A DNA stretch of 64,000 bases, taken from Candidatus Eiseniibacteriota bacterium. GTDB taxonomy: Bacteria; Eisenbacteria; RBG-16-71-46; JABDJR01. Location: the NCBI GenBank assembly GCA_963783375.1, contig CAWANH010000017.1, forward strand, positions 64,001-128,000, given 5' to 3'. A model generated the notes under the pieces. The model was not told where the DNA came from. It was given only the letters and a program-made list of their open reading frames with translations, and did not search any database. Positions 1 through 64,000 of the stretch are shown in pieces. The position numbers and the translations under genes were made by a program. Each line of letters starts with the position of its first letter. The first letter of the stretch is position 1.

Positions 1-1115
1 GGGTCGAGCTCCACGGTGAGCGTCTCCTCGCTCCGGGGATCGGGAAGCTCGGCCCGTTCCGCCCCGCGGGGGATGGTGTGGACCGAGGCCAGGATCGCCT
101 CGGCCACCCGGCGGTAGCGCGGCGCCTCCTCGACCTCGCGCTCGTCCCGGTCCACCGCGGCCAGCCCCCGCTCGGTCCGCTCGATGGCCTGGTGGAGGGG
201 CTTCCCGAGCGCGCCCTGGGGCGCACTCTGCCGGCGCTCGCGGAACCGGCGGTGGGCGGCGGCCACCGCGGCGGAGGCGGTCGGGTAGCCCGGTGCGCGG
301 GCGGCCGGGGCTTCCGACCCGGCGGCCGACCGGAAGACCAGGGCCTCGCCGGCGCCGGTGACGGTGGGGGAGGAGCGCGGGCCGGCGGTCCGGCCGGCCC
401 CGCCGGGGTGGACCGCATCCAGGAACGCGAGCCAGGTCCGGGCGAGGGCGTCGGGGTGCTTCTCGGGATCGGGGCCGGCGGCGCGCCAGACCTCCTCCGC
501 GGTGGCCGGTCCGAGGCCGGTCCAGGCGTCCACCAGGGCGCGGGGGTCCGGGCCGCGTTCCTTCAGGGCTTCCTGGACCGCCCGGGTCAACGCGGCGGGG
601 TCGTCGCGGGTCGCGTCGGCCCGGTCGTTCCGGGGGAGTGCGTACGCCGCTCCCGGGGCCAGCCGCCGGGGCGCGCGCCGCGAGCGGTCGTCGCGGAGAC
701 GATCCAGAATGCGGGCGGCCCAGGGATCCTCCCCGTCGGTGATGAGGAGGTTTCCGCCTTTCCCGGTCAGCTCCACCACAAGGTGGACGCGCTTGGGATC
801 GCCCAGGCGGTCGCGCCGCTCGAAGGCGAGGGCGACCACCCGGTCCAGTCCGGCCTGAACCGCTCCCGCGAACCGGCTCCCGGCCAGGGCCTTCTCGATG
901 GCTCGGGCGAAGGGGGGAACGGACTCGGCGGCCTGGGCTTCGCTCGGGGCGGGGAAGAGCGCGTTGTGCTCGGGGTGGACGCAGGCCACCAGGGTCACCG
1001 CCTTCTCGAGCCGCAGGTGGAACTCGAAGGGGTCCAGGGCGGCGGCCGATTCGAACCGGAGGCCGCGATAGGGATGGAGCTCGGCCGCCACGGCCCGAAG
1101 CGTGAGGGAGTTCAT
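1..1115 (-). CDS. rqcH: NFACT/RqcH (Rqc2, FbpA-like) ribosome quality-control protein; 3' end runs off the window
   Basis: Not in the ORF track because it has no stop in the window. My translation from ATG 1115 gives MNSLTLRAVAAEL...GLDRVVALAFERRDRLGD...LVVELTGKGGNLLITD and, near base 1, RYRRVAEAILASVHTIPRG...TLTVELDP. Both match FbpA/RqcH motifs and lie in the same frame. Confidence 0.85.
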   Translation of the reverse strand, partial: MNSLTLRAVAAELHPYRGLRFESAAALDPFEFHLRLEKAVTLVACVHPEHNALFPAPSEAQAAESVPPFARAIEKALAGSRFAGAVQAGLDRVVALAFERRDRLGDPKRVHLVVELTGKGGNLLITDGEDPWAARILDRLRDDRSRRAPRRLAPGAAYALPRNDRADATRDDPAALTRAVQEALKERGPDPRALVDAWTGLGPATAEEVWRAAGPDPEKHPDALARTWLAFLDAVHPGGAGRTAGPRSSPTVTGAGEALVFRSAAGSEAPAARAPGYPTASAAVAAAHRRFRERRQSAPQGALGKPLHQAIERTERGLAAVDRDEREVEEAPRYRRVAEAILASVHTIPRGAERAELPDPRSEETLTVELD

Positions 1116-1221
1116 GATCGCGGATTGTAGCAGCCGGGGAATGCCGGGGCGGTCTTTGCGGGCGGCGCCCCTGCGGGTCGGCGCTCCGCGCGCGCCGGGG
1201 TCGCGCGAGGCGCGCTCCGAA

Positions 1222-1250
1222 TTGACAGAACCCCCCGGCCCGCGTAGCTT
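1222..1250 (+). promoter_or_regulatory. Sigma70-type promoter for the yicC-gmk unit
   Basis: TTGACA (1222-1227), 17-bp spacer, TAGCTT (1245-1250). Confidence 0.6.
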
Positions 1251-1389
1251 CCCCGTACCCCCGGAAAGTCGGGCGAGCCCCCGAGGCCGTCCCCTTCCCG
1301 GGACCCGTGAACGAGTCCGGGCCGACGGGCCCGGCGCCCAGGCGCTTCGGCCGGCGTCGCGACGACACCCGCGCCGGCGAGGAGGTCCC

Positions 1390-2271
1390 GTGATCCGCAG
1401 CATGACCGGATTCGGCCGGGCCGAGCTCGAACGCCGCGGCCGCACCCTGGTGGCCGAGGCGCGATCGGTGAACCACCGGTTCCTCGAGGTTTCCCCCCGA
1501 CTGCCCCGCGGCCTGCAACCCTACGAGGACAAGCTTCGCTCCTTCCTCGGCGAGCGGCTGAACCGCGGGAAGGTGAATCTCACCGTCACCTGGAAGGGGG
1601 GCGGCGAGGAGGGGGGCGTGCTCTCGGTGGACATGGACCTCGCCCAGCGCTACGTGGACATCCTCCAGGAAGTGCGCGGGCGCTTCGCCTTCCGGGACGC
1701 GGTCACCCTCGGCCAGCTCATGAATCTCCCCGACGTGATCAAGTGGAGCGAGCCCGACCTGGAGCCGGAGGAAGCCTGGACGTTTCTCAAGGACGCGGTG
1801 GCGCGGGCGGTGGACGACCTGGTGGCCATGCGGGAGTCGGAGGGGGAGGCCCTGGCCCGCGACCTCCGGGCCCGGATGGAGACCATCCGCGCCTCCCTGG
1901 CCGAGGTGGAATCCCGGGCCCCGGCGCGGGTCAAGGAAGCCAAGGAGCGGCTCCACGCCCGGTTGACCGAACTCCTCCAGGGGGAAGCCACGGTGGACCA
2001 GGAGCGCCTCCAGGTCGAGGCCGCGTTCCAGGCCGATCGGCTCGACTGCACCGAAGAGGCGGTGCGGCTCCGCTCCCACGTGGACCAGTTCGAGACGCTG
2101 CTCGAGGAGGGCGGCCCGGTGGGGCGGAAGCTCAACTTCCTCACCCAGGAGATGAACCGCGAGGCGAACACCATCGGCTCCAAGGCCAACGACGTGGAGA
2201 TCGCCCGGCACGTGATCCAGCTCAAGGAGAACGTCGAGATCGTCCGCGAGCAGATCCAGAACCTGGAGTGA
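1390..2271 (+). CDS. yicC: YicC/YloC family endoribonuclease
   Basis: GTG start after GGAGG; IRSMTGFGR, RSVNHRFLE, GRKLNFLTQEMNREANTIGSK, REQIQNLE; directly upstream of gmk. Confidence 0.95.
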   Translation: MIRSMTGFGRAELERRGRTLVAEARSVNHRFLEVSPRLPRGLQPYEDKLRSFLGERLNRGKVNLTVTWKGGGEEGGVLSVDMDLAQRYVDILQEVRGRFAFRDAVTLGQLMNLPDVIKWSEPDLEPEEAWTFLKDAVARAVDDLVAMRESEGEALARDLRARMETIRASLAEVESRAPARVKEAKERLHARLTELLQGEATVDQERLQVEAAFQADRLDCTEEAVRLRSHVDQFETLLEEGGPVGRKLNFLTQEMNREANTIGSKANDVEIARHVIQLKENVEIVREQIQNLE

Positions 2272-2281
2272 CCGGCGCGCG

Positions 2282-2905
2282 ATGACCCCGGACCCCGAAC
2301 CCTTCAACGGCCTCCCCCAGAGCCCCCCCATGGTGATCGTGATCTCCGGCCCGAGCGGGGTGGGAAAGACCGTGATCTGCGACCGGCTCCTGACCCTCGA
2401 ACCCGCGCTGGTGCGCTCGATCTCCGCCACCGTCCGCCCCCCCCGATCCGACGAGACCGACGGGGTGGACTACCACTTCTGGAGCGAGGCGCGTTTCCGG
2501 AAGGGGATCGCCGAGGGCCACTTCCTGGAGTTCGCGGAGGTCCACGGCCGTCTCTACGGCACCCCCCGCGCCCCCATCGAGGAACACCTCCGCGCCGGCC
2601 GCTCCCCGGTGATGAACGTCGACGTCCAGGGCGGCCACTCGGTGAAGCGGATCATGCCGGAGTCGGTGCTCATCCTCATCGCCCCCCCGTCCATGGCGGT
2701 GCTGGAGAAACGGCTCCGCGGCCGGGGCACCGACAGCGAGGAGGTGATCCGCCAGCGGCTGGAGAACGCCCGCGGCGAGCTGGCGGAGTGGCGGCGATAC
2801 GACTACGCGGTGGTGAACGACCGGCTGGGGGAGGCGGTGGAGCAGGTGCGGGACGTGGTGGCGGCCGAGCGCTGCCGGGTGGGCCGGCTCCGGCAGGGGG
2901 GGTGA
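2282..2905 (+). CDS. gmk: Guanylate kinase
   Basis: ISGPSGVGKT P-loop, E-x-DGVDYHF, YGTP, RGTDSEEVI. Confidence 0.95.
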   Translation: MTPDPEPFNGLPQSPPMVIVISGPSGVGKTVICDRLLTLEPALVRSISATVRPPRSDETDGVDYHFWSEARFRKGIAEGHFLEFAEVHGRLYGTPRAPIEEHLRAGRSPVMNVDVQGGHSVKRIMPESVLILIAPPSMAVLEKRLRGRGTDSEEVIRQRLENARGELAEWRRYDYAVVNDRLGEAVEQVRDVVAAERCRVGRLRQGG

Positions 2906-3129
2906 CCGGCCGGGGTCGCCGTCGGGGCCGGGGTTCCTTCGGGCCCCGGTGTCCGCCGGCCGAGGCCTCGATAAGCGCTCACCGGGGCGCGGGTTAGCCA
3001 TGGCGCGAGGGGCGGCGTTGCCCGCGCCCCTCCCCTGTGATATCCTTGTTCGCTCGCTGGAGCATTCCCGGAAACCCCTGCTTCGATGGATCCGCCGCGC
3101 CCCATACCACCGCGGCGGCGAGGGCACCG

Positions 3130-3384
3130 ATGAACAAGTACGAAATGGTCATGATCGCCGCGCGTGAGGCCCGGCGGTTGAACGACATCGCGCGGATGAG
3201 CCAACGCGACCTCAAGGTCCGTCCCACTTTCCTGGCCTGGAAACTCCTCCACGAGGGGAAGATCAAGTTCACCTTCTCGAGCGAGCCGTTCGACCCCGAG
3301 GCGCCGATCGAGGGACTCATTCCTCCCGCCGCTCCTCCGGTGGTCGAGCAGCCGGAGGAGGACAGTAGCGAGGTCGAAGCCTAG
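3130..3384 (+). CDS. rpoZ: RNA polymerase omega subunit with acidic C-terminal tail
   Basis: NKYEMVMIAAREARRLN...EGKIKF; canonical position between gmk and coaBC. Confidence 0.8.
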   Translation: MNKYEMVMIAAREARRLNDIARMSQRDLKVRPTFLAWKLLHEGKIKFTFSSEPFDPEAPIEGLIPPAAPPVVEQPEEDSSEVEA

Positions 3385-3424
3385 ACGACCTTCGCATCGC
3401 GGGCTCAGGTCGCGCTCGGGCCCC

Positions 3425-3462
3425 GGCCGGAGGTAGAATACCTCCGGCCTTTTGCTATTTTT
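3425..3462 (+). terminator. Rho-independent terminator after rpoZ
   Basis: Perfect 11-bp stem GGCCGGAGGTA-GAA-TACCTCCGGCC followed by TTTTGCTATTTTT. Confidence 0.75.
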
Positions 3463-3549
3463 GGGGAGGTGGGAGGCCGGCGCGCGGGGCGCCGGCGGTG
3501 ACGAGACGCGACGCGGAGGCCCGCGCCGCGACAGGAAACGAGCCGGGAC

Positions 3550-4821
3550 ATGAAGCTCAAGGACAAGAAGATCGTGCTGGGGGTGACGGGGGGCATCGCC
3601 GCCTACAAGGCCGCGGAGCTGTTGCGGCTCTTCATGCAGGAGGGGGCCGAGGTCCACGTGGTCATGACCCGGGCCGCGGCCCGGTTCGTCGCCCCGCTCA
3701 CCTTCCGGGTCCTCTCCGGGCATCCCGTTCTCACCTCTCTCTACGAGGACGAAACCGGCTCCGGCCACGCCGACGAGAGCGGGGTGGAGCACATCGAGCT
3801 GGTGAAGGACGCCGATCTCATGGTGATCGCGCCGGCCACCGCCAACTCCCTGGCCAAGGGGGCGTGGGGCCTGGCCGACGACGCACTCTCCACCGTGCTG
3901 GTGGCGGCGGGGACGGAAATCCTCTGGGCCCCGGCCATGAACCATCGCATGTGGAAGAATCCGGCGACCCAGGACAACGTGAGCCGGCTCCGCCACCTCG
4001 GCCACCAGATTCTGGAACCCGAGGACGGCTGGATGGCCTGCCGAGAGTTCGGGAAGGGAAGGATGGCCGAGCCGGTCACCATCCTGCAGCAGGTCACCGA
4101 GCTGATCGGCCATCCCCAGGACTTGGCCGGGGTGCGGGTCCTGGTCACCGCCGGCCGCACCGAGGAGCCGCTCGACCCGGTCCGGATCATCACCAACCGC
4201 TCCAGCGGTAAGATGGGGGTGGCCCTGGCCGAAGAGGCGGTCTCGCGCGGGGCCGAGGTTACGCTGTTGGCCGGGCCCATGGACGTGCCGCCCCCGGAGG
4301 GCGTACACCTGGAGCGGATCACCACCGCCCGGGAGCTCTCCGACGCCGCCGGCCGCCTGTTCGGCGAGTGCGACGTCCTGGTCATGGCGGCGGCGGTGGG
4401 GGACTTCCGGTCCACCCGCGAGGAGATGCAGAAGATCCGCCGCGGCGATCGGGAGGTCCAGATCGACCTCACCGCCAACCCGGATATCCTGGGGGGGCTG
4501 GCGGAGAAGCGGCAGGGGGGACAGGTCCTGGTGGGCTTCGCCCTGGAAACCGAGGACGCGGAGGAAGCGGGAAGGAAGAAGCTCAAGCGGAAGGGCGTCG
4601 ACCTCCTGGTGGTCAACAACCCCGGCGAGCCGGGCGCGGCCATCGGCGGGGACACCAACGTGGTCACGCTCCTCGAAGCGGGGAAACCCGGCCGGCGGCT
4701 CCCCGTGCTTCCCAAGCGGGAAGTGGCCCAGCGCATTCTGGATTGGGTGGTGGCGCGACGGAGCGTCCCGCCGAGGAGGGAAGCCGGTGAGCGATCTTCA
4801 CGACGAGCTCGCAGCACTTAG
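3550..4821 (+). CDS. coaBC: Bifunctional phosphopantothenoylcysteine decarboxylase/ligase
   Basis: GVTGGIAAYKA, APATAN, PAMN, TAGRTEEPLDPVRIITNRSSGKMG, GFALET. Confidence 0.96.
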   Translation: MKLKDKKIVLGVTGGIAAYKAAELLRLFMQEGAEVHVVMTRAAARFVAPLTFRVLSGHPVLTSLYEDETGSGHADESGVEHIELVKDADLMVIAPATANSLAKGAWGLADDALSTVLVAAGTEILWAPAMNHRMWKNPATQDNVSRLRHLGHQILEPEDGWMACREFGKGRMAEPVTILQQVTELIGHPQDLAGVRVLVTAGRTEEPLDPVRIITNRSSGKMGVALAEEAVSRGAEVTLLAGPMDVPPPEGVHLERITTARELSDAAGRLFGECDVLVMAAAVGDFRSTREEMQKIRRGDREVQIDLTANPDILGGLAEKRQGGQVLVGFALETEDAEEAGRKKLKRKGVDLLVVNNPGEPGAAIGGDTNVVTLLEAGKPGRRLPVLPKREVAQRILDWVVARRSVPPRREAGERSSRRARST

Positions 4822-5771
4822 CGAGGAGTTCCGCCGCCATCTGGCCCGCGAGCGTGGGAAGGGTCGGCGGCACTTGAACTCGTCCGCGCTGAAGGAAGCG
4901 GTGGCGCGGCCGGCGCCGAGGCCTCGGCAGGCGATCGTCGGCGCGGAAGCGGCGCCGCCGCGGCCCAAGGCTCCGGCGGACTCCCCGCCTCGATCCCCGG
5001 CCCCGCCGGCTTCGACCGCCTCCCGCCCCGCCCCCGTCCCCCGGCCGGCTTCGGGTGAATTGCGCTCCGCGCCTTCTCCGGTGAGTCCCGCCGGATCCGG
5101 GGCGGCCCGGCCGGTGACCGCGGGCGCGCGCCCGGTCCCGGCCTCCGGCGGGGATCGCGGCAAGAAGCTCCCGCGGATCGACGTCGAGCCGCCGACCCGC
5201 CGATCGCGACGAGCGGATGGCCCGGCTGGCCGAACTCGCCGCCGAGGCCGCGGGCTGCACGAAGTGCGGTCTCTGCGAAACGCGGAAGTCGGTGGTGTTC
5301 TCGCGGGGGAAGGCGGGAAACCGCGTGATGTTCGTGGGGGAGGCGCCGGGAGCCAACGAGGACGAGCAGGGTCTTCCCTTCGTGGGCCGTGCCGGAAAGC
5401 TCCTGGATCAGATCGTCGACGCCATCGGATTCGATCGCGACGAGATCTACGTGGCCAACATCCTCAAGTGCCGTCCCCCGGGAAACCGCGACCCCAAACC
5501 CGAGGAGATCGCCTCCTGCACGCCGTACCTCGAGCAGCAGATCGAGCTGATCCAGCCCAAGATCATCTGCGCCCTGGGCCGGTTCGCGGCGGGGTTCCTG
5601 ACCGGGAACCCGGGCGCTCCCATGGGCCGGCTTCGCGGGAAGATCCACTACTACCGCGATCGCATCATGGTGCTCCCGACCTATCACCCCGCGGCGTTGC
5701 TTCGCAACCCGCAGTGGAAGCGCGTGGTCTGGGAAGACGTGCAGCTTCTGCGCCGGGAATATCTGCGCTGA
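4787..5771 (+). CDS. udg: Uracil-DNA glycosylase family 4 (4Fe-4S) with Pro/Ala-rich N-terminal linker; apparent 1-bp frameshift near 5196-5198
   Basis: Catalytic part 5217-5771 has CTKCGLC, GEAPG, PFVGRAG, KCRPPGNR, TYHPAALLR. The N-terminal helix from GTG 4787 joins it if one C is added to the CCC run. Confidence 0.88.
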
Positions 5772-5886
5772 TTCAAGCCGGCGCGGGAGCCGGTCGGGTC
5801 GGGTCCCCTGGACCGGTTCGGGGTGGCGGATCGTGACCGAACCGGTGCCCCCACGCCCGGTCCCTGAAAGTGGCCCGGCGAGCCGC

Positions 5887-6139
5887 TTCTCCACCGAGTT
5901 TTCCGCATCGCGCGAACTTCGTGCCGCCGCCGGCGGAAACCCGACGCACTCAACCCCATGATGTACAGCGGATTACCGGGAGGAAACTTTTTTTATGGAT
6001 CGTGCCGAAGCGGGCGCCGAGTTTTCCCCAGGTCGAGGGGGAGAAGTGGAAAAGGGCGGAACGGTGACGATTCGGCGGGACGCGCCCGCGTGCGCGCCCG
6101 CCGGGCCGAATCTCCGTGTCAAGGGTTCTCCTTTCCACA
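5887..6139. promoter_or_regulatory. Cluster of degenerate DnaA boxes plus a T-rich tract upstream of dnaB
   Basis: One-mismatch TTWTNCACA matches at 5899 (TTTTCCGCA), 6022 (TTTTCCCCA), 6045 (reverse, TTTTCCACT) and 6131 (CTTTCCACA); two-mismatch match at 5887; AAACTTTTTTTATGGAT at 5984-6000. Confidence 0.45.
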
Positions 6140-6422
6140 CCGTTCTCACCGCGCTAGACTTTGCTGCGCCGAAAGTTTTGCTTCGACTTTCCCCGTCGAT
6201 TAGTCTCGGCCGGACGGCTTCCGACCGGACTCTATTGAACCGGTCGTCGACGCCGCGGCGAGACCCTTCAACGTCTCACCCGTTCGACAAGTTGGCAGGG
6301 TCGCGCCGTGCCCGGACGGCGCGCGAACGGAACCCGAGACCGTAGGCCCGATCCGCAACCGGCTCGCCCGCTCCTGGAGGGCAGGGCGGGCGGCGCCGCG
6401 GATCGGTCGACAGGGGAGTCCT

Positions 6423-7802
6423 TTGGGAACCACCGAGAGCCAGGTCAGGGAATACGCCGGGGGCGGCGGCATGCGCGTGCCTCCCCAGGCCCTCGAGGCC
6501 GAACGTTCGATCCTCGGCGCCATGCTCCTCGACGGGCGGGCCATCGGCCGGGTCCTGGAAGTCCTGGACGAAGCCGCCTTCTACCGTCCCGCCCACCGCC
6601 GCATCTTCAACGCCCTGGTGAACCTCTGGCAGCGCAAAGAGAACGCGGTGGACGCCATCACCCTGAGCGACGAGCTCCGCCGGAACGGCGACTTCGAGGG
6701 GGTGGGCGGCGCCACCTACATTGCCGGCCTTCTCGACGCCGTGGCCACCTCGGCCAACGTCGAATACCACGCCCAGATCGTGAAGGAAAAGTCGATCCTC
6801 CGGCAGATGATCGAGATCGCCACCGAGATCGCCGCCGAGGCCTACGACGGCCGCGACAACCCCGCCGATCTTCTCGACCGCGCCGAACGGGCCATGTTCG
6901 CCATCTCCGACGCCCGGGTGCGGAAGGGCTTCGTGCGGGTTCGCGACCTCATCAACCCCACGATCAAGAAGGTGGAGAAACTCTACGAGGAGAAGAAGAC
7001 GGTCACCGGGGTCGAGTCGGGATTCCTCGATCTCGATCACATGACCAGTGGGTTCCAGGACGGGGACCTGGTGGTGATCGCGGGGCGGCCGTCGATGGGA
7101 AAGACCTCCCTCGCCCTCAACATCGCGGCCAACGTGGCCCTCCGGAGCCGCCGCGGGGTGGGCATCTTCAGCCTGGAAATGAGCATGGAGCAGCTCCTGA
7201 TGCGGCTCCTCTGCGCCGAGGCCCGGGTGAGCTCTCATCGGCTCCGGACCGGATACCTGCGCGACAAGGAATGGCCGCTCCTCATCACCGCGGCGGGGGA
7301 ACTGGCCGAGGCCCCGATCTACATCGACGACAGCGCGGGGATGGGGGTCCTGGAGATGCGGGCCAAGGCCCGCCGGCTCAAGGCCGAGTGCGACCTGGGC
7401 CTCATCGTGGTGGATTACCTCCAGCTCATGACCGGCTCCGCCCGCCAGGAGAGCCGTCAGCAGGAGATCAGCGAGATCTCGCGGGGGCTGAAGGCCCTGG
7501 CCAAGGAACTCAAGACCCCGGTGATGGCGCTTTCCCAGCTCTCCCGCGCGGTCGAGGCCCGCTCCGACCACCGGCCCATGCTGAGCGATCTTCGCGAGTC
7601 GGGAGCGATCGAGCAGGACGCCGACGTGGTGGGCTTCGTCTACCGCGAGGAACACTACAAGCGCACCGACGAGAACGAGGGTCTGGGTGAGCTCATCATC
7701 GGCAAACAACGAAACGGCCCGGTGGGGGTGGTGAACGTCGCGTTCATCTCCGAGTACACCCGCTTCGAGAACCTCACCCGCCACGACGAACCGCCGATCT
7801 AG
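6423..7802 (+). CDS. dnaB: Replicative DNA helicase
   Basis: PPQALEAERSILG, AGRPSMGKT, IVVDYLQLM, LSQLSR, SDLRESGAIEQDAD, KQRNGP; TTG start after GGGGAG. Confidence 0.97.
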   Translation: MGTTESQVREYAGGGGMRVPPQALEAERSILGAMLLDGRAIGRVLEVLDEAAFYRPAHRRIFNALVNLWQRKENAVDAITLSDELRRNGDFEGVGGATYIAGLLDAVATSANVEYHAQIVKEKSILRQMIEIATEIAAEAYDGRDNPADLLDRAERAMFAISDARVRKGFVRVRDLINPTIKKVEKLYEEKKTVTGVESGFLDLDHMTSGFQDGDLVVIAGRPSMGKTSLALNIAANVALRSRRGVGIFSLEMSMEQLLMRLLCAEARVSSHRLRTGYLRDKEWPLLITAAGELAEAPIYIDDSAGMGVLEMRAKARRLKAECDLGLIVVDYLQLMTGSARQESRQQEISEISRGLKALAKELKTPVMALSQLSRAVEARSDHRPMLSDLRESGAIEQDADVVGFVYREEHYKRTDENEGLGELIIGKQRNGPVGVVNVAFISEYTRFENLTRHDEPPI

Positions 7803-7911
7803 CTCCGCGGGCGGGGCTCCGCCTCATCGCCGGGGGTTCGGGATCGGGACCCGGCAGCCTCCCGGCCGCCGGCCGAACCCCCTCATCTGGGCGGCTCGTC
7901 GCCCCCCAAGG

Positions 7912-8607
7912 TCACATCTTCTCCTTGATCCCGACGCGGATCAGCCACCAGTTGACCGGGTAGGCGGTGAGGAAGCCGAAGAGCATCGCCACCTGCATCA
8001 TGAACCAGAAGACGGGGTCGCCCTTGGAGAGTTCGCGGCCGAAGAGGGTGAACACCGCGATCGCCATCCACCCGTACATCCCGATCTGCCACGAGACGAG
8101 GGAGAGGGTGTCCGCCTTGATCGCCTCGATCAGGCCCCGGCCCGGAGACAATCCCCGCATGGGCTGGATGGTGAAGTACTGGAAAGCGATCCCGAAGAGA
8201 TAGGCGGCGACGAAATCGACCAGCCAGCTGCCGAAGATCGCGTGCCCGAACAGGGTGACCGGCGAGAGCACCACCAGCCATTCGGCCACGATGTCGCCGC
8301 AGGTGCATCCGGCCCCGCAGTGGGTGGTCCCCTCGGCCGCGATTTGCCAGAAGGGCTTGTCCCGGCCGGGCGGCGCCTCGCCCCGGTTCTCCCCCGCCCG
8401 CGCCTCCGGGACCGTCGAGCGCCGCCCCAGCCGGTAATAGGCGAAGAGCCCCAGCGGCCCGGCGTAGAGGGCGGTGACCGGCCACACCACGTTCATGATC
8501 CACATGCGTTGCCGGCGGCCGGCCAGGATGTCGACGGCGATGGCGAGGGCGGAGACGCCGGCCGCGGCCAGGGAGATGACGGACAAGACGGTGAGCCACG
8601 CGGGCAC
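7912..8607 (-). CDS. DUF4396-type membrane protein
   Basis: MWIMNVVWPVTALY, THCGAGCTCGD, QYFTIQPMRGL, KADTLSL...QIGMYGWM, YPVNWWLI; GTG start after GAGGGGG. Confidence 0.8.
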   Translation of the reverse strand: MPAWLTVLSVISLAAAGVSALAIAVDILAGRRQRMWIMNVVWPVTALYAGPLGLFAYYRLGRRSTVPEARAGENRGEAPPGRDKPFWQIAAEGTTHCGAGCTCGDIVAEWLVVLSPVTLFGHAIFGSWLVDFVAAYLFGIAFQYFTIQPMRGLSPGRGLIEAIKADTLSLVSWQIGMYGWMAIAVFTLFGRELSKGDPVFWFMMQVAMLFGFLTAYPVNWWLIRVGIKEKM

Positions 8608-8782
8608 GGCGCCCCCTCGGATGAATCGGCGACGCCGCCGATGAGCGGCCGGGCGTCGCGGGTGAACCGGGGTGCCCGAGCGGACCCCGAACCCCCATCC
8701 TGACACAGGCCCGCCCCGGAGGACACCATGGCCCTCCTTCCTCTCGAACGACTATGATCCCATCCCACACCCCGGAGGATTC

Positions 8783-10297
8783 ATGACCCACGACACCGAC
8801 CCGCTCCGCGGCCGCCGCGCCCCCCTGGAAATGACCGGGGACGAGTTCCGCCGGCTCGGCCGGCAGGCCGTGGAGCTGATCGCCGGCTTTCTCGACTCGC
8901 TCCCCGAACGGGCCGTCACCTCGGGGGAGATGCCGAGCCGGATCAAGGCGGCCCTCGGCGACGACCCGATCCCCGAATACGGCGCCCCGCCGGAGCGCCT
9001 TCTGGACGAGCTCGGCCCGCTCCTCCTGGACCACTCCCTCTTCAACGGCCACCCGCGGTTCCTGGGCTACATCACCTCGTCGGCGGCGCCGATCGGCGCC
9101 CTGGCCGATCTCATCGCCGCCGGGCTCAACCCCAACCTGGGCGGTTGGCCGCTCTCTCCCATGGCCACCGAGATCGAGGCGCAGACCGTGCGCTGGATGG
9201 CGGAGCTCATGGGCTTTCCCGCCGACAGCGGGGGGATCCTGGTGAGCGGAGGAAACATGGCCAACTTCGTGGGTTTCCTCGCCGCCCGCCGGGCCAAGGC
9301 CCCCTGGGAGATCCGGGAACGCGGGCTCGCGGGCGGGCCCCCGCTCACCGTCTACGCCTCCGAGGGGACCCACACCTGGATCCAGAAGGCCGCGGATCTC
9401 TTCGGGCTCGGCACCGACGCCATCCGCTGGATCCCCACCGACACTCGCGCCCGGATGGACGTGAGCCTCCTGGAACCCCGGATCGTCGCCGACCGGGCGG
9501 CGGGAAGCCTACCCTTCATGGCGGTGGGGACCGCGGGGTCGGTGGGGGTGGGGGCCATCGACGAGCTTCCCAGGATCGCGGAGGTCTGCCGGAAGCACGA
9601 TCTCTGGTTCCACGTGGACGGCGCCTACGGGGCGCCGGCGGCCGCGCTTCCCGAGGCGCCGGCGGATCTCAAGGCCCTCTGCGAGGCTGACTCGGTGGCC
9701 GTCGATCCCCACAAGTGGCTCTACAGCCCGCTGGAAGCGGGTTGCACCCTGGTGCGCCGCCCCGGGGACCTGATCGACGCCTTCAGCTTCCATCCCGAGT
9801 ACTACCACCTGGAGAACCCCTCCGGGGAAACCATGCTGAACTACCACGAGCTCGGGATGCAGAACTCCCGGGGCTTCCGGGCGCTCAAGGTCTGGTTGGC
9901 CCTCCGCCAGGTGGGGCGGGAGGGGTACGTGCGCATGATCCGGGACGACATCGCTTTGGCCGCCGCGCTCTTCGACCGGGTCGGCGCCGAACCGGAGCTG
10001 GAGGCGGTCACCCTGAACCTGAGCATCGCCACCTTCCGCTTCGTTCCCGCCGGTCTCGATCCCGGCGCCCCGGGGGCCGCCGCCTATCTGAACGCGCTCA
10101 ACGAGGAACTCGTGGAGCGGCTCCAGTACGGCGGGGAGGTCTTCGTATCCAACGCGGTGCTCGAGGAAAACTACCTGCTGCGTGCCTGCGTGGTGAACTT
10201 CCGCACCGCCCTGGAGGACGTGGAGGCCATTCCAGGCATCGTGATCCGGGTCGGACGGGACGTGGACCGTGAAAAGCGGCCGCCGGAGCTGGCCTAG
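8783..10297 (+). CDS. Group II PLP-dependent decarboxylase (aromatic L-amino-acid/diaminobutyrate decarboxylase-like)
   Basis: HPRFLGYI, SGGNMAN, HVDGAYG, DPHKWL (PLP lysine), LRACVVNFRT; GGAGG RBS. Confidence 0.9.
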   Translation: MTHDTDPLRGRRAPLEMTGDEFRRLGRQAVELIAGFLDSLPERAVTSGEMPSRIKAALGDDPIPEYGAPPERLLDELGPLLLDHSLFNGHPRFLGYITSSAAPIGALADLIAAGLNPNLGGWPLSPMATEIEAQTVRWMAELMGFPADSGGILVSGGNMANFVGFLAARRAKAPWEIRERGLAGGPPLTVYASEGTHTWIQKAADLFGLGTDAIRWIPTDTRARMDVSLLEPRIVADRAAGSLPFMAVGTAGSVGVGAIDELPRIAEVCRKHDLWFHVDGAYGAPAAALPEAPADLKALCEADSVAVDPHKWLYSPLEAGCTLVRRPGDLIDAFSFHPEYYHLENPSGETMLNYHELGMQNSRGFRALKVWLALRQVGREGYVRMIRDDIALAAALFDRVGAEPELEAVTLNLSIATFRFVPAGLDPGAPGAAAYLNALNEELVERLQYGGEVFVSNAVLEENYLLRACVVNFRTALEDVEAIPGIVIRVGRDVDREKRPPELA

Positions 10298-10356
10298 CCC
10301 GGTTTGTTCCTGATGCCGCGCGGGTCCGGAAGCGTGATGAGGAGCGCGAACCGCTG

Positions 10357-10914
10357 ATGACCGACTTCCCGGACATTCTCACCGAACGTCTTCGCCTCCG
10401 GCGCCTCGAACCGGGGGACGCCGAGACCATGTTCGCCTACCGCTCCGATCCCCGGATCATGGTGTACCAGGGGTGGGAGCCGGCGTCCCGGGAGGAGATC
10501 GCAAGCTACATCGCGTCCCTGGCCGGCGCCGCTCCCGACGTACCCGGTTCCTGGTTCCAGATCGGGATCACCCTTCGGGACGAGGGCGAGCTCATCGGTG
10601 ACGCGGGCATTCACGTTCCGGTTCACGACCGCCGGCAGGCGGAGATCGGGATCACCCTGGTTTCCGAACGCCAGGGCCGGGGCTACGGAACGGAGGCGCT
10701 CCAGGCGGTTCTCGGCTACCTCTTCGGGGAGCTGGGAAAGCACCGGGTATTCGGATCCGTGGATCCCCGGAACGTCCGGTCCATCGCCCTCATGGAGCGG
10801 TTGGGCATGCGGAAGGAGGCGCACCACCGCCTTAGCCTCTGGTTCAAGGGGGAGTGGGTGGACGACGTCATCTATGCCATCCTGGACCGGGAGTGGCACG
10901 ACCGGGTCTCCTAA
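10357..10914 (+). CDS. GNAT N-acetyltransferase, RimJ/RimL type
   Basis: TERLRLR, QGRGYGTEA, NVRSIALMERLGM. Confidence 0.88.
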   Translation: MTDFPDILTERLRLRRLEPGDAETMFAYRSDPRIMVYQGWEPASREEIASYIASLAGAAPDVPGSWFQIGITLRDEGELIGDAGIHVPVHDRRQAEIGITLVSERQGRGYGTEALQAVLGYLFGELGKHRVFGSVDPRNVRSIALMERLGMRKEAHHRLSLWFKGEWVDDVIYAILDREWHDRVS

Positions 10915-11040
10915 CTCGCGCCCGGAGGCGCTTCTAACGGATCGGATTGGCGGGCCGCGCCGGATGGGGTAGCGTTTCGACATGCTCTCCCGCCGGTCAT
11001 TCCGGAACGACCCGACAATAATCGTGAAGCCGGAGGTGAA

Positions 11041-11250
11041 ATGAAGTACGGCGCCCGCAACAAGGTCACGGCCCAGGTCCAGTCAATCAGGAAGGGGGAC
11101 GTGATGTCGCTGGTCAAGTTCGACGTGAGCACCCCCACTCAGATGGCTTCGGTCCTCACGTCCGAGTCGGTGGATCATCTGGAGCTTCACCCCGGAGACA
11201 CGGTGGAACTCATCATCAAGGCGGTCCACGTCCTCCCGGTCAAGGACTGA
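11041..11250 (+). CDS. Single TOBE-domain protein (molbindin/Mop-like)
   Basis: MKYGARN...SVLTSESVDHLELHPGDTVELIIKA; GGAGGT RBS. Confidence 0.82.
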   Translation: MKYGARNKVTAQVQSIRKGDVMSLVKFDVSTPTQMASVLTSESVDHLELHPGDTVELIIKAVHVLPVKD

Positions 11251-11270
11251 CCGCTCGGAATGAACCGACG

Positions 11271-11564
11271 ATGATCTTCATCGTCCTGAGGTTGGCCTCG
11301 GCGTTCCTTCTCTTCGGGGCGCTGGGTTCGCAGACCGCGGGGTACTACCACGCGATTCGCTGGGTGGTCTTCCTGGTCGCGGCCTTCGGATGCTACCGGA
11401 GCATCCGGGGACGCTTCGTGGTCTGGGCCTGGCTCTTCGGCATCACCGCCTTTGCCCTGAATCCATTCGTCTCTCTGCCTCTCGACCGGGGGATGTGGGG
11501 AGCGGTGTACGCGGGGGCGGGCCTGGTCATGCTGGTCTCGATCCTGGGAACCTGGCGCCGGTGA
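11271..11564 (+). CDS. Small membrane protein (DUF6804-like)
   Basis: Hydrophobic segments with GYY..IRWVV and NPF..L.L.R..W patterns. Confidence 0.6.
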   Translation: MIFIVLRLASAFLLFGALGSQTAGYYHAIRWVVFLVAAFGCYRSIRGRFVVWAWLFGITAFALNPFVSLPLDRGMWGAVYAGAGLVMLVSILGTWRR

Positions 11565-11601
11565 TCGGAACGGCTCCACCGGCGGGAAAGAGAACGGGAA
11601 C

Positions 11602-12111
11602 ATGGATCCGGCAATCCTCATCCAAACCCTGGACCGTTCCGGCCGGGTGCTCGGCGGGTTCTTCGCCGGGCTCTCCCCGGAGGAGGCCCGGTGGAAGCCC
11701 GCCCCGGGGACGTGGTCGATGCTCGAGGTATTGAACCACCTGATCGACGAGGAGCGGGACGACTTCCGGAAGCGGATCGATCTCACCCTCCGCGACCCGT
11801 CCGAGCCGTGGCCTCCCATCGATCCCGAGGGCTGGGCCCGGGACCGGAGCTACAACACCCGCGACATCGAGGCCTCGGCCATCGCCTTCCGCGAGGAGCG
11901 GGCGGCCTCGGTGGACTGGCTTCTCGCCCTGGAGCAACCGGCGTGGTCGAACGAGCATCGCCACCCCAAGCTGGGCGGGCTCCGGGCCGGAGACCTCCTG
12001 GCGTCGTGGGCGGCCCACGACGTTCTCCACACCCGCCAGCTTGCCAACCTCCGGCTGGAATACCTGCGCCGGCAGACCGATCCCTACTCCATCGACTATG
12101 CCTCGCCCTGA
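11602..12111 (+). CDS. DinB/YfiT family metal-binding protein
   Basis: WSMLEVLNHL and WAAHDVLHTRQL His motifs. Confidence 0.85.
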   Translation: MDPAILIQTLDRSGRVLGGFFAGLSPEEARWKPAPGTWSMLEVLNHLIDEERDDFRKRIDLTLRDPSEPWPPIDPEGWARDRSYNTRDIEASAIAFREERAASVDWLLALEQPAWSNEHRHPKLGGLRAGDLLASWAAHDVLHTRQLANLRLEYLRRQTDPYSIDYASP

Positions 12112-12360
12112 GCGGCGGGCCGGGGCTTCGGCCGAATCCCCCCGGCCGTGGGCCGGCTCCGGCCGCCCGCATCGCCCCCCGAGGCCTCGGCCGAGCGATC
12201 TCCCCACGCTCCAACTTCTTGACGATTCCGGGGTTACGGGTTCGGTGGGCTCCCGGTATGCTCCGAGGGGAGAACATTCTGGAATCGCCCGGCCCGGGTG
12301 CCGATCTTTGAGCAGAAGATCAACGCGGAGAACCACTTGGAGGAGGGCGTCGGCCGAAGC

Positions 12361-13167
12361 ATGAGATCCGTGGACTGGACCGCGCCCCTGCGCGCGATCG
12401 GCGAGACCGTGATCGGGATGGTGATGGCCTGGGGTCGCTTCGCGCTTTTCCTCGGCGACCTGGCCCGGGAGCTGGTGCCGGGGCTTCGCTACCAGCGGCT
12501 CATCTTCGCCCAGGCCGGGTTCATCGGGGTCGATTCGATGCCCCTGGTGTTCCTGACCTCCCTCTTCGTGGGCGGCGTGGCGGCGCTCCAGAGCGCCTAC
12601 CAGTTCCAGGGCACCATCCCGCTGGTTTACGTGGGAACGGTGATCTCCAAATCGGTGTTCATCGAGCTGGGGCCGGTCCTTACCGCGCTGGTGGTGGGCG
12701 CCCGGGTGGGCTCCTCCTTCGCCGCGGAGATCGGCACCATGCGGGTGACCGAGCAGATCGACGCGCTGGAGACCCTGGCCATCCGGCCGGTGCGGTTCCT
12801 GGCCGTGCCCCGGTTCCTGGCCGCGCTGGTCATGCTCCCGGCCATCACCGTCTTTGCCGACCTGATCGCCATTCTGGGCGGGATGGCGGTGGCGGTGACC
12901 CGGGTGGGGATCTCGGTCACCACCTTCAACCGGGGGATGAAGCTCCTGTTCGAGGTGAACGACATCTACGGCGGGCTCCTCAAGTCATTCGTGTTCGGCG
13001 CCATCATCGCCATCGAAGGGTGTTTCTACGGGTTCCAGACCACCGGCGGCGCGGAAGGGGTGGGGGTGGCGACCACCAAGGCGGTGGTGGCCAGCTCGGT
13101 GCTCATCCTGGTGGCGGACTACTTCCTGGCCGAGGTCATCTTCAGGATCATCTTCCCCGCGCACTGA
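12361..13167 (+). CDS. mlaE: MlaE family ABC permease
   Basis: ELGPVLTAL, AEIGTMRVTEQIDALE, GGAEGVGVATT. Confidence 0.92.
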   Translation: MRSVDWTAPLRAIGETVIGMVMAWGRFALFLGDLARELVPGLRYQRLIFAQAGFIGVDSMPLVFLTSLFVGGVAALQSAYQFQGTIPLVYVGTVISKSVFIELGPVLTALVVGARVGSSFAAEIGTMRVTEQIDALETLAIRPVRFLAVPRFLAALVMLPAITVFADLIAILGGMAVAVTRVGISVTTFNRGMKLLFEVNDIYGGLLKSFVFGAIIAIEGCFYGFQTTGGAEGVGVATTKAVVASSVLILVADYFLAEVIFRIIFPAH

Positions 13168-13177
13168 CGCCGGGCGG

Positions 13178-14017
13178 GTGACGGAGCAGACGATTGAAAC
13201 CGATTCGAAAGACGGAAAACCGGGCATGATCGAGATCCGGAACCTCCAGAAGCGGTTCGAGAAGCAGGTCGTCCTGGACGGCGTGGACCTCGACATCCGG
13301 GACGGGGAGAGCATCGTGGTGCTCGGCCGTTCGGGCTCGGGGAAGAGCGTGCTCCTGAAGCACATCATCGGGCTCATGGCCCCCGACGGGGGCTCGGTCC
13401 TGGTCGACGGGAAGGACGTGACCAAGCTCGGGTACACCGGGTTGGCCGAGCTCCGCAAGCGGTTCGGCATGCTGTTCCAGATGGCCGCGCTCTTCGATTC
13501 CATGACGGTGGGGGAGAACATCGGGCTCTCGCTCCGCGAACACCGGAAGATGACGAAGGCGGAGATCGCGCGGGTGGTGGCGGAGAAGCTGGATCTGGTC
13601 GGCCTGGAGGGGATCGAGGACAAGAAGCCCGCCGATCTCTCGGGCGGGATGCGAAAGCGGGTGGGGTTGGCGCGCGCCATCGCCATGGACCCCGACTACA
13701 TTCTCTACGACGAGCCCACCACCGGGCTCGATCCGGTCACCGCCCAGCAGATCAACGAGCTCATTCGCGAGCTCCAGCACAAGCTCAGCGTCACCTCCAT
13801 CGTGGTGACCCACGACCTCCACAGCGCCTATTTCGTCGGTGACCGGCTGTGCCTCCTCTTCCAGGGGAAGATCTACTTCGACGGGACCCCGGAGGAGATT
13901 CAGAAGAGCGGCGATCCGGTGGTCCACCAGTTCATCACCGCCAGCGCCGAAGGTCCGCTCACCAGCGAGCCGGAGATCGAGCTCCACTTCGGCCCCGCGG
14001 GATCCAAGCGCTACTAG
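13178..14017 (+). CDS. mlaF: MlaF family ABC ATPase
   Basis: GRSGSGKS, LSGGMRKRVGLARA, YDEPTTGLDP, VTHD. Confidence 0.92.
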   Translation: MTEQTIETDSKDGKPGMIEIRNLQKRFEKQVVLDGVDLDIRDGESIVVLGRSGSGKSVLLKHIIGLMAPDGGSVLVDGKDVTKLGYTGLAELRKRFGMLFQMAALFDSMTVGENIGLSLREHRKMTKAEIARVVAEKLDLVGLEGIEDKKPADLSGGMRKRVGLARAIAMDPDYILYDEPTTGLDPVTAQQINELIRELQHKLSVTSIVVTHDLHSAYFVGDRLCLLFQGKIYFDGTPEEIQKSGDPVVHQFITASAEGPLTSEPEIELHFGPAGSKRY

Positions 14018-14026
14018 GAGACGACC

Positions 14027-14932
14027 ATGTCCGAACGGAAACAGCAGATCCAGGTCGGAATCCTATTCATGCTGGCCGTCATCGTGCTCATCGCCGGCGT
14101 GATGTGGTTCAAGGACTTCAAGATCGGGGGCGCCACCTACCAGGTCCGGGTGGATTTCCCCTCCACCAGCGGGTTGGTGAGCGGTGACCCGGTCGAGGTC
14201 CGGGGGGTGACCTCGGGCAAGGTCGCGTCCATCGACTATCACGAGGGCAAGGCGATCGTCACCCTCCAGCTCGACCGGAACGTGATCCTCTACCGGGGAA
14301 CCCGGATCGAGCTCCAGAACGTGGGGATCATGGGGCAGAAGCTGGTGGCGGTCTTTCCCGGTCCCCCCCAGAACCCGCCCCTCTCCCCGGAAACCCTCCT
14401 CCACGGCGAGTACCAACCCGGGATCCCCCAGCTCATGGCCGGGCTCGGCGGGACCCTCGACACCTTCGAGCAGTTCGCGGCGCGGTTGGATTCCCTGTTG
14501 GCCAATTTCGACGAGGCCCAGCAGGGCCAGCTCAGCCGGACCCTGGACAACACCGAGAAGCTCACCCATGAGATGGTGCTGCTCCTCAAGCAGCATCGCG
14601 AGGACCTCTCCACGACCCTGGGCGCCCTGGCTCGCACCACCTCCGAGCTGGATACCGCCCTCGCCGGGCGGGGCCCGGTCCTCGGACGCTTCATCGACAA
14701 CACCGCCCAGGCCAGCACCCGGCTCGACAGCACCCTGATCGTCCTCGACCAGACCGCCCGGCACCTGGACCGGCTGATCAACCACATCGACGCCGGGGAG
14801 GGGACCGCGGGCAAGCTCCTGAGCGACCAGGCCCTCTACGATGAGATGGTCTCCACCCTGGGCAAGGCCCAGGCCCTCATGGAGGACATCCAGAAGAATC
14901 CCCGCCGCTACTTCAAGGTCAGCGTGTTCTGA
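14027..14932 (+). CDS. mlaD: MlaD/MCE family protein
   Basis: N-terminal TM helix, GL..GDPVEVRGV..GKV MCE motif, helical tail GEGTAGKLL...NPRRY. Confidence 0.88.
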   Translation: MSERKQQIQVGILFMLAVIVLIAGVMWFKDFKIGGATYQVRVDFPSTSGLVSGDPVEVRGVTSGKVASIDYHEGKAIVTLQLDRNVILYRGTRIELQNVGIMGQKLVAVFPGPPQNPPLSPETLLHGEYQPGIPQLMAGLGGTLDTFEQFAARLDSLLANFDEAQQGQLSRTLDNTEKLTHEMVLLLKQHREDLSTTLGALARTTSELDTALAGRGPVLGRFIDNTAQASTRLDSTLIVLDQTARHLDRLINHIDAGEGTAGKLLSDQALYDEMVSTLGKAQALMEDIQKNPRRYFKVSVF

Positions 14933-15098
14933 CCGTGAACGCCGCCGGTCGTGCTTCCCGGCCCGCCCCGCTTCGCCTAGACTGCCATGGAGGAGCCTTG
15001 TCCGGTTCGAGGGGCAGCGCCGCCCATTTCCCCGCCGGCGTACCCGCTCCGGACCCCGGTCGAATCCGTCCGTCCGACCCCGTCGGAAGGGAGCGTTG

Positions 15099-16616
15099 AT
15101 GAAGGTCAAGAGCCGGTTCGTCTGCCGGGCCTGCGGGCACGCGAACCCCAAATGGCTCGGGCGGTGTCCCGAGTGCGGGGAGTGGAATTCCCTCGAGGAG
15201 CAGAGGGTAGAGAGCCGCCCGGGGGGGCTTCGCGCGCCCCGTAAGGCCGCCGGGGGCGGCGCCTCGGCGGTGAAGCGGCTGGGCGAGATCGACACTGAAA
15301 GCCTCCCCCGCTACCGCACCGGACTCGACGAGTTCGACCGGGTCCTGGGCGGCGGGCTGGTCCCCGGGAGCCTGGTTCTGGTGGCCGGGGACCCCGGGGT
15401 GGGGAAATCCACGCTCCTCCTCCAGGCGGCCTCGGCCTACGCCGCCCAGGGGCTTCAGGTCCTCTACGTAAGCGCCGAGGAATCCGAAAGACAGCTTCGC
15501 ATGCGGAGCCGCCGCCTGGGCGACGTGGACGAGCGCATCCAGGTCCTGGCCTCCACCCGCCTGGAGACCGTGGCCCCGGCGGTGGAGGAGGCCCGGGTGG
15601 ATCTCATCATCGTGGATTCGGTCCAGACCCTGCATCACGGGGAGACCGGCGGCGCTCCGGGGAGCGTGGGGCAGGTGCGGGACAACACCCTCTACTTCAT
15701 GGAGCTGGCCAAGCGTACCCAGGTGCCGGTGCTCCTGGTGGGCCACGTGACCAAGGAGGGGACGGTGGCCGGACCCCGGGTGATGGAGCACATGGTGGAC
15801 GCGGTGCTCTACCTGGAGGGCGACCGTTTCCACCACTACCGCATGCTCCGCGCGGCCAAGAACCGGTTCGGCCCCACCCACGAGGTGGGGGTGTTCGAGA
15901 TGCGCGACTCCGGGCTCACCCAGGTAGAGAACCCCTCCGAGTTCCTGCTCGAGGAGCGCCGGGAAGGGATGTCGGGATCGGCGGTGGTGGTGGCCCTGGA
16001 GGGGACCCGCCCCATCCTGCTGGAGGTCCAGGCCCTGGTGTCCGGCTCGGGGTTCAGCGTGCCCCGCCGGGTGGCCACCGGGGTGGACCAGCGCCGGTTG
16101 GCCGTGCTGCTGGCCGTTCTGGAGAAGCGGGCGGGGCTGGACTTCTCCATGAGCGACGTCTTCGTGAAGGTGGCCGGCGGGTTCCGCATCGCCGAGCCCG
16201 CGGTGGATCTCGCCCTGGCGCTGGCGGTAGCCTCGTCCTACCACGACGTGCCCCTGGACGCGCGGACGGTGGTGGTGGGGGAGGTGGGGCTGGGGGGCGA
16301 GGTGCGGCGGGTGGGACAGATCGCGCGCCGGGTCCACGAGGCGGCCAAGCTCGGCTTCAACCACGCGGTGGTGCCGGCCCGGGGGGTGGAAGAAGTGCAG
16401 GAACCGCCCCTGGAACTCACGGGCGTCTCCCGGGTGGACGAGGCATTGGAGAAGACGCTGGGGCTCTCGGAGTCCGGCGGTCGCTCCCCGGAGTCGGGCG
16501 GCGGGCCCGGGCCGCGGGGCGCACCGCGCCGGGGCCTCGGCGACCGCCGGCCGGCCGGATCCGCCGGAGCGAGGGCGGGACGATCCGGCCCGCCCGGTCG
16601 AGGGAGGACCTCATGA
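15099..16616 (+). CDS. radA: DNA repair protein RadA/Sms
   Basis: CRACG..CPECG zinc finger, GDPGVGKSTLLLQ, KNRFG, Lon-like C-terminus. Confidence 0.96.
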   Translation: MKVKSRFVCRACGHANPKWLGRCPECGEWNSLEEQRVESRPGGLRAPRKAAGGGASAVKRLGEIDTESLPRYRTGLDEFDRVLGGGLVPGSLVLVAGDPGVGKSTLLLQAASAYAAQGLQVLYVSAEESERQLRMRSRRLGDVDERIQVLASTRLETVAPAVEEARVDLIIVDSVQTLHHGETGGAPGSVGQVRDNTLYFMELAKRTQVPVLLVGHVTKEGTVAGPRVMEHMVDAVLYLEGDRFHHYRMLRAAKNRFGPTHEVGVFEMRDSGLTQVENPSEFLLEERREGMSGSAVVVALEGTRPILLEVQALVSGSGFSVPRRVATGVDQRRLAVLLAVLEKRAGLDFSMSDVFVKVAGGFRIAEPAVDLALALAVASSYHDVPLDARTVVVGEVGLGGEVRRVGQIARRVHEAAKLGFNHAVVPARGVEEVQEPPLELTGVSRVDEALEKTLGLSESGGRSPESGGGPGPRGAPRRGLGDRRPAGSAGARAGRSGPPGRGRTS

Positions 16617-17323
16617 ACGACGTCGGACTCCTCATCGTGGCCGCCGGGCGCGGCGAGCGGCTGGGGTACCCCGAGGACAAGGCGCTGGTGCCGCTCTTCG
16701 GCCATCCGCTCCTCGCCTGGACGCTGCTGGCCTTCGACGACTTCCACCAGATCGTGGAGCGGGTGGTGGTGGTCCCGCCGGGACGGGAGGATGAGTACCA
16801 GTCCCTCGTGGTGGAGCCGCTCCACCTCCAGCGCGACGTGGATCTGGTGGCGGGGGGAGCCGAGCGCCAGGATTCGGTGGCCAACGGTCTCGACGCCATG
16901 GGCGGGAAACCCCATTGGGTGGTGGTGCACGACGCCGCGCGGCCGCTGGTTTCCCGGGACCTGATCACCCGGGTGCTGGACACCCTGGACGGGGGGGAGT
17001 GCGTGGTTCCCGCGCTCCCGCTCCGGGACAGCGTGGCCCGGATCGGCTTCGAGTCCTGGCTCAAGGGATACATGGACCGCTCGGAGCTTCTGGCGGTGCA
17101 GACCCCCCAGGGGTTCCATCGTCCGGTTCTGGAGTACGCCCATCAACGAGCCAAGGCCGAGCACTACCGGGGAAACGACGATGCCTCGCTCCTCCTTCGC
17201 ATCAACCATCCGGTATCCTGGATCGAGGGAGAGGTCACCAATTTCAAGATCACCGTCCCCGGGGACGTGGAGCTGGCGGAGGCCGTGCTCACCAGCCGGG
17301 GATATCGCCGCGAGACGCCCTGA
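16613..17323 (+). CDS. ispD: 2-C-methyl-D-erythritol 4-phosphate cytidylyltransferase
   Basis: AAGRGERLG, GGAERQDSV, VHDAARP, QTPQGF, NFKIT. Confidence 0.92.
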   Translation: MNDVGLLIVAAGRGERLGYPEDKALVPLFGHPLLAWTLLAFDDFHQIVERVVVVPPGREDEYQSLVVEPLHLQRDVDLVAGGAERQDSVANGLDAMGGKPHWVVVHDAARPLVSRDLITRVLDTLDGGECVVPALPLRDSVARIGFESWLKGYMDRSELLAVQTPQGFHRPVLEYAHQRAKAEHYRGNDDASLLLRINHPVSWIEGEVTNFKITVPGDVELAEAVLTSRGYRRETP

Positions 17324-17362
17324 CCGGGGGCGGCCCGCGGTGACGGAAAAGGAGATCACGTC

Positions 17363-17857
17363 ATGAGCGCCCTGCCTTTCCGTGTGGGTCATGGATTCGA
17401 CGCCCACCGCTTCGCCGCGGGGCGGCCGCTGATCCTGGGTGGGGTGCGGATCCCGCATCCCCAGGGTCTGGATGGACATTCCGACGCCGACGTGTTGACG
17501 CACGCGGTGATCGATGCCTTGTTGGGGGCGCTGGCTTTGGGAGATCTGGGCCGCCACTTTCCCCCCGGCGACGAGCGGTGGAAGGGGGCGGACAGCCTGG
17601 ACCTTCTCCGCCACACCCTGGCCCTCCTTCAGCACAAGGGAGCGCGGGCGGAGCAGCTGGACTGCATCCTTTACCTGGAACAGCCGCGAATCTCGGCGCA
17701 CCTGGACGAGATGCGGGCCCGCCTGGCCGAAGCGCTGAGCCTCCCCGCCGATCGCATCTCGGTGAAGGCCACCACCACCGAGGGGATGGGGTTCGTCGGG
17801 CGCGGGGAGGGGGCGGCGGCCTCGGCGGTGGCGCTGGTGTCGGTCAAGGAAGGTTAG
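17363..17857 (+). CDS. ispF: 2-C-methyl-D-erythritol 2,4-cyclodiphosphate synthase
   Basis: GHGFDAH, GHSDADVLTHA, KATTTEGMGFVGRGEG. Confidence 0.95.
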   Translation: MSALPFRVGHGFDAHRFAAGRPLILGGVRIPHPQGLDGHSDADVLTHAVIDALLGALALGDLGRHFPPGDERWKGADSLDLLRHTLALLQHKGARAEQLDCILYLEQPRISAHLDEMRARLAEALSLPADRISVKATTTEGMGFVGRGEGAAASAVALVSVKEG

Positions 17858-17933
17858 ACGGGGCGGCGTGACGACCGCGCCGCGTCTTCCGGCGCGGCCG
17901 CGCGGCGGTCCCGGTCACGGGGGGATTCGGAGC

Positions 17934-18988
17934 ATGCGCATCCTGGTGCTGATGGGGGGGAACAGCACGGAGCGGGACGTGAGCCTGGCCACCGGGCGGG
18001 GGGTGGCCCGTGCCCTCTTCGCCAAGGGGCACGACGTGGTGGCGCTGGACTCGGCGGACGGACGGCGGCTGAACCTCCCCGACCTGGAGAGCCACCGGAT
18101 CGGGGAAGCGCCGGGGAGCGCGGATCCCTCATCGTCGGACCGGGGCCCGGAGTCCGGCGCGAAGGCTCCCGGTCTTTCCGGCGCGGATTCGGGCGCGGGG
18201 CCGGTGGAGCGGCGCCTTGCCATCGTCCGGAGCCCCGACCTGGTCCGGGCCGACGTGGTCTTCGTGGCGCTTCACGGCGGGATGGGGGAGGACGGCACCC
18301 TCCAGGCGCTCCTGGACCTGGCCCGGGTTCCCTACACCGGCTCGGGGATGCTGGCCAGCGCCCTGGCCATGGACAAGGCGCGGGCCAAGATGATGTTCCG
18401 GGCCGCCGGGGTCCCGACTCCGGGGGGAGCCTCCTGGAGAGCCGCGATGCCCCGATCGACCCCGAAGCCCTGGGGGGATATCCCCTGGTGGTGAAGCCGA
18501 ACTCCCAGGGGTCGAGCGTCGGCGTGCACATCGTCGCCGAGCCGTCCGGACTTCCCGCCGCTCTCGACGACGCGTTCCGGTACGGGCCGGTCCTGGTGGA
18601 GGAGTTCATCCCCGGCCGCGAGGTCACGGTAGCGGTACTTGGGGGGCGGGCGCTTCCGGTGGTGGAGATCTTCCCCGACGGCGGCTTCTACGACTACGGC
18701 CACAAGTACACCAAGGGAAATACGCGGTACCAGGTTCCCGCCGACCTCCCGGAAGCGGTCGCGGCCGAGGCCGCCCGCCTGGGTGAGCTGGCCTTCGTGG
18801 CCCTGGGCTGCGCCGGCGTGGCGCGGGTGGACTTCCGGCTCTCCCCCGACCACCGGCTCTACTGCCTGGAGGTGAACACCGTCCCCGGCATGACCGAGAC
18901 CAGCCTCGTTCCCATGGCCGCCAAGGCGACGGGGGTGAGCTACGAGGAGCTGGTCGAGCGGCTGGTGGAGCTGGCGCGGGGGCGGTAG
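17934..18988 (+). CDS. ddl: D-alanine-D-alanine ligase; apparent 1-bp frameshift in the G-run at 18422-18427
   Basis: N-half: GGNSTERDVSL, LHGGMGEDG, YTGS, MDK. C-half: VKPNSQGSSVG, EEFIPGRE, FYDYGHKY, RVDF, EVNTVPGMT. Adding one G joins them through ...DPEALGGYPLVVKP. Confidence 0.9.
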
Positions 18989-19061
18989 GTCGGCTGGAGG
19001 TGCGTCGCGCCGGGCGATCGGTGGGCGCGCGACCGAACCGGGTCGCACGCCCGCACCCCCC

Positions 19062-20123
19062 TCACCACCGGAGCAGCATCATCTCCGCCGCGAACCCCGG
19101 ACCCATGGCGGCTACGAAACCGTACTCACCCGCGTCGATCCCGCCGTCCCCCCACAGCTCGTCCAGCGAGAACAGCACCGAGGCCGAGGACAGGTTTCCG
19201 TACTTGCGAAGGGCCTCCCGGCTCGCGGCGAGGGCCTCGCGGGGGAGCCCCAACCCGCGGCGATAGGCTTCGAGCACCTGGCGACCCCCCGGGTGAAGGG
19301 CGAAGTGGCGGATCCCGGAAAGCTCCAGCCCGTTTCGGGCCAGGAAATCCGTCGCGACCGGGGGGAGCGCCTCGGCGATGAAGGCGGGGACCCCGGGGTC
19401 GAGCACCAGCCGGAACCCGTCCTCCGAGAATGCCCAGCCCATGAGATGACCGCTCTCCGGAAACCGATGGGTTTCCGCGCTCGCCACCGCCGGGCCGGGC
19501 TCGGTCCGCCCGCCGCCCACCAGGACCGCCGCCCCCGCCCCGTCCCCGAAGAGCGCGGTCCCCACCAGGTTCACCTTGGTCACGTCCTCGAGCAGCAACG
19601 TCAGGGTGCAGAGTTCGACGGCGAGGACCACCGCGACGCCCTCGGGGCGCAGGCGCAACCGGTCCGAGGCCATGGCCAACCCCCCCGCTCCCCCCGCGCA
19701 ACCCAATCCGAAGAGGGGGATCCGCCGCACCTCCGGCTTCATCCCCAGGCGTTCGGCCAGAAGCGCGTCCACGCTGGGGGTGGAGAGGCCGGTGGTGGTG
19801 GTGAACAGGAACTCGTCAACGTCCCCGGGCCGAAGCCCCGCCCGGTCCAGGGCCGTTTGCACCGCCCGCTCGCCCAGATCGAGGGCGGCCGCGATGTAGG
19901 CGTCGTTTCGCTCACCGAAAGGCCGCGGGGTCAGGTACCAGTCCCGGGGGCGGGCGGTATAGCGGGTCTCCACCCCCGAGCGGTCGAACACCCGGAGCAG
20001 GCGGTCCACGTCCGGGAGTCCGCCGAAGGCCCGGCGGGCACCGTCCTTCGCCTCCTCCTGGGTCATGGGATGGGGCGGGACGGCGGTGGCCACGGAAGCG
20101 ATGCGGGGCGGGGACGATTTCAT
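19062..20123 (-). CDS. Type III polyketide synthase (chalcone synthase superfamily, SrsA/BpsA-like)
   Basis: Catalytic triad motifs GLGCAGG, HPGG, GNLSS; LFGDGA; MGPGF. Confidence 0.9.
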   Translation of the reverse strand: MKSSPPRIASVATAVPPHPMTQEEAKDGARRAFGGLPDVDRLLRVFDRSGVETRYTARPRDWYLTPRPFGERNDAYIAAALDLGERAVQTALDRAGLRPGDVDEFLFTTTTGLSTPSVDALLAERLGMKPEVRRIPLFGLGCAGGAGGLAMASDRLRLRPEGVAVVLAVELCTLTLLLEDVTKVNLVGTALFGDGAGAAVLVGGGRTEPGPAVASAETHRFPESGHLMGWAFSEDGFRLVLDPGVPAFIAEALPPVATDFLARNGLELSGIRHFALHPGGRQVLEAYRRGLGLPREALAASREALRKYGNLSSASVLFSLDELWGDGGIDAGEYGFVAAMGPGFAAEMMLLRW

Positions 20124-20339
20124 GCTGAATTCCTTCGCGGGGAACGTTTTTACCGGGCGGTCCGCAGGGGGACCGGGAAAGGTCGCCGTGGGCCGTGTAT
20201 CAAGGCTAGCACGGGGAGGTACGGCGGCCCGGTTTGAAAGCTTCTTCCTCCCATGCTAAGCTCTGACTTGTCTGAATCAACTTTGGTTTGATCGCGATCT
20301 TAGTCAAGACATCGTGCCTCGACCGGGTGGGAGGATTAT

Positions 20340-20729
20340 ATGCAGATCTCATTGAACGGCTTGCTCCTTATCGTGGTTGCGGTTGCCGTCATCATCATGG
20401 CGATCTATCTGACCCGATTGGCGATGCAGTTCCGCCAGGTGCTTGAGCGGGTGGAGAAGAACCTCGAGCACTTCGAAACCACGCGGCCCAAGGTGGACCG
20501 CATCCTGGACAATTTCGATGCGGAACTCGAGCAGATTCGCACGGTGACCGCACGGGTGGACGGGATCGCCGGTGACGCCGAGGACGTGAGCGGCGAGATG
20601 CGAAACGCGATCATGCCGCTCCTGCTACAGGTTTCGTCCCTGACCAGTTCCCTGCGCCACGTGAACGCGGCGGTGACCGGTGCCCAGGTGGGCATGCGGG
20701 TTCTCCGACGTCGCTCGCGGCGTCGATGA
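20340..20729 (+). CDS. DUF948/YtxG-like membrane-anchored coiled-coil protein
   Basis: N-terminal TM helix, then a heptad-rich helix; GGAGG RBS; directly upstream of a YtxH-like gene. Confidence 0.6.
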   Translation: MQISLNGLLLIVVAVAVIIMAIYLTRLAMQFRQVLERVEKNLEHFETTRPKVDRILDNFDAELEQIRTVTARVDGIAGDAEDVSGEMRNAIMPLLLQVSSLTSSLRHVNAAVTGAQVGMRVLRRRSRRR

Positions 20730-20826
20730 CCCTCCTCGGGTCCCGGGCCGTCACGCCCGCCGGACCCGCGCGGATCGTCGATCGGCGGAAAACAATGAAC
20801 AAACGAGAAAGAAAGGTGGACTCAAA

Positions 20827-21180
20827 TTGGCAAAGAACAGTGATTCGTTGATCTTCTTCATGCTGGGCGCGTTGGCCGGCGGGGTGACCGCCCTCCTCAT
20901 GGCCCCCGACAAGGGGGAGGTGACCCGGCAGAGGATCCGAGACAAGTCCTCCGATCTCTACGGCCGGGGACATGAGGCGGTGGATCACGGGCGGCAGGTG
21001 GTGGAGGAAAAGGCCCAGGAGTACAGCGAGGTGGCCCGGGAGACCGCGCACAAGGCCACCGAGACGGCCAAGGCCAAGTCCCAGCAGGTGACCGGCGCCG
21101 CCCGCTCCCAGATGGACGCGGTCAAGGAAGCGATCTCCGAGGGCAAGGATGCCTATCAGCGCGAGCTGAACAAGGGCTGA
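20827..21180 (+). CDS. YtxH domain protein
   Basis: FMLGALAGGVTALLMAPDKGEVTRQRI signature; TTG start after AGGTGG. Confidence 0.85.
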   Translation: MAKNSDSLIFFMLGALAGGVTALLMAPDKGEVTRQRIRDKSSDLYGRGHEAVDHGRQVVEEKAQEYSEVARETAHKATETAKAKSQQVTGAARSQMDAVKEAISEGKDAYQRELNKG

Positions 21181-21335
21181 TCCGTGCGGCGGTCTCACGA
21201 GCCTGCCGCTCGGGAGGCGCGGATCGTCCGAACCGATCCGCCCGGGGTGGGGTCGTCGACCCCGCCCCGGGCGGGTTTCTCCGCGTCCGTAGCTCGCCGG
21301 GGTGATCCGCCGCGGCGGGACTCGCGCCTTGCCGC

Positions 21336-23609
21336 TCAGCGCGTCTCGACCCCAATCTCGACCGGTCCGGTTTCCGGGGCGGCCTCCGCGGGCTCGAGCA
21401 CCCGAAGCACCATGACGGTGACGTCGTCCTGGGGCTCCGCTCCCTCCAGGAACGCATAGAGCCTCTCCAGGATCCGCTCGGTCATCTCGCGCGCGGTGAG
21501 TTCGGCGGGCAGCTCCCGCAGCAGTTCCTCCACGCGCTCCTCCCCGAAGTCCTCCCCGGCCGCGTTCACCGCCTCGGTGATCCCGTCGGTGTAGAAGAGA
21601 AGCCGGTCGCCGGGGAAGAGGTCCAGGGCCTCCTCCTCGAACGGGATAGCCTCGAACATCCCCAGGATCATCCCCCCCCGAACCAGATGCTTCCGTTCCC
21701 CGTTCTTCCGGCATAGCACCGGGTAGTTGTGGCCGGCGTTGGAGAACGACATGGAGAGCTTCCCCTCGTCCACCCGGGCCAGGAAGAAGGTGGCGAACTG
21801 CTCGGTGGTCGTGCTCTTCACCACCAGGGAGTTGATGTTGGTGAGGATGGCGGAGACCGACTTTGCGGTGTCGGCCTGGGTGCGGAGCGACGCCTGGAGC
21901 ATGGAGGTGAGGAGCGCGGCCGGAACGCCCTTCCCCGAGACATCGGCGATGGCCAGGAAGTAGGCGCCGTCGCCGGCGGGGACCAGGTCGTAGTAGTCCC
22001 CGCCCACCTGGCGCGACGGGGTGTTCACCGCGTGGATATCCAGGCGGGACATGGGGGGAAAGCGTGAGGGAAGGAAGCTCTTCTGGATGCGCCGGGCCAG
22101 GTTGAGCTCCTCTTCGATGCGGGCCACCGCCAAGCGGTCCCGGAGGAGGAGGCCGTTCTGGAGCGAGATCGACATCTGGCCGGCCAGGGTCGACAGGAGG
22201 CTCACGTCTTCGGAGGTGTACTCGGTCCCGGTGATCTTGTCCCCGAGCAGGAGCGCCCCCACCGTCTCACCCTTGGTCCTGAGCGGAATGACCAGAGCGG
22301 CGTGGAACCGGTTCACCAGGTGGGAGCGATCGGGCCGGGGCATCTCCTCGGTGGGTCCGTAGAGCCGGAAGCTCTCGACCGCGGGATCGAGGCGCTCCAG
22401 CATGTCCGGGAGCGGGGCCAGGTCCTCCTCGCCCGGTTGCCGGCCGGAGCCGGTGTGAACCACGGGACCCTCGCGGGCCAGGGCGATCACGTAGGCGTTC
22501 TTCAGCATGAGCGCCTCGGCCACGGTGCGGATGGAGCGGGAGAGCATCTCGTCGAGGTCGATGTTGGTCAGGAGTTCCCGGCCGAGGTTCTTGAGCACGT
22601 TCCGGTAGTCGCCGGGGTCGCGCAGGAAGTACTGGTCCAGGCGCTCCTCCAGGCGGGTGAGCACGGGCTGGAAGAGGATGAGGGCGATGATCAGGAACAC
22701 CGGCTCGAACACCCGGGTGTCGATCCCGATGAAGCCGGTGAGGAACTGGTTCATCTGGACCACCACCGCCAGGTAGATCCCCACCAGGGCCGCCGAGGCC
22801 ACGGCATACAGGATCCCGCGCCGGGCCAGGAGCTTGGTGTCCAGGAACTTGTAGCGAACCATGGAGTAGGCGATGGCCCCCGACCCCACGGTGAGGGCGG
22901 AGATGGTGAGGATCGACCGGAGCCACTCGGTGAGCTGCAGGTTCAGGAGCGTGGGGATCGAGGACGAGACGCTGTACAGGGAGAGACAGAGGATGAGCCC
23001 CACTCCGATCACCCGGAGCTGCTGTTTGAGCCTCGGGACCCGGGCGTGCCGGTAGCTGTCCACGAGGAGGACGGCGCCGGCCACCCCGTAACCGAGGTTC
23101 ACCAGGGAGAAGAGCGCGCGGTGGATGGCCAGGAAGAGCTCGAAGAGAAGCCCGACCAGGCTCAGGATCGGGCCCAGGAAGTGGGGGAGGTTGAGGTCGG
23201 CGAGGCTCAGCCGGCTTCCGACCACCGAGATCCCCAGGAGCAGCAGGAAGTGGAAGATGTGGGGGGTGAAGACGAGAAAGTCGAAGCTCCGGACCTTCCG
23301 GGTGAAGGAGCGCTCGGTGGGGAAGATGCTGGCGAAGAGGAAGAGGGTGGGGAAGAAGAACTCCCAGAGGTAGGAGAAGTGCCCGAGGATGCCCTGGGGG
23401 AGGGCGCGGGCCGCCTCGTTCAGATGGGGGCTCGACCCCAGGAATCCCATGGCGGCGAGGATGGAACCCAGGCCGCCGAAGAACAGCATGAACGCCACCG
23501 CCCGGTTGAGCTTCTGGCGGGGATTCTCCCGGAGGATGACCAGCCCCAGGAGGAACACCAGCCCTCCCAGAACGAGATCCAGCGTGGCGAGGATGAAGAA
23601 GGAGTTCAT
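21336..23609 (-). CDS. Membrane sensor (multi-TM) + GAF + PP2C/SpoIIE (RsbU-like) protein phosphatase
   Basis: Many N-terminal TM helices; GAF-like LVIPL...GALLLG; ARRIQ..LP, VGGDYYD, DVSGKG, NAGH, YTDGITEA, QDDVT. Confidence 0.9.
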   Translation of the reverse strand: MNSFFILATLDLVLGGLVFLLGLVILRENPRQKLNRAVAFMLFFGGLGSILAAMGFLGSSPHLNEAARALPQGILGHFSYLWEFFFPTLFLFASIFPTERSFTRKVRSFDFLVFTPHIFHFLLLLGISVVGSRLSLADLNLPHFLGPILSLVGLLFELFLAIHRALFSLVNLGYGVAGAVLLVDSYRHARVPRLKQQLRVIGVGLILCLSLYSVSSSIPTLLNLQLTEWLRSILTISALTVGSGAIAYSMVRYKFLDTKLLARRGILYAVASAALVGIYLAVVVQMNQFLTGFIGIDTRVFEPVFLIIALILFQPVLTRLEERLDQYFLRDPGDYRNVLKNLGRELLTNIDLDEMLSRSIRTVAEALMLKNAYVIALAREGPVVHTGSGRQPGEEDLAPLPDMLERLDPAVESFRLYGPTEEMPRPDRSHLVNRFHAALVIPLRTKGETVGALLLGDKITGTEYTSEDVSLLSTLAGQMSISLQNGLLLRDRLAVARIEEELNLARRIQKSFLPSRFPPMSRLDIHAVNTPSRQVGGDYYDLVPAGDGAYFLAIADVSGKGVPAALLTSMLQASLRTQADTAKSVSAILTNINSLVVKSTTTEQFATFFLARVDEGKLSMSFSNAGHNYPVLCRKNGERKHLVRGGMILGMFEAIPFEEEALDLFPGDRLLFYTDGITEAVNAAGEDFGEERVEELLRELPAELTAREMTERILERLYAFLEGAEPQDDVTVMVLRVLEPAEAAPETGPVEIGVETR

Positions 23610-23658
23610 GAATGCGATTCAGGCTTCGGGCCGGACGGCCCCCCGGCCGGCCCCTCCA

Positions 23659-24417
23659 TCATACGGGGGGGGCGGCGGGAAGGTTGCCGAGGAATCCCTC
23701 GATCTGGAGGCGGTGCCGGTGCCAGTGCATGATCGCGTGCTCCAGCATCGTGTCCACGTTCGAGACCGATCCCCAGTTCGTGAGGTAGGTCCGGTCCTCC
23801 ATGCGTCCTTCCGGGATCGGCGCCACCGTGGCCTCGAGATCCCGCCGGAGAGCGGCCAGGGTTCCCATCACCTCTTCCCCCGACGTCATGGCCATCACCT
23901 CCGCGGGGGTGTGGGCGGGCCCGGTGTCCGCGAGCCCCATCACCCGCCGGATCCAGGCCAGGTAGCTGTAGCCGCAGGCTACGGCGTGGCGGATCGCCTC
24001 GGAGAAGACGGTCTCCTTGGCCCCGCGGTGGGTCGGCATCACCAGGTGCTCGGGAGCCAGGCGCGCCGCGGCGGCCTCGAACTGGTCCTGCGCCTCCAGC
24101 CACAACCGTATGAGCGCCCGGGCCGGTCGAAGGTTGCGGTCGGCCCGCGCTTGCTCCAGCCGGGCCAGGCGCTCCTCCACCCCGGCGACGAACCCGGTCT
24201 CGGCCTCGGTGAGGGGTCGGCCGGGAGCCCCCACCTCCACGGTGAGGGTGGACCCTTCGGTGCGGTAGCGGGGGACGGCGCCGGTCCGGGCGGCCACCGC
24301 GCACAGGGCCGAGGCCAGGTCGTGAGGGCCCAGGGGGTCCTCGAAGGTGAAGGCGCGGGCGCGCCCGGTGTCGGTAACCCGCCAGTCGTCGGGGACTTGG
24401 GTGGTGTTTTCGGACAT
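23659..24417 (-). CDS. Fusion of a degenerate pterin-4a-carbinolamine dehydratase-like domain and a DinB-like domain
   Basis: N-terminal W....RARAFTFED...VAARTGAVP...LTVEV....LTEAE follows the PCD pattern without HHP; C-terminal IRHAV and LEHAIMHWHRHRLQI are DinB-type His motifs. Confidence 0.55.
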   Translation of the reverse strand: MSENTTQVPDDWRVTDTGRARAFTFEDPLGPHDLASALCAVAARTGAVPRYRTEGSTLTVEVGAPGRPLTEAETGFVAGVEERLARLEQARADRNLRPARALIRLWLEAQDQFEAAAARLAPEHLVMPTHRGAKETVFSEAIRHAVACGYSYLAWIRRVMGLADTGPAHTPAEVMAMTSGEEVMGTLAALRRDLEATVAPIPEGRMEDRTYLTNWGSVSNVDTMLEHAIMHWHRHRLQIEGFLGNLPAAPPV

Positions 24418-24535
24418 GGTCTCTCCTGGTCGGCGGCCCGTCGATTCCCGTGGGGCAGAGTGTACCCAATCGGACCGCGCGCGGGGACCGGCCGCCGCGG
24501 GCGGGATCCGGCGCCGGGCCGGGCCGCCGGGGGGG

Positions 24536-25681
24536 CTACTGGAACCGGAAGGTCCGTACCGCGGCCCACCCCACCGCGATCGTCGCCGCCGCCATCACCA
24601 CCAGGTGCCCGATCACCGCGGTGGGGGGATCCCCGAAATTCACCAGCTTGTGCAGCGCGTCCATGGCCCAGCCGGTAGGAAGGAAGAGGGCCAGGTGCTG
24701 CATCCACTGGGGGGTGATCTCGATCGGCCACCAGCATCCGCCCAGGGCGGCGAGCACGTTGCTGGCCAGGACTCCGATCCCCACCGCCTGGCCCTCGCTC
24801 CGGGAGAGGTTCCCGAGCACGATCCCCAGCATGGCGACCAGGGACGCGTAGATCACCAGCACCAGGATGAGGGTAGGTAGGTGCGGCCCCCAGTCCACCC
24901 GGAAAAGCACGGTGCCCGCGCCCATGGCGAAGCCGAGCTGAACGATCCCCAGGCCGAGCCGTCCGCCCCATTTCCCCAGGATGATCCCGCTCCGGGAAAG
25001 GGGGGAGGAAGCCAGCCGGCGGAGCAGGCCTTCCTTCCGCTCGATCACCAGCAGGATCGCCCCCGAGGTCAGCATCACCAGGAGCGTGAACATGACCATG
25101 GTCCCGGGGACCGCCTGGTCGAACCCGCTGGGGAAGACCTTCCGATGCCCGGCGCGCTCCACCTGGAGTTTCAGGGGGCGCGGGGCCTCCGCCATGGCGG
25201 CCAGGGTGGCGGGATCGGGGGCGCCGCCGGTCTCCGCCACCGCGATCAGGTCCCCCAACACCGCGTAGGCCGCCCGCTGCACCCGCACCTTGTAGTAGCT
25301 CCCGCCCAGGTCTTCGCTTCGGCGGGTCAGGGTGAGGGTCATCGGATGCCCGGCGATCACCGAGTCGGTGAAGGCGGCCGGAATCGTCAGCCGAGGCGCC
25401 TTCGAATCGGCGGCCAGGCTCTCCACGGGGACCAGCCGGAAATCGGCCTGTTCCAGGCGGCGAACGAGCTGGTCGGCGAGAAAACCCGCCTCGGGGGAGC
25501 GATCGAGGGCGAGGAGGTCGCCCCCGGGCGCGCCGGAGGAGCCGAAGCCCCCGGTGATCGTCCCGATGAAGAAGAAGAACACGATCGGCATGAGGAACGT
25601 CCAGAGGAGGGTCTCCCGCTGGCGGAGCATGTAGCGGAGGTCCTTCCCCGCGATGAAGAGGGCGGTTCTTCGGACGTTCAT
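24536..25681 (-). CDS. ABC-2 type exporter permease
   Basis: ERKEGLLRRL...P, LGGCWWPIEITP, PTGWAM. Confidence 0.88.
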   Translation of the reverse strand: MNVRRTALFIAGKDLRYMLRQRETLLWTFLMPIVFFFFIGTITGGFGSSGAPGGDLLALDRSPEAGFLADQLVRRLEQADFRLVPVESLAADSKAPRLTIPAAFTDSVIAGHPMTLTLTRRSEDLGGSYYKVRVQRAAYAVLGDLIAVAETGGAPDPATLAAMAEAPRPLKLQVERAGHRKVFPSGFDQAVPGTMVMFTLLVMLTSGAILLVIERKEGLLRRLASSPLSRSGIILGKWGGRLGLGIVQLGFAMGAGTVLFRVDWGPHLPTLILVLVIYASLVAMLGIVLGNLSRSEGQAVGIGVLASNVLAALGGCWWPIEITPQWMQHLALFLPTGWAMDALHKLVNFGDPPTAVIGHLVVMAAATIAVGWAAVRTFRFQ

Positions 25682-25684
25682 GGT

Positions 25685-26923
25685 TCAGCCCTTGACGAAC
25701 GCCCGGAGCCGGGCGAGGCAGAGGAGGAAGAGGATCGTCGAACCGGCGAGAAGCCCGATCACCGAGATCAGGAGGGTTCCGGGGTCGACGGTTCCGGCGA
25801 AGATCTCCTTCAGCCGGACGAGGATCCACCCGTTGGGGGTGAGGCGGCCGATCCGGGCCATCCAGTCCGGCATGGCCTCGAAGGGGAAGAACGACCCGCC
25901 GAGCATGATCAGCGGAAAGACGATGGCCGTGCTCAGGAGGTTCCCCCCGCGCTGACTGGTGGCCGAGATCTGGATGATGGTGAAGAAGAGGAGCATCCCC
26001 GCGCCGGAGAGGAACGTCCAGGCCACGGCCAGGGGGATGTCGGCCATGGGGATGGAGAAGATGAAGAGGCCGACCGCCACCCCGCCCAGGATCACCGCGC
26101 CCAGGAGCAGCGAGCCCGCCGCCACCTTGCCGGCCAGGTGGATCCAGAGCCGCTGGGGGGTGGTCACGGTGCGACGAAGCGTACCCTGCATGCGCTCCTT
26201 CCAGAAATCGTCGCTCAGGCTCTGGGCCCCGAAGATCACCGCCATGAAGAAGAGCCCGGGGAAGAAGAGGGTGCCGAAGTTGAAGGACTCGTCATCCTCG
26301 GCCGCCTCCAGGTTCACGGTCTCCACCTTGATGGCGGGAGGGAAGAGATAGGGCTGGGCGCTCTCCACCAGCCGGTTGATCGTGGTGGAGAACCGGGCCA
26401 CCGTGGTGTCGGGGAGCGTGACCCGGCCCGGGGGAGGCTCCCGGGTAAGGGTTTCCGAGGCGGAACCCAGCACCTGCTGGCCGATCCCCACCGCGTCCAC
26501 CATGGAGCCCAGGACTCCTTCCAGGATCCCGGGAAGGATGCGCTGGGCGGGGTTGGTGAGGAGGGTGAGGGTGACCGGCTCGCGGTTGAACACCTTGTCC
26601 GCGAAGCCCTTCGGAATGACGAGGAGGCCCGAGGCCTTGCCGTCCCCCAGATCGGCCCGGCCCTGCTCTTCGGTGGCCGGAACGACGTCGATCAGCTCGG
26701 CCAGCTGCCCCTGTTCGAAGGCCCCGCTCAGGAACCGGCTCACGAAGGTGCTGTCGTGATCGGCGACGAGGAGGCGCGCGGTGGGAGTGCCGCCGCTCCC
26801 GCCGGTGGCCAGCCGGAGCAGGAGCCCGATCACCAGGGGGAGCCCCACGGTGAGCGCGATGGCCGCCGGATCCTGGACCAGCCGGCGGACGTCCTTGCTG
26901 ACGCAGGCGCGGAAGAAGCTCAT
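25685..26923 (-). CDS. ABC-2 type exporter permease
   Basis: ERMQGTLRR..TTP, LGGSFFPFEAMP, TPNGW. Confidence 0.88.
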   Translation of the reverse strand: MSFFRACVSKDVRRLVQDPAAIALTVGLPLVIGLLLRLATGGSGGTPTARLLVADHDSTFVSRFLSGAFEQGQLAELIDVVPATEEQGRADLGDGKASGLLVIPKGFADKVFNREPVTLTLLTNPAQRILPGILEGVLGSMVDAVGIGQQVLGSASETLTREPPPGRVTLPDTTVARFSTTINRLVESAQPYLFPPAIKVETVNLEAAEDDESFNFGTLFFPGLFFMAVIFGAQSLSDDFWKERMQGTLRRTVTTPQRLWIHLAGKVAAGSLLLGAVILGGVAVGLFIFSIPMADIPLAVAWTFLSGAGMLLFFTIIQISATSQRGGNLLSTAIVFPLIMLGGSFFPFEAMPDWMARIGRLTPNGWILVRLKEIFAGTVDPGTLLISVIGLLAGSTILFLLCLARLRAFVKG

Positions 26924-26942
26924 CGCGAGGCTCCGGCGCGCA

Positions 26943-27872
26943 TCACTCCCGGAGCTCCTTCCCGGTGAGCTTGATGAAGAGGCTCTCGAGGCTGGGCTGG
27001 GTCACCGTGGTCTCGCGAAGCTCCGCCCCCGCCGCGTCCAGGGCGTGAAACAGCTGGGGGAGCCTCTGGGAGCCGTGGGCCATGGACAGGGTGAGGTGCT
27101 CCGCGTCGGCCAACACCACCTCGGTGTCTTCCATCGGCCGGACGATCTCCGCCGCGCGCTCGGCCGGGAAGCGCCCGGTCAGCCGGACAATGTCCCGCTG
27201 GCCGGTCTGGGCGCGGAGTTCGAGGAGGGTGCCCTGGGCGATGAGCTTCCCGTGATCGATGATTCCGAGCCGGTCGCAGAGCCCTTCCGCCTCTTCCATG
27301 TAATGGGTGGTGTAGAGGACACAGGTCCCGGCCGCCGCCTGTTCCCGCACCAGATCCAGCAGCCGGACCCGGCTCTGGGGATCGACGCCCACCGTCGGCT
27401 CGTCCAGGAGCAGCACCTTGGGTTCGTGGACGATGCCGCAGGCGAAGTTCAGCCGTCGCTTCATCCCCCCGCTGAACCGCTTGACCGGCTCCTTGGCCCG
27501 GTCGACCAGGCCGGTGAGGTCGAGCACCGCGCGGACGCGGTCGGCCAGGTGCGATCCGGTGAGACCGTAGGCCGCTCCCCAGTAGCGCAGGTTCTCGGTG
27601 GCCGAGACCTCCTCGTAGATCGCGATCTCCTGGGGCACGACCCCCAGCGCCTGGCGGGCGGCGGTCCCGTCGGTGACCACGTCGTGGCCCAGGATCCGCA
27701 CCCGTCCCGCGGTGGGTTTGAGGAGCCCGGAGATGCAGGAGATGGTGGTGGTCTTCCCGGCCCCGTTCGGTCCCAGCAGGCCGAAGATCGCGCCGGGTTC
27801 GGCGGTGAAGCTCACCCCGTCCACCGCGGCCAGGTCGCCGTAGTACTTTCTGAGTTCCTCGACTTCGATCAC
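26943..27872 (-). CDS. ABC exporter ATP-binding protein (DrrA/CcmA-like)
   Basis: GPNGAGKTT, FSGGMKRR, LDEPTVGVDP, THYMEEA; GTG after AAGGAGG. Confidence 0.92.
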   Translation of the reverse strand: MIEVEELRKYYGDLAAVDGVSFTAEPGAIFGLLGPNGAGKTTTISCISGLLKPTAGRVRILGHDVVTDGTAARQALGVVPQEIAIYEEVSATENLRYWGAAYGLTGSHLADRVRAVLDLTGLVDRAKEPVKRFSGGMKRRLNFACGIVHEPKVLLLDEPTVGVDPQSRVRLLDLVREQAAAGTCVLYTTHYMEEAEGLCDRLGIIDHGKLIAQGTLLELRAQTGQRDIVRLTGRFPAERAAEIVRPMEDTEVVLADAEHLTLSMAHGSQRLPQLFHALDAAGAELRETTVTQPSLESLFIKLTGKELRE

Positions 27873-28137
27873 GAGCGCCCTCCTTGGGACCATCCCGGCT
27901 GGGGACCATCCCGGGGTCTCGAATTGTATACAGTCCGGTTACGATTGCCAGTCGATTCTACAGGTGTAGGAATAGGCGGGGCGGATGCCGGGAGCGATCC
28001 CGGGGGTCCGGGGACCGCCGCCGGGGCCTCGGGGGCGCGCCCCGGCGCCCCGGGGGTTGCCCGGACCCCTGGACAGCCCGCCCCCCGGGGATATACTCGA
28101 TCCCGGATCACGACACCGGCACCAATGAGGTAAGTCA

Positions 28138-30789
28138 ATGGACTTGAACAGATTAACCCAGAAGTCCCAGGAGGCGTTCCAGGCCGCCCAGACCAAAGCG
28201 CTGCGCTACGGAAACCCAGAGGTGGACGGGGAGCACGTGCTCCTGGCGCTCCTGGAGCAGCCGGACGGGCTGGCTCCGCGGCTCTTGAAGCGGCTGGACG
28301 TGGATCCGGAGATGGTGCGGACCGAGGTGGAGCGGGAGCTCGACCGCCGGCCCCGCCAGTCCGGGCCCGGAGTGGAGCCGGGGAAGCTCTACGTCTCGAA
28401 CCGGCTGGTGCGGCTCATGGACCAAGCCGAGGAGGAGCGGAAGCGGCTGAAGGACGAGTACGTCTCGGTGGAGCACATCGTCCTCGCCATGATCGACGAG
28501 GGGGAGGCCACCGCGGCGGGGAAGGTGCTCAAGACCTTCGGCGTCTCCCGGGAGAACTTTCTCGCCGCGTTGACCGCGGTCCGCGGCCACCAGCGGGTGA
28601 CCAGCGCCACCCCGGAGTCGGCCTACGAGGCGCTGGAGAAGTACGGGGTGGACCTGGTGGCCCAGGCCAGGGCCAACAAGCTCGATCCGGTGATCGGCCG
28701 CGACGCGGAAATCCGGAGGGTGATCCGCATTCTTTCCAGAAAGACCAAGAACAACCCGGTATTGATCGGGGAGCCCGGGGTGGGGAAGACGGCCATCGTC
28801 GAAGGGCTCGCCCAGCGGGTGGTGAGGGGCGATGTGCCGGAGTGGCTCAAGGACCGCTCGATCTTCTCCCTGGACATGGGATCGCTGCTGGCCGGGGCGA
28901 AGTACCGCGGCGAGTTCGAGGAGCGGCTGAAGGCGGTGCTGAACGAGATCAAGGAGAGCGAGGGGCAGGTGCTCCTCTTCATCGACGAGCTTCACAACAT
29001 CGTGGGGGCGGGCCGGACCGAGGGCTCGACCGACGCCGGGAATCTCCTCAAGCCCATGCTGGCCCGGGGGGAGCTCCACTGCATCGGCGCCACCACCCTG
29101 GACGAGTACCGGAAGCACATCGAGAAGGACGCCGCCCTGGAGCGGCGGTTCCAGCCGGTGGTGGTGGACGCGCCCTCGGTGGAGGACACGGTCTCGATCC
29201 TCCGCGGCCTCCGCGAACGGTTCGAGGTCCATCACGGGGTGAAGATCCAGGACAACGCCCTGGTGGCGGCGGCGGTGCTCTCCAACCGCTACATCTCCGA
29301 CCGCTTCCTCCCCGACAAGGCCATCGACCTGGTGGACGAGGCCTGCGCGATGATCCGGACCGAGATCGACTCCATGCCCGCGGAGCTGGACGAGGTCACC
29401 CGCCGGGTCATGCAGCTCGAGATCGAGGAGGCCGCCCTCAACAAGGAGAAGGACAAGGCCTCGAAGGAGCGATTGGAGGATCTCCGGCGCGAGCTGGCGG
29501 ACCTGAAGGATCGCGCCAAGACCATGCGCGCCCAGTGGGACGAGGAGAAGGCGGCCCTGGCCGGGGTGCGGAAGCTCCGTGAGGAGCTGGAGCAGAAGCG
29601 CCAGGAGCTGGAGCGGGCGGAGCGCGACTACGACCTCAACCGGAGCGCCGAGCTCAAGCACGGGGTCATTCCCCAGCTCGAAAAGCGCCTCCAGGAGCAC
29701 GAGACGAAGCTGGCCGGGGCGAAGGAGGGGGAGCGGCTCCTCCGCGAGGAGGTGACCGAGGACGAGATCGCGGAGATCGTTTCCCGCTGGACCGGGATTC
29801 CGGTGACCCGGCTGGTGGAGGGGGAGCGGGAGAAGCTCCTCCGGCTGGACGAGATCCTCCATCGCCGGGTGATCGGCCAGGACGAGGCGGTGAAGCTGGT
29901 GGCGGACGCGGTGATCCGGGCCCGGAGCGGCATCAAGGATCCGCGCCGTCCGATCGGGTCGTTCATCTTCCTGGGTCCGACCGGGGTGGGGAAGACCGAG
30001 CTGGCCAAGACCCTGGCCGAGGCGCTCTTCGACACCGAGGAGAACCTGATCCGGATCGACATGTCCGAGTACATGGAACGCCACAATGTGTCGCGCCTGA
30101 TCGGCGCGCCTCCGGGGTACGTGGGCTACGAGGAGGGGGGGCAGCTCACCGAGGCGGTGCGGCGGAAGCCCTTCGCGGTGATCCTGTTCGACGAGATCGA
30201 GAAGGCCCACCAGGACGTGTTCAACGTGCTGCTTCAGATCCTGGACGACGGCCGGGTCACCGACGCCCAGGGCCGGACGGTGGACTTCAAGAACACGGTG
30301 ATCATCATGACCTCGAACATCGGGTCTCACTTCCTGCTGGAAGGGGTGACCGCCGAGGGGGAGATCACGGAGAGCGCCCGCCAGGCGGTGATGCGGGAGA
30401 TGCGCCAGCACTTCCGCCCCGAGTTCCTGAACCGGGTGGACGACATCGTGCTCTTCAAGCCGCTCAAGCTCGAGGAGATCGAGAAGATCGTGGACCTGTT
30501 GACCGAGGATCTCCGCCGGCGACTCTCCGACCGGAGCGTGTCCCTGGAGATGAGCGACGCGGCACGGGAGTTGGTGGCCCGCGAGGGGTTCGACCCGGTC
30601 TACGGGGCGCGGCCCTTGAAGCGCTACCTGCAGCACGAGCTGGAGAGCCGGATCGGGCGGTCGCTGATCGCGGGCGAGGTCCTGGACGGGGCCACGGTGA
30701 GGGTGGACGCGGTGGAGGGGGCGCTCACCGTGCGGGTGGAGAACCCCGCTCCGGCGCCCAGGGCGGCGGAGGAGAAGGCGGAGGCCTGA
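28138..30789 (+). CDS. clpB: Chaperone/disaggregase ClpB
   Basis: Two AAA+ modules ([16 protein letters not shown]), long M-domain coiled coil, GARPLKR; 883 aa. Confidence 0.97.
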
Positions 30790-30829
30790 TCCCGGGACGC
30801 CACGCCGGGGTCGCTCAGCGCGAGGGTCG

Positions 30830-31558
30830 ATGGAAGAGGAAGACGTCGTGGTCGTGGAACGATCGGGCGGTCCGAAGTCCTGGCCGTTCCTGGTTCTGGT
30901 TCCCCTGGTTCCCGTGTTCTCGCTCCTGGTGCTTCGAAACGTGTGGTGGACCTTCGCGCTCTACCACCTCGGCGGGTGCTTGGCGCTTCCGCTCATTCAT
31001 TCGCTGCTCGTCCGCCGGGTCGGTCTAGGCCGGCATCTGGAGCTGGCGGGGCTCCGCTCGGAGGAGCACGGCCCGTGGCCGGGGATCGCGATGGGCGCGG
31101 CGCTCGGCCTGGTCCTCGGCGGCGGGACGGTGGCGGTGTTCGCGTTCGGGCACGAGGCGTTCCTCGCCGGCCGCGACATCACCGCCGCGCTGGCCGCGTG
31201 GGGGATCACCCCGAAAACGGCACCGCTGATGCTCGCGTTCATGATCCTGGGGAACGGCGCATCGGAGGAGCTCTACTGGCGCGGCTGGCTCCAGACGAGG
31301 CTCCGCGCCGGGCACCGGATCGTGTTCGCCGTTCCGGTCGGGGCCGCGGCCTACGCCAGCTACCACCTGGTCACGGTGACGTCCTTCGCCCCCGGCCCCG
31401 CGGTCGTGTTCCTCTTCATGGCCGGGATCTACGGGGCGGGCGTCCTCTTCGGATGGCTCCGGGAGCGGTTCGGCACGGTGTGGCCGCCCCTCCTCGCCCA
31501 TACCGGGGCCACCGCGGGCTACATGGCGGTGTACCTCATCTGGGTGGCGGGGCGGTGA
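30830..31558 (+). CDS. CPBP (CAAX/Abi) intramembrane protease
   Basis: EELYWRG, YH, LAH motifs in a multi-TM protein. Confidence 0.85.
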   Translation: MEEEDVVVVERSGGPKSWPFLVLVPLVPVFSLLVLRNVWWTFALYHLGGCLALPLIHSLLVRRVGLGRHLELAGLRSEEHGPWPGIAMGAALGLVLGGGTVAVFAFGHEAFLAGRDITAALAAWGITPKTAPLMLAFMILGNGASEELYWRGWLQTRLRAGHRIVFAVPVGAAAYASYHLVTVTSFAPGPAVVFLFMAGIYGAGVLFGWLRERFGTVWPPLLAHTGATAGYMAVYLIWVAGR

Positions 31559-31576
31559 GGCGAGCGAGGACCGGGC

Positions 31577-34020
31577 TCAGCGACCGCCGCCCGCCAGCCG
31601 TTGCGACGCGTCCCGCCCCTCGGCCAGCGACTTGTCGCCGGTGTCGTCCAAGCGGATCGCCTCCTCCCACCGCCCGACCGCTTCGCCGTGGCGCCCGAGG
31701 GCGTCCAGGGCCCGGGCGTGCCAGGCGCAGGTGTAGCTGCGGAAGTAGCGGGCGGTGGGGTTACGCGGCTCGCGATCCAGGACCCAGGCGAGGGTCTCCT
31801 CGGCCTTGTCGAACCACGGCAGGGCGGCGGCGGGCCGGTCACGCCGGGCTTCGAGCTCGCCGAGGTTGGTGTAGGTGCTGGCCAGCTTGAGCCGGTAATC
31901 GACGATGGCCGGATGATCGGTCACCAGCGATGCCCGCACTGCCTGCTCCTGGTCGTAGGCCAAGGCGGAGGCCGCGTAGTCCTTCCGCAGCATCTCCACG
32001 CCGCCCAGGTTGCTGTAGAGCGCGGCCACGGTGTGCCGGTACTCCGCGCTGCGTGGGTGCCGGGCCACCAGACTGTCGCCGGAGGCGGCGGCGTCCACGA
32101 GGATGGCGCGGGCCTCGTCCAGGCGGCCCCGCCGCGCGTAGAAGGCCGACAGGTTGACCACGCTCTGCAGGACCGCCATGCGGGTGTCCGGGTCCTCCGG
32201 CGCCGCCGCGGAGATGGACCGCCGCAGCTCCAGTCCCGCCCGCAGCTTCCGTTCTGCCTCCTCCGGGTGGTCTCTCTGCTCCAGGAGCTGTCCCCAGCTG
32301 TCCAGGAGGTTGCCGTGCTGGGTCCGCGTCACCCGGTCGGTGGGGTCCTCGGCCAGGAGACTGTCCTCGACGGCGGCGGCCGTGTCGTATTCGGCGGCGG
32401 CGACATCCACCTGTCCGGACTGGGCCAGCACCAGCGCCAGATCGCCGTGGAGGCCGGCGACGCGGCGGCGGTGGTCCCGAGCGGCGCGCGCCTCGGGCGA
32501 CATGGCCGCCAGCGCCGCCAGTCCGCGCCGGTACTCCTGCTGGGAACCTTCGTTGTCCCCCACGAGCCGTGAGATGTCGCCCAGACGCTGGTGGCTGAGG
32601 GCCAGGTCCTCGCCCAGGGTCTCGTGGCCGTGCTGGCGGCCGGCCAGCTCATCGTAGAAATCCCGGGCCGTGGCCAGGAGCTTCTGCCTCAGCTCGTCCA
32701 GCCCGCCCTGGGCCAGCTCGGGGCTCTCAGCCACGTTGGTCAGGTAACGGTCCACCGCGCCCTTGGCCAGGCCGAAGTTGTCGCGGGCCTCCGCCTCCGC
32801 CGCGACTTCACGGCGGTAGCTGGAGGTTGCGCGCCCGTAGAGCACGGCCATGCCGGCGCCGAAGGCGACGATCGTCACCAGCAGCACGGCCAGGAAGACC
32901 GCCGGCACCCGGTGGCGCGCCACCAGCTTGCGCACCTGGTAGACGGTGCTCGGCGGCCGCGCGACGATGGGTTGCGAGGCCAGGAAGCGGTCCACGTCCT
33001 CGCCCAGGGCCGCGGCGCTGGCGTAGCGCCGGTCCGGTTCCTTCTCGAGGGTCTTGCCCACGATCGTCGCGACGTCGGGATCGAGCCGCACGCCCGCCCC
33101 GACCGTCCGGCCCAGCGGTCGAGGCGGCTCCTCGCAGATGACCCGCACCGCATCCAAGAGGACCGACTTGTCGAGGTCGTGCGGCCGGATCCCGGCCAGC
33201 ATCTCGTACAGGATCACGCCGAGCGCGTAGACGTCGGTGCGCACGTCGATGGCGTCGCCGTCGCCCCGGGCCTGCTCGGGGCTCATGTAGGGCAACGTGC
33301 CCTTGATGACGCCGACCTCGGTGAGCATGGACGGCGCCTGCAGATCCTGGTCGACGATCCGCGCCAACCCGAAGTCCAGGATCTTGACCGCCGGTAGCCG
33401 CAGCGCCGTCGACTCGTCGCCGGCCAGGGTTGCGTGCTCATCGGTCACGATGATGTTGGCCGGCTTGAGATCCCGATGGATCACCCCGCGCTGGTGCGCG
33501 TAGTGGACGGCCTCGCAGATGGTGCGGAACAGGCGCAGGCGGAAGCGCAGCTCGTCCCGGTCCGCGATCGCTCCGCGCGCGGCGAGGAAACCGCCGAGGG
33601 TGGGCCCCCGCACCAGTTCCATGGCGAAGAAGTGCTGTCCGTCCCCGGTGTGTCCCGACTCGTAGACGGCGCCGATGTTCGGGTGCTTCAGCCGCGCGAG
33701 GGTCTCGGCCTCGCGCCGGAACGACCGCACGGTCGCGGCGTCCACGAACTGACCCCCGCGGATGACTTTGAGCGCGACACGGCGGGTGGGAGACTGCTGC
33801 TCGGCTTCATACACCACCCCCATGCCTCCCCGTCCCAGCACGCCGAGGATGCGGTAGGGGCCGATCGCCTCGGGAGGCGACGGCGCCGCGTCGGCGGAGA
33901 GGTCGGCGCTCGAATCGACGGTGGGCATGGCCGCCCGGCGGGAGATGGCGTGGCGAAGGTCTCCTCGTCGGAGAACCGCCTTGATCCCGGCTCCGGATCG
34001 GGCGTCGGTTTATCCGGCAA
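31577..34020 (-). CDS. Ser/Thr protein kinase with TM helix and TPR-like C-terminus; probable 1-bp frameshift near 33934 (track ORF starts at 33928)
   Basis: GRGGMGVVY, VALKVI, HRDLKPAN, DFGLA, GTLPYMSPEQ, DVYALG. TTG 34020 has a GGAGG RBS and encodes MPDKPTPDPEPGSRRFSDEETFATP in a shifted frame. Confidence 0.88.
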
Positions 34021-34128
34021 TGGTGTCCTCCCGTGTCTCGGATCCGGGTGCGGTCCGGGACCACCGGTCCTCGAACCGACCGGCTGCCCCGCTTCGACGA
34101 CGCTCCCGGCGCCGCGCCCGCGGTTCGG

Positions 34129-37100
34129 TTACTCCCGCTTCCAGTCCGGGAGCCGCCCCGGAGTCCAGGGCGCCCCCGCCGCCTCGGCCTTCTGCTCCAG
34201 GCCCTTGAGGTCCACCTCGATCAACGTTCGCAGCTTCCCCAGCACGTCCTCGAACTGCGCGGCGGCGATGTCGTAGTTCTCCCGGTGGGTCCTGGTGGGG
34301 GCCGAGGTGGACTCCCATTCCCCTCCCACGATCCGGTTCACCCGCTGGGTGATCGACGGGGAGGTCGGCTCCTGGCGCTTTCGCACCGTCTTGTCCCCGG
34401 TGAGGACGGTCATGAGGTCGTCCAGCCGGATCTCCAGGGCGCGGGTCTCCTCCAGGAGAGAAGGATCGGCTCCGGGGGCCTCGGCCAAGGCGCGCTTCAG
34501 GTAGTCGAGCCGGGTCTTGGCTTCGCCCGCCGCTTTCACCGCCCCCAACACCGCCCGCTGCAACCGGGCGGTGGATTCCTGGAAGGCCACCAGCGCGTTG
34601 CGATCCGTGGCCGGGAGCGTGCTCCGGCCCACCGGGGACGCCTTGAACGACTGGGGTCCGGCGAGCGGGGTCTCCTCGCCGTTTCGAAGGAGAGCCATCG
34701 AGACCGAGTAGGTCCCGGGAGCGGCCAGCGGCCCCTTGGGGGCGCGCCAGGACTCCTCGCCGGAGGAGGGCGGCTTCAAGCCCACCGGATTGGGCGCCGG
34801 ATAGCGGAGGTCCCAGGCCACCCGATGGAACCCGGCGGACACCGGGCCGGCGATCCGGCGGACGACGTTCCCGTCGGTATCGGCGACGGTGAGAACCACC
34901 TCGGGCTTGGTCTCCCGGTCCTCGGCCCGGAGCGAATCCCACGGCGGGTAGTAGACCGGTTTCCCCTCCTTCACCAGCTTCTTCTCCCGGGCTTCCCGCT
35001 CCTCCTTCCGGGTCTTGAACGGGTCCCTGAGGTAGTAGGTGAACACCGCGCCGAACGGGGGATTGGGGGCGGTGAAGAACGCGTCGCCCAGGCTCCCCTT
35101 CTCCTTTCCGCCGTAGGGGGTGGCGGGAACGTACATGGGGGCGTCGCGGACCGGGAGGAGCGCCGCTTTCCGGGCCAGGAACGCCTCGTTCACCGAGCGG
35201 AGGGGCGTATAGTCGTCGAGAATGTAGAACCCCCGGCCGAACGTGCCGGCCACCAGGTCGTTCTCCCGGCGCTGAACGGCCAGATCGAACACCGCGATGG
35301 TGGGCATCCCGCCCTCGAGCTTCACCCACCGCTTCCCGCGGTCCACGGTGAAGAAGAGCCCGAATTCGGTTCCCGCGAAGAGGAGATCGGGATCCTTCCC
35401 GTCCTCGGCCAGGGAGTAGACCGTGCCTCGCGGGGGGAGATCGCCGCCGATCGGGGACCAGTTGCGGCCGCGGTTCGCGCTCACGAAGAGGTACGGCTTG
35501 AAATCTCCCGCCTTGTGGTTGTCGAACGCCGCGTAGACCCGGTCCGGATCCGCCTGTGAGGCCAGGATCCGCGAGACGTAGGCCCGGTCCGGGACGCCGG
35601 AGATCTTCTCGATCTTCCGCCAGGTCTTCCCGCCGTCCTCGGAGACCTGGATCAGGCCGTCGTCGGTCCCGACGTACAGGAGGCCCTCGGTGAGCGGCGA
35701 CTCGTCCACGGTGACGATCGTGCCGTAGACCGAGGTGGAGGTGTTCTTGGCCACCGCGTCCACGCTCCAGACCCGGCCCATGATCGGGAGCCGGTTCCGG
35801 TCGAGGTTCCGGGTGAGGTCGGGGCTCACCGGGGTCCAGGAATCTCCCCGGTCGTCGCTTCGGAAGAGCCGCTGGGCCCCGAAGTAGAGCCGGGTGGGGG
35901 AGTGGGGGCTCACGAAGAGGGGCGCGCTCCAGTTCCAGCGGAGCGGCGCGTCGCCGGCGCCGGGTTGAGGCTGGATGTCGATCGCCTCGCCGTTCCGGCG
36001 GTCGTAGCGCACCAGTCCCCCGTACTGGGACTCCGAGTACACGATGTTCGGGTCCTTGGGGTCGATCGCGGCCTGGAACCCGTCTCCCCCCACGGTCCGG
36101 AACCAGTCGGCGTTGGTGATCCCGTGGACGGTGTTGGTGCGCGAGGGCCCGCCCAGGGTATTGTTGTCCTGGGTTCCCCCGTAGACGTGATAGAAGGGCC
36201 GGTCGTCGTCCACCGCGATCTTGTAGAACTGGGTGATCGGGAGGTTGGCCTTGAACTCCCAGGCCCGGCCCCGGTCCCAGGTCTCGTACAGCCCGCCGTC
36301 GCATCCCGCCACCAGGTGGTCGGTGTCGGCGGGATCGATCCAGAGCGCGTGGTTGTCCACGTGCTTGTACTTCGCCGGCACCCGCGTGAAGGTGGCGCCC
36401 CCGTCCTCGGTCACCATCAGATGGGTGTCCAGGGAGTAGACCCGCTCGGGGTTGTCGGGGTCGGGCACCAGCTCCTGGTAGTACTGGGGGCTGGAGGAGA
36501 TGTAGTCGTTCATCTTCTTCCAGTGGCCCCCGGCGTCGCGGCTCCGGAAGAACCCGCCTTCCTTCCCCGAGGCCTCGACGATCGCGTACACCACGTCCGG
36601 GTTCGACGGCGCGATCGCGAGCCCGATCCGGCCCAGGTCCCCCTTGGGAAGGCCGTTGGTGAGCTTCGACCAGGTCGCTCCGCCGTCGGTGCTCTTGTAC
36701 AACGCCGATTCGGGGCCGCCGTCGACCAGGGTCCACACCGTCCGCCCGCGCTGATAGGCCGAGGCGTACATGACGTCGGGGTTCCGGGGGTCGAGGACCA
36801 GGTCGCTCACCCCGGCCCACTTGCCGGGGGAGAGAATGCGACGTCCAGGTCTTGCCGCCGTCGTCGGTCTTGTAGAGGCCGCGGTCGCCGCCTCCCGACC
36901 ACAACGGGCCCTGGGCGGCCACGTACACCACCTCGGAATTCCGGGGGTCGATCACGATCTTCCCGATGTGCTCGGAATGCTCCAGGCCGACGCGCGTCCA
37001 TCCCGTCCCCCCGTCCACCGACTTGTAGACGCCGTCCCCGTAGCTCACGCTCCGCTGGCTGTTGTTCTCCCCGGTGCCGACCCAGACCGTGAGCGGGTTC

Positions 37101-37452
37101 TTCGGATCCACGGCGACGCAGCCGATGGAGTAGGAGCCGGCGGTGTCGAAAACCGCCTCCCACGTCGTGCCCGCGTTGTCGGTCCTCCAGACGCCCCCCG
37201 AGGCCGCGGCCACGAACCAGACGTCGGGCTTTCGCGGATCGACGGCGATGTCGCCCACCCGGCCGGAGTTCATGGCGGGGCCGATGCCGCGTAAGGTGAG
37301 ACCCTTGAAGGTGGAGGGTTTCATCGGGTCCTCGGTCTTCTTATCCGAGGCCCCGGCGGGGAGCGCGGCGCGGCCAGGGTCAGGGCGGCGGCGAGAGCCG
37401 CGGCGAGGGCGAAGGCCGGGGCGGGCGGGAACGGGCGGGCGAACGGTCGCAT
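34129..37452 (-). CDS. Secreted VPS10/BNR-repeat beta-propeller protein (sortilin-like/glycosyl hydrolase-like); two apparent frameshifts (~37370, ~36841)
   Basis: ATG 37452 after GAGGAGG gives signal peptide [27 protein letters not shown]; [28 protein letters not shown]; many SxDGGxTW Asp-boxes; GG(T)QDN; [12 protein letters not shown]. Confidence 0.85.
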
Positions 37453-37632
37453 CGATCTTCCTCCTCACGAGTCGCGGGCCGGGGCGCGCGGGAGCGGCCG
37501 GGCCCGGCCCCGGCGGCGGGCCCGCGGCATTGTACCGGATGACGGAGCGCGGTGCATGCCGGCCGGCGGTTCATCCCGATGCCCGTGGGGCGCGGCCTTG
37601 GGGCCGGTGTCCTTTCGTCTCGGCGCTCGCGT

Positions 37633-37895
37633 GCCCGGCCCGGGTCGTCGCGGCCATGCCCCGATCCTCCTCGGGCGCGAGCGCTCGGACCGTCCACCGG
37701 ACGCTCACTCGCGCTCTCCCGCCCGGCCCGGGTCGTCGCGGCCATGCCCCGATCCTCCTCGGGCGCGAGCGCTCGGACCGTCCACCGGACGCTCACTCGC
37801 GCTCTCCCGCCCGGCCCGGGTCGTCGCGGCCATGCCCCGATCCTCCTCGGGCGCGAGCGCTCGGACCGTCCACCGGACGCTCACTCGCGCTCTCC
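37633..37895. repeat. Perfect tandem repeat, 3 x 88 bp, hairpin-rich, bracketed by inverted flanks (REP/MITE-like)
   Basis: Units start at 37633, 37721 and 37809; internal stems CGTCC-ACC-GGACG and GCGCGAG...CTCGCGC; flanks TTTCGTC (37613-37619) and GACGAAA (37899-37905). Confidence 0.9.
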
Positions 37896-38094
37896 TTCGA
37901 CGAAACGGGGCCCGTTCACTCGGCCACCGCGAACCTGGGGGCAGTGCAAATCATGCCCGTTCACTCCCATTTCGTCGAAGAGACCACTTCGTCGGATCGG
38001 GGCAGGTGTCCGCTCCTTCCGGGTCGGGCACCCGGAGTCCAGGATGGGGGGCAGGGCCGGCCCATCCGGCCCCCCCCGGGATCGTGGCCGCCGT

Positions 38095-38857
38095 GCTTCC
38101 CCGGGGAAGCAATGTTCGCAATAAAGGTGGCGCGATGGGACCTGCGAGCGCTCAGCCGTCGAACGTTCGAGCGGCCCGGGTTCCATCGGAGCCGCGGGCG
38201 GGGGCACGGACGCTTCCCCGGGGAAGCAATGTTCGCAATAAAGGTGGCGCGAACGGACCCGCGCCCCCGTCGGCCGCCGGTCACCGCGTCGCGCTAAAAA
38301 AGCTATCTTGCACCAAGTGTACCCGGGTACTCGAGAATACAAACTCACGGGTTGTGGGAAACGCGGGCGGTGCCCGCGACCAAAGATCACCCGGGTACAC
38401 TGCCGCGCGTAGGTCCAGGCCGTCTCGTTGGCGGGCGGGGACACGGATGCTTCCCCGGGGAAGCAATGTTCGCAATAAGGCGCCGGTCGTGTTCCGCCGC
38501 TCAAACGGAGCTCGCAATCAGGGGTTCGGGATGGATGGAGCGCGAACCAGCCCCGACGCCGGTTTCGCCGTCGAGCGGACAACCCGCGCGTTTGGCAGGC
38601 AGCCCCGGGCGGAGTTGCACCCGGGTGCAAAACGTTCACAAAGAATGGTTCCGCTGGTGTTCCCCCAGGTGAACAGGGTTCGCAATAGAGTCCCGCGCAC
38701 GCGCCCCGCAGGGAGGCCCCGGCGTGCTTCCCCGGGGAAGCAATGTTCGCAATAGAGCGCCGGTCGTGTTCCGCCGCTCAAACGGAGCTCGCAATCAGGG
38801 GTTCAAGGACAGCGGGGGCCGCTCCGGGGCCGGCCGAGGAAGTTCACCCGGGTGAAC
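38095..38857. repeat. Cluster of 29-bp units built on 16-bp CCCGGG-centred palindromes
   Basis: GCTTCCCCGGGGAAGCAATGTTCGCAATA exact at 38095, 38212, 38449 and 38726; variants at 38317, 38385, 38491, 38615, 38659, 38768 and 38842. Confidence 0.88.
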
Positions 38858-38957
38858 CGTGGCCGTACCCCGGACCTGCCACGATTCCGCGCGCACGGTC
38901 CCCGGGCGGGACCGCCCGTCTCGGACGGACTACCCCGGACGAACTACCCTGCCCCGG

Positions 38958-40151
38958 CTACTCCGGCCGTGGGGCGCCCTTCCGGCTCCCGGCGTAGATC
39001 TCGAAGAGGAGGAACCGGAGCGCCAGGGACCCGCCGCCCACCGCCAGGCGACGCTTCGGCTTGAGCCCGACCGCCTTCTCCAGCCCGCCGCGGGGGAGCA
39101 CCAGGGCCAGGCGCGTTCCGGTAGCGTGATGCTTCACCCGGTGGACGAACTCGCGGAGGAGTTCGGCGGCGCTTTCGCGGTCGGAGAGGCGTTCGCCGTA
39201 GGGGGGATTGCTCACGATCCACCCACCGCCGGCTTCGATGGAGAGCGCCTCCCGCCGTTCGAGGCGCACCGCGCGCGCCACACCGGCTTTCGCCGCGTTG
39301 CCCCGGGCCACCGCCAGGGTGGTCTCCGAAACGTCGGAGCCTCGGATGGGGTGGGGTGGGGCCGGCAGGCTTTCCGCGGCCGCCCGCTCGAGTTCCCGTT
39401 CCAGGGGCCGCGCGCACTCCGGGAAGAGCCGATGGGCCGCGAATCCGCGGGCCGGCCGGAGGAGCCCCGGCGCCCGCCGCGTGGCGATGAGCGCGGCTTC
39501 GATGACCAGGGTGCCGCTCCCGCAGAAGGGATCGGTGAAGAGTTCGCTCCCGTCGTAGCCGGCGAAGCGGAGGAGCGCGGCGGCCCGGTTCTCGCGCAGG
39601 GGGGCTTCGGCCCCTTCCTCGCGATAGCCGCGGCGGTGGAGCGGCTCCCCCGAGAGATCGACCGAGAGCTCGCATCGCCCCCGGTGGAAGAACGCGGTGA
39701 GCCGGACGTCGGGATCGCGGCGATCCACGTCGGGACGGGGGAGTCCCCGGTGACGGAACTCGTCGCAGATCGCGTCCTTGATCTTGAGCGGGGCGAAGGA
39801 GAGCTTGTAGTCGGTTCCCTCGACGCTCCCGGCGGCGTGGATGGCGATCGAGCGCGAAGGGGGAAAGAGGTCCGGCCAGGGGATCCGGCGCACCTGGTCG
39901 TAGAGCATGGCCTGGTGGCGCGCCGAGAACTCGCGGAGGGAGAGGAGAAGCCGGGAGGCGATCCGGGAGCGCACCATCACCCGGGCCGCCGCGGCCCAAT
40001 CGCCGTCGAGCACCAGGGGCCCGCCCGGGGTCGGCTCGGGCTCGAGGCCGAACTCGCGGAGCTCGTCGAGCAGCAGCGCTTCCAGACCGGGCACGGTGGT
40101 GACCAGGAATCGGTGGGGGCCGGCGAGGGTCGCTTTCCGGGATCTGGGCAC
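38958..40151 (-). CDS. rlmL: THUMP-domain rRNA guanine methyltransferase (RlmL-like)
   Basis: GLEALL..EL, SRIASRL, IKDAICD, DLSGEPLHRRGYR, APLREN, DPFCGSGT, NPPYGERL. Confidence 0.85.
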   Translation of the reverse strand: MPRSRKATLAGPHRFLVTTVPGLEALLLDELREFGLEPEPTPGGPLVLDGDWAAAARVMVRSRIASRLLLSLREFSARHQAMLYDQVRRIPWPDLFPPSRSIAIHAAGSVEGTDYKLSFAPLKIKDAICDEFRHRGLPRPDVDRRDPDVRLTAFFHRGRCELSVDLSGEPLHRRGYREEGAEAPLRENRAAALLRFAGYDGSELFTDPFCGSGTLVIEAALIATRRAPGLLRPARGFAAHRLFPECARPLERELERAAAESLPAPPHPIRGSDVSETTLAVARGNAAKAGVARAVRLERREALSIEAGGGWIVSNPPYGERLSDRESAAELLREFVHRVKHHATGTRLALVLPRGGLEKAVGLKPKRRLAVGGGSLALRFLLFEIYAGSRKGAPRPE

Positions 40152-40360
40152 GGGGTCTCCGGGGTACGGGTTCAGGCGATCGCCGGGCCGCTCGACCCCG
40201 GTCGGATCGAGACACGAAGGGGACGAGCCGCTTCGTGGCAAGGCGATGGGCCGCGCTCTCCGGATAGTGCGCCCGAAGGTGGCCTTCTTCAAGGGCGATG
40301 CGGCCTCCCATCGGGAGCCTCCCCGGCGGAGTCCGAAACCGAGGCGCCCGAACCCCGTTG

Positions 40361-40407
40361 CTTCATTGTGCAAAGTACTTGACGGAGCCAGACGGCTCGC
40401 CTATCTT
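40361..40407 (+). promoter_or_regulatory. Promoter with adjacent imperfect palindrome (candidate operator)
   Basis: CTTCATTGTGCAAAG (40361-40375) next to TTGACG (40379-40384), 17-bp spacer, TATCTT (40402-40407); ATG 6 nt downstream. Confidence 0.55.
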
Positions 40408-40413
40408 CCCCCC

Positions 40414-41007
40414 ATGGCGATCACCCCTCCGACCCCCGCGCTCCACGACCGGGCGGCCGAGAACCTCCGTTTCATCCGCGACACCATGACGCGCTCCGCC
40501 GCGTTCACCGCGGTCCCCGGATGGGGGGGGATGGCCATGGGGGCCACCGCCCTGGGCGCGGCCGCGCTCGCCCATCGCCAACCCACTCCCGCCCGCTGGC
40601 TGGCGGTCTGGCTGGCCGCCGCCGCGCTGGCCTTTCTCACCGGGGCGCTCTTCATGCGGCGGAAGGCCCTGGTCTCGGGCATCCCGCTTCTGGCCGGGGC
40701 GGGGCGGCGCTTCGTGCTGGCCACCGCCCCGCCGCTCCTGGCCGGCGCGCTCCTGACCGCGGCCCTGGCCGACCGGTCCCGGTACGAGCTCCTTCCCGCG
40801 GTCTGGCTCCTTCTCTACGGGACCGGGGTGGCCACCGGGGGCTCGGCCTCGATCCGGATCATCCCCCTCATGGGGATCTGCTTCATGCTCCTGGGGGCGG
40901 CCGCCCTGGTCGCGCCCGAGACCTGGGGGGACCCCTTCATGGCCGCGGGGTTCGGCGGGCTCCAGCTCGTGTTCGGAGCGGTCATCGCGCGGAGGCACGG
41001 TGGCTAG
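40414..41007 (+). CDS. Multi-TM membrane protein typically paired with a wHTH regulator
   Basis: AAENLRFIRDTM..S N-terminal motif, about 6 TM helices, GFGGLQLVFG; overlaps the regulator gene. Confidence 0.75.
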   Translation: MAITPPTPALHDRAAENLRFIRDTMTRSAAFTAVPGWGGMAMGATALGAAALAHRQPTPARWLAVWLAAAALAFLTGALFMRRKALVSGIPLLAGAGRRFVLATAPPLLAGALLTAALADRSRYELLPAVWLLLYGTGVATGGSASIRIIPLMGICFMLLGAAALVAPETWGDPFMAAGFGGLQLVFGAVIARRHGG

Positions 41008-41371
41008 GCGCGCCGCCGCCCGCCGCGCGACCGGGTCCGTCCGGGGGGAGCGGAGCGCGCGCGCGCTCCCTCGCCGGGCCCTCGATCTCGACCGGCTGAT
41101 CCACGAGCGGGTCCGGCTGGGCATCGTGAGCGCCCTCGCCGTGAACGTGTCCCTCACCTTCAACGAGCTTCGAAGCCTCCTGGAGACCACCGACGGCAAC
41201 CTCAGCGTCCACGCCCGGAAGCTCGAGGAAGCGGGCTATCTCGTCTGCACCAAGTCCTTCGAAGGGAGAAAGCCCAAGTCGGAGTACCGGCTCACCGAGA
41301 CCGGCCGGCGCGCGCTGGACCGCTACCTGAAACACATGGAAGCCCTCATCCGGACCACCCGGGAGGCATGA
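41000..41371 (+). CDS. Winged-helix transcriptional regulator (HTH_34/ArsR-MarR-like)
   Basis: LIHERVRLGIVSAL, FNEL...TDGNLSVH..KLEEAGY, K.F.GRKP..Y.LT..GR. Confidence 0.9.
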   Translation: MARRAAARRATGSVRGERSARALPRRALDLDRLIHERVRLGIVSALAVNVSLTFNELRSLLETTDGNLSVHARKLEEAGYLVCTKSFEGRKPKSEYRLTETGRRALDRYLKHMEALIRTTREA

Positions 41372-41448
41372 TCGACGGGCGGCCCGGGATTCGCTGATCG
41401 CCACCCAAGGCCTCCGCAACCCCGCCCACCGCGCTACAATCGCCGGTC

Positions 41449-42587
41449 ATGGAATCTGCTGAATTCGTGATCATCGGAGGCGGGCTCGCCGGCGCCGCCG
41501 CGGCCTACCATCTCGCCCGCGAAGGTGCGACCGGGGTGGTCGTCCTGGAGAAGGAATCCGTCCCCGGGGTCCACTCCTCCGGACGGAACGCGGCCATCCT
41601 CCGGGTGGTGGTGGCCGGCCGTGAGGTGGCCGCCCTGGCCCGTGACGGGGGCGCGTTCATCCGGGACACCCCCTCGGACTGGCAGGAGCCGATCGGGTTC
41701 ATCCCGAGCGGCTCCCTCCTGACCGGTGGGCGGGAAGCCCTGGAAGCAATGGTCGCCGACACCCCCGGCGACGCCCTGGCCGAGCTGGAGGTCGAGTGGT
41801 GGTCTCCCGAGCGGGCCCGGGCGCGGGTGGATCTCCTGCGCGGGGCCGAATTCGAGGCCGCCCTCTGGTGTCCCCGGGACGGAGTGATCGAGGTGGCGGG
41901 GCTTCTGGCCGGCTACCTGCGGGAGGGAAGACGGCGCGGGGTTCGCATCCTCACCGGGACCGAGGTTCGTTCCATCAGGGTCCGGGACGGCGCCGTGGAG
42001 GGCGTGGAAACGAACCACGGGTTCATCCGCACCCCCGCGGTGGTGAACGCGGCCGGGCCCTGGGGACGGGAGGTCGCCCGCATGGCCGGCGCGGTGGACG
42101 CACCGATCACCCCGTTCCGCCGCCACCTCTACGACAGCGGCCCGCTCGCCTGGGTGGACCGGAACCTCCCCGTGGTCTGGAACCCCACCTCCGGGGTCTA
42201 CTTCCGCCCCGAGTCCGGGGGGCTCCTCCTCAGCCCGTGCGACGAGACCTCGGCCGAGCCGGGAGTCCCCGCCGTCGATCCCGCCGTCCTCGAACAGCTC
42301 GCCGAGAAGCTTTCCCGCCACTTTCCCGCCCTCGCCGACGTTCCCGTTCGCCGCGGCTGGGCCGGCCTCCGCACCTTCCCCCCGATCACCGGTTCGTGAT
42401 CGGCTGGGATCCCGGGGTGAAGGGGTTCTTCTGGTCGGCGGGGTACGGGGGACATGGGGTGACCTGCAGCGCCTCGGCCGGCCGGCTCGCCGCCCGCCTG
42501 CTCCTCGGAGCGAACCCTCCCGAGGCCGCCCCCTTCGCCCCCGATCGTTTCCTGGCCACGGACCTCGCGTCGCCGGGGAAGGCATGA
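41449..42587 (+). CDS. FAD-dependent oxidoreductase (DadA/sarcosine oxidase beta-like); apparent 1-bp frameshift in the C-run at 42378-42383
   Basis: IIGGGLAG, SSGRNAA, VNAAGPW, GWAGLRTF; continuation PDHRFVIGWD...GYGGHG...PDRF is in the shifted frame. Confidence 0.88.
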
Positions 42588-44803
42588 GCGGTAAGTCGAA
42601 GCCGGCATCCCCGAAGCACAGGGTCTCCCGGCTCTCCAGGATCTTCCCTCCGGGGTGGCGGGTCCCCGTGGCACTGGTGATGATTCTGGGGTTCGGGCTC
42701 TTCGTTCGCCTGGAGGATCGGCGGGTCTTCGCCGAGAACCCGCTCTACTGGGCGGCAACCCAGACCCACCTCGCCCTCTCGCGGGGGCTGGCTGACGGGC
42801 GTCCGTTCTTCTACCGGGAGGACGATCAGGAAACGGCGAGGCGATTCCTGTTGGATGGGGACGGGTTCCGCCGCCCCCTCGCCGGGTACGACGCCATGGT
42901 CGACTCCGTTCGCGCCGCCAACGGCGAGGCCCCCTACGTTCCCTGCTTCGCCGATCAGAGCGGCTGGGGCGCGTTCGTCTTCCTGGCCCGGCACGTTCCC
43001 GGCGTCCACAGTCTCTACGACGTCTCGCTGATCCAGATCCTCATCGATCTCGGGGCGCTCCTGCTCCTCTATCCCATCGCCATGTTCGTGACCGGGCGGC
43101 GATGGATCGCGCTCCTCACCTGCGCGCTCTACGCGGCCTACTTTCCGGCGGCCTACGCCGCCGCCGAACCGTTCCGCGACGGCTGGCCGGGATTCGCGGC
43201 GATCTACGCCACCGCGCTGATGCTCCCGGTCTGGAAGCGCGGACCTCAGGGGGTGGTGCGATCGGCGGGCTGGCTGGTCGCGGCGGGGGTCGTGGTCGGC
43301 ATCGCCACCTACGTCCGTTCGACCGCGGTGACCGGGCCGTTGGTCCTGGCGCTGATCACCTGGCTCCTCTGGCGCCGGGTTCGCGCGGCGGCGGTGGTGG
43401 GCGCGGTCCTGGTCGCGGCCACCGTCCTCACCCTCGTCCCCTGGATGACGATCACCGCGCGGAGTGCCGGAGTGGTGGCGCTCACCTCGAGCGGGAGCGG
43501 TCATTCCCTGCTCACCGGGTTGGGCGAGGACAAGGACAACCCCCTGGGTCTCCGGTTCCGCGACCGGTCCACGGAAGACTACGTGATCCGTGTCTGCGGT
43601 TACGACGTCCCCTACGGCTCGTTCACCTACAGCGCGGCGTGCTCCCGCGAGGCCGACCGCTTCATCTCCAACCATCGCGGATGGTACGCCGGCCTGGTGG
43701 CCGGGCGCCTCGGCGGGTACGTGGTGCGCGACCCGGTGGAGAAGCTCAAGTGGGGGTGGGGGACCCGCATCGATCAGGCGACCCGGATCGGGGTGGAACG
43801 GTACCTGGCCCCGATCGGGCTGGCGGGACTGATCGTGGGTCTGTTCATCTTTCCCGGGGCGTGGATACCCCTGATTTGGGTGGTGGGGTTCTGCGGCACG
43901 ATCGTCCCCGTCCAGACGCATCCGCGGCTGCTCATGGGGGTGGATTGGGCCCTGCTCCTGGGGGTCTTGATGCTGGTGGGGGCCGCGGCGCGCGGCGTGG
44001 CCCATCTGAGGGGGCGCCGGCGTCCGGGGAGGCGGGCCGGGCCGAAACCCCCCCGCGAATCCGGCGGGACCCCGGTGGAGCGGACACGGGGATTCCTCGC
44101 GTTGGCCGCGGCGGCGGGTGCGGTGGACCTGACTGTGCTGGTGCTCCTGGTCGCGTTCGCCCCCAAGGCGCCGGCCCCCGCTCACGACTGGCGGCGAGAG
44201 ATGGCGAGCCCCGACCCGGCGGTCCGGCTCCGGTGCCTGGAAAGGGCGGGGGCGGTGGGTCACGCGGGGCTTCCGGTTCTCCTGGAGGGAAAGACCGACC
44301 CCGACGCCGAGGTTCGCGCCGAGGCGGGGAAGCAGATCGCGGGGCTGGAGGTCCAGGCCTTCCGGGTCGACTTCGCGGACGGAAAGCTGCCGCCCACGAC
44401 GCCGCCTCCCGGCGCCAGGTACGACGTCGTTTCCGACGGCGGCGCGGGAGCCGTCCCTTACCTCCGGATCATCGCCCCGCCCGGGCCCCTCGCACCTCTC
44501 CTGGGCTTCACGTACACTCACGCCGTGCCCGGTTCCTACCGCCTCCGGGTCTGCGGGCGGTTCGACCATCGGGTCGTGGTCAGTTTCCTGACCACGGATC
44601 CCCTCGAGACGCGAAGGGGGATGGAAGTGATGCCGGACGACATGATTCCCATGACCGGCTTCCGCACCGTGAACATCCCCTTCGAGAAATCATCCGACGA
44701 CTCCCTGCTTCAGATCATCTTCGGTTGCGGGGCGAGCGGGGACCGGGATACTTCGAGGCCCCGCGCGGACTTCCAGTTCATCGAACTCCGGATGTCCCGA
44801 TGA
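42584..44803 (+). CDS. GT-C (PMT/ArnT-like) membrane glycosyltransferase with C-terminal HEAT-like repeat and soluble domain
   Basis: Many TM helices; GIATYVRS, LVPW, HPRL motifs; DPAVRLRCL...DPDAEVRAEA HEAT-like; coupled to a GT2 gene. Confidence 0.6.
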   Translation: MSGKSKPASPKHRVSRLSRIFPPGWRVPVALVMILGFGLFVRLEDRRVFAENPLYWAATQTHLALSRGLADGRPFFYREDDQETARRFLLDGDGFRRPLAGYDAMVDSVRAANGEAPYVPCFADQSGWGAFVFLARHVPGVHSLYDVSLIQILIDLGALLLLYPIAMFVTGRRWIALLTCALYAAYFPAAYAAAEPFRDGWPGFAAIYATALMLPVWKRGPQGVVRSAGWLVAAGVVVGIATYVRSTAVTGPLVLALITWLLWRRVRAAAVVGAVLVAATVLTLVPWMTITARSAGVVALTSSGSGHSLLTGLGEDKDNPLGLRFRDRSTEDYVIRVCGYDVPYGSFTYSAACSREADRFISNHRGWYAGLVAGRLGGYVVRDPVEKLKWGWGTRIDQATRIGVERYLAPIGLAGLIVGLFIFPGAWIPLIWVVGFCGTIVPVQTHPRLLMGVDWALLLGVLMLVGAAARGVAHLRGRRRPGRRAGPKPPRESGGTPVERTRGFLALAAAAGAVDLTVLVLLVAFAPKAPAPAHDWRREMASPDPAVRLRCLERAGAVGHAGLPVLLEGKTDPDAEVRAEAGKQIAGLEVQAFRVDFADGKLPPTTPPPGARYDVVSDGGAGAVPYLRIIAPPGPLAPLLGFTYTHAVPGSYRLRVCGRFDHRVVVSFLTTDPLETRRGMEVMPDDMIPMTGFRTVNIPFEKSSDDSLLQIIFGCGASGDRDTSRPRADFQFIELRMSR

Positions 44804-45808
44804 CCGTGAACCGGGACCCGGGAGGCCCGCCGGCGCCGGTCCTGAGCGTGATCGCGCCCTGTTACAACGAACAGGACGCCCTGCCGTTGTTTCTGGAGTC
44901 GCTCCTCCCGGTCCTCGACCGGTCGGGCGACCCCTTCGAGGTCATCCTGGTGGACGACGGCTCCACCGACCGCACCTTCGAGGTGATCCGTTCCTGGGCG
45001 GAGCGGCGCCGGGAGATCCGCGGCATCCAGCTCTCGCGGAACTTCGGGCACCAGGCCGCCCTCACCGCCGGTCTGGACGCGTCCCGGGGCGAGGCCACGA
45101 TCACCATGGACGCGGACCTCCAGCACCCGCCCGAAGTGATCCCCGCGACTTCTGGCCGCCTGGCGCGCCGGCGCGGAGGTCGTGCTCACCGAGCGCCGCG
45201 ACCGGGAACGGACGCCGTTCTTGAAGCGCGTCACCTCGGCCGCGTTCTACCGGCTGCTGGCGCGGGTGTCGAAGATCGACATCCGGCCGGGCGCCTCGGA
45301 CTTCCGGCTCCTGGACCGCCGCGTGGTGCGCGCGTTCTCCGAGGTCCGCGAAACCCACCGGCTCCTGCGGGGCTTGGTTCTGTGGTCGGGCTTTCGGCGG
45401 GCCACCGTCCCGTTCGTGGTGGGCGAGCGCGCGGCGGGAGCGTCGAAGTACGACGTGAAGCGCATGATGAACCTGGCCATGGACGGCATCTTCTCCTTCA
45501 CCACCCTGCCGCTCCGGACCGCGATCGGGATCGGGCTGACGACCTCGGTCCTGGCCCTCCTGTACCTGATCTATGCCCTGGGCGTTCGCTTTCTCCACCC
45601 GCGGCTCGCCGTCCCCGGCTGGACCTCCATCCTGGGCGCGGTCCTCCTGATCGGGGGGGTGCAGCTCACGTTCCTGGGCATTCTCGGAGAGTACGTGGTG
45701 CGGATCTACGAGCAGGTGAAGGAACGCCCCCTGTACCTGGTGCGGCGGAGAGCGCCCGAAGACGATCCGGACGCGACGGCCCCTCCCCGGACCGCATCGC
45801 GGCGGTAG
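44800..45808 (+). CDS. GT2 polyprenol-phosphate glycosyltransferase (GtrB/ArnC-like); apparent frameshift near 45145
   Basis: SVIAPCYNE, VDDGSTD, SRNFGHQAALTAG, MDADLQHPP; then SDFRLLDR, two TM helices and GEYV.RIYEQVK.RP.Y in the second frame. Confidence 0.88.
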
Positions 45809-45841
45809 CCGGGGTCGTTTCGGCCCCGGGGTCCCGGCCGC

Positions 45842-47434
45842 TCAAAACGCCTGGGAGCTGGAGAACGAAATCAGAACGTTCCGCCGTCCCTCTGGGTCCG
45901 GGGAGAGCGGCCAGGCGGCGTCCATCCGGAACAGGCTATGGACCGAGGCCCGGGGAAGCGCCAGGCGGAGCCCCACCCCGACGTCGCTCTTCACCCGATC
46001 GAGTCGAAGAGCGCTTCCCTCCGGGGCGGCGGCTCCCGCGTCGAAGAAGATCGCCGCCCCGGGGGACAGGACCTGGAAGATCTCCCGCCCCGTGAACACC
46101 CGGTGCTCCAGGTTCAGGATCACGCTCTTGTTCCCCTCGTAGGCCCAGAGGCGATAGGCGCGGAGCCCGGTGTCGCCGTCGACGAAGAACTGCACGTCAC
46201 GGTCCAGGTCCCACCCGCGGGCCACCGCCAGCCGGCCCACCAGGGTCTGGGGGAGGACGGTCCCGAAGCGGTGCACGTAACGGGCCTCGTCACGGAGCAC
46301 CGCGTTCGCGCGCGGGTCGCCGATCCGGCTCTGGCCGGTGATCCGGTTCAGGATGAAGGTCCCCGCCCCCAGGTGCGCGCCCACCGAAGCCTCGGCGGTG
46401 ACGAGCCCGGTGGCGCGGGCGACCGCGCCCCAGGCCGGGGAGATGCCAAGGAGGACCGATCCCCGCGGTCCCAGGTTGAAGTCCTGGTAGCGGGAGTCGC
46501 GGTCCACGTAGTCGAGCTTCACGAGGTCGTTCACCACGCTCTCGGCGCGGACGAAGAGATAGCCGTAGCGCCGGTCGGCGGGGTGCGGATCGTCCTCGCG
46601 TCCGGGGAGGGTCCGGAAGCGGTCCTCGAGCCACAGGAACCCGACCCCCAGGCGCCGCGCGGTGAGCGGGGTGCGATGAACCGCCGCGCCGAGTTCCACG
46701 CGATAGCCCCGATGCTCCTGCCGGTATTCCGAGATCGCCTCCCCGTCCCGGTAGATCCGATCGTTGCCCCGGGAGACGTCGTAGAGGAGCGCTCCGGCGC
46801 GGGCGGTGGAGACCGAGGAGAATCGCCGCTCGATCCCGCCCTGATCCTTCCTTCCGTCGGAGTTCTCGGAGTGGAACACCCACCCGCGCCGGTAGGGGCC
46901 GAACAGGTTGGGGTCGGTGAAGGCGAAGCTCCGGGAGATGCGGGTGGCCTCCTCGTCGTAGCGGATCTCCGTTTCCCGGCCCGTTCCCAGGATGTCCCGC
47001 TCCACCAGGGACACCCCGAAGGTCGAGACCCCGCCCTTTCGGCTCACGGTGAGCGAGGGCTCGGTGGTCCAGGTGTCCTGGGTGGTCACCGTCACGTCCA
47101 CCACCCCGTCACGGGGCGGGCCGGCGACCACCGAGGCCTCCTTGATGAACCGCAGCGCCCGCAGGTTCCGTTCGGTCTCGGCCAATTGCTCGGGCTCGTA
47201 CCGGTCGCCCGAATGGAAGAGGAGGAACTTGCGGATGACGGCCGGGCGGGTCTTCACGTGGATGGCGGCGGCGGCCCGGTAAGGCCAGCCCGCCGCGCGC
47301 TCCGCGGGGGTGTACACGTCCAGGGTGCGAACGGTGATCGTTCCCACCCGGAGGGGTGGCGGCGCCGGGGTGGCGGCGCTTGGGCCGGAGAGGCCGAGGA
47401 TCCCGGCAAGGATCATGAAGAGATATCGCGGCAT
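45842..47434 (-). CDS. Omp85 (BamA/TamA-like) outer-membrane protein with POTRA domain
   Basis: Signal peptide; HVKTR..VIR..LLF..GD.Y...LAETERNLR POTRA; GLRAY; VGVGLR; C-terminal F. Confidence 0.8.
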   Translation of the reverse strand: MPRYLFMILAGILGLSGPSAATPAPPPLRVGTITVRTLDVYTPAERAAGWPYRAAAAIHVKTRPAVIRKFLLFHSGDRYEPEQLAETERNLRALRFIKEASVVAGPPRDGVVDVTVTTQDTWTTEPSLTVSRKGGVSTFGVSLVERDILGTGRETEIRYDEEATRISRSFAFTDPNLFGPYRRGWVFHSENSDGRKDQGGIERRFSSVSTARAGALLYDVSRGNDRIYRDGEAISEYRQEHRGYRVELGAAVHRTPLTARRLGVGFLWLEDRFRTLPGREDDPHPADRRYGYLFVRAESVVNDLVKLDYVDRDSRYQDFNLGPRGSVLLGISPAWGAVARATGLVTAEASVGAHLGAGTFILNRITGQSRIGDPRANAVLRDEARYVHRFGTVLPQTLVGRLAVARGWDLDRDVQFFVDGDTGLRAYRLWAYEGNKSVILNLEHRVFTGREIFQVLSPGAAIFFDAGAAAPEGSALRLDRVKSDVGVGLRLALPRASVHSLFRMDAAWPLSPDPEGRRNVLISFSSSQAF

Positions 47435-47729
47435 GGGGGGATTCTGAGCCTTCGGGGGGGGTGAAGGAAGGGGGGCCCGATTGGCGCCGGCGCCACCGGT
47501 CCGCGACTCGGTGATCCGTCGCGCCCGTCCGCGGGCTCCGGCTTGGTCCCGGTCGCTCGTGCCGGGAGCGGAGCGTCTGTTCTTCCGGCCCGGGAGTGGG
47601 ATAGACTCTCTGTCGCTTCAGGAAATGTTCAGGTCGCGGTTCGGAACCGCCGGACGGCGGAAGCCCGGCCCGGTTCCTCAGGGGAAACGAACCCGGCGTC
47701 AGTCAATCGTTCGTGAACAAGGAGGGAAG

Positions 47730-48266
47730 ATGAAATCGGTGCTGTCGGTGTTGGTCCTGGCCGCCCTGGTGGGTCTTGACATGCTTCCGGGAGCGGCTCA
47801 GGCCGAAGGCTCGGCCAAGCCGATCCAGATCGCGCTTTGGAACCCGGTCCAGATCGTTCCCGAGTCGCAGGCCGTCCACGGGGTGCGGTTGAACCTGCTC
47901 TACGGCGTGAACGCGGAGATGCATGGTCTCGACGTCGGCCTCATCAACCAGACCAACGGCGAGTTCAAGGGATTCCAGTACGGCCTGGTCGGGCTTACCC
48001 AGGGGAACTTCACCGGATGGTCCGACAACTTCGTCGGGATCATCGACGGAAAGATGACCGGGCTTCAGACCGGCTTCTACAACAGCGCCGACGACGCGGA
48101 GGGGTTCATGTGGGGGGCGGTCAACATCACCCAGCACATGTCCGGCTTCCAGCTCGGCCTCTTCAACATGACCCAGACCCTCTACGGACTCCAGATCGGG
48201 ATCGTGAACGTGGTGCAGCAGAAGGAGAAGTTCCCGGTGCTGCCCATCGTGAACTGGTCTTTCTGA
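47730..48266 (+). CDS. Secreted LA_2272-like glycine-rich repeat protein
   Basis: Signal peptide; repeated GxQxGxxN units; C-terminal LPIVNWSF; AAGGAGG RBS. Confidence 0.75.
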   Translation: MKSVLSVLVLAALVGLDMLPGAAQAEGSAKPIQIALWNPVQIVPESQAVHGVRLNLLYGVNAEMHGLDVGLINQTNGEFKGFQYGLVGLTQGNFTGWSDNFVGIIDGKMTGLQTGFYNSADDAEGFMWGAVNITQHMSGFQLGLFNMTQTLYGLQIGIVNVVQQKEKFPVLPIVNWSF

Positions 48267-48341
48267 TCGAGGGAGAGGCAAATCGAGACGCCGCGGCGCG
48301 TGTCCCGCCGCGGCGTCGGGAGGCCGGCCGCGTCCGGTCCG

Positions 48342-48930
48342 TCAGCGGGCGGAGAGCGGCAGGGTGAGGGAAAGCCCGAACCCCGCGCCGCCGCCGGACG
48401 AACCGTAGAGTCGTGGGGCCCACCGCACCCGCTCCCATCTCTCGATCCGGGTCCCGGAGCCGATGAGGGCCCCGATCGCCGCCCCGGTGAAGGCGCCGAT
48501 GAGCATGGCCCCGCCGCTGTTGTCGTGGGGCCGGTCGAAGGCGTGGGGGTCGTCGAGGTTCCCGGAGACCGTGGGCGTGCTGCTGGCCAGCGCCCCGATC
48601 ACGATTCCCGCCACCAGCCCGCCCGCCGCGCCGACCGCCGTCCCCCGCATGGTGCCGCGGGAGACCTCGAGGTCGGCGACATCGTACCAGGGAACGTAGA
48701 CCGACGCCCGGGCCGTCGTCGAGCTGCACCAGGATGCCGCTCCGATCCGCCACCACCACGCTTCCCTCCTGGTGGCGGAGGTCCAGCTGCCGGGTGGTCA
48801 CGCGGATCCGGGTGTCGGCGCGGAGAAGCGCGTCGGCTTCGGCCGCCGGGCCGCCGTTCGCGCCGTTCGAGGCCTCGGCGAGGCGAACACCGGCGCAGAG
48901 GAGAACCGCGAGCAATACCGTTCGTTTCAT
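48342..48930 (-). CDS. Hypothetical exported protein with glycine-zipper helices; apparent frameshift near 48708
   Basis: Signal peptide MKRTVLLAVLLCAG; the shifted frame continues VYVPWYDVADLEVSRG...GAAGGLVAG...GAAIGALIG...ERWERV. Confidence 0.6.
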
Positions 48931-49007
48931 GACGCGCCCCCTTCCCCCCGCAGACGCCGCCGCGGGCTTCCTGATCCCCTGGGTCTGGACCCCTTGTCTT
49001 CCGCTAT

Positions 49008-49023
49008 TTCAAGTTGCGTGCCA
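49008..49023 (-). promoter_or_regulatory. Candidate sigma54 (-24/-12) promoter
   Basis: Minus strand TGGCACGCAACTTGAA, about 80 bp upstream of ATG 48930; -12 is GA rather than GC. Confidence 0.45.
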
Positions 49024-49304
49024 TTCGGGGCGGCGGGGGTTCGACGGGGGAAGAGGCTGTGGAATGGGCGGTTGGATTCGCGGCGCTTCGGGGCGCGGGC
49101 GCCGGGAAGAATCAGCGCCGCGGCCGGGCGGCCGCACCTGTGGAGGACGCGCCACAGGTCGAGGGGGCTCCGGCTCGGGAATGAAACGGGGGAGGGCGGC
49201 GGGCCGCCCTCCCCGGGGAATCAATCGTCGGCGTGGGGATTCAACATGCCAACCGGCTGCGGGGCGATTCCCCACCCCACCGGACGGCAAGTGGCTTGAT
49301 CACC

Positions 49305-49910
49305 CTAGCCGGCCGCGTGAGGGTTCACCACCGCGCAGAGGAAGTAGAGGTGGGCGTCGACCTTGACCGCCAGGGGCGCCCCGCTCGGCAGGTGCATGCC
49401 GAGGAGGTTGTTCACCGCTTCTTCCGAGGTGATCGGGAGCTGGGCCGCGATGGCCGCGCTGATCTGGGCGTTCACCGCCTGGTCCTGGCCGTAGGCCGGA
49501 ACGATCACCCAGACGTGCCAGAGGGGGGAGTACTCGCCGTGGCCCGGGCTCGAGGGGATCGAGTCGAGGATGTGGTCGTGATAGTCGGTGAAGTCGATCC
49601 CGTTCCCCTCGTGGTCGCAGGGATTGCACTGGGGCGGCGGGACGTTCAGGTTTTCCCACCCGATCGGGTAGACCACCTCGTAGAGGTCGGCCTGGGCCCC
49701 CTCGGGCGCATGGTTCGGAACCTCGATGGCGTTGATCTTCACCGTGGTGCCGTCGTAGTACGCGTCTTCGTATCCGGGTTTCGCGGTCGGGGCCACCGTC
49801 GCGCCGGGCTGGGGAGCCAGCGTCGCCGCGGTGGGGATCGAGGACGTGTCCTGGGAACAGCCTCCGACAAGGAGGGCGGATGCGAGCACAGCGATGCCGA
49901 GGATTCGCAT
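49305..49910 (-). CDS. Lipoprotein with YSPLW motif (DUF7482-like) and a CxxCxH/His cluster
   Basis: Lipobox LLVGG-C; CNPCDH, YHDHILDSIP, GEYSPLWHV; GGAGA RBS. Confidence 0.7.
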   Translation of the reverse strand: MRILGIAVLASALLVGGCSQDTSSIPTAATLAPQPGATVAPTAKPGYEDAYYDGTTVKINAIEVPNHAPEGAQADLYEVVYPIGWENLNVPPPQCNPCDHEGNGIDFTDYHDHILDSIPSSPGHGEYSPLWHVWVIVPAYGQDQAVNAQISAAIAAQLPITSEEAVNNLLGMHLPSGAPLAVKVDAHLYFLCAVVNPHAAG

Positions 49911-50538
49911 GATCTTCTCCATTGATCCGATCTCGAAATCGAGTCGGGTCATGATGTTTCGAGTAAATGCCGCCGGGATGGGGGGCGGCAGGATGCTATC
50001 GGTGAGGGTCTGGGAACGGCGGGCCGCGGGTGGACGATTCGGGTGCGCGGATGCCGGGGCGTAGCCGGAGGGGATTCGCCGGTGTGCAGAGGACCGGCCC
50101 GAATCGGCCGGCGGGAGACAGTGGATCCCAGGCCGCGCGAGACGTCGTTCGCGCTCGAGGAACGGGTCTGGCCGCCGGGTCAGAGCGGGATGGGGGTCGG
50201 AAACCGACCGGTAGCGGCAATTCATGGCTTTTTGATGCGGGGCACCGCCGCACAAGGATTCAACGATATGCTTCGGGAAGGGCCGAAGCAACGGGAAAAC
50301 GTTTACAGACGCATTCCCCGGGCGCGACTCCCGATCTGCGAAGCCCATGCGCCTTCCCCGGCCGGCGCTCGCGGTTCGATCGTCGCTCACCCGGCGCGCC
50401 GACAAACCGCATTTCCTGCGAGATCGTCCTCCTCCGCGGGAGGGGGGTTCTGGTGTATTCTCGTGGCCGGTTCCTCTTTGCCGACATTCCGCCGGTCCCG
50501 AGCCGCCTCGGGAGCGGCCCTCGCGAAGGAAACAGTCC

Positions 50539-52263
50539 ATGCCCGGCACGCCGCCCCGACTCGAGCCATCCGCACTCCGAGACGAAATCCTGGGGAGCAA
50601 CTCGCTCTTCCGGACGCCGTTCGGCAAGCGATTGATGGTATATGCGGACTACACCGCCTCGGGGCGGAACGTTCGGTTCATCGAACGCTACCTCCTGCGG
50701 ATCGAGGAGAGCTACGCCAACACCCACACCGAGGACGACGAAACCGGCCGGAGCACCACCGAGATGCTCCACCGGGCCGAGCGCATCATCAAGGCGGCGG
50801 CGAACGGGAACGAGGACACCTGCATCGTGGCGGTGGGAAACGGGTCCACCGGAGCGGTCCAGAAGCTCCAGGAGATCCTCGGGGTCTACGTGCCGCCGGC
50901 CACCCGGGAGCGGATCCGCACCCAGTTCGACCGGGCCTGCTCCGAGGCGAACGCGAACGCGCCGGACTTCTCCGCCTTCATGGACGCGTGCTCGCCGGTG
51001 GTGTTCGTGGGTCCCTACGAGCACCACTCCAACGAGATCTCCTGGCGGGAGTCCCTGGCCGAGGTGGTGGAGATCGCGCTCGGTGCCGACGGGGGGATCG
51101 ACCTCGAGGATCTCGATCGCCGGCTGGCCGATCCCCGATACGCCGGCCGGACGAAGATCGGGGCGTTCTCCGCCGCCTCGAACGTGACCGGCATGAAGTC
51201 GCCGGTCTACGAGATGGCCCGCATTCTGCATCGCCACGACGCCCTGGCCTGTTTCGACTTCGCCGCCTGCGCGCCCTACCTGCGCATGGACATGAACCGG
51301 GACGCCGAGTCCTACCTCGACGCGGTGTACTTCTCCCCCCACAAGTACCTGGGGGGGCCCGGCTCCACCGGCATCCTGCTCTTCAATCGCCGGATCTATC
51401 GCTCCGATCTCCCGCCGACCTTCGCGTCCGGAGGCACGGTGGACTACGTGGGGTTCACCGGCCAGGAGTATACCCAGGACATCGAGGCGCGTGAGAAGGC
51501 GGGGACCCCGGGAACCCTGCAATTGATGCGGGCGGCCCTGGCCATGGAACTGGCCGAGGCGGTGGGGTACGAGGAGATCGAGCGGATCGAGCGGGAGCAC
51601 ATCCGGGCGGCCATGAAGCGGCTGGGGGATCATCCGGGGATCGAGATCCTCGGAAACCCCGACCCCGACCGGCGGATCGGCATCATCTCCTTCAACCTCC
51701 GTCACGGGGACCGCTACCTGCATCCCAAGCTGGGAACCCGGCTCCTGAACGATCTCTTCGGCATCCAATCCCGGGCCGGCTGCTCCTGCGCCGGCCCCTA
51801 CGGCCACCATCTCCTCCAGATCACCGCTCCGGTCTCCGACCGCTACCGGGACCGGATCGTGGCCGGGTGCCAGGGGGTCAAGCCGGGGTGGATCCGGGTG
51901 GGGTGCCACTACTCCATGGACGACCTGGACCTGTCCTATCTCTGCCGGGCGGTGGAGTTCCTGGCCGACCATGGCCCGCGGTTCATTCCGCTCTACCGCT
52001 TCGATCTCGGGACCGGGGCGTGGAGCCATCGGGACGCCGCGGAGGGCGAGCCGCCCAGATTCGGACTGGAGTGCGCGCTGGAGGCCCGCCGGGAGGAGCT
52101 CCCCGGCATTTCCCGCGACGAGCGGAGCGCCCTCTACGAGTCCTACCTCGCCGAGGCGCGCCGGCTCGCCGACGCCCTGGCCGCGGGGCCGACCCCCGCC
52201 TTCCGCCCGCTTCCCGGGGATCTGGAGCCCCTCGCCTTTTTCCGGGTGGTCGACTACTCCTGA
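50539..52263 (+). CDS. Class V aminotransferase / cysteine desulfurase-like PLP enzyme
   Basis: YADYTASG, YANTH, EHHSN, AASNVTG, SPHK, RAGCSCAGPYGH. Confidence 0.88.
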   Translation: MPGTPPRLEPSALRDEILGSNSLFRTPFGKRLMVYADYTASGRNVRFIERYLLRIEESYANTHTEDDETGRSTTEMLHRAERIIKAAANGNEDTCIVAVGNGSTGAVQKLQEILGVYVPPATRERIRTQFDRACSEANANAPDFSAFMDACSPVVFVGPYEHHSNEISWRESLAEVVEIALGADGGIDLEDLDRRLADPRYAGRTKIGAFSAASNVTGMKSPVYEMARILHRHDALACFDFAACAPYLRMDMNRDAESYLDAVYFSPHKYLGGPGSTGILLFNRRIYRSDLPPTFASGGTVDYVGFTGQEYTQDIEAREKAGTPGTLQLMRAALAMELAEAVGYEEIERIEREHIRAAMKRLGDHPGIEILGNPDPDRRIGIISFNLRHGDRYLHPKLGTRLLNDLFGIQSRAGCSCAGPYGHHLLQITAPVSDRYRDRIVAGCQGVKPGWIRVGCHYSMDDLDLSYLCRAVEFLADHGPRFIPLYRFDLGTGAWSHRDAAEGEPPRFGLECALEARREELPGISRDERSALYESYLAEARRLADALAAGPTPAFRPLPGDLEPLAFFRVVDYS

Positions 52264-53327
52264 CCGCCCCCTCCGAAGGCGAGCCCCCGCTCATGGCCCA
52301 GGAGCGCCTCCTTCCGCCAGAGACCGCCTCCGTAGCCCACCAGCTTGCCGTCGTGACCCACCACGCGATGGCATGGAAGGAGGATGGCCAGCCGGTTGTC
52401 CCCGTTGGCCCGTCCCACCGCGCGCACCGCGGCGGGGCGGCCGATCCGGCGGGCCAGGGTCTCGTAGCTCACGGTGTCGCCGTAGGGGATGGCGGCGAGG
52501 CCTCGCCACACCGCGCGCTGGAACTCGGTGCCGCGAAGGACGAGGGGGACGTCGAAGCGTTTCCGTTCCCCCGCGAAATACTCCCGTAGCTCCTCGCCCA
52601 GCCGGACCAGGTGCTCGTTCTCTCCGGGGGCGAACCGGGCGTCCAGGAGCTTTCGGAGCCGGCGGATCTGGGTCTCCAGCATGCGGCGGTCGGCGAACTC
52701 CAGCAGGCAGACGCCCTCCTCGGTGGCCGCGGCCACCATGGGTCCGAGGGGGGAGAGGATCCGGGTGGTGACCACCAGGGCGGCCCCGCGGCTCCGTCCC
52801 GGGGCGTCGCCGAAGTGGCGGGCGAAGGCGTCCCGGAACCCGCTCGGGGACTCGTAGCCCGCGTCGTAGGCGGTCTCGGTGAGGTCGCCGCCCAGGCGGA
52901 TGTTCCCCAGGGCGAGCCCCAGGCGCCGCGCCCGGAGGTAGGCGTGAAAGGTCATGCCGTGCCGGGCCTTGAACCAGCGCCGGACCCGCCCCGGGTCGAT
53001 CCCCCGCTCGCGGAGGTCGGCTTCGGTCCAGCGGCGGGACGGGTCGTGATCGACGTCGGCCAGGAGGCCGCGGAGCCATGCCGGCGGCTCGCCCCGGGGT
53101 TCCAGCGGCCGGCACCGGCGGCAGGGCCGGTAGCCCGCGGCGGCGGCGTCCCGCGCCGAGGGGTAGAACTCGACGTTCTCCGGGCGCGGCCGCCGCGCGG
53201 CGCAGGTCGGCCGGCAGAAGATCCGGGTGGTCCGGACGGCCACGAAGAAGACCCCCTCGTAGGCGGGATCCCGCTCCGCGAACGCCCGGCGCATCTCTTC
53301 GGTGGAGGGCATGTTCATGGTGATCAT
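52254..53327 (-). CDS. ada: Bifunctional transcriptional activator / O6-methylguanine-DNA methyltransferase Ada
   Basis: FCRPTC...RPCRRCRP Zn site, AraC HTH, PCHRVV. Confidence 0.93.
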   Translation of the reverse strand: MITMNMPSTEEMRRAFAERDPAYEGVFFVAVRTTRIFCRPTCAARRPRPENVEFYPSARDAAAAGYRPCRRCRPLEPRGEPPAWLRGLLADVDHDPSRRWTEADLRERGIDPGRVRRWFKARHGMTFHAYLRARRLGLALGNIRLGGDLTETAYDAGYESPSGFRDAFARHFGDAPGRSRGAALVVTTRILSPLGPMVAAATEEGVCLLEFADRRMLETQIRRLRKLLDARFAPGENEHLVRLGEELREYFAGERKRFDVPLVLRGTEFQRAVWRGLAAIPYGDTVSYETLARRIGRPAAVRAVGRANGDNRLAILLPCHRVVGHDGKLVGYGGGLWRKEALLGHERGLAFGGGGQE

Positions 53328-53399
53328 GGAGCGAGCGTAGCCGCGCCCGCCCGCCCCGTTCCACCGATTTTCGCGCGCCGAATCAGACCGCCCCGTCCC

Positions 53400-56300
53400 T
53401 CACCGGCCGGCGTGGATGATCACCACCTTGCTGGAGAGCGTCCGGCCGTCGGCGCGGAGCCTGTAGAAGTAGACCCCTCCGGGAACCGGGCGGCCCGCCT
53501 GATCCCGGCCGTCCCAGCGTGCGGTATGCGGACCCGCTTCCGCGGACCCCTCGAAGAGGGACCGGATGAACCGCCCGTTGAGGTCGAACACCTCCAGGCT
53601 GACCCGGCCGTCGGCCGCGGTGCTGAAGTCCAATCGCCCCGAGGTGCCGGACGGCAGAGGGTTGGGGGAGATCGGGGAGAGGGCGGTGGGGAACTCGACG
53701 GGGGGTGGCGGGACCGGGACGGTGAGCGCCGAGTCGCGGCAGGCGGCCCCGTTGGGGAACCCGAACCAATTCAGCACCTCACCCAGCCGGTCGGCGACCG
53801 CAGCGGTCGTGGCCGAGGCGTCGCGCCGCCGGATGACCGACAGGCCGTCCACCACCGTCCGGTAGTTGCCTCCGCTGGTGGCCCGGTTGGAGACGGCGGA
53901 ATACGAGACCAGGCCCTGGTTGGGCCCATCGTAGTTCTCGTCCCCGAGCGGAGACCCGATCGCTCCCGCGTGCGTGTCGAGAACGTCGAAGGAGCGGAAG
54001 TAGGGAGTCCCGTTCCCCTCCCCGTAGTGCGTGAACCCCCGGCCGGAGGCGGTCCGCGAACCCAATTCCGGCGCCAAGGGGATGTCGGACACCGGCTCGG
54101 AAGGCGTGTTGGCGGGGCAGCCCCCGGTACGAACGGTATTGCACAGGACGTCGGTTCCGCAGTACTCGCCCAAGAATCCGGCCGTGGCCGCGTTTCCGCT
54201 CACATCGTAGGCGAGGCCGTCGCCCGAGAGGTAGAGATTCCTCGGTCCGACATTGAGCACATCCAGGGTCAGCCATGGGATCAGGAGGTCGCTGTCCGGT
54301 TTGCGGAGCGTGTTGGCGTCCAGGCTTCCACTGTCCCAGAGGATCGCCTTGTAGCCCAGAAGCTGATAAAGGCTCGCCCCATAGGCGGACCGGAGGGGGC
54401 GGCCCAGCGTGGCCTGGTTGCTGGACGGGGCCCGGACGTCGTAGCGATCCCAGTTCGATCCCTCGAAGTTGACCGAACCCGTGCCCAGGAGCGAGGCAAG
54501 GGCCCCCTCGACATAGGGCTGTGCGCCCCGGCCGTCGGCGTCGTCCACGTAGAGAACGCAGTTGAACGTCGAGTCGGGTCCCATGGAGGAGGGCAGGCAC
54601 TCCCACTCCAGGCAGTTCCCCCCGGTCGTGTCGGGGGCCGTCGACCAGCTGAGGGTGCCGATCTCACGCGCCTTGTAGAACAGGCATACCCGGCTTCCGG
54701 GCGTGAACAGATCGTCCGGGAAGATGTCGTTCGCGAGATGGGTAAGGAGGCCGGTGGGGCCGTAGTCGGTGGGATCCACGTCGGTGTCGGTGCCGGTGAA
54801 GTTGGGATCCTGTTCGTGATAGGCGGTCATCCAGTAGCCGGTGAAGGCCACGCCGCCGACCTCGGCGGTGTCCATGCGGGCGGAGTACCAGCTCTGGCCG
54901 TCGTGAACTCCCTCGTAGGTCTGGCCGGACAGCCACGTATTCAGTTGAACGGTATTGATTCCCGGACCCGGATGTAGCGCGAACTGGACCCGGACTTCGG
55001 CCTCTCCGAGGCCCCCACGCACCACCAGCGTGTCGCCGAGCGCACTGCCGGCGACCGGGCCGGTGTCGCCGGTGATGTAGCCGGAATCGAGCCGTCCCGG
55101 GGCATCGAGCCTCAACGTTCCGTTCTCGGGGAACGCGTCCTGGGGAAGATCGAAGGGCCGAAGGGCGAGCACGGGGACGCAGGGGCTGGTGGAGACCTCG
55201 AAGCAGACGTTGTCGAACCAGGGCGTGGAGTTGGTGAACCCCGTGCACGATCCGGTGTAGAACCGACAGTAATTGACGACCCCGAGTCCGATGCGCACCG
55301 CCTCGGCGGTCGGATCGATGATCCCGGTGAAGTCGGCCTTCGCCTGTGGCCCCCCGGACGCGCTACAACTCGGGGAGTTGCTGTAGTAGTAGACGAATCC
55401 GTTGGACTTCCAGGGGCTCGCCGCCGTAGTGGGGCCGGCCGGGCAGCTCGTGTACGGGTACCACTGCACCAGGACCTGGGCGAAAATGTAGTTCTTGATC
55501 GGGGTTTCGGAATAGTAATCGTACTTCACGTAGTCGTATGCGGATCCCACCATGCCGGCCTGGAGGAGATCGATCCAGGGCGAGGCGGCGATGTTGTCCT
55601 GGTAGGTCCCGTGGCCGCCCACGGCGAGATCCTGGAAGACGAGGACGCTGCCCGCCATGGCGCAGGAGCCGGAGACGAGCGGAGGGGGAAGGGTGGAAAG
55701 TTCCACGATGTCCGACCAGTCCCCTCCCGCACCCGGCTGCGGCGGATCGAGAGCCCACCCGTCGCTGCCGGCCTCGAAATTGTCGAAAAAGGACAGGCTG
55801 GGAGAGGTGACCGAGATGTCGTCGACCGCGAAGGCGCCGCACGTCGTGGGGTAGCCGCCGTCCTCGTCCGATCCGGTGGCATCGCTCACGAACCGGAAGC
55901 GGATCCGGATCGGGCCGGCGACGGTCGGGAGGTCCGTGCCCGGCTTCAGGATCTTGGTGTACGATCCGGCGGAGACCCCGGTTCCAAAGGCCACGAGCTT
56001 GGTCGTGCCGGCGGAAACATCCTCGACCTCCACCCGGATCACGTCCCGGTAATTGTCGGTGTTGAGGTTGTATTTGAAGCTGAGGGTCACGTTGTCCGTG
56101 CCGTTGTAGTTGAAGACCTTGCTGATCGACGTGTCCCAGTTGTTCCCGTAGCCGCGTCCTGTCTGATAGCAGGCGTAGGCGGCTTCGGCCGCGGTGAGCC
56201 CCACCCAGAACGACCAGTTCCCGCCGAGGCCGACGGCGCTACCCACGCAGGCCGGGCCGGCGAAGTCCGAGACGCCCATGCGGCGGAAGTAGGTCGCGCC

Positions 56301-56846
56301 CTGGCTCCGCGTGAGATCAATCCCGATCCATCCCTCCATCAAGGCGTGAAGTTCCTGCCCCGGTGGGGCAGGGTTGGTCGGCGAACCGTACTTGTACGGG
56401 TCCACGCCGGGCGTCGAGTAGTTGAAGCTCGACCCCACCCCCGAATCGAACGTCCACATCCCTCCTGAGACGGCTTCCCAGCGCGCTTCGGTGGCATCCC
56501 AGATCGTTCCCCCGAAGCAAGTGCTGCCGCTCACGTTCAGGACGCCCTCGGGGGATTGAGCCGTGCCGGGGAGGGCCTGGTTGTCGGGGTCCACCAGCTG
56601 GATCGCGCGCCCCCGGGGTGGTTTGATCGCCGCGGCCTCCGTCCGGCGGACTCCCGGCCCCTCCAACTGCATCACCGTCACGAATGAAAGCACAGCCAGG
56701 AGAAAGCCCCATCGCCGGGACCCGAATCCCCGGCCACATCCGGTCGGACGGGGTTCCATCCGGTACGAGTGAACCCGGGTCGTGGGGAGGATGGCCGGAC
56801 CGGGACGGGTGGCGTTCGGGCGCACGAACGGGATGGGGCTCGGCAT
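53400..56846 (-). CDS. Large secreted Cys-rich multidomain protein with C-terminal FlgD-Ig (T9SS-CTD-like) domain
   Basis: Hydrophobic N-terminal segment; jelly-roll motif RFRFVSD...VDDI; VLYVDD...ILWDSG domain; C-terminal PNP...FDLNGR...WDGRDQAGRPVPGGVYFYRL. Start codon uncertain. Confidence 0.8.
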   Translation of the reverse strand: MPSPIPFVRPNATRPGPAILPTTRVHSYRMEPRPTGCGRGFGSRRWGFLLAVLSFVTVMQLEGPGVRRTEAAAIKPPRGRAIQLVDPDNQALPGTAQSPEGVLNVSGSTCFGGTIWDATEARWEAVSGGMWTFDSGVGSSFNYSTPGVDPYKYGSPTNPAPPGQELHALMEGWIGIDLTRSQGATYFRRMGVSDFAGPACVGSAVGLGGNWSFWVGLTAAEAAYACYQTGRGYGNNWDTSISKVFNYNGTDNVTLSFKYNLNTDNYRDVIRVEVEDVSAGTTKLVAFGTGVSAGSYTKILKPGTDLPTVAGPIRIRFRFVSDATGSDEDGGYPTTCGAFAVDDISVTSPSLSFFDNFEAGSDGWALDPPQPGAGGDWSDIVELSTLPPPLVSGSCAMAGSVLVFQDLAVGGHGTYQDNIAASPWIDLLQAGMVGSAYDYVKYDYYSETPIKNYIFAQVLVQWYPYTSCPAGPTTAASPWKSNGFVYYYSNSPSCSASGGPQAKADFTGIIDPTAEAVRIGLGVVNYCRFYTGSCTGFTNSTPWFDNVCFEVSTSPCVPVLALRPFDLPQDAFPENGTLRLDAPGRLDSGYITGDTGPVAGSALGDTLVVRGGLGEAEVRVQFALHPGPGINTVQLNTWLSGQTYEGVHDGQSWYSARMDTAEVGGVAFTGYWMTAYHEQDPNFTGTDTDVDPTDYGPTGLLTHLANDIFPDDLFTPGSRVCLFYKAREIGTLSWSTAPDTTGGNCLEWECLPSSMGPDSTFNCVLYVDDADGRGAQPYVEGALASLLGTGSVNFEGSNWDRYDVRAPSSNQATLGRPLRSAYGASLYQLLGYKAILWDSGSLDANTLRKPDSDLLIPWLTLDVLNVGPRNLYLSGDGLAYDVSGNAATAGFLGEYCGTDVLCNTVRTGGCPANTPSEPVSDIPLAPELGSRTASGRGFTHYGEGNGTPYFRSFDVLDTHAGAIGSPLGDENYDGPNQGLVSYSAVSNRATSGGNYRTVVDGLSVIRRRDASATTAAVADRLGEVLNWFGFPNGAACRDSALTVPVPPPPVEFPTALSPISPNPLPSGTSGRLDFSTAADGRVSLEVFDLNGRFIRSLFEGSAEAGPHTARWDGRDQAGRPVPGGVYFYRLRADGRTLSSKVVIIHAGR

Positions 56847-57120
56847 GGGGGGCCTCCTTGAGCGTAGATTGCGCTTGGGCGGCGGGTATACTCCGTATAA
56901 TGATCAACTTAGTCATGTTTGAATGAATGTCAAGCTCGTTCAGGAGAACATTCACATTCGACATTTGTCCTCGGAAGCCTGACATATGGGCGGGGATGGA
57001 TGTGCGCTCTGGGATACCGGCATGACAGGAAGAGAAAATTCGCGCAAGGGGGGCGTTAGCAACGGGATGGGCCGGGCGTAGAATCCGGCGGGGAATCGGG
57101 GGCGTGGGCCGGGCCCGGGA

Positions 57121-59040
57121 TTACTCCCTGCCGCGGTTTTCGCCGTCGGCCATCGCCGCCAGGACCGGGCTCCTGTCCTTCCCCCCCGTCTCCATCGACC
57201 GCGCCCAGGCCAGCCACTCGGCCAGGACCACCACCGCCCAGATGGCCCGGGCGTGGTCGGCGCGTCGCTCGTCGTGCTCGCGCAGCAGCTCCAGCGCGGC
57301 CTCGGGGCGGATGCCCACCGCGGCGAGGCCGGGATCGCCCAGCCGCTCCGCCGCCCAGTCATGGAGATCCTCGCGAAGCCAGCGGGCCAGGGGGACGGAG
57401 AGCCCGCGCTTCTTCCGGTGGACCACGTTTCGGGGCAGGTATCGAAGGGCGTAGCGCTTGAGGAACGCCTTGGTGGTGATCCGGCGCACCCGCTCGGGTT
57501 CGGGGAGGGTGGCCGCGAACTCCATCACGTCCCGGTCCAGGAACGGCGCCCGGAGTTCGACCGCCGAGGTCATGCTGGCGCGGTCCGCCTTGGTCAGGAG
57601 TCCCTCGGCCAGGCCGTGCTCCAGGTCGTAGAGCTGGACCGTGTCCAGGATCGAGTCCCGGCCCTCGGCTTCGAACGTGGGGGGCTCGACACCGAGCCGG
57701 CGGATCAGCTCCGGAGAGACCGCCGAGGTCCAGAGCGCGTGGCGTTCCAGCCCGTCCATCTCCGCCCCGGCCACGAACTTCTTCAGCAGGAAGGAGAGGG
57801 TCACCTTCTTGTCGCTGGGCGGCCAGGCCTCCACCGCCCGGCGGATGGGAGCCTTGAGCCAACCGGGGAGTCCGGCGTAGCGTCCGGCGGCCAGCGCTCC
57901 GATGTAGGTCGGGTACCCGCCGAAGAGCTCGTCCGAGCCCTCGCCCACCAGCGCGACCTTCACGTCCTCGGCGGCCCGGCGGGCCAACAGCGCGGTGGGG
58001 ATCCAGGCCGGATCGGCCAGGGGCTCGCCCACGAGGCGAATCACGCGTCTCAGCTCGTCGGGGAAATGCTTCGGCTCCACCCACACCGTGACCGCTTCGG
58101 CCCCTACCTGGCGCGCCACCTGGGCCGCGACCTCCCCTTCGTCGTAGGACGCCTCGGAGAACCGGAGGGTGAAGGCCCGGAGCCGGACCTCCGGGCGGAC
58201 GGACCGGGCCACCGCCGCCACCAGGGACGAATCGATGCCGCCGCTCAGGAAGACGCCGAAGGGCACGTCGTTCTCGGTCTGGCGTCGCACCGATTCCCGG
58301 AAGATCGCGTCGAACCGCTCCAGGGAGGGCGGCTCCTTCTTCACCAGCCCCAGCGGCCAGCTCCAGTAGGGGATGCTTCGCGCCTCGGAGTCCTCCAGGA
58401 GCACCCGGTGCCCGGGGCGTACCTTTCTCACCTCACGGAACGGGGTGAGGGGGGAGGCGAAGCACCCGAAGCGGAGGTAGGAAGCCAGCGCTCCGGGATC
58501 GGGAGTGAGGTGGAGGGAGGGGTCCACGGCGAGGGCGGCGATCTCGGTGGCGAAGGTCCAGCCGTCGATCGCCCGCGCGTAGAAGAGGGGCCGCTCGCCG
58601 GCCCGGTCGCGGGCCAGGAGAAGCCGGCGGCGTCGCGGGTCCCAGACCGCGATGGCGAAGGCCCCCACCAGCTTCGATACGAACTCCTCGCCGAACTCGA
58701 GGTAGAGGGGAAGCACCACCGCCACGTCGGTGGCGTAGGGCACCGAACGGCCGCGGGAGGCGAGAAGCTCCCGGAGCTCCGGGTGGTTGTCCACCTCGCC
58801 GTTCACCACCGCCAGCACGCCGGTCTCGGGATCCAGGAAGGGTTGGTGTCCGTCGCCGAGGCCTCGGATGGCGAGCCGGGTGGCCCCGAGGAGCGCGCCG
58901 CCTCTTCCCCCCGCGTCGCCGCCCCCCCCCATCCCCGAGTCGTCGGGACCGCGGTGGGCCAGGGCGGACACCATCGCCTCCACCCGGCGGCCGTCCTCCG
59001 GGGGGGTTCGGTGGGTGACCACGCCGCAGATCCCGCACAT
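57121..59040 (-). CDS. asnB: Asparagine synthase (glutamine-hydrolysing) family amidotransferase
   Basis: MCGICG N-terminal Cys, HRGPD, NGE, ARDRAG, FLSGGIDSS, GEGSDELFGGY, ELRAPFLD. Confidence 0.9.
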   Translation of the reverse strand: MCGICGVVTHRTPPEDGRRVEAMVSALAHRGPDDSGMGGGGDAGGRGGALLGATRLAIRGLGDGHQPFLDPETGVLAVVNGEVDNHPELRELLASRGRSVPYATDVAVVLPLYLEFGEEFVSKLVGAFAIAVWDPRRRRLLLARDRAGERPLFYARAIDGWTFATEIAALAVDPSLHLTPDPGALASYLRFGCFASPLTPFREVRKVRPGHRVLLEDSEARSIPYWSWPLGLVKKEPPSLERFDAIFRESVRRQTENDVPFGVFLSGGIDSSLVAAVARSVRPEVRLRAFTLRFSEASYDEGEVAAQVARQVGAEAVTVWVEPKHFPDELRRVIRLVGEPLADPAWIPTALLARRAAEDVKVALVGEGSDELFGGYPTYIGALAAGRYAGLPGWLKAPIRRAVEAWPPSDKKVTLSFLLKKFVAGAEMDGLERHALWTSAVSPELIRRLGVEPPTFEAEGRDSILDTVQLYDLEHGLAEGLLTKADRASMTSAVELRAPFLDRDVMEFAATLPEPERVRRITTKAFLKRYALRYLPRNVVHRKKRGLSVPLARWLREDLHDWAAERLGDPGLAAVGIRPEAALELLREHDERRADHARAIWAVVVLAEWLAWARSMETGGKDRSPVLAAMADGENRGRE

Positions 59041-59378
59041 GTCGCAGTCGCCTCCAGGGAGAGCCGGGGCGGGGCACGGGCGGCCCCGGCTCCCGGGCAC
59101 GCCCGACCGGCCGCGGGGGCGACCGTAAGCGACCATGATGATTCCATCTGCCGGCTCGGGGAGCAAGCTCCGCGAAGGGTCTTCCGTTCCGCGGCCCCGG
59201 ACCGGCGGGTTTGACGAAATCGTTCCGGGTGTGGTTGGCTAGTTGGACGCGCCTCCGGGAAATTGGATTGACCCCGGCGGCCGTGAATTTCGGCACTCGT
59301 TAAGAACTCGTACTGGCCCTGGCCATTCATGGGGCGGTGTCGTGAGGCGGAGGGGGCGTCCGCGGCGGATGCGGACCC

Positions 59379-59801
59379 ATGAGTGTTCCCGGGCATGGGG
59401 AGGTCCGAACCTTGACTCCCTGGCCTCTGGCCGTCTACTTCGTCGCGGTGATCGCCCTGGTCGGCATCATGATCGGCTTGGCGCACGTGCTCGGCGAACG
59501 CCACCGGGACCGCGCCACCGGCGAGCCCTACGAATCCGGCATCGTCTCCACCGGTTCGGCCCGCATCCGCTTCTCCGCCCACTTCTACCTCGTGGCCATG
59601 TTCTTCGTGGTGTTCGACCTGGAGGCGGTGTTCCTCTTCGCCTGGGCGGTCGCCGCCCCCGAACTGGGGTGGCCCGGCTACATCGAGGTCCTGGTGTTCG
59701 TCGGGATCCTCCTGGCCGCCCTGATCTACCTCTGGAAGGTCGGGGCCCTGGAATGGGGCACCGCCCGGCGGGTGAAGACCCGGGCCAAGGGACTCCTCTG
59801 A
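59379..59801 (+). CDS. nuoA: NADH-quinone oxidoreductase subunit A
   Basis: [24 protein letters not shown]. Confidence 0.95.
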
Positions 59802-59805
59802 ACCG

Positions 59806-60471
59806 ATGAAGTGGTGGATCTCCAGACCGGATGACGGCGCCTCGCCCGGGAGCCCCCGGCCCAGTTCCAATCCCTCGATCGAGGAGCAGGTGAAAGAGAC
59901 CCTGGTCCTGGGAAAGCTGGACCAACTCGTGGCCTGGGGGCGGAAGAACTCCATGTGGCCGTTCTCCTTCGGGCTTTCCTGCTGCTTCGTGGAGATGGCC
60001 ACCAGCCTCACCAGCAAGTACGACATCGCCCGCTACGGCGCCGAGGTCATCCGGGGGACGCCGCGGGAAGCCGACGTGATGGTGATCGCGGGCACGGTGT
60101 TCATGAAGATGGCCCCCATCGTGCAGCGCCTCTACGAGCAGATGATGGCGCCGCGGTGGGTCATCTCGATGGGATCCTGCGCCAATTCCGGGGGCATGTA
60201 CGACATCTACAGCGTGGTCCAGGGGGTGGACAAGTTCCTTCCCGTGGACGTCTACGTTCCCGGTTGCCCCCCCCGTCCCGACGCGTTCATGGAGGGGCTC
60301 CTGCTTCTGCAGAAGGCGGTGGGAAGCGAGAGGCGCCCCCTCTCCTGGGTGGTGGGTCCCCAGGGCGTGCACCGTCCGCCGATGCCGTCGAACCGGGATC
60401 TGAAGCGGGCGGAGCGGGCGGGGGCGACCGACCTGACCTCTCCGGACGAGAGCAAGCGGGAGACGCCATGA
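59806..60471 (+). CDS. nuoB: NADH-quinone oxidoreductase subunit B
   Basis: [24 protein letters not shown]. Confidence 0.96.
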
Positions 60472-60499
60472 GGGAAGCGGGGAAAGGCGAGCGCGTACG

Positions 60500-62287
60500 A
60501 TGAGCACCGATCTTCCGGAAATCGCCGAGCCCCGGCGGGGCGGGAAGTATCCCGGCCCCATCGAGGATCTGAAGCGGCGGTTTCCGCAGACGGCGTTTCG
60601 CGAGCAGGAGACCCGGGACGAGGTGCCCACCTACTGGGTCCCCCGGGAGGCCCTCCCCACGGTCGCGCGTTTCCTGAAGGAGGAGGTCCCGAAGCCGTAC
60701 CGGATGCTCTACGACCTCACCGCGGTCGACGAGCGGATGCGGACCCGGCGCGAGCCCGGCGACGAAGGCGACTTCACCGCCGTCTACCACCTCCTCTCCT
60801 TCGAGCGGAACGCCGACGTCCGGCTCAAGGTGGCGCTCGCCGGAGACGCCCCGAGCCTGCCCACGGTGACCGGGGTGTGGCCGGCGGCCAACTGGTACGA
60901 GCGGGAGGTATGGGACCTCTTCGGGATCACCTTCGACGGCCATCCCAACCTCCGGCGGATCCTGCTTCCTCCCACCTGGAAGGGCCATCCGCTTCGCAAG
61001 GACCATCCCGCCCGGGCCACCGAGATGGGCCCCTACCGGCTCTGGCCGGAGAAGGAGGACGAGGAGCAGGAGGCGCTCCGCATGAAGCCCGAGGAGTGGG
61101 GGATGGAGCGGGCCAACGACGACACCGAGTTCCTGTTCCTGAACCTCGGACCCCAGCACCCGGGAACCCACGGGGTGCTCCGGATCTTCCTCCAGCTGGA
61201 CGGGGAGGAGATCGTGGACGCGGTCCCGGACATCGGCTACCACCACCGCGGGGCGGAGAAGATGGGGGAGCGCCAGAGCTGGCATTCCTTCATCCCCTAC
61301 ACCGACCGGATCGACTATCTGGGGGGGGTGATGAACAACCTCCCCTATGTTCTCGCGGTGGAGAAGCTGGCCGGGATCGAGGTTCCGCCCCGGGCCCAGG
61401 TGATCCGGGTCATGATGTGCGAGTTCTTCCGGCTGGCCAGCCACCTGGTGTGGTACGGCACCTTCGCCCAGGACCTGGGAGCGCTCTCCCCGGTGTTCTT
61501 CATGTTCAGCGACCGCGAGCGGATCTTCGATATCGTGGAGGCGGTCTGCGGGGGGCGGATGCACCCGAGCTGGTTCCGGATCGGGGGTACCGCCCAGGAT
61601 CTTCCCCGGGGCTGGGACACGATGGTGCGGAACTACCTCGACTACCTCCCCCGGCGGCTTCGCGAGTACGACGGCATGGTCATGAAGAACGGCATCTTCA
61701 AGGACCGCACCCTGGGGATCGGGGCCTACGACACCCGGACCGCGATCGAGTGGGGGGTGACCGGGCCCGGGCTCCGGGCCACCGGGATGGAGTGGGACTT
61801 CCGCAAGGCGCGCCCCTATTCGGGCTACGAGCAGTTCGACTTCGAGATCCCCACCGCCACCCACGGCGACTGCTACGACCGGGCGGTGGTGCGGGTGGAG
61901 GAGATGCGCCAGAGCCTTCGGATCATCGAGCAGTGCCTCGACAACATGCCCGAGGGCCCCTACAAGTCCGACCACCCCCTGGCCACCCCGCCCGACAAGG
62001 CCCGGACCATGCACGACATCGAAACCCTGATCACTCACTTCCTGGGGGTGAGCTGGGGACCGGTGATCCCCCCGGGCGAGGCCTTCCAGGGGATCGAGGC
62101 GTCGAAGGGGAACAACGGCTACTACCTGACCTCGGACGGCGGGGTGCACTCCTACCGGACGCGCATCCGCACCCCCTCGTTTCCCCACCTGCAGATGCTC
62201 CCGGCGATCGCCCGGGGGCTCATGGTGCCCGACCTGTTGGCCATCCTGGGCGCCATGGACTTCGTGCTGGCCGACGTGGACCGCTAG
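60500..62287 (+). CDS. nuoCD: NADH-quinone oxidoreductase subunit C/D (fused)
   Basis: [14 protein letters not shown]...GHPLRKD followed by [29 protein letters not shown] in one 595-aa ORF. Confidence 0.96.
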
Positions 62288-62357
62288 GAAGGATGAGCGC
62301 GGTGACGGGCGCGCGAGCCGCGGAAACGCGGGAAAGGAGGAGGAGAACCGAGCCGCC

Positions 62358-62822
62358 ATGCTGAGCCCGGATGAGATGCGGGAGATCGATCGCGAGATCG
62401 AGATCCTCCCCCAGAGGAAGAGCGCCTGCATCGAGGCCCTGAAGGTGGTCCAGCGCCACCGTCGCTGGGTGGCCGACGACGGGGTGACGGACGTCGCCGC
62501 CTACCTCGGCATGACCGCGGAGGAGGTGGACAACGTGGCCACCTTCTACAACCTCATCTACCGGAAGCCGGTGGGACGCCACGTGATCCACGTCTGCGAC
62601 AGCGTGAGCTGCTGGATCGTGGGCTACCGGCCGCTTCTCGCCGCCCTCCGGGAGAGCCTGGAGGTCGGCCTCGGAGAGACGACCGCCGACGACCGGTTCA
62701 CCCTGCTCCCCATCCCGTGCCTGGGCACCTGCGACCGCGCCCCCGCCATGATGGTGGACGGCGACCTCCACCGGGACATCGACCCCGCCCGGGTGGGGGA
62801 GATCCTGGAGCGATACGAGTAG
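62358..62822 (+). CDS. nuoE: NADH-quinone oxidoreductase subunit E
   Basis: VATFY, CDSVSC, CLGTCDRAP 2Fe-2S ligands. Confidence 0.95.
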   Translation: MLSPDEMREIDREIEILPQRKSACIEALKVVQRHRRWVADDGVTDVAAYLGMTAEEVDNVATFYNLIYRKPVGRHVIHVCDSVSCWIVGYRPLLAALRESLEVGLGETTADDRFTLLPIPCLGTCDRAPAMMVDGDLHRDIDPARVGEILERYE

Positions 62823-62824
62823 CC

Positions 62825-64000
62825 ATGGACAAGCCGTTGACCCGGACCATCGATCCCTCCCGAGGACCCCTGGATCTCAAGGGGTACGAGAAGGTGGGGG
62901 GCTACGAGGCGGTGCGAAAGGCCCTGGGATCGATGTCGCCCCGGGAGGTGACCCAGGCGGTGAAGGACTCGAACCTCCGCGGACGCGGAGGAGCCGGGTT
63001 CCCGACCGGGATGAAGTGGAGCTTCGTCCCCATGGGCGACGACGTTCCCCGGCCCAAGTACTTCGTGGCCAACGCCGACGAGATGGAGCCGGGGACGTTC
63101 AAGGACCGGCTCCTGATGGAAGAAGCCCCGCACCTCTTCCTGGAGGGGATGATGCTCGGGGCCTACGCGATCCAGGCGGATGTGGCCTACATCTTCCTCC
63201 GCTGGGCCTACCGGGAATCGGAGCGGACGCTCCGGAAGGCCATCGCCGAGGCCTACGCGGCGGGATACCTGGGGAAGAACATCCGGGGATCGGGCTACGA
63301 CCTGGAGCTCCACATCCACGTGAGCGCGGGGCGCTACATGTGCGGTGAGGAGACCGGGCTCCTGAACGCGCTCGAAGGGAAGCCGGCCAACCCGCGGGCC
63401 AAGCCCCCCTATCCCCAGGTTTCGGGCCTCTGGGGGAAGCCCACCATCGTCAACAACGTGGAGACCCTCTGCAACCTGGGGCCGATCGTGGTGAACGGGG
63501 GGGAGTGGTTCAAGGGGCTGGGCCTCACCAAGGACGGCGGGACCAAGCTCTACGGGGTGAGCGGTAAGGTCAAGCGCCCCGGTCTCTGGGAGCTTCCCAT
63601 GGGGACCCCGGCCCGGGAGATCATCATGGAGCGCGCCGGGGGGATGCGGGACGGGCTCACGTTGCGCGGATTTCTCCCCGGCGGCGCCTCGACCGACTTC
63701 ATGACCCACGAGCATCTCGACACCCCCATGGACTTCGACGGCCCCACCCAGGTGGGAAGCCGGCTCGGGACCGGCACCATGATCGTGATGGACGACCGGA
63801 CCTGCCCGGTGGCGATGTGCGCGAACCTGATGCAGTTCTTCGGCCAGGAGTCCTGCGGTTGGTGCACCCCCTGCCGGGACGGCCTCCCGTGGACGGCCAA
63901 GCTGCTCCAGGCCATCGACGACGGCCACGGGAAGATGGAGGACCTGGACCGGCTGGAGCTTCACTCCCGCTTCCTGGGACCCGGGAACACCTTCTGCGCC
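62825..64000 (+). CDS. nuoF: NADH-quinone oxidoreductase subunit F; truncated by the window end
   Basis: My translation from ATG 62825: LRGRGGAGFPTGMKW, NADEMEPGTFKDR, YMCGEETGLL, ESCGWCTPCRDG. Confidence 0.95.
   Translation, partial: MDKPLTRTIDPSRGPLDLKGYEKVGGYEAVRKALGSMSPREVTQAVKDSNLRGRGGAGFPTGMKWSFVPMGDDVPRPKYFVANADEMEPGTFKDRLLMEEAPHLFLEGMMLGAYAIQADVAYIFLRWAYRESERTLRKAIAEAYAAGYLGKNIRGSGYDLELHIHVSAGRYMCGEETGLLNALEGKPANPRAKPPYPQVSGLWGKPTIVNNVETLCNLGPIVVNGGEWFKGLGLTKDGGTKLYGVSGKVKRPGLWELPMGTPAREIIMERAGGMRDGLTLRGFLPGGASTDFMTHEHLDTPMDFDGPTQVGSRLGTGTMIVMDDRTCPVAMCANLMQFFGQESCGWCTPCRDGLPWTAKLLQAIDDGHGKMEDLDRLELHSRFLGPGNTFCA

Follow-up and report, generated by a model that had tools for sequence, protein, structure and literature searches.

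A dispersed array of 16-bp palindromes in a Candidatus Eiseniibacteriota genome: likely orphan binding sites of a multi-copy DUF222-HNH nuclease

The 64,000-nucleotide stretch of Candidatus Eiseniibacteriota DNA analysed here (hereafter the window) contains at 38095..38857 a tight cluster of palindromic sites, which an earlier note had read as a possible loading array for a ParB- or Noc-like protein encoded elsewhere. The question raised by this locus is therefore what the sites are and which protein reads them. All eleven site positions listed in that note proved correct when re-checked in the window sequence. Four exact plus-strand units, each a perfect 16-bp palindrome GCTTCCCCGGGGAAGC followed by the tail AATGTTCGCAATA, are present at 38095..38123, 38212..38240, 38449..38477 and 38726..38754. 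The same core recurs, as claimed, in four sites to which no strand is assigned: GTGTACCCGGGTACTC (38317..38332, one arm mismatch), GATCACCCGGGTACAC (38385..38400, mixed half-sites with three arm mismatches) and the perfect variant palindromes TTGCACCCGGGTGCAA (38615..38630) and GTTCACCCGGGTGAAC (38842..38857), both with no mismatches. It does not recur in the imperfect plus-strand site GTTCCCCCAGGTGAAC plus tail at 38659..38687, which has two mismatches and the core CCCAGG rather than CCCGGG. Two decayed plus-strand units were confirmed at 38491..38518 and 38768..38795, 42 bp past the third and fourth exact units, respectively; both sit in an 80-bp duplication (38448-38527 and 38725-38804, 98%), the first copy of which begins with the third unit. 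A spacing of 42-44 bp was found in 3 of the 10 neighbour intervals and the others measure 64-124 bp, so that the regularity is weaker than had been implied.

The pattern KYKYMCCCGGGKRMRM matched six times in the window, always within the array stretch, against 0.11 matches expected from shuffles. The array is non-coding: a self-trained gene caller made no call in 36810-38958, of which 36810-37452 is filled by the 5′ end of a VPS10-like gene. An Rfam scan of the region gave nothing above chance and a tRNA scan found none. Folded as a single strand the array gave a z of -2.75, which is expected of repeated palindromes and is thus not informative. Parts of the array (38498-38727, 38305-38478 and 38106-38252) were base-identical in short contigs from three public runs, which rules out an assembly artefact.

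The array occupies a 1.5-kb gap between two minus-strand genes outside the element, namely a gene for an RlmL-like THUMP methyltransferase (38958..40151), about 100 bp past whose stop the array starts, and a gene for a VPS10/BNR-repeat protein (34129..37452). The latter is frameshifted in the assembly near 36810-36840; the frame is whole in the relative G002 (1185 aa) and a run contig is one base shorter at 36840, so that an assembly indel is likely. Adjoining the array is a feature that the earlier note had missed, a threefold 88-bp tandem repeat (37633-37895) included in a companion dispersed element at 37589..38059, to which no strand is assigned. Close copies of this element lie at C28:713k, 754k, 1498k and 105k, and it is related to an element of about 135 bp upstream of two of the nuclease genes described below. 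In G002 the companion element occupies the same position, within which the contig ends. The rlmL-VPS10 interval of G001, a member of the same genus, contains no palindrome and holds a TetR-like and a desaturase-like gene instead (by eye); with two other genes in it, it is not a clean empty site.

The host genome (4.7 Mb, 69% GC) carries the same sites throughout. GCTTCCCCGGGGAAGC is its commonest perfect 16-bp palindrome, with 33 exact copies, and GTTCACCCGGGTGAAC is the third commonest, with 17. A degenerate CCCGGG-centred 16-mer matched 127 times in 51 loci on both chromosome arms (control, 3 matches), and a weight matrix gave 50 loci, 36 of them intergenic and 20 with several sites. Most sites (108 of 127) are extragenic. 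By gene calls from a simple hexamer model of our own, convergent gaps contain clusters about six times as often as other gaps do (11/138 versus 21/1466). The window array itself is a mosaic of patches common to other arrays: pieces of 45-237 bp from its gap match some twenty other places in the genome, and the segment 38127-38268 recurs in a cluster at C17:20.4 kb (88%). In 55 of 57 cases the symmetry of perfect sites reaches only 0-2 bp past 16 bp and the arms meet without a loop, a limit more in keeping with a protein footprint than with a hairpin. This one genome contains several different perfect variants side by side, which calls for either a tolerant reader or a symmetrising process. Distances between sites tend towards multiples of about 10.5 bp (p 7e-4 for 83 spacings; p 0.1 for the 34 unique ones). 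The tail has an inverted repeat of its own (31 bp, at C28:1664901-1664933), and where it flanks the 16-mer on both sides a 42-bp palindrome results (C29:1192508-1192549); this symmetry of the tail may explain the 41-42-bp period.

An overrepresented word of the HIP1 type was considered and rejected, the observed/expected ratio being 0.93 for CCCGGG and 1.25 and 1.24 for the 8-mers CCCCGGGG and ACCCGGGT. Other repeats were also noted. A second abundant perfect 16-mer, CGCCGAGGCCTCGGCG, is singly dispersed over 27 places (e.g. C28:55598 and C29:206248), 10 of them outside called genes and some in the terminus zone, and no partner was found for it. Unrelated intergenic repeats of about 120-180 bp with inverted ends occupy 11 gaps (C1:79680, C28:225305, C28:464037, C3:256192 and seven more), and tandem repeats at C29:1090597-1091296 and 1125808-1126784 appear by eye to have been put together from the ends of tRNA genes.

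Inspection of the genes next to the palindrome sites revealed a multi-copy gene whose product, 450-560 aa long, has a helical N-terminal part joined by a low-complexity linker to an HNH domain at the C-terminus. Five copies are close and have an HH..N..N..H motif, one of them being frameshifted in the assembly; three more are distant. Each of the five close copies has a site no more than 350 bp upstream (150-330 bp from the start), compared with 52 of 3579 genes (1.5%) by a loose pattern with 263 sites; the close copies share ancestry and thus represent three or four independent cases rather than five. The upstream sites precede a sigma-70-like promoter, as judged by eye. The C28 and C29 copies are accompanied by the palindrome-plus-tail unit of the window and by the companion element, the C3 copy is flanked by the GTGTACCCGGGTACTC 16-mer of position 38317, and the C1, C22 and C3 copies also have a site in frame within the linker. 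None of these genes lies on the contig of the window. The three distant, longer genes (C29:17990-20584, C26:14981-17482 and C28:882.6-885.1 kb), at least two of which have a doubled N-terminal domain, show no evident shared palindrome. The proteins of the host genome fall below the Pfam model for DUF222 and were placed in that family through their homologues: in an alignment of 105 of 117 homologous proteins, all 105 matched HNH (PF01844), 30 matched DUF222 (PF02720) and 35 weakly matched HTH_ParB. Searched against PDB sequences, the family profile matched the HNH domain alone.

Structure prediction suggests what the N-terminal part may do. Its model (pLDDT 93.5) had as its four best matches in VIA the structures of ParB 6s6h (Z 7.8, rmsd 3.0, 98 aligned), Spo0J 1vz0 (7.7), KorB 8qa8 (7.0) and 1r71 (6.3), while the ten best Foldseek rows were all ParB, Spo0J or Noc, with a TM of 0.70-0.72 by target for the Noc-NBS complex 6y93. 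These matches are modest (Z 6.3-7.8, rmsd 2.7-5.9, Foldseek E 0.02-0.1), a Z below 8 and a Foldseek E above 0.05 being values that common helical folds can reach; proteins of the ParB/Spo0J/Noc/KorB group consistently ranked best, in both programs and with both models. The family profile aligns the motif WTKxR with AGHAR of the host's own ParB, and the last arginine of the motif (R98), nearly invariant in the family, falls at the position of R204, which the available part of PMC7383237 gives as a DNA-contacting arginine conserved in ParB and Noc. At the specificity residues of the helix-turn-helix, which the earlier note had proposed comparing, the DUF222 domain matches neither protein: against Q173/K179/K184/R201, the Noc-NBS specificity residues named in the same part of that source, it has Thr at the 201-equivalent position (profile alignment) and Lys/Arg at the 173-equivalent position (by eye). 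A homodimer was predicted with a score of 0.81, compared with 0.00 for the best of three controls (contacts agreeing to at least 98%, pLDDT 89); among solved structures, 20 of 30 pairs and 1 of 23 monomers attain the mark used, and the predicted interface is an antiparallel helix 10-40. The N-terminal 135 or so residues are thus predicted to fold as a ParB DNA-binding domain and to dimerise, and a dimer with two helix-turn-helix heads would read a palindrome, which makes the clusters likely docking sites of the nuclease. The expectation of a ParB-like reader encoded elsewhere was accordingly supported for the predicted fold of the likely reader; the fold belongs, however, to a DUF222-HNH nuclease without a CTPase domain and not to a ParB or Noc paralogue.

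The association extends to other genomes. We examined 60 relatives, of which 10 have a close homologue of the nuclease (E at most 2e-20). At least 11 sites were present in 7 of these 10 (11-65 sites) and in none of the 50 relatives without a close homologue, where the maximum was 7 sites; the seven site-rich genomes fall in two families, so these counts overstate independence. The three other genomes with a close homologue gave 0-2 pattern matches; the genes of G046 and G055 have CCCGGG variants outside the search pattern and the gene of G015 has a GCCGGC-core site. Favoured variants differ by lineage (GTTTACCCGGGTAAAC in G001, GTTTCCCCGGGGAAAC in G003, GCTCACCCGGGTGAGC in G004 and TTGTACCCGGGTACAA in G020). 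When distinct domains were compared, 40 of 51 WTK-clade loci had a CCCGGG site nearby and the remaining 11 had none; such a site was near 7 of 39 loci outside the clade and in 16% of random windows. Loci of distant clades, sampled like the others as a subset of mostly best-scoring homologue copies, carry 16-mers with CCGCGG, CAGCTG, TCCGGA, AGCGCT or TTCGAA cores, often at least two per locus, and many have none. On a tree the site cores cluster by clade (23 changes, compared with 36 when shuffled), a signal caused by near-copies and not proof of co-evolution. In G013 (L027 and its paralogues) the very codons for the HNH zinc-finger motif CRVPGC spell the palindrome.

Homology between some gene copies also ends at the palindromes. 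Among 21 pairs formed by 7 of the 11 G001 copies, homology starts 3-11 bp outside the upstream palindrome in 12 and stops within 4 bp of the centre of the downstream palindrome in 7, and in the single G038 pair (1/1) it starts, at the left end, at the first base of the palindrome. Such ends were not seen in pairs from G003, G004, G013, G020 or the host genome. The tail is far more restricted than the palindrome: GTTCGCAATA occurs only in the host genome (60 units) and G002 (14 units) among 61 genomes. The exact palindrome-plus-tail unit gave no hits in viral contigs and none in metagenome contigs. A degenerate form found 21 stretches in GTDB genomes, 10 of them from one uncultured MAG; the other 11, single hits in unrelated taxa, were treated as chance.

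Taken as a whole, these observations make it very likely that the nuclease gene and the palindrome repeat belong together, and a putative direct binding of the palindrome by the nuclease is probable. A little less firmly, we favour reading the window array as one of about twenty multi-site clusters, an orphan set of the nuclease's likely binding sites that has spread in a REP/BIME-like manner. That the nuclease itself drives the spreading is a putative step to which we give slightly less than an even chance. In the mechanism that we propose, the dimer would bind the palindrome through its two predicted ParB-type heads, and the sites by the promoter and in the linker, whose position is observed, could direct the protein to the locus that encodes it. 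Nicks or cuts that the tethered HNH domain may make close to occupied sites would then be repaired from a different locus with such sites, and this repair would carry patches of sites, or sometimes a whole palindrome-bounded gene, to new places. The array in the window, with no nuclease gene on its contig, could be such a footprint or an empty landing pad. More tentatively, and with the balance somewhat against it, DUF222-HNH genes may form an undescribed class of selfish element, in which a ParB-fold dimer guides the HNH domain to palindromes that mark the element's ends, arrays are landing pads or footprints, and the recognised site is clade-specific and can be re-tuned.

The alternative that survives best is that the sites are ordinary REP/BIME-like hairpins, acting as terminators or RNA stabilisers and spread in some other way, into which DUF222-HNH genes and IS110 elements merely insert. 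Such hairpins would agree with the mostly extragenic position of the sites, with the turnover of the tail at species level and with mosaic clusters that include companion elements, as BIMEs do. The enrichment in convergent gaps would likewise fit a terminator role of the REP type, and in G001 an IS110-family transposase gene (PF01548, E 5e-13) lies inside the palindrome cluster downstream of DUF222-HNH in two copies (L104 and L105); given this enrichment and this insertion, the nuclease gene might be a passenger with ordinary repeats as its targets. Against this, a search for the Y1/RAYT transposase (PF01797) gave no matches in the host genome, which is 97% complete, and the palindromes are loop-less, with arms that end at 16-18 bp. 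The tag GTAG/CGTC, by which REPs are defined in the available part of PMC3733652, does not abut the palindrome: the 5′ hexamers of 33 units end in CGT, GAT, GAC, AGT, TGT, CCT or GGT and the 3′ side reads NNNGTTC. The in-frame sites in the nuclease linker, the differences in core between nuclease clades and the scarcity of the repeat in all 50 relatives without a close homologue also speak against this alternative, and we regard a purely REP-like origin as unlikely.

The palindromes could instead serve nucleoid occlusion or chromosome organisation, like Noc-NBS or SlmA-SBS sites, with a host protein or a domesticated DUF222 protein as reader and with exclusion from the terminus. The earlier note had proposed mapping the sites relative to oriC and ter; on such a map, none of the 36 intergenic loci falls in C29:0-1 Mb around the GC-skew maximum at 496 kb, a zone that holds 279 of 1632 gaps (P 0.001, the zone having been noticed before its P value was tested). 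With a looser motif 3 of 73 loci fall there. In G001 a single locus out of 34 is closer than 500 kb to leuS (P 0.003), leuS being assumed from synteny to mark ter in the relatives, and a gap in G003 is suggestive. NBS sites are likewise dispersed except near ter, according to the available part of PMC7383237, and the lean of the spacings to about 10.5-bp multiples would also suit an organising role. However, sites were found 100 kb from leuS in G004 and 3 kb from it in G013, the orthologous interval of G001 lacks the array, the host has no Noc-like paralogue, and other dispersed repeats are similarly scarce in this zone (1 of 31, P 0.004, many of the 31 being related to the palindrome element; 0 of 11 for an unrelated repeat family). 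The zone itself (C29:1-1,000,000, with two Xer-like recombinase genes near the skew maximum) has many tRNA and housekeeping genes, a strong strand bias and almost no dispersed repeats. A repeat-poor, housekeeping-rich terminus is the reverse of the usual picture. In our view the void is a conserved region in which insertions are few, and we consider a nucleoid role improbable; that this genus co-opted terminus-avoiding arrays for a Noc-like job is more doubtful still.

The original reading, a ParB-loaded centromere or secondary parS array, has been largely refuted. It drew on the 16-bp palindromes, some of them 42-44 bp apart, and on a core that presumably resembles that of the Noc NBS. The host genome has a single ParB_N match above the Pfam cut-off, a complete CTPase-HTH-dimer protein at C28:768 kb, beside which lie canonical CACGTG-core parS sites at C28:767846, 769549 and 770202; parB and parS adjoin dnaA and the GC-skew minimum, placing oriC at C28:778 kb. 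Canonical parS was also present in 6 of 6 relatives searched. A by-eye match to the numbering in the available part of PMC7383237 gives this ParB Arg at 173 and Gly at 201, as in a parS-type protein. The listing of ParB and Noc paralogues proposed earlier thus returned this one ParB; the ParB_N profile search found no Noc paralogue in the genome, and its only other hit was weak (C1:364-1044, E 0.002), covered the N-terminal part alone and lay beside a methylase-like ORF. With true parS sites at oriC, and with the CCCGGG word dispersed over 51 loci on both arms and lacking from the G001 orthologous interval, a centromere is very improbable here. SOS boxes have the form GAAC-Nn-GTTC, which part of the unit resembles, and clusters were seen just downstream of two of the three dinB-like genes (C28:219822 and C28:1317478). 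Both features would suit an array of operators through which LexA or another transcription factor regulates the neighbouring VPS10-like gene. The clusters are, however, biased towards convergent gaps, in which one would expect no promoter, and neither palindrome nor tail was found by eye in the 220 bp upstream of lexA, recA, uvrB and the three dinB-like genes, which leaves operators the least probable explanation of all.

If the association of the DUF222-HNH nuclease with its palindrome holds as proposed, it would represent a partnership of the REP/RAYT kind with other components, a set of naturally occurring ParB-fold specificity variants and a compact site-directed nuclease. To our knowledge DUF222/13E12 is a large multi-copy family with no known substrate; a named domain, a 16-bp site and clade-matched variants now make its function testable. 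The window array is one copy among many, and its value lies in the evidence it gives of site spread far from the gene. No published DUF222 binding site or gene-palindrome pairing was found among titles and abstract openings, a scope mostly outside the subscription literature, and the available parts of PMC12704722, PMC3592412 and PMC3733652 mention HNH fusions or REPs and not a DUF222-palindrome pairing.

Several known systems resemble this one in part. With REP/BIME/REPIN-RAYT systems it shares short extragenic palindromes that are mosaic, biased to convergent gaps and lineage-specific, that flank the gene of an associated nuclease and that are hit by IS110; it differs in that this genome has no tag, loop or Y1 enzyme, and in that the partner is an HNH nuclease with a ParB fold predicted to read double-stranded DNA and with in-frame sites inside its gene. 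ParB-parS, Noc-NBS and KorB-OB offer the 16-bp palindrome, the same predicted DNA-binding fold and dimer, an arginine equivalent to R204 in the numbering given in the available part of PMC7383237 and, for Noc-NBS in the same part of that source, dispersal with a gap at ter, which here is seen in the host genome and G001 though not in G004 or G013, and which other repeats show as well. The nuclease, in contrast, has no CTPase domain and so no clamp loading or spreading; its gene is multi-copy, patchy and fused to HNH, it would dimerise through an N-terminal helix, and the true parS sites are elsewhere. The mycobacterial 13E12/REP13E12 family has the same DUF222 and HNH domain pair, is also multi-copy and, according to the available part of PMC13157036, is linked to rearrangements and coincides with inversion breakpoints in M. 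tuberculosis; the description given in that part includes neither a cognate DNA site nor a ParB fold. Free-standing HNH homing endonucleases are similar in having a site-directed HNH domain, a separate DNA-binding domain and a gene that would spread through repair, whereas in the present case a large number of short sites remain next to the gene and within it, copies would spread from one locus to others that are not allelic, and no empty allele turned up, none of the run contigs spanning the array. Looked at for the defining features of REP/RAYT and of ParB/Noc, the system falls outside both; it is REP/RAYT-like in its layout and ParB/Noc-like in its recognition.
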